Source: Candidatus Heimdallarchaeota archaeon (GTDB lineage Archaea > Asgardarchaeota > Heimdallarchaeia > Hodarchaeales > Hodarchaeaceae). From it: DNA of 16,963 nucleotides. The stretch is from positions 1-16,963 of the forward strand of contig DXJL01000119.1 in the NCBI GenBank assembly GCA_019057635.1. Direction: 5' to 3'. The notes below the pieces were generated by a model that made no database searches, was not told the origin of the DNA, and saw only the letters and a program-made list of their open reading frames with translations. Below, piece by piece: positions 1-16,963 of the stretch. Positions within the stretch are counted from its first letter, which is position 1. Every line of letters starts with the position of its first letter. The position numbers and the translations under genes were made by a program.

Positions 1-2
1 AA

Positions 3-1085
3 ACGATAGCTGGTTGTGGTTCTAATTGGGGTGTCTGGGATCCGAAAATTGTCTTAGATGCTAATTTCTACTGTGACACCTATGGTTTGGATACGATCTC
101 CATTGGTACTGGAATAGCATTTGTTATGGAATGTTATGAAAAGGGAATTCTGAATAAAGAGATTACTGGAGGATTAGAGCTCAATTTTGGTAATGGGCTG
201 GCCGCCATGGAGTTAATTCACCAAATGGCCCGTGGAGAAGGTTTTGGTAAAATTGTTGGTCAGGGTATTCGCAATATGAAAAAATATTTTGCAAAGGAGT
301 ATGGAGCAGATTCACAATTCCTCCAAGATATTGGAATGGAGCATAAAGGCTTGGAATTTTCAGAATATGTCACTAAAGAGTCGTTAGCTCAACAAGGGGG
401 TTATGGTTTCGCATTAAAAGGGCCGCAGCATGATGAAGCTTGGTTAATATTTGAAGATATGGTGAGAAATAACCTACCAACATTTGAGGATAAAGCGGAA
501 GCTTTAGCATGGTTTCCTTTCTGGCGAACGTGGTTTGGCCTGAATGGTTTATGTAAATTGCCTTGGAACGATGTTATCCCTCCCAACAATAATGAAAACC
601 CTCAAGGTCCCTTAACCTTACTGGATGCCCGCGCAAAAGTCCCTAAACATGTTCAATGGTACGCTGAATACTTTAGTGGAGTTACCGGATTACAATCGAC
701 TCCTGATGATCTTATCAAAATGTCCGAGCGAGTGTATAATTTTCAAAAAATCTTCAGCATCCGTCAAGGAAAAGGGTTACGTGAGCATGATTCAAATTTT
801 CCCTATCGTGCAATGGGCCCTGTAACTGTCATGGAGTATGAGAGCAGATTGGATAGATATGATTCTCTACTCAAGGAAAAAGTCGGAGTAGATCCTTCAG
901 GAAAGAGTACCGAACAGAAAATGAAACTTCTACGCGAGTATCGGGAAAATCAATACGTCGAACTTCAGAAGAAAGTATATGAACGTAGAGGATGGACTGC
1001 AAGAGGCTGTCCTACCATTGAAAAGGTTAAAGAACTTGGGATCGACTTCGAAGATGTCCTGCAGGTTATTTCTCCTTATCAATAA
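3..1085 (+). CDS. aor: Aldehyde:ferredoxin oxidoreductase (tungsten AOR/WOR family), 5'-truncated by window edge
   Basis: The frame is open from base 3 (TIAGCGSNWGVWDPKIVLDANFYCDTYGLDTIS), so the TTG at 87 is internal. It has AOR-family motifs CDxYGLDTIS, GLELNFGN, GLCKLPWND, MSERVYNFQ and a C-terminal RGW..G.PT.EK..ELGI. Confidence 0.92.
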   Translation, partial: TIAGCGSNWGVWDPKIVLDANFYCDTYGLDTISIGTGIAFVMECYEKGILNKEITGGLELNFGNGLAAMELIHQMARGEGFGKIVGQGIRNMKKYFAKEYGADSQFLQDIGMEHKGLEFSEYVTKESLAQQGGYGFALKGPQHDEAWLIFEDMVRNNLPTFEDKAEALAWFPFWRTWFGLNGLCKLPWNDVIPPNNNENPQGPLTLLDARAKVPKHVQWYAEYFSGVTGLQSTPDDLIKMSERVYNFQKIFSIRQGKGLREHDSNFPYRAMGPVTVMEYESRLDRYDSLLKEKVGVDPSGKSTEQKMKLLREYRENQYVELQKKVYERRGWTARGCPTIEKVKELGIDFEDVLQVISPYQ

Positions 1086-1131
1086 TCAAAAATAAGTTAT
1101 GATAAGCAAAAATCTGAGAAGGCAATGAAAA

Positions 1132-2196
1132 ATGACATACAAAGTAAATGAAGAATTTTTAGAAAGGTTAGTTACTACTCCAAGAGCCACTGGATACGAA
1201 TTTTCTGCTCAGAGAGTGATCAAAGACTATCTTGAGAATCATGTTGATAAAGTGTATGGCGATCGTGTTGGAAATCTATACACCGTTATTAATCCAGATA
1301 ATCCACTTAAAATAATGTTAGCTGGTCATGTTGATCAGATAGGATTTCAAATTAGTCATATTGATAAGAAAGGGTTTTTATGGTTCCTTACTCTTGGTGG
1401 ATTTGATAGCTCCACGTTACCTGGGAAGAGAGTTAAAGTATTTTCAAAAGGGAATTTTATTCCTGGAGTTATCGGTAAAAAGCCAATTCATCTAACAAAG
1501 CCTGAAGAAAGAAAAAAGGCTCCTGATCTTGAAAAATTGTTTATTGATTGCGGTTTCCAATCTAAAGAGGAAGGTAAGGCAAAAGTAGATGTTGGGGATT
1601 TTGCTGTGTTTGATTACGGATATCAGAGATTAGGTGATCATAGATATGCAGTAGCAAGCGGTTTTGATGATGCAATTGGGTCTTTTATTGTTGCAGAGGT
1701 AATGATGGAATTAGCGAAGGATAAGAACTTCTATGCAGGTGTGTATGGAGTCAGCACAGTACAAGAGGAAATAGGGCTCCGTGGCGCAGTGGTAGCTTCT
1801 AGGAAACTGCAACCTGATGTGGGAATTGCTCTTGATGTTGGGTTTGCTTCTGACAATCCCGAAATTAAAAAGAAACATGTAGGTGATACTAAATTAGGAG
1901 GGGGACCCATCGTATGCATTGGCCCGAACTTTAACCCTATCCTTTTCAAACGAATTCTGAATGTCGCTGAAGAACAGAATATTCCTGTGCAACGCATAGC
2001 TGAAAATAGGGGAACAGGTACCGATGCAAATGCCATCCAACTTTCAGGGGCTGCTACTGCGTTGATTGCCATCCCCAATCGGTACATGCATACAGCTAGT
2101 GAAATTATTAGTCTTGACGATGTTGAGAATATTGTTAAACTAGTGGTAAATCTCATTAAGTCTATAAAGGAAGAAGATACGTTTATTCCATTTTAG
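1132..2196 (+). CDS. M42 family metallo-aminopeptidase (TET/FrvX-like)
   Basis: Metal-ligand motifs AGHVDQIG, FDDAIG, QEEIGLRGA, ALDV and RYMHT; GTDA motif; 354 aa. Confidence 0.92.
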   Translation: MTYKVNEEFLERLVTTPRATGYEFSAQRVIKDYLENHVDKVYGDRVGNLYTVINPDNPLKIMLAGHVDQIGFQISHIDKKGFLWFLTLGGFDSSTLPGKRVKVFSKGNFIPGVIGKKPIHLTKPEERKKAPDLEKLFIDCGFQSKEEGKAKVDVGDFAVFDYGYQRLGDHRYAVASGFDDAIGSFIVAEVMMELAKDKNFYAGVYGVSTVQEEIGLRGAVVASRKLQPDVGIALDVGFASDNPEIKKKHVGDTKLGGGPIVCIGPNFNPILFKRILNVAEEQNIPVQRIAENRGTGTDANAIQLSGAATALIAIPNRYMHTASEIISLDDVENIVKLVVNLIKSIKEEDTFIPF

Positions 2197-2326
2197 TATC
2201 TTCAATACTCTATTTTTTCACGAGATAAATACACAACGTTGAAAAATCACGGATCTTGAAATAAAGGTTCGATGGAAAATCTGCTTTAGTGCACAATTGT
2301 TAAACCTAAGTTCTTACCTATGACTT

Positions 2327-2386
2327 TTGAGAAAAAAATTCAGAAGTTCTCAAGAATATAATCCTTCTCTTGAGAAAAGTTCAGAA
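2327..2386. promoter_or_regulatory. Putative operator array and AT-rich promoter upstream of the DUF362 gene
   Basis: TTGAGAA (2327-2333), TTCTCAA (2347-2353) and TTGAGAA (2370-2376) alternate in orientation. A 9-bp perfect inverted repeat TTCTCAAGA/TCTTGAGAA brackets ATATAAT. TTCAGAA occurs at 2339 and 2380. Confidence 0.4.
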
Positions 2387-2399
2387 ATAATACAAGGAA

Positions 2400-3668
2400 A
2401 TGGAAAGTATGACGAAATCTAAAGTATATTATGCTAATACCGATGAATTAACGATGGGAGATTCTCTTATTGATCGATTTGAGCATCTATGGAAGTCAGT
2501 AGGATTAAACGACTGGATTAAGAAGGGAGAGATTATTGCCATCAAAACCCATTTTGGGGCTAGAAATCAGACTCGCCATCTCAGACCCATGTACATACGG
2601 AAAGCAGTAGATTTAGTAAGACAAGCAGGTGGAACACCATGGGTTTGTGAAGGTGTTGGCATCGGCTGGGAGTGGCACAACCCTGAATTAGCTATGAGTA
2701 TTGGTCCAGGTTTTGTTTATTTAGCAAATCGTCATGGTATCAGTACTGGTACAATGAATGCTCCTGTAGTGATGGATGATGGGATTATGGGTACAGAGGT
2801 CTTTCATGTTCATAATGAAAAGGGCAAGTACATTCAAAATGTTGCTATGGCACTAGGACTTCGTGCTGCTGATAAAGTACTGATTTTATCGCGTTTCAAA
2901 GGCCATGATGGTGCAGGATTTGGTGGAGCATTGAAACAGCTTGGTATAGGTTGTGTGGGGAATGAAGGGAAAGGAGGAGCTCATTTTGGTGGCGGACAAA
3001 ATATCTATGTAAAGAGTCCTGATAATTGCTCTGGGTGTGGTGATTGTGTACGTATTTGTCCTTATGCCTGTTTATCTCTTGATGAAAATGGTAAGATTGT
3101 ACATAATCCCGAGAAATGCATAGCTTGTATCATGTGTTTTGATAAATGTCATCACGGAAAGGATATGGAAAAAGAACGAGTTTTTGCATTAAGACGCCGG
3201 GTTCCCAGTGTGGAACAAGTAGAAAGAATGATGGATAATGCTGGAGGAGTAGTTAAAGGGATTGGAAAGGAGAGATTAAGATATTTCAACATCGCGATTG
3301 ATATCACAAGCCATTGTGATTGTATGTCTGCAGGTGGAAATCTTCTCGTTCCAGACCAGGGCATCTTGTATTCTGAAGATCCAATTGCTATTGATCAAGC
3401 AAGTGTGGATCTTGTCACTAAAGCTCGGGGACTACCCATGTCACCTGCGGAAACTGGAATAAATTCTCCAAGTGGACGAATTGAACCGAATGAACGAGCA
3501 TTGGAAGCTGAGAATCAAAAATTGGGTTTGTATAGCCGATTTGTTGATCCTGAATCTCGGCCCATTATCGCAGAGACACAATTAGCTGCTGCATATTCTC
3601 AAGGAATAGGTTCACGTGAATATGACCTTATTCTGGTTCCCTCTCCACAGCAGAAGAAAAAAGAATAA
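2400..3668 (+). CDS. DUF362-domain Fe-S protein with inserted 2x[4Fe-4S] ferredoxin domain
   Basis: AIKTHFG, FKGHDGAGFGGALKQLGIGC, CSGCGDCVRICP, CIACIMCFDKC, HCDC and DPIAIDQASVDLV motifs. Confidence 0.88.
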   Translation: MESMTKSKVYYANTDELTMGDSLIDRFEHLWKSVGLNDWIKKGEIIAIKTHFGARNQTRHLRPMYIRKAVDLVRQAGGTPWVCEGVGIGWEWHNPELAMSIGPGFVYLANRHGISTGTMNAPVVMDDGIMGTEVFHVHNEKGKYIQNVAMALGLRAADKVLILSRFKGHDGAGFGGALKQLGIGCVGNEGKGGAHFGGGQNIYVKSPDNCSGCGDCVRICPYACLSLDENGKIVHNPEKCIACIMCFDKCHHGKDMEKERVFALRRRVPSVEQVERMMDNAGGVVKGIGKERLRYFNIAIDITSHCDCMSAGGNLLVPDQGILYSEDPIAIDQASVDLVTKARGLPMSPAETGINSPSGRIEPNERALEAENQKLGLYSRFVDPESRPIIAETQLAAAYSQGIGSREYDLILVPSPQQKKKE

Positions 3669-3694
3669 GTAAAATATAAGTAGAAGTTGCTATC

Positions 3695-4171
3695 TTACTT
3701 TGGATTTGTACGAGTAAGATATTCTTTCTTCTTTTTTCCTTCATGGATAAATGAAAGAATCTCCTCTTCAATCTTTCCATTTTCGACCACCTCACGGAAA
3801 AAAGTGACCCAATCCTCATCAAGTTCCTTCTGAGTCTGAGTGTCTTTATCTCCAATTTCGCACAATCTTTCCCATTCTTCATTTTCGAGATTAAACAGTT
3901 TGAGAAGATGAGGAAGAACCCCTTTAATCCAAATTTCTAATGCAACTTCAGTATGTTCAATAGAGAGCATAGTTAATTTGAAATAATGACAGAACTGAAA
4001 GTATAACATTTTTTCAGTTTCAAGTAGTTCGGGCGTTTTTAATGGGGATAAGCTATGAGGAGTGGTTGTTAAGCGTGGTTTATTTCGAACAGGTTTACGG
4101 GAGTCGATTTTTTTATCTAAAAGAGCGATTTCTTCCAAAAGGGCGTCCAATTTGGCTTTATCTAAAGGCAT
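3695..4171 (-). CDS. Hypothetical protein (~158 aa, predicted helical)
   Basis: Clean ORF with protein-like composition; ATG at 4171 (TTG at 4174); TTTATC box about 25 bp upstream; no recognised family motif. Confidence 0.65.
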   Translation of the reverse strand: MPLDKAKLDALLEEIALLDKKIDSRKPVRNKPRLTTTPHSLSPLKTPELLETEKMLYFQFCHYFKLTMLSIEHTEVALEIWIKGVLPHLLKLFNLENEEWERLCEIGDKDTQTQKELDEDWVTFFREVVENGKIEEEILSFIHEGKKKKEYLTRTNPK

Positions 4172-4322
4172 CAAGTAAAGGAGGAGGCACCAATTGATAA
4201 ATTTATCCCTTGACTACAAAAGCCAAAAAAGAATCAACAAGTGGTAATACTGTAGAAGAAGCAATACGATCAATACACTTCCCAGTAATTGCATATTAGC
4301 TTTCTGAAAAACATGATCATCT

Positions 4323-4661
4323 TTGTCCGACAATTCCATAGGTCTCATATTCGCTGACCTGTCTCTCTTACAAACTTAAAAGGCGTCCCTCCCGTACTTC
4401 ATCAACGCCGAGGTGATGACAAAAAAATCTACTTAGCTCTTAGGGCATATTCCCTTGTAACTTCGTTAGACGAGTTACCCGTCAAAGGCAAGAGAAGAAT
4501 GACCCAGACTGGTCGAAAGGTATTGGTGTTTGGGATGTCGCAGGAAGATCTGATGCAAGTAATCCCAACGGAAAGCAACGATTCTCTTGTTGCTAACCTG
4601 CCTGATAGTGGATGTGTGACTCATCCTGTCCAGGACTATTTTTCAAATAGTTGTCTGACAA
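4323..4661. other. Unexplained GC-richer segment bounded by two TTGTCNGACAA palindromes (candidate structured ncRNA, small element or gene remnant)
   Basis: TTGTCCGACAA at 4323-4333 and TTGTCTGACAA at 4651-4661; several short stems; hand count 84/180 G+C over 4441-4620 versus 15/60 over 4681-4740. Confidence 0.3.
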
Positions 4662-4663
4662 AT

Positions 4664-4963
4664 TTAGTCATGAACATAATAAGATATGCTGACTAACTGA
4701 TATACAATTGTAAACATAATAACAATTTCTAAAGGAATTGAATTGTAAATTTCTAATGATGGAGTAAGACTTAGTAAAGCAAAAAAACCAACAAAAATAG
4801 TTTCTGGAAATAAGATATGTGAGGCTTGATTGATTTTGGTTACTACTCGCTTATACATATATTGAAAGTAAACATACAAACCTATCAAGCCTAGCGAAGT
4901 ATAAAATATGCTATTCAGCAAAGCAAGTATAGGATCATTTGATTGTACGATAAAAAAAATCAC
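4664..4963 (-). CDS. Small membrane protein (about 3 TM segments), possibly a truncated transporter remnant
   Basis: GTG start overlaps the stop of the upstream small-subunit gene (GTGA); three hydrophobic stretches; the C-terminus may continue in another frame (IMFMTKFVRQLFEK*). Confidence 0.45.
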   Translation of the reverse strand: MIFFIVQSNDPILALLNSIFYTSLGLIGLYVYFQYMYKRVVTKINQASHILFPETIFVGFFALLSLTPSLEIYNSIPLEIVIMFTIVYQLVSISYYVHD

Positions 4964-5487
4964 GTACTTTTCTTTAACCTAGTCTTAGTATATTCAACTA
5001 AACCTCCGGCCTTAAAGATTTGAAGTGCCTGATCATCAAGCTTGGGGAATGAAAACACTTTATCTTTGATCTTAATGACGCCATTGTCAAAATCTACATC
5101 AATTTTTTCTTTAGAGGATAATAGATTTTCCTTATTCTTTGTTACAAAGTCTGAACATTCAGGTGAAATAACGAGAGGAAGCGCCTGGTTAATAGCATTT
5201 CGAAAATATATACGTGCAAAAGATTTCGCAATAATACAACTAATTCCAGCTGCTTGTAAACAGGTAACTGCTTGTTCTCGACTTGAACCAGCTCCAAAAT
5301 TACTGCCAGCCACGATGATATCTCCATCTTCCACTTCTTCAATGAATTTCGAATCATAATCTTCCAGAGCGTGACGAGTCATTTCATCAGGTGATAGCGG
5401 CTCATACGTATACCGTCCTGGGAATATTACATCCGTGTTAATATCATCTTCTGGAAAAATCCATATTTTTTGACTCTTGAAACGCAT
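4960..5487 (-). CDS. Aconitase-family small (swivel) subunit, homoaconitase/LeuD-like (pair 1)
   Basis: DDINTDVIFPGRYTYE, GDIIVAGSNFGAGSSREQA, AKSFARIYFRNAINQ and AGGLVEY; lies 2 bp downstream of the large subunit. Confidence 0.92.
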   Translation of the reverse strand: MRFKSQKIWIFPEDDINTDVIFPGRYTYEPLSPDEMTRHALEDYDSKFIEEVEDGDIIVAGSNFGAGSSREQAVTCLQAAGISCIIAKSFARIYFRNAINQALPLVISPECSDFVTKNKENLLSSKEKIDVDFDNGVIKIKDKVFSFPKLDDQALQIFKAGGLVEYTKTRLKKST

Positions 5488-5489
5488 TT

Positions 5490-6755
5490 TTATTCCTCCT
5501 CTGCAGTTATGTATCCTGCAAGAGCTGATTTCGCAACTGTTGCTGGACTAGCTAAATAGATACCAGTATCTTCTTTACTACCCATACGGCCTTTGAAATT
5601 TCTGTTTGCCGAGGAAATTGCTTTTTCTCCTGATGCAATACATCCACCATATGCTCCTAAACAAGGACCACAGGCAGGAATACCAATTTGGCCTCCAGCA
5701 GCTACAAGAGTCTCAATTATCCCTTCCCGTGTTGCTTGGAGAAGAATCTCTTGTGAAGCTGGATATACTAATAATCGAACATTGGGATGAATGGTTTTAT
5801 CTTTCAAAATATTGGCAGCAATTTCAAGATCATCTAACCGCCCATTTGTACAAGTTCCAATTAAGGCCACATCTATTGTGGTTTTCCCTAATTCTTCTAT
5901 GGGAACTACATTATCCACTTTATGCGGTTTGGCTATACGAGGTGTAAGGTTAGACACCTCCAATTCCAGAGTTTTGATATACTTAGCATCTTCATCTGCA
6001 GTTATTCGATCATATTGAAACTCAAATTGTTTGTTCCATTCATCAGTTACATCATCCACTGGAAAAATGCCTGCTTTGGCACCCATTTCTGCAGTCAGAT
6101 TGCTTAATGTCATCCGTTCACTCATGGATAACTTCTTTACAGAGGAACCATAAAATTCAATGGAATTATACGTTGCTCCTGCAGCTGTTATTTGTCGTAT
6201 AATTTCTAAGATGACATCTTTCGCATAAACACCTTTTGGTAATGAACCATCAAGAATGATCTTGATAGATTCTGGTACTTTCAACCATGTTTCCCCAATA
6301 GCCCATACAGAAGCGGTTTCAGTTCTTCCAATAGGAATACCTGCTGCACCAAATGCACCATGAGTGGTAGTGTGGCTATCACTGCCGAGGATTACAACAT
6401 TAGGAGGAACGTGTCCTTTAGCAGGTAAGACTTCATGACAAATGCCCGTACCACCCTCGTAGAAATATTTAATACCTTGATCTTTAACAAACTTCCTGAT
6501 GACTGTATGGTTTCCCGCTTTTACTGCGTCAGGTGGGGGAACAGCATGATCTAATGCAATAAAGATTTTTTCATGATCCCAAATTTTCCCATTTGGCCCC
6601 ACCATCTTATAAAACGTTTTAGAAATAGCTGCTGAGTTATCATGAGATAATATCCTGTGAGGTGAGACAAAAACAATTTCATTTTCGACAACTCCTTCAG
6701 TCTCTTTACCTGAAGCTTTTGCTAAAATTTTTTGGATTAAAGTTTGACCTACCAT
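5490..6755 (-). CDS. Aconitase-family large subunit, homoaconitase/LeuC-like (pair 1)
   Basis: SHDNS, LDHAVP, GICHEV and GSDSHTTTHGAFG; [4Fe-4S] ligands in GTCTNGR and CGPCLG; ANRNFKGRMG and YLASPATVA. Confidence 0.94.
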   Translation of the reverse strand: MVGQTLIQKILAKASGKETEGVVENEIVFVSPHRILSHDNSAAISKTFYKMVGPNGKIWDHEKIFIALDHAVPPPDAVKAGNHTVIRKFVKDQGIKYFYEGGTGICHEVLPAKGHVPPNVVILGSDSHTTTHGAFGAAGIPIGRTETASVWAIGETWLKVPESIKIILDGSLPKGVYAKDVILEIIRQITAAGATYNSIEFYGSSVKKLSMSERMTLSNLTAEMGAKAGIFPVDDVTDEWNKQFEFQYDRITADEDAKYIKTLELEVSNLTPRIAKPHKVDNVVPIEELGKTTIDVALIGTCTNGRLDDLEIAANILKDKTIHPNVRLLVYPASQEILLQATREGIIETLVAAGGQIGIPACGPCLGAYGGCIASGEKAISSANRNFKGRMGSKEDTGIYLASPATVAKSALAGYITAEEE

Positions 6756-6793
6756 ATCCTTACCTTAAAAAAAGATAAGAAAAGGGTGGAGGT

Positions 6794-7330
6794 TTAAGTA
6801 TTTAGGTTGAAAATTGCTACCATTTCTGAAAGATTATCGGCAAGCTGGGTTAATGTCTGTGCCGAAAACGTCATTTGATTCATAGATGCTGTCTGCTCTT
6901 CAGTTGCAGCAGCTACCTGTTCACTAGATGCACTAAATTCTTCAGATTGCGCGGAAAACCCTTGTAAGGCTTCATGTATATTCGTCATATTACAGCCAAT
7001 ATTCGTAACCATCCGTTCGGTAAATTCAGAGATATCTACAGTATTTGATTTTGTTTCCTCTGCCAGTCTTCTGACATTATCCGCAACTACGGCAAAACCC
7101 CAACTATATTCTCCTGCACGAGCGGCTTCGATTGCAGCATTAAGAGCTAGGATTTTTGTTTGACTCGCGATATCCTCTATGACTTATAAAGTTGTCTCTA
7201 CATCCCTTAACGACTGATCTACTACATCAGACATTTTCTTTATGTCGTCAATTGTTTTAGCAGATGATTCTGACTGATTAGCTGCTCCTCGACTTATTTG
7301 CTGTATAGTCACTGCCATTTCTTTGCTTCT
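6794..7330 (-). pseudogene. Methyl-accepting chemotaxis protein pseudogene (signalling-domain remnant)
   Basis: Minus frame reads ..[88 protein letters not shown]. There is an in-frame TAA at 7184-7186, a degenerate hairpin tip (QTK for QTN, YSWG for YGRG), and no sensor, TM or HAMP region. Confidence 0.88.
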
Positions 7331-7466
7331 TGCAACAGTTACAAGCAAAACTGATCAAATAAATAAAATTCTTAATGAATCTGAAGCTCAGATAACATCC
7401 CAACCGAAACCTGTAGAGGAAACTGAACATTCAGAATCCTTCGACAAACCTGCGAACCAGTGGTAA
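7323..7466 (+). pseudogene. Probable 3' tail of a deleted + strand gene (47 codons)
   Basis: LLLATVTSKTDQINKILNESEAQITSQPKPVEETEHSESFDKPANQW* reads like a natural C-terminus and begins where MCP similarity on the other strand stops. Confidence 0.4.
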
Positions 7467-7635
7467 TTTTGATCTTTTAATTTACCATTTGATAGAGATA
7501 ATTCTTGTTTTTGGTTTTTGTTGGCGAATCAAAATTGAAAATCAATTTTAACTTCGGGGAGGAAAGATTTTACTGTGAAGGTTCACTTTTGGCAAAACGT
7601 CTTTTAAGGTTATCAAATGCTAAAAAGTGGAAAAG

Positions 7636-8889
7636 ATGGGATATACAGTTATTGAAAAAATCATTGCGGATCATACAAGAGAAGTAGTCACCCCAGAAAA
7701 AATAGTTTGGTTAGACATTGATGTACGGTCGGCACGTGATTTTGGTGGTGCAAACGTAGTAAAAAACCTTGAGAAAAATTATCCTGGTGAATCTTATGTA
7801 GCGGATCCCGCTAAAACATTTTTCACATTCGATTGTGTAGTTCCTGCAAACAATCTAGGTTATGCTGAAAATCAACAAATTGCTAGAATATTTGCCCGGA
7901 ATAACTTACCACGGGAAAACCTGTATGATGTGAACGCGGGAATAGGATCTCACGTTATGATAGAAAAAGGAGTAGCAACTCCAAACAGTACTGTTGTGGG
8001 TACTGATTCTCATTTGAATATTCTTGGCGCCATAGGCGCCTTTGGACAGGGAATGGGTGATCAAGATATTGCTTTTACCTTTAAAACAGGTAAAACATGG
8101 TTTGAAGTGCCCTATACTATGCGAGTTACCATTGATGGGGCCCCAGCTAAAAATTCCTTTGCCAAAGATGTTACTTTAGGAGTATTAGAACAATTAGGTT
8201 CAAAAGGAGCTTTGGGCAAATCGGTAGAATTTTATGGGACAACAGTTGATACCTTTGACTTAGCAGGACGTATTACTCTCGCCAGTCAAGTTACAGAAAT
8301 GGGAGGAATTATTGGTTTAATCACACCCGATGATAGAATTATTGATTATTGCAAGAAAAGAAGTGGAAAAGATTTTCCTATTCACAAAGCCGATGCTGAT
8401 GTTAACTACTTAGAGGATATCCATTATGATTTTGAAGGGATAGAACCTAGAATTGCTTTACCACCTAATCCAGCTAATGTAAAACCAGTCGCAGAGATTA
8501 CAGGAATCAAAGTGGATTCTGTTGTCATTGCTTCCTGCACGAATGGTCGATATGAAGATTTTGCGGTAGCTGCGCGAATCCTCAAAGGTAGAAAAGTTCA
8601 TAATGACGTCATGATGAAGATTGTCCCTGCTACACAAGAAGTTTATGGGCAATTGCTAAAGAATGGACTTATTGAATTATTTTATCAATCTGGAGCTATT
8701 ATAAGTAATCCTGGGTGTGCCAGCTGTGCAAGTGGACAAATTGGAATGACAGGTGAAGGAGAAGTGCAAGTTACGACAGGGAATCGAAACTTTGCAGGAA
8801 AACAAGGCAAAGGAGACACTTATCTAGCTTCTCCAGCAACAGCTGCAGCCTGTGCTCTTGCAGGAGAAATAATTGTTCCAGAAATTTGA
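7636..8889 (+). CDS. Aconitase-family large subunit, LeuC/HacA-like with atypical active site (pair 2)
   Basis: MGYTVIEKII start (ATG 7636; GTG 7627 is the alternative), GTDSH, ASCTNGR, PGCASCASG, GNRNFAGKQG and YLASPATAAA; TTTTAAG TATA-like box near 7602. Confidence 0.92.
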   Translation: MGYTVIEKIIADHTREVVTPEKIVWLDIDVRSARDFGGANVVKNLEKNYPGESYVADPAKTFFTFDCVVPANNLGYAENQQIARIFARNNLPRENLYDVNAGIGSHVMIEKGVATPNSTVVGTDSHLNILGAIGAFGQGMGDQDIAFTFKTGKTWFEVPYTMRVTIDGAPAKNSFAKDVTLGVLEQLGSKGALGKSVEFYGTTVDTFDLAGRITLASQVTEMGGIIGLITPDDRIIDYCKKRSGKDFPIHKADADVNYLEDIHYDFEGIEPRIALPPNPANVKPVAEITGIKVDSVVIASCTNGRYEDFAVAARILKGRKVHNDVMMKIVPATQEVYGQLLKNGLIELFYQSGAIISNPGCASCASGQIGMTGEGEVQVTTGNRNFAGKQGKGDTYLASPATAAACALAGEIIVPEI

Positions 8890-8910
8890 AAACGCTAGGA
8901 GTTATGCATT

Positions 8911-9444
8911 ATGAAAAAATCTACAAGTCTGAGTGGCAAAGCAATTGTAATCAAGGATACACAAGGTAAAGGTATCGATGATATCGATACGGACATGATT
9001 TTCCATAACAAACACCTCCATATTACCGATATTAATGAAATGGGTCAACATACATTTGGCAACCTCCCAGGGTGGGAGGAGTTTCCATCAATAGTAACAG
9101 AAAACACAATTTTAATTGTTGGGAAAAATTTTGGGGCAGGATCTTCACGACAGCAAGCTGTTGACTGTTTCAAAGCTTTAGGAGTAATTGTAATTATTGG
9201 CGAATCGTTTGGAGCTATTTATAAACGAAACGCAATCAATTCTGGAATGCCATTAATTTTGGCCCCTGATATTATGACAACTACATTAAATTCTGGTGAT
9301 CAAATGACTATTGACCTAACAACAGGGGGAATTACATCTGAAAAGGAAGATGTTCAATCAAAGCAAGTTACACCATTATCAAAGGTACAACTCGATATCT
9401 ATAAAGCTGGAAACCTGTTCGAGTATGGCAAAAGTCTGGAATGA
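8911..9444 (+). CDS. Aconitase-family small subunit, LeuD/HacB-like (pair 2)
   Basis: DDIDTDMIFHNKHL, VGKNFGAGSSRQQA and ESFGAIYKRNAINSG; AGGAG SD upstream. Confidence 0.9.
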   Translation: MKKSTSLSGKAIVIKDTQGKGIDDIDTDMIFHNKHLHITDINEMGQHTFGNLPGWEEFPSIVTENTILIVGKNFGAGSSRQQAVDCFKALGVIVIIGESFGAIYKRNAINSGMPLILAPDIMTTTLNSGDQMTIDLTTGGITSEKEDVQSKQVTPLSKVQLDIYKAGNLFEYGKSLE

Positions 9445-9455
9445 TAGAATTACAA

Positions 9456-10217
9456 TTACTGGTGTGTGACAGCCTGTAAAAATTGTTTCATCAGTTCTTT
9501 GGGATGGTCAGCTTTTTCCAATACCGAGGAAACAACTATTAAATCTGAGCCTGCTTTTACTAAACCTTCAACTTGCTCTTTAGTTCTAATTCCCCCACCA
9601 GTAATTAACTTAGCTTGTTTTTCATGTGCGAAGACCGATGCACGCTTAACAAGATCTAATCTATTGGCAATTGAAGCAGAAAAATTTCCTGAACCTGCTT
9701 CTATGTAGCACATTTCCCAGTAAGGACGCCATTTTTGTGTTAACTCGTCATATGCTTCATCATCCTTTAGTGCTTTTGCATGGAGTTTTCTGCCAACGGT
9801 GGATTGAGGACTTAAGACTAGGTACCCATATTTCCGATCCTTCGGGAATTGCCCAAAAATCAGACGTCTGGTCCATTTAAACAACCAATGGTATTTCTTT
9901 CCAAGTTTTAGGACAACTTTGATCCGAAAACGATAACAATTTAGTAATGTAGGCATCATAATGTAAGCAGACAAAGAAGAGATTTGGAGCGGATGCCCTG
10001 GAAAGATCACTACTGGGGGAAGAACTAAATCAAGCTTTTTGAGACGTCGAAGGTATTTGTGCACTCCTCTCATGATTTCGTGCGAATCTCCCACCCAAAT
10101 TTCAAGTGGAAGCTGGGAAGGATCTTCATGCTCCATGAGTATTTCAGTTAGAGCTTTATACATCCGTTCTGTTGCGCGACCTTTATTTGGGTCAATAAGC
10201 ACAGCTAATTTCGCGAT
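9456..10217 (-). CDS. Geranylgeranylglyceryl/heptaprenylglyceryl phosphate synthase (GGGPS/PcrB) family protein, divergent
   Basis: LIDPNK, IWVGDS, PVVIFPG, GYLVL..STVG, YIEAGSG, GGGIRT and AGSDLIVV match the family TIM-barrel motifs. Start is GTG 10202 or, more likely, ATC 10217. Confidence 0.85.
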   Translation of the reverse strand: MAKLAVLIDPNKGRATERMYKALTEILMEHEDPSQLPLEIWVGDSHEIMRGVHKYLRRLKKLDLVLPPVVIFPGHPLQISSLSAYIMMPTLLNCYRFRIKVVLKLGKKYHWLFKWTRRLIFGQFPKDRKYGYLVLSPQSTVGRKLHAKALKDDEAYDELTQKWRPYWEMCYIEAGSGNFSASIANRLDLVKRASVFAHEKQAKLITGGGIRTKEQVEGLVKAGSDLIVVSSVLEKADHPKELMKQFLQAVTHQ

Positions 10218-10316
10218 TTACTCCACCTTCTATCTTCTATCTCTGATAAATCAGCTTTTTTTATAACATAAAAAATTATCTTTACCCACAAATTTATTTC
10301 TCTATAGTTTTTCCGT

Positions 10317-10985
10317 TTGTTGAATATAATGACTTCTTTTGAGATCAAACGTGACTTTCATATCCATACTAACTTCTCTGATGGGTTTTCCTCTGCAGAA
10401 GAATTTATTAACTTTGGAATTGAGAAAAATATCGAGCAAATATGCTTTACAGATCATTATTCTTATTTTAAACCTGGTGTAACTGATGAAACTATGACTC
10501 ATTACTTCGATACAATTCAAAGACTAAAAGAGAAATTTGCTAAGAAAATCCAGATTTTTGTGGGAATTGAAGTTGATACTTCTTCAGTTACAGATTTTTC
10601 TAAACTTGGGTATTATTCATGGGATCTAATCCTCTTTGAGTATGTATTCAATCTACCAACTTGGGATAGGATTTTTTCCGAGGTTAGAAAATTTTCACAT
10701 GATTTCCCGAATAAGAATATTGGATTTGCCCATACGCGCTTTTCACGAGTGACACATGCCAAATTTGATGAAGTCATGAGTGTGATACGCGAAAAAAACC
10801 TTATTATTGAGCTGAATACTGGTTACCAGAATTATTTGGATCGATGGTTTAATTATTTAGATGAAGAAAATAGATTTTCTGTTGGGTCGGATGCACATTA
10901 CCTTGAACAACTTGGTAATATCAGTGGGGCTCTGAACTTCCTAAAAAGAAGAAATATTCCTATAGACCGAGTCATTGAATTATAA
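10317..10985 (+). CDS. PHP-domain phosphoesterase (HisJ/YcdX-like)
   Basis: DFHIHTNFSDG, FTDH, GIEVD, FAH, ELNT and GSDAH metal-binding motifs; start could be ATG 10329. Confidence 0.88.
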   Translation: MLNIMTSFEIKRDFHIHTNFSDGFSSAEEFINFGIEKNIEQICFTDHYSYFKPGVTDETMTHYFDTIQRLKEKFAKKIQIFVGIEVDTSSVTDFSKLGYYSWDLILFEYVFNLPTWDRIFSEVRKFSHDFPNKNIGFAHTRFSRVTHAKFDEVMSVIREKNLIIELNTGYQNYLDRWFNYLDEENRFSVGSDAHYLEQLGNISGALNFLKRRNIPIDRVIEL

Positions 10986-11038
10986 ACACATGTAATAATT
11001 CCCCCGTGGATAGGTCAAATTCCAAATTAAGGTTGTAG

Positions 11039-12094
11039 ATGAATAGAATGTCCTTACTCTTTGATCTTGATACGATTCTTGATGATTTTTCTGATCAAAT
11101 GAAACAAACAATTAGATATGTTTATGCCCTCTCATTACTACCCAAACCAAAAGTGGCATTTCATGCTAGTGATGCAGATGGAATCGTTTCAGCTGTTATC
11201 TTAAAAAATCTCTCCCCTTTTCGGAAATATGTGTTTATACCCTTAGGGTATCAAGAACTTCGACATCCAGAGTTCGGTTCATTCTTATCTTGTGTCGAAT
11301 GGAAGGCCATTGCAGATCTAGCCCCTTTTCACTCGAAAAGAATTACTCTTTATTGTGATCATCATCAGACTTCGAAAGAATTACCTAAAAACGCTGATTT
11401 AGTTCTTTTTCAAGCAGGAGCACCAAGTGCCTCTTTTCTACTGACACAACACTTCTATGCTCATTTACCAACAAAAATCCAATTTCTAGCTCAACTCACC
11501 GTAATCACAGATACTGCTGGATATACCAGCCCCCCTCCAATAGATCTTCCTAAAGATGTGGATCAAGCCTCTGAAGAGGAACTAGCATGGCTTCTAGATG
11601 ATTTGTGTAGAACTGTGGATACTCCTGAAGAGGTCTTAACCCTTGTTCAGGATCTTTCTTCACGACAACTGCAAATTTGTGATCAACCTGAATATCAAGA
11701 AAGATTACACAAATTATATAGCTTACGAAAGAAAAGCTTCGAAATAGCAGACACTATTCCCCATGCTGATGTAATACTTGTCATTCAAGGAAAGGAGAAG
11801 GTTATAACTTCTTCACTAGTCCACAGGCTTTTTCAGAAAGATGTAAAAATAACTTGTGTCCTTTATCCTGGTAAGCGGTTTACAGGACTTTCCTTTCGAG
11901 TGAATTCTACAATTTCAGATTCAAATCTATCAGAATATCGTGTAGATAAGCTTGCAGCTGAATTTTCAGGAGGAGGCCATCCTCGAGCAGCAGGTGGCCG
12001 GACAGATTCATTACAAGAAGCTTTAACTAAGCTTACTGAATGGGTTGCAGAAAAAAAGTTATCTCTCAACGTGTATGATTTAAGAAAGCAGTAA
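11039..12094 (+). CDS. DHH/DHHA1 family phosphoesterase
   Basis: HASDADG (motif I), IADL, CDHH, ITDT and C-terminal GGGHPRAAG. Confidence 0.87.
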   Translation: MNRMSLLFDLDTILDDFSDQMKQTIRYVYALSLLPKPKVAFHASDADGIVSAVILKNLSPFRKYVFIPLGYQELRHPEFGSFLSCVEWKAIADLAPFHSKRITLYCDHHQTSKELPKNADLVLFQAGAPSASFLLTQHFYAHLPTKIQFLAQLTVITDTAGYTSPPPIDLPKDVDQASEEELAWLLDDLCRTVDTPEEVLTLVQDLSSRQLQICDQPEYQERLHKLYSLRKKSFEIADTIPHADVILVIQGKEKVITSSLVHRLFQKDVKITCVLYPGKRFTGLSFRVNSTISDSNLSEYRVDKLAAEFSGGGHPRAAGGRTDSLQEALTKLTEWVAEKKLSLNVYDLRKQ

Positions 12095-12107
12095 AAGAGT
12101 ACAAAAG

Positions 12108-12476
12108 TTATTTTCTATCAATTTTATAAGGTCCCAGTTTCCCTGTTACAATTTCAACAGGAAAACGACTTTCATTCTCTGTAAGCTTCCGTCGAATAGA
12201 ATGGGCAATGTCTATATCGCAGGTATTAGCCATACTTAAGCAGTAAATCATTACATCAGCGAGCTCATCTTCCAACGCAATTTTCACAGACGGATCATTT
12301 TGTAGGTTTTCTGATGCTTCTTCATTTGTTACCCATTGGAATAATTCCATGATTTCAGCTGCCTCAATCGAAATTGACATGGCAAGATTTTTTGGTGTAT
12401 GATACTTATTCCAATCTCGTCTGCTAATAAAATCTGCAACTAACGAGGATAATTCACCAATTGTTGTTTCAGTCAT
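12108..12476 (-). CDS. MazG-like nucleotide pyrophosphohydrolase (dCTP pyrophosphatase-type)
   Basis: RDWNKYHTPKNLAMSISIEAAEIMELFQW and EDELADVMIY are hallmark motifs. Confidence 0.92.
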   Translation of the reverse strand: MTETTIGELSSLVADFISRRDWNKYHTPKNLAMSISIEAAEIMELFQWVTNEEASENLQNDPSVKIALEDELADVMIYCLSMANTCDIDIAHSIRRKLTENESRFPVEIVTGKLGPYKIDRK

Positions 12477-13384
12477 TTCTCTTCCTCCTGTACCACTTCA
12501 AATCTGTATTGTATCTCATATTTCAGGATATTCACGTATTCCTGGTCTTCATCAATAAACGATTGGCCATTTGGTCGCACATACTTGAGTATGAGCGTGT
12601 TAGAACTATATTCAAACCCAATTTCATCCCATTTGTTGAGAAAATCACCATAAGCAAGAGATTTTAATGCTGATGGAGCGCTTCGATTGGCTTTTTCAGC
12701 TAAAATCTCCTCTTCCTTAAACGGAACAAATTCAGAGGGTTCTAAGGAAATTTTTTCCTTAAAAGTTTCTGAAATTCCCTCATAATAATAAAGAGTTGTC
12801 TTTTTTTCCTCTGGATCACGAAAAATTACAAAATAATTAGGAGAAGGATTAAACCAACTTATAAACAGATCCAACGGAATACTTGAAAAGGGTAATCTAA
12901 TATTCATTTCTCCATCGAGATTGACAATAAAAGGTTTCCAGGCTGAAACCTGAGGGTCATAACTGATAGTTAGAACATCTGAACTAGTCGGAGAACAAAG
13001 GATGGTTGTAGTATTCGGAAGGGGAGGAGATACATATGTTTTTGTTTTAAAAGAGTAAAATTTCGTTAGAATTTCTAACTCCTCTGTTACACAGTATAAA
13101 CATAGAATATTCCCTTCATACCCCCAAGGAGCATAATAGGATCGTATAAGTGAGGAATAGTAGATAGGGAGAAAAAAATTGTCCTCCTCAAACGGATGCT
13201 CTTCAGTAATATCCGTTTCACCGTCAAATATTGAGATTTTCCAAACATAATGAGCCATACGAATTTCTTTGACAGAATGGAATACGATCGATAAATTAGA
13301 ACTGGGACTTCTAAATTCTAATTTTTCAGGCATAGTTTCAAATGGAACGGGTCTGGGTTCTCCTAAAGGTATGAGTTTCAACAT
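12473..13384 (-). CDS. Hypothetical protein, beta-rich (possible partial beta-propeller)
   Basis: Long ORF whose stop overlaps the MazG start (ATGA); aromatic-rich short strands with PWG and SWF blade-like motifs; ATG 13384 preferred over TTG 13399. Confidence 0.7.
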   Translation of the reverse strand: MLKLIPLGEPRPVPFETMPEKLEFRSPSSNLSIVFHSVKEIRMAHYVWKISIFDGETDITEEHPFEEDNFFLPIYYSSLIRSYYAPWGYEGNILCLYCVTEELEILTKFYSFKTKTYVSPPLPNTTTILCSPTSSDVLTISYDPQVSAWKPFIVNLDGEMNIRLPFSSIPLDLFISWFNPSPNYFVIFRDPEEKKTTLYYYEGISETFKEKISLEPSEFVPFKEEEILAEKANRSAPSALKSLAYGDFLNKWDEIGFEYSSNTLILKYVRPNGQSFIDEDQEYVNILKYEIQYRFEVVQEEEK

Positions 13385-13471
13385 GATTTTTGTCCACAAA
13401 ATAACATTCTTAGCTAGAAAAAACTATATATCTTTTCTAGTTGAACTTTTTCTCATTGGGCTCGAGGCAAA

Positions 13472-14206
13472 TTGAAGTCATCACGAATTTCATCTCCAAA
13501 ACGTAATGAGACTCTTCTACATCACAAAATAAAAGCACTTTACGATAATAGCGAAAATGTGAAAAGAGAAGTAACACAAAACATTGATGGGAGAAAATTT
13601 CGGTTTGATTTGTTAGATGATGATGAAACGATAATTTTTGAAATTCAAAGAGCCAGTTTCGGAGGACGTTTCTCTCAAAAAATTCAAATATTATTGGATT
13701 CAACTAACTACCGTATTAGGATTATTCATCCCATCGTACATAAACAAAAAGTTACACGACTGAATGGAAATGAGGTTCTCTCAACCTCATATCGGAACTT
13801 ATATTCCACTGTCTATCATTTCTTTGAACATTTGGTCCATTTTAAAGTTGGATATCAAGATCGTCTTCAATTTGATATTTTGATGATATACGAGCATCTG
13901 ATTCGAGAATTTACTGGTTATTCTCAGCGAAGTGGAAGACGAAGATTTCGAATATCCGATCGTGATTTGGTTCGTGTGGATTCAACCTATAAGATCCGGA
14001 CAAAGGATGATTTTTACAGACTTCTTCCTGATGAATTGCCCTCTTTATTCACTAACCAGGATTTACATAATAACTTGAATTTAAAGAAGAAGTCTCGACG
14101 TAATTTGCGATTACCAGGACAAATGACCTATTCAATGTGTCAATTAGGTCTCCTCGAACGTGTAGGAAAGAAAAGAAATGCGCATGTATTCACACGACAA
14201 TATTAA
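13472..14206 (+). CDS. Putative PD-(D/E)XK-like nuclease with C-terminal winged helix
   Basis: ETLLHHKIK, E...RFDLL..IFEIQ (D...ExQ variant) and a C-terminal FTNQDL...MTYSMCQLGLLERVGKKRNAHVF wHTH-like segment. Confidence 0.65.
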   Translation: MKSSRISSPKRNETLLHHKIKALYDNSENVKREVTQNIDGRKFRFDLLDDDETIIFEIQRASFGGRFSQKIQILLDSTNYRIRIIHPIVHKQKVTRLNGNEVLSTSYRNLYSTVYHFFEHLVHFKVGYQDRLQFDILMIYEHLIREFTGYSQRSGRRRFRISDRDLVRVDSTYKIRTKDDFYRLLPDELPSLFTNQDLHNNLNLKKKSRRNLRLPGQMTYSMCQLGLLERVGKKRNAHVFTRQY

Positions 14207-15024
14207 GCGTTATTATCAAGATAATTTTTGAAATCCTTGGCAATTAGTAAGTCCTGAGATTCTGATTCGACAATATTATAATTTTTCAAGATTTTGATAT
14301 AATACGACAATAACGATTTGTTGTATCCAAGTCTTGTACATAGAGCCTTTTGTGTTCGTATATTGGGATTATCGTTCAAGAAACTTAGGATTTCGTATAT
14401 TCGTTTATTCTGTATAAGGGAATATAACAGCTTCTCGTTGAGAGAAAAATCCTGTTCTCGTGTAAAATAGTGATTCGATTTACCAACTGAAACCATGTCA
14501 ATGTCCTTTTCTTGTGCTAAAATCCGAACCCAATATTGAGTAGAACCCATTGCTAATCCGGAAGTACGGGACAATCCGCGTAATGAAATTCCAGGGTTTA
14601 ATGTTATAGTAGTTCTAATTAGAGATTTGTTGTTTCCCCAATCCTTTTTCGTTTTAGACGAATAGAGAAGTTTGTATAGCTGATAGGACAGAGTTCCTAA
14701 TAAGACACAAGATAAATCACTTAGAATGTCAAAAGATTTCAAGAATGAATCGAGAACTAATGTTGATTGATCATGTCTAGTAATAGTGACAATCGAATGT
14801 TGAGCACTGTTACCCATATGGGAAACACTTCCAACATCTATTAATGGGTAGGTTCCGTATGAAATACCTAGTTTCAGGGAAAATACAAGAAATCCAGAAT
14901 TAGAGTCAGAAGAAGGAATATCTAAGGAAGGATTCTCAAAAACAGTTACAAAAGAATAACTTATCATGAAAAATAACGCAAAAATAGAAAGATATTGCCA
15001 GACCCTTTTTTGAGAAATACTCAT
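14203..15024 (-). CDS. Membrane-anchored transcription regulator with two tandem winged-HTH domains
   Basis: N-terminal hydrophobic helix, ~70-aa linker and a second hydrophobic helix, then NPGISLRGLSRTSGLAMGSTQYWVRIL and EILSFL..NP..TQKALCTRLGYNKSLLSYYIKIL; start ATG 15024 or GTG 15048. Confidence 0.8.
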   Translation of the reverse strand: MSISQKRVWQYLSIFALFFMISYSFVTVFENPSLDIPSSDSNSGFLVFSLKLGISYGTYPLIDVGSVSHMGNSAQHSIVTITRHDQSTLVLDSFLKSFDILSDLSCVLLGTLSYQLYKLLYSSKTKKDWGNNKSLIRTTITLNPGISLRGLSRTSGLAMGSTQYWVRILAQEKDIDMVSVGKSNHYFTREQDFSLNEKLLYSLIQNKRIYEILSFLNDNPNIRTQKALCTRLGYNKSLLSYYIKILKNYNIVESESQDLLIAKDFKNYLDNNA

Positions 15025-15211
15025 CACCCACAAAAGACAAAATGGCACTCCTCCTTTTAATTATTTCTCCAAAGGCAAATTTTGGTTCAAAAATTGTACT
15101 AGGAATGAAAATTCCCACACCTACTACAAGGAATGTGATAGAACTTAGTATTGTACCACAAAGGTTAAATAAGTTATAAATTGAATTCTTACACAAAAAA
15201 AGGTAATAGAA

Positions 15212-15910
15212 TTGCAACTTTCCTCTCCTACTCCAATAATTGAACTAAAAACCATTAGTAAACACTTTAAAGTAGGAAAAGAAAAAATTGAACTATTTAA
15301 AGACCTAGAATTTCAATGTAATGAGAATGAATTTGTTGTGTTTACAGGTCCGAGTGGTTGTGGAAAAACTACCATTCTACAGATTATTGCAGGACTAACA
15401 CGAGTCGATCAAGGTACAGTGCGCGTATTTGATCATAATATTAACGATTTTAATGAAGAATCTCTCGCCCTATTTCGTTCCTCAACTATAGGCCTAGTTT
15501 TTCAACTCGGCCATTTGATAGAAACACTCACGGTGCTGGAAAATATCTTACTTCCAGTTGAATTAGCCCAAAGAGAAGAAAAGGATTATGAAAAACGCGC
15601 GTGGGATTTACTAGAAGAATTTTACATGGCACATCGTGCTCATTCACTTCCACGGATGATTAGCGGAGGAGAATATCAACGTGTGGCATTTATTCGTTCT
15701 TTAATTTTAGATCCTCAAATTCTACTTATTGATGAACCAACAGCAAACCAAGACGAGAGAACTAAAGCAGCTATCTTTCAGAAGCTTGCACAGCTTAAAG
15801 GTAAAAAAACTATTCTCGTAGTTACTCACTCTCGTGACATATTTCCACAGGCAGATCGAATTTTCATTCCCGATAACTTCAGATTACGTGAAAAAAATGG
15901 GCTCTCTTAG
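15212..15910 (+). CDS. ABC transporter ATP-binding protein (LolD/MacB/SalX type)
   Basis: Walker A GPSGCGKTT, signature ISGGEYQRV, Walker B LLIDEPT and H-loop VVTH. Confidence 0.93.
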   Translation: MQLSSPTPIIELKTISKHFKVGKEKIELFKDLEFQCNENEFVVFTGPSGCGKTTILQIIAGLTRVDQGTVRVFDHNINDFNEESLALFRSSTIGLVFQLGHLIETLTVLENILLPVELAQREEKDYEKRAWDLLEEFYMAHRAHSLPRMISGGEYQRVAFIRSLILDPQILLIDEPTANQDERTKAAIFQKLAQLKGKKTILVVTHSRDIFPQADRIFIPDNFRLREKNGLS

Positions 15911-16963
15911 TATAGCTTGGAAAGATGTTACCCGGAAACGAGAGAGATCTTTTCTCTATATCATTACACATTCATTACTAGTGGCTACAGGTATCAATAT
16001 CTTCCTTATATCTTCTGTTCTACATTTACAAGTTGAAGAGGCCACACAAATGTTTAATGGGTCAATAATTCGCATCATGGATTTGTACCTGACATTTTTA
16101 ACATTGTTTTCATTTCTAGCTTCCATTATTTCGGCAAGTGTTCTTGCTTCTTTGCTTGCGGTATCGAGAATGAACGATTTAGCCGTTTTCCAATCACTAG
16201 GAGGAACATTCAAGCAGATTCAACGAATACCAATCGCAGAGATTTTTATTATTACAACTATCGGAGGGACAGTAGGAATTATTGAAGGATCTGTTTTGGG
16301 TTTTGTTCTCCTTTCGTTCTTAGGTTTTTCAATTATACACTTATCTTTAGTAGAACTCATCATTTTCTCGGTCGGATTTTTATTTTTTTCTGCAATCGGA
16401 ACTTATTTTGCAGCAGGATTCTTTGTAAACGTATTAATCAGAAAAAAATTTCATGAAATTTTAGATAGTCAGTACGTTGTCACACCTACAAACCCGAACA
16501 GAATATGGGGGATTTCTACCAAGAAGAGAACTGCTTTTCGATTAGGATATCTTCTTCAAACTCGCGCTAGATTGGTTTCACGAATAATGATTATAGGTAT
16601 TCTTGTTCTAACCGTGGTTTCTTCTTTTGGGATATTAGGGGGTTCTATAATTCAAAACACATCCGATTCCTACGTGGATCGTGGATTTGGAGGAAAGAAT
16701 GTTATTATTATCACTCCCTCTCCTTCTTTCTCCGATATTGTAAAGAAATGTTATGATCCTTATGAAAAACTAAGCTTTAGTCCTTCTACAAATTTTGCGA
16801 ATGAATTTATTCCAGAAGGATTTCTTAGTAATTTACCGACTGAGACGATCTTCGAATCAAGGTTGCTGACGATAGGAACCATCCGTCTATTAGAAGCTCT
16901 TCGAGAGGTCAATGATGTCATTTCATCGGTAAATAGTACTTTCAATAGTTATATCTGGGGAGT
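15897..16963 (+). CDS. FtsX/MacB-like ABC permease, 3'-truncated by window edge (absent from the ORF track)
   Basis: ATG at 15897 overlaps the ATPase end and the frame stays open to the window end: MGSLSIAWKDVTRKRERSFLYII...SRMNDLAVFQSLGGTFKQIQRIPIAEIFII... This is an FtsX signature with multiple TM helices and the start of a second repeat. Confidence 0.88.
   Translation, partial: MGSLSIAWKDVTRKRERSFLYIITHSLLVATGINIFLISSVLHLQVEEATQMFNGSIIRIMDLYLTFLTLFSFLASIISASVLASLLAVSRMNDLAVFQSLGGTFKQIQRIPIAEIFIITTIGGTVGIIEGSVLGFVLLSFLGFSIIHLSLVELIIFSVGFLFFSAIGTYFAAGFFVNVLIRKKFHEILDSQYVVTPTNPNRIWGISTKKRTAFRLGYLLQTRARLVSRIMIIGILVLTVVSSFGILGGSIIQNTSDSYVDRGFGGKNVIIITPSPSFSDIVKKCYDPYEKLSFSPSTNFANEFIPEGFLSNLPTETIFESRLLTIGTIRLLEALREVNDVISSVNSTFNSYIWG

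Follow-up and report, generated by a model that had tools for sequence, protein, structure and literature searches.

An Asgard (Hodarchaeales-like) archaeon encodes a LeuC/LeuD-like gene pair, here called Hyd2, that sequence comparison places as a deep, separate clade in the LeuCD/HacAB branch of the aconitase superfamily. Our leading reading, which we hold tentatively, is that Hyd2 is a predicted active two-subunit [4Fe-4S] hydro-lyase that takes one half-step on a citrate-type tricarboxylate, with a neighboring pair, Hyd1, taking the other half. In broader terms, Hyd2 probably provides one step in the citrate-like acid metabolism of anaerobic sediment microbes. Both Hyd2 subunits are encoded on the forward strand of the 16,963-nucleotide stretch of DNA that was analyzed (the window):

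7636 to 8889, forward strand: Hyd2-L, predicted large subunit of a rewired LeuC/HacA-type hydro-lyase (417 aa, PF00330)
7732 to 7749, forward strand: ARDFGG, residues 36-41, with Arg37 in place of the His/Gln of the H/Q-D motif (aconitase Gln72 position)
7828 to 7836, forward strand: FDC, residues 68-70, with Asp69 kept and Cys70 in place of the general-acid His (aconitase His101)
7939 to 7953, forward strand: GIGSH, residues 105-109, replacing GI/VCH, with the His displaced by one residue or preceded by a one-residue insertion
8005 to 8031, forward strand: DSHLNILGA (DSH is residues 127-129), with the Asp165/Ser166/His167 equivalents kept and the T-x-T-H after them changed to L-N-I-L
8281 to 8307, forward strand: ASQVTEMGG, with Ser220 at the Asn258 position and Glu224 (Glu262 equivalent) kept
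8533 to 8544, forward strand: SCTN, holding the first cluster cysteine, C304, by alignment
8716 to 8727, forward strand: CASC, holding the second and third cluster cysteines, C364 and C367, by alignment
8782 to 8808, forward strand: NRNFAGKQG, with the Asn446/Arg447 equivalents kept and Lys392 at the Arg452 position
8911 to 9444, forward strand: Hyd2-S, small subunit (177 aa, PF00694)
8986 to 9024, forward strand: substrate loop DTDMIFHNKHLHI, with His32-Asn33 replacing the Pro-Gly/Ala of LeuD/HacB
9139 to 9156, forward strand: GSSRQQ, residues 77-82, with the Ser642/Ser643/Arg644 equivalents kept and Glu changed to Gln81

Both reading frames are intact. A GTG at 7627 opens the Hyd2-L frame, and the ATG at 7636 is the likely start because homologues begin at the Met of MGxT; Hyd2-S begins 21 nt past the large-subunit stop, with a GGAG inside the spacer. 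Profile searches recovered PF00330 on Hyd2-L (E 3.2e-75, 254.3 bits) and PF00694 on Hyd2-S (E 1.3e-13, 51.9 bits). The large subunit also exceeds the cut-offs of NF001614 (415 bits vs 385) and TIGR01343 (404.9 vs 385.7), and the small subunit that of TIGR02087 (119.7 vs 108.95), all three being broad subfamily models that assign no function. Hyd2-L falls below the cut-off of every equivalog model. The shortfall of Hyd2 extends across the isopropylmalate isomerases (TIGR02083/TIGR02084, 339.7 vs 610.65 and 92.8 vs 245.85), the homoaconitases (NF040615/NF040604/NF040625, 335.1 vs 550, then 92.5 and 100.1 vs 230), the aconitases AcnA (TIGR01341, 74.9 vs 945) and AcnB (TIGR00117, 80.8 vs 1287.2), and a putative fused aconitase (NF005558, 224.5 vs 612).

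Judged by alignment to 4KP1 and to pig aconitase, from which the position equivalences are taken, the motif changes in Hyd2-L are true replacements at aconitase-family active-site positions and not chance strings. An earlier note on this DNA had reported FDC, GIGSH, ARDFGG, GSSRQQ and FHNKHLHI (Hyd2-S residues 31-38, 9001-9024), and all five are present, at the given coordinates wherever it gave any. It had also described DSH and the three cluster cysteines as kept; DSH is present at 127-129, and C304, C364 and C367 align to pig aconitase Cys358, Cys421 and Cys424, being found in 185-186/187 clade members with gaps in the rest. The suggestion that RDFGG, FDC, GIGSH and SSRQQ together mark a conserved clade is borne out in most of its parts: across 187 aligned large subunits, R37, D38, F39, G107 and H109 are each present in 186/186 aligned members, and SSRQ is constant in the small subunit (S78, S79 and R80 each in 39/39). 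The part that did not stand is the Cys of FDC. Among the 186 aligned members, position 70 is Cys (156), Leu (26) or Thr (4), and it is Tyr in two clade cluster representatives, so this Cys is not the key new catalytic residue. No aligned member has His there, whereas His occupies the His101 position in 113/130 non-target representatives.

Two of the other changes proved narrower than first described. GIGSH does replace GIxH, but the alignment is ungapped against 4KP1 and gapped against aconitase, where HMMER matches GIG-S-H to GII-H with a one-residue insertion, so that the His147 equivalent may be retained. In the small subunit, GSSR aligns to the GSSR of 2PKP and 3VBA with the base Ser642 and Arg644 equivalents kept, and the rewiring claimed for GSSRQQ comes down to a lost Glu, a single E-to-Q change from the GSSREQ of both HacB (2PKP) and the neighboring Hyd1-S. 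H32 and N33 of the substrate loop are each present in 39/39 small subunits; after this invariant His-Asn, Hyd2-S reads KHLHIT, against a consensus of x-[HYF]-L-[HA]-[IV]-T for the whole clade. Three replacements lie beyond the earlier list: DSH-TCTH to DSH-LNIL, in which Asn131 is invariant (187/187 large subunits); Asn258 to Ser220 (186/187, with E224 in 187/187); and Arg452 to Lys392 (184/185 aligned).

These substitutions are not peculiar to one genome. The homologue search that the earlier note had called for found the residue signature in at least 570 species genomes from many bacterial and archaeal phyla (>15). In the large subunit the signature comprises R-D for H/Q-D, an Asp-His site without His, GIG[ST]H, DSH-x-N-I-L, Ser for Asn258 and Lys for Arg452; the small subunit contributes IF-H-N and SSRQ. 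An unbiased search, taken down to its best 150 cluster representatives, gave 20 with the signature and 128 that are canonical, and the replacements are fixed in 20 separate 50%-identity clusters. In a quick IQ-TREE of 86 rows, a branch of length 1.09 (SH-aLRT 100) splits the target and its sister clade from Hyd1 and LeuC-like rows. Measured against the nearest orthologue, dN/dS is 0.115 for Hyd2-L and 0.236 for Hyd2-S; the pair is under purifying selection and strong constraint. The replacement of several canonical catalytic residues could have pointed to a decaying or inactive LeuCD/HacAB duplicate, a reading that is hardly credible given the intact frames, the low dN/dS and the recurrence of the same replacements across these genomes and clusters. 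The conservation data refute it, in agreement with the earlier view that the changes are coordinated and do not reflect decay.

All holders found in the homologue searches and among the 80 named loci are metagenome-assembled genomes. Members in Aminicenantes, Anaerolineae, Bipolaricaulota, Cloacimonadota, Thermoplasmatota and Asgard archaea are annotated as the leucine-pathway 3-isopropylmalate dehydratase, and in a protein atlas relatives of Hyd2 fall only in generic '3-isopropylmalate dehydratase' clusters. A search of article full texts found no description of the clade or of its gene module. The superfamily is enumerated in a passage of PMC8184944 as four functional hydro-lyase types plus AcnX.

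The best solved relative for both subunits is the Methanocaldococcus jannaschii isopropylmalate/citramalate isomerase MJ0499/MJ1277 (4KP1, 4NQY, 3VBA), with E values of 1.1e-89 (Hyd2-L against 4KP1) and 8.7e-21 and a Foldseek TM of 0.87. The two enzymes have in common the split architecture, the three Cys ligands, DSH, NRNF and the small-subunit SSR. Compared with MJ0499, Hyd2 replaces the His of HD by Arg, lacks a His at the DH site, and has GIGSH for GVCH, LNIL for TCTH, Ser for Asn, and Lys for the Arg of GR. Its small-subunit loop reads IFHNxHLHIT where MJ1277 has ILPARYLVYT, and the hydrophobic YLVY specificity loop is absent. The methanogen homoaconitase HacAB (MJ1003/MJ1271; 4KP2, 2PKP) is likewise similar in fold and architecture (E 8.5e-79 for the large subunit and 3.2e-22 for Hyd2-S against 2PKP; TM 0.88 for Hyd2-L), yet it differs from Hyd2 at the same catalytic sites as the isopropylmalate isomerase, and the YLRT (Arg26) motif of HacB is missing from Hyd2.

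Of the changed positions, Gln72 (to Arg), Arg452 (to Lys) and Asn258 (to Ser) are ones that bind carboxylate. With this set of residues, Hyd2 would bind a 2-hydroxy-carboxylate at the open iron of the cluster, and the small-subunit serine equivalent to Ser642 would act as the base. The leaving hydroxyl would be protonated by a residue other than the missing His; candidates are His109, His129 with Glu224, and small-subunit His32. An AF2 model of Hyd2-L built from a 12-row alignment, without cluster or small subunit, has pLDDT <50 in the active-site loops (35-40, 72-75, 107-121, 126-138 and 367-370) and so gives no geometric support for the proposed acid. A parallel for such chemistry is AcnX, which according to a passage of PMC8184944 has a rebuilt active site in which the serine base is kept and the leaving group is protonated by a residue other than His101. 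AcnX itself is a distant relation of Hyd2-L (Foldseek TM 0.5-0.58, 12-13% identity, other Pfam families), whereas Hyd2 is a close relative of LeuC/HacA.

The loss of the His101 equivalent in all 186 aligned members could also mean that Hyd2 is not a hydro-lyase at all and acts instead as an enoate proton-shuffling isomerase (PrpF-like), as an Fe-S sensor or regulator, or with its Cys as a fourth cluster ligand. In three Acidobacteriota genomes a paralogue of the large subunit alone (49-50% identical) lies directly beside AcnB, which fits such a role. We consider this improbable: the equivalents of the Ser base, Arg644, Arg447, Asp165/His167 and Glu262 are all invariant, which is the conservation expected of aconitase-type chemistry. 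Because position 70 varies to Leu, Thr and Tyr, a role of Cys70 as nucleophile or fourth cluster ligand is ruled out.

Hyd2 does not stand in the window as an isolated oddity; the earlier note had missed a canonical LeuC/LeuD pair beside it:

5490 to 6755, reverse strand: Hyd1-L, large subunit of the canonical partner (421 aa, canonical motifs all intact)
4960 to 5487, reverse strand: Hyd1-S, small subunit of the canonical partner (175 aa), with the loop NTDVIFPGRYTYE typical of the module partner

The Hyd1 pair (4960-6755) lies upstream of the Hyd2 pair and diverges from it, 0.9 kb apart. Hyd1-L shares 46-61% identity with the partner gene that accompanies Hyd2 in bacterial modules, against 30-37% with the target type, and it sits inside the Hyd1 clade in the quick IQ-TREE (SH-aLRT 97). 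By these identities, its tree placement and its small-subunit loop, the canonical pair in the window is the orthologue of Hyd2's module partner elsewhere. Within the genus, five genomes carry the gene, and four of them (G000, G120, G141 and G067) keep the divergent order.

In other genomes, Hyd1 and Hyd2 occur in a module with an isocitrate/homoisocitrate-dehydrogenase-like gene (Iso_dh), a gene for an HD protein, and citryl-CoA synthetase/lyase genes. Partners were counted by a tblastn census, since an ORF-based census under-calls genes in GC-rich loci. At least one module partner lies within 10 kb at 40/80 Hyd2 loci from other species, and the 39 loci of at least 15 kb hold Hyd1 in 14, Iso_dh in 13, the citryl-CoA lyase in 14 and HD in 14. 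A sister clade from another Heimdall family, 42% identical, has a single operon that reads HD, Iso_dh, Hyd2-like, fused Hyd1, SucC-like and a SucD+Ccl fusion.

The other 40 of the 80 loci have no partner in reach, which argues against the partnership. Hyd2 might then act on its own, as an isomerase or dehydratase of some other hydroxy-acid, and lie close to Hyd1 through shared regulation or ancestry. Consistent with this, the ORF-based census shows the pair alone among unrelated genes at the Heimdall loci L025 and L029-L031 and at Thermoplasmatota and methanogen-related loci, and the active site is net more positive (Arg gained, small-subunit Glu lost), which could suit a more anionic substrate. 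However, about one third of the long-flank loci carry the full module, a fused LeuCD-like gene (651-689 aa) is still held elsewhere by 4/5 genomes with a stand-alone pair, and the divergent arrangement persists within the genus. On this evidence self-sufficiency appears unlikely.

In the partnership that we favor, Hyd2 and the adjacent Hyd1 would each catalyze one half of an isomerization from hydroxy-acid through cis-enoate to hydroxy-acid, most likely with citrate, cis-aconitate and isocitrate as substrates. The module elsewhere, with Iso_dh, HD and the citryl-CoA synthetase/lyase-type enzymes, would then link acetyl-CoA and oxaloacetate with 2-oxoglutarate. The lyase scores above the curated cut-off of the citryl-CoA lyase model NF004869 (270 bits vs 212), and the ligase beta subunit reaches 27.5 bits against the ATP-citrate-lyase citrate-binding domain (cut-off 26.8). 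In Iso_dh the Ser113 equivalent is kept and an Arg lies one helical turn further on, an arrangement that, from sequence, suits a distal carboxylate over an alkyl group. Hyd2's partner genes elsewhere (the NF004869 lyase and SucC/SucD-like genes) belong to the families of CcsAB and Ccl from Hydrogenobacter thermophilus and of ATP-citrate lyase. The described reductive TCA systems use an ordinary aconitase and isocitrate dehydrogenase, whereas the Hyd2 module has two LeuCD-type pairs, an odd Iso_dh and the HD protein.

A division of one isomerization between two aconitase-family enzymes has a counterpart in the methylcitrate cycle, where AcnD (with PrpF) acts together with AcnA/B; a passage of PMC8184944 describes AcnD as only dehydrating 2-methylcitrate, with AcnA/B finishing the step. 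We rejected a methylcitrate role for Hyd2 itself, as no PrpB- or PrpC-type genes were seen in its neighborhoods. AcnD and homoaconitase keep the canonical catalytic residues, unlike Hyd2, which is of the split LeuCD type and not of the AcnA type. Specialization on a half-reaction does not account for the lost general acid, since both halves of the aconitase reaction depend on the same residues.

Citrate is prochiral, so a second dehydratase is not demanded by the chemistry alone, and this weighs against a division of labor on citrate. The same architecture and partnership could instead serve a chiral citrate homologue, such as homocitrate/cis-homoaconitate (C7) or citramalate (C5). The product of the citrate-synthase-fold lyase would be opposite in configuration to that of enzymes of the IPMS/homocitrate-synthase type, an argument that rests on what textbooks give for the stereochemistry of both synthase families. 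That enantiomer would lie out of reach of a canonical LeuCD/HacAB, whereas Hyd2, its active site rearranged, would turn it into the common cis-enoate for Hyd1 to hydrate and pass to the dehydrogenase. The module always pairs two different hydratases with a Si-citrate-synthase-fold lyase, as this account would have it. Iso_dh scores highest against the model for the methanogen homoisocitrate dehydrogenase AksF2, with 347 bits where the cut-off is 540, and it has Ile at the IDH Asn115 position, like the Thermus homoisocitrate dehydrogenase. Thermus and yeast homoaconitases reportedly catalyze the second half-reaction alone and depend on aconitase for the preceding one, a precedent with the same split logic that we propose for Hyd2 and Hyd1. 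A chiral homologue would also explain why both pairs are retained where an aconitase exists, as in the window's genome. Against it stand the lyase score above the citryl-CoA cut-off and the absence of the Arg of the HacB YLRT motif from the small-subunit loops of both Hyd2 and Hyd1; in addition, genes for lysine (alpha-aminoadipate) or coenzyme B do not recur in the 80 neighborhoods (ORF-based census). We regard a chiral homologue, the chief competitor of the citrate reading, as possible but doubtful.

The genomes themselves point in both directions. Iso_dh, HD and the citryl-CoA synthetase/lyase genes were all missing from the window in profile searches. In the rest of the window's genome there is no close orthologue of the module dehydrogenase, the nearest candidates being 33% and 39% identical, and a Ccl-like gene occurs on a different contig, next to a CitF-like gene. 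This genome also carries two AcnA-size aconitases, an IDH-like gene and an ATP-citrate-lyase-like pair, so the citrate route is already covered there, a point against the favored reading. A PcrB-like neighbor (9456-10202) was considered as a link to mevalonate or lipid metabolism, which found no support: the closest relative retains it, but other Heimdall loci lack it. Genome G001 encodes a full-length citrate synthase, its aconitase-family genes are only Hyd1, Hyd2 and a LeuC beside LeuB, and it appears to lack any other aconitase or IDH, its only further Iso_dh being that of the module; this speaks for citrate and against a chiral homologue. G163 speaks against the favored reading: the target gene is alone there, and a separate cluster holds citrate synthase, LeuC, LeuD and Iso_dh. 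Within an Acidobacteriota sample, in line with a citrate role, AcnA and AcnB are both absent from 14/21 genomes with the gene vs 25/100 without it, a contrast confounded by kinship and lifestyle; AcnA or AcnB is present in 75/100 of the gene-free group, or 73/98 when G178 and G202, flagged unpublished, are set aside.

A further proposal, speculative and with perhaps a modest chance of being right, is that Hyd2 is a stereo-complementary Fe-S dehydratase whose acid has moved off the Asp-His pair, possibly to the invariant small-subunit His32, and that opens the tertiary alcohol made by the citrate-synthase-fold lyase. Hyd1, an ordinary LeuCD-type enzyme, would hydrate the product. Together with the reversible ATP-coupled ligase/lyase, the two pairs might constitute a citrate branch or a 2-oxoacid elongation branch that conserves energy and is new to the literature; it would be widespread among uncultured anaerobes, Asgard archaea included.

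Aconitase-family enzymes are a textbook case of Fe-S catalysis, in which some twenty active-site residues form a fixed set. Hyd2 is near LeuCD and HacAB, yet its general-acid His is gone and its carboxylate-binding shell is redrawn, under strong constraint in hundreds of species. If Hyd2 is one half of a split aconitase or homoaconitase, the metabolism reconstructed for many uncultured anaerobes would have to be corrected, and Hyd2 would show how an Fe-S dehydratase works without His101.

Two divergently oriented LeuC/LeuD-type gene pairs, here called Hyd1 and Hyd2, lie side by side in the window (38% G+C):

4960-5487, - strand: Hyd1 small subunit (PF00694 match)
5490-6755, - strand: Hyd1 large subunit (PF00330 match)
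7636-8889, + strand: Hyd2 large subunit (PF00330 match; ORF 7627-8889, likely start ATG 7636)
8911-9444, + strand: Hyd2 small subunit (PF00694 match)

The ATG at 7636 is favored because homologs begin MGxT, and a 21-nt spacer containing GGAG separates the two Hyd2 genes. The top protein matches of the Hyd2 large subunit come from MAGs named Hodarchaeales, Heimdallarchaeota and Promethearchaeota, and the host is therefore taken to be an Asgard archaeon. Other genes of the window match family profiles for AFOR, an M42 peptidase, a DUF362 Fe-S protein, a PcrB-like protein, and PHP and DHH phosphoesterases, neighbors that fit an archaeal sediment anaerobe. The PcrB/GGGP-synthase-like gene (9456-10202, -) is convergent with the Hyd2 small-subunit gene across an 11-nt gap, and its product scores under all curated cut-offs (TIGR01768, 57.6 vs 113.25); a counterpart of equal size and position occurs in the closest relative (L099, 4572-5318) and is absent from other Heimdall loci. 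A hydrophobic ORF of 99 codons without a family match (4664-4963, -) overlaps the Hyd1 small-subunit stop by 4 nt; the ORF at this position in the closest relative differs in sequence, so 4664-4963 may not be a gene. Within the spacer between Hyd1 and Hyd2, which is 0.9 kb here and only 0.5-0.6 kb in three same-genus genomes, the - strand (6794-7354) preserves part of a signaling domain from a methyl-accepting chemotaxis protein. This remnant keeps a single frame for about 185 codons, is interrupted by a stop at the 7183/7184 junction and has no N-terminal part.

A sequence check recovered every motif that an earlier note had claimed for Hyd2, each at its claimed position. We mapped residues by aligning the large subunit to the solved large subunits of M. 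jannaschii IPM isomerase (E 1.1e-89) and homoaconitase (E 8.5e-79), and by aligning a clade profile to pig aconitase; the motifs fall on known active-site positions of the aconitase family. Arg37 replaces the HD-motif His (aconitase Gln72), Asp69-Cys70 replaces the canonical Asp-His pair, and GIGSH stands where the canonical enzyme has GVCH. DSH and all three cluster cysteines are intact. The alignments also revealed changes beyond those already listed: LNIL for TCTH after DSH, Ser220 for Asn258 and Lys392 for Arg452. In the small subunit, Ser-Ser-Arg is kept with its catalytic base and is followed by Gln instead of Glu, and the loop after DTD reads MIFHNKHLHIT, compared with AIIPGPYLRTT in HacB and AILPARYLVYT in LeuD. 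His109 lies one residue past the canonical His in the ungapped 4KP1 alignment and pairs with His147 through a one-residue insertion in the HMMER alignment to aconitase, so the GIGSH His is either displaced or equivalent to His147. An AF2 model of Hyd2 was unreliable in the active-site loops.

The earlier note listed FDC among the changed motifs, but its Cys is not invariant. Among 186 sequences, position 70 is occupied by Cys in 156, by Leu in 26 and by Thr in 4, and two cluster representatives have Tyr; His101 is thus gone from the family, and no single residue has been fixed in its place. These Leu, Thr and Tyr variants exclude a general role for Cys70 as catalytic residue, nucleophile or fourth cluster ligand. 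The invariant novelties of the clade are Arg37, the GxG-x-H loop, Asn131, Ser220 and Lys392-Gln393, together with His32-Asn33 and Gln81 in the small subunit.

Homolog searches, alignments and dN/dS bear out the proposal that these substitutions form a coordinated signature, here of a whole clade, rather than decay or a quirk of one genome. The best 120 of 8000 scored homologs are 59-98% identical and span Asgard archaea and several bacterial phyla. In a large-subunit alignment of 187 rows (the 120 homologs, the window protein and 66 locus-derived sequences), R37, D38, F39, G107 and H109 each occur in 186/186 aligned rows, N131 in 187/187, S220 in 186/187, K392 in 184/185 and the three Cys in every non-gap row; the 66 locus sequences were fetched by patterns using two signature motifs, and for R37 and K392 only the 120 homologs count as independent evidence. 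HMMER was also run exhaustively against 1.84 billion cluster representatives, a search unbiased with respect to the signature. Its best 150 comprised 20 target-type representatives, sharing the Hyd2 residue set and all at ranks 1-42, along with 128 canonical and 2 odd ones; the full-length target-type representatives are at least 43% identical. In a quick maximum-likelihood tree built from 86 large-subunit sequences, with the target label assigned by motif, a branch of length 1.09 (SH-aLRT 100) divides the target and a sister sequence from rows of the canonical partner and of housekeeping LeuC-like proteins. The cognate small-subunit signature was found in 38 of 45 small subunits adjoining target-type large subunits, and H32, N33 and SSRQ are each present in 39/39 once the window's own is added. 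Measured against orthologs in the closest genome, dN/dS for Hyd2 (large 0.115, small 0.236) is similar to that for Hyd1 (0.125 and 0.124). A pattern scan with one genome per species confirmed at least 570 relatives.

The clade also occurs in other arrangements. Several bacterial lineages encode fused large and small subunits of 602-646 aa that retain the signatures of both (L042, L066, L067, L083, L087; P0099, P0108, P0115, P0245). Three Acidobacteriota genomes (L106, 9765-13130; L107; L108, 4-3576) carry a large-subunit-only paralog, 49-50% identical, immediately next to a complete AcnB gene and an OPT-family transporter; it reads TARDAGG, GIGTH (in L106), DSHLNILGA and NRNHRGQQG, and has no small-subunit gene nearby. 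In rumen and spirochaete-labeled genomes (L058, L060-L065), the target-type large subunit precedes a group-1 glycosyltransferase and a SPOR-domain gene, and the small subunit that comes next in L060-L065 is of canonical-partner type (NTDVIFPGKYTYT, GSSREQ) rather than the cognate type.

Hyd1 has every canonical residue. Its large subunit is 46-61% identical to the canonical-type partner of the target clade elsewhere, compared with 30-37% to target-type proteins, and nests in the partner clade (SH-aLRT 97, 86-row tree), while its small subunit has the partner's distinctive loop NTDVIFPG[KR]YTY. Orthologs at 56% identity or more were found in 9 of 151 sampled Asgard genomes. The Hyd1 and Hyd2 large-subunit genes are divergent neighbors 0.5-0.9 kb apart in four of five same-genus carriers; the fifth has them on different contigs.

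In part of the loci elsewhere, the two pairs lie within a larger module. A tblastn census of six partner genes around 80 loci from other species placed at least one within 10 kb in 40. In the 39 loci spanning 15 kb or more, we observed the canonical pair in 14, an Iso_dh-family dehydrogenase in 13, a short citrate-synthase-fold lyase in 14, an HD-domain protein in 14, a SucD-like protein in 13 and a SucC-like protein in 11. The typical gene order (L009, L048, L080) is SucC-like, SucD-like, lyase, HD, Hyd1 large and small, Iso_dh, Hyd2 large and small. A 42%-identical sister of the target from another Heimdall family retains R-D, D-C, GIGSH, DSH-x-NIL, Ser, Lys, and small-subunit IFH and S-T-R-Q-Q, and shares one operon with HD, Iso_dh, a fused Hyd1-type protein, SucC-like and a SucD-lyase fusion. 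A fused LeuCD-like gene (651-689 aa) is present in 4/5 genomes with a stand-alone target pair. The module lyase scores 270 bits against a curated citryl-CoA lyase cut-off of 212. The SucC-like protein weakly matches the citrate-binding domain of ATP-citrate lyase and ends in a ferredoxin-like stretch. The dehydrogenase falls under every equivalog cut-off and scores best against methanogen homoisocitrate dehydrogenase; it retains the IDH Ser113 equivalent, with an Arg one turn further on, which by alignment points to a distal carboxylate in the substrate.

Hyd2 is probably an active Fe-S hydro-lyase, because the residues for an open-iron cluster, 2-hydroxy-carboxylate binding and the small-subunit serine base are all retained; this serine would abstract a proton from a 2-hydroxy-carboxylate bound at the open iron. 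A canonical LeuCD-type enzyme alongside or in the genome, the frequent β-decarboxylating dehydrogenase and the citryl-CoA-type enzymes suggest a two-enzyme isomerization in which Hyd2 and Hyd1 would each perform one alcohol/enoate half-step. AcnD plus AcnA/B offers a published analogy (PMC8184944). From sequence, we favor a citrate-type substrate on the basis of the lyase assignment, the dehydrogenase residues, an AcnA/AcnB contrast in Acidobacteriota and the gene content of one genome, G001. In a sample of 121 Acidobacteriota genomes, 21 carry the target gene, and AcnA or AcnB occurs in 7/21 carriers vs 75/100 non-carriers, a contrast that is confounded by kinship and lifestyle and whose 75 include the unpublished G178 and G202. 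G001 has a full-length citrate synthase, and its aconitase-family and Iso_dh genes are those of the module, apart from a LeuC-LeuB cluster.

Several points speak against this reading. Citrate is prochiral, so there is no stereochemical need for a second dehydratase; half-reaction specialization leaves the loss of His101 unexplained; and half of the loci are without a nearby partner. In another genome, G163, where neither AcnA nor AcnB was found, a cluster (L109, C44, 2837-6972) of citrate synthase (382 aa), LeuC-like (417 aa), LeuD-like (166 aa; loop PGRYFHLRT, with Arg as in HacB) and Iso_dh (402 aa) genes suggests another LeuCD-type enzyme acting as aconitase, and the target gene stands alone, apart from that cluster. 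The window's genome already has ordinary aconitases, two of AcnA size. It also encodes a third LeuCD pair, an ATP-citrate-lyase-like pair and an IDH-like protein; a citryl-CoA-lyase-like gene lies next to one for a CitF-like CoA-transferase. The module parts of this genome are scattered, and no close ortholog of the module dehydrogenase was found in it. The CitF-like citrate CoA-transferase (L095, contig C141, 5273-6991, -) scores 480 bits, slightly short of its 501-bit cut-off, and is separated by a GTPase-like gene from the lyase-like one (8533-9294, +; 253 aa, 272.6 bits vs 212); neither CitD nor CitE was seen in this stretch. The third LeuC/LeuD-type pair (L096, contig C179, 3505-9951; 430 and 185 aa) is divergent, on a very long tree branch, and comes after a 582-aa protein without a family match and before a NirB-like flavoprotein and a sulfolactate/malate-dehydrogenase-family gene.

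Given these objections, the main rival keeps the architecture and alters the substrate: the citrate-synthase-fold lyase would act on 2-oxoglutarate or pyruvate, and Hyd2 would dehydrate the resulting tertiary alcohol. That product would be the enantiomer of the alcohol accepted by LeuCD/HacAB, and a re-arranged active site would be expected for its dehydration. The citrate-type substrate remains our favored reading.

Profile and structure matches show that the fold and family of Hyd2 are known. The pair scores under the curated equivalog cut-offs for IPM isomerase, homoaconitase and aconitase, and above broad subfamily models only. A full-text literature search found no description of the clade or its module; a passage of a 2021 structural paper (PMC8184944) names only Acn, AcnD, HACN, IPMI and AcnX as functional types. 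No cultured holder appeared among the homolog matches and retrieved loci. Within this known family, we class Hyd2 as a distinct, uncharacterized subfamily with a rebuilt active site.
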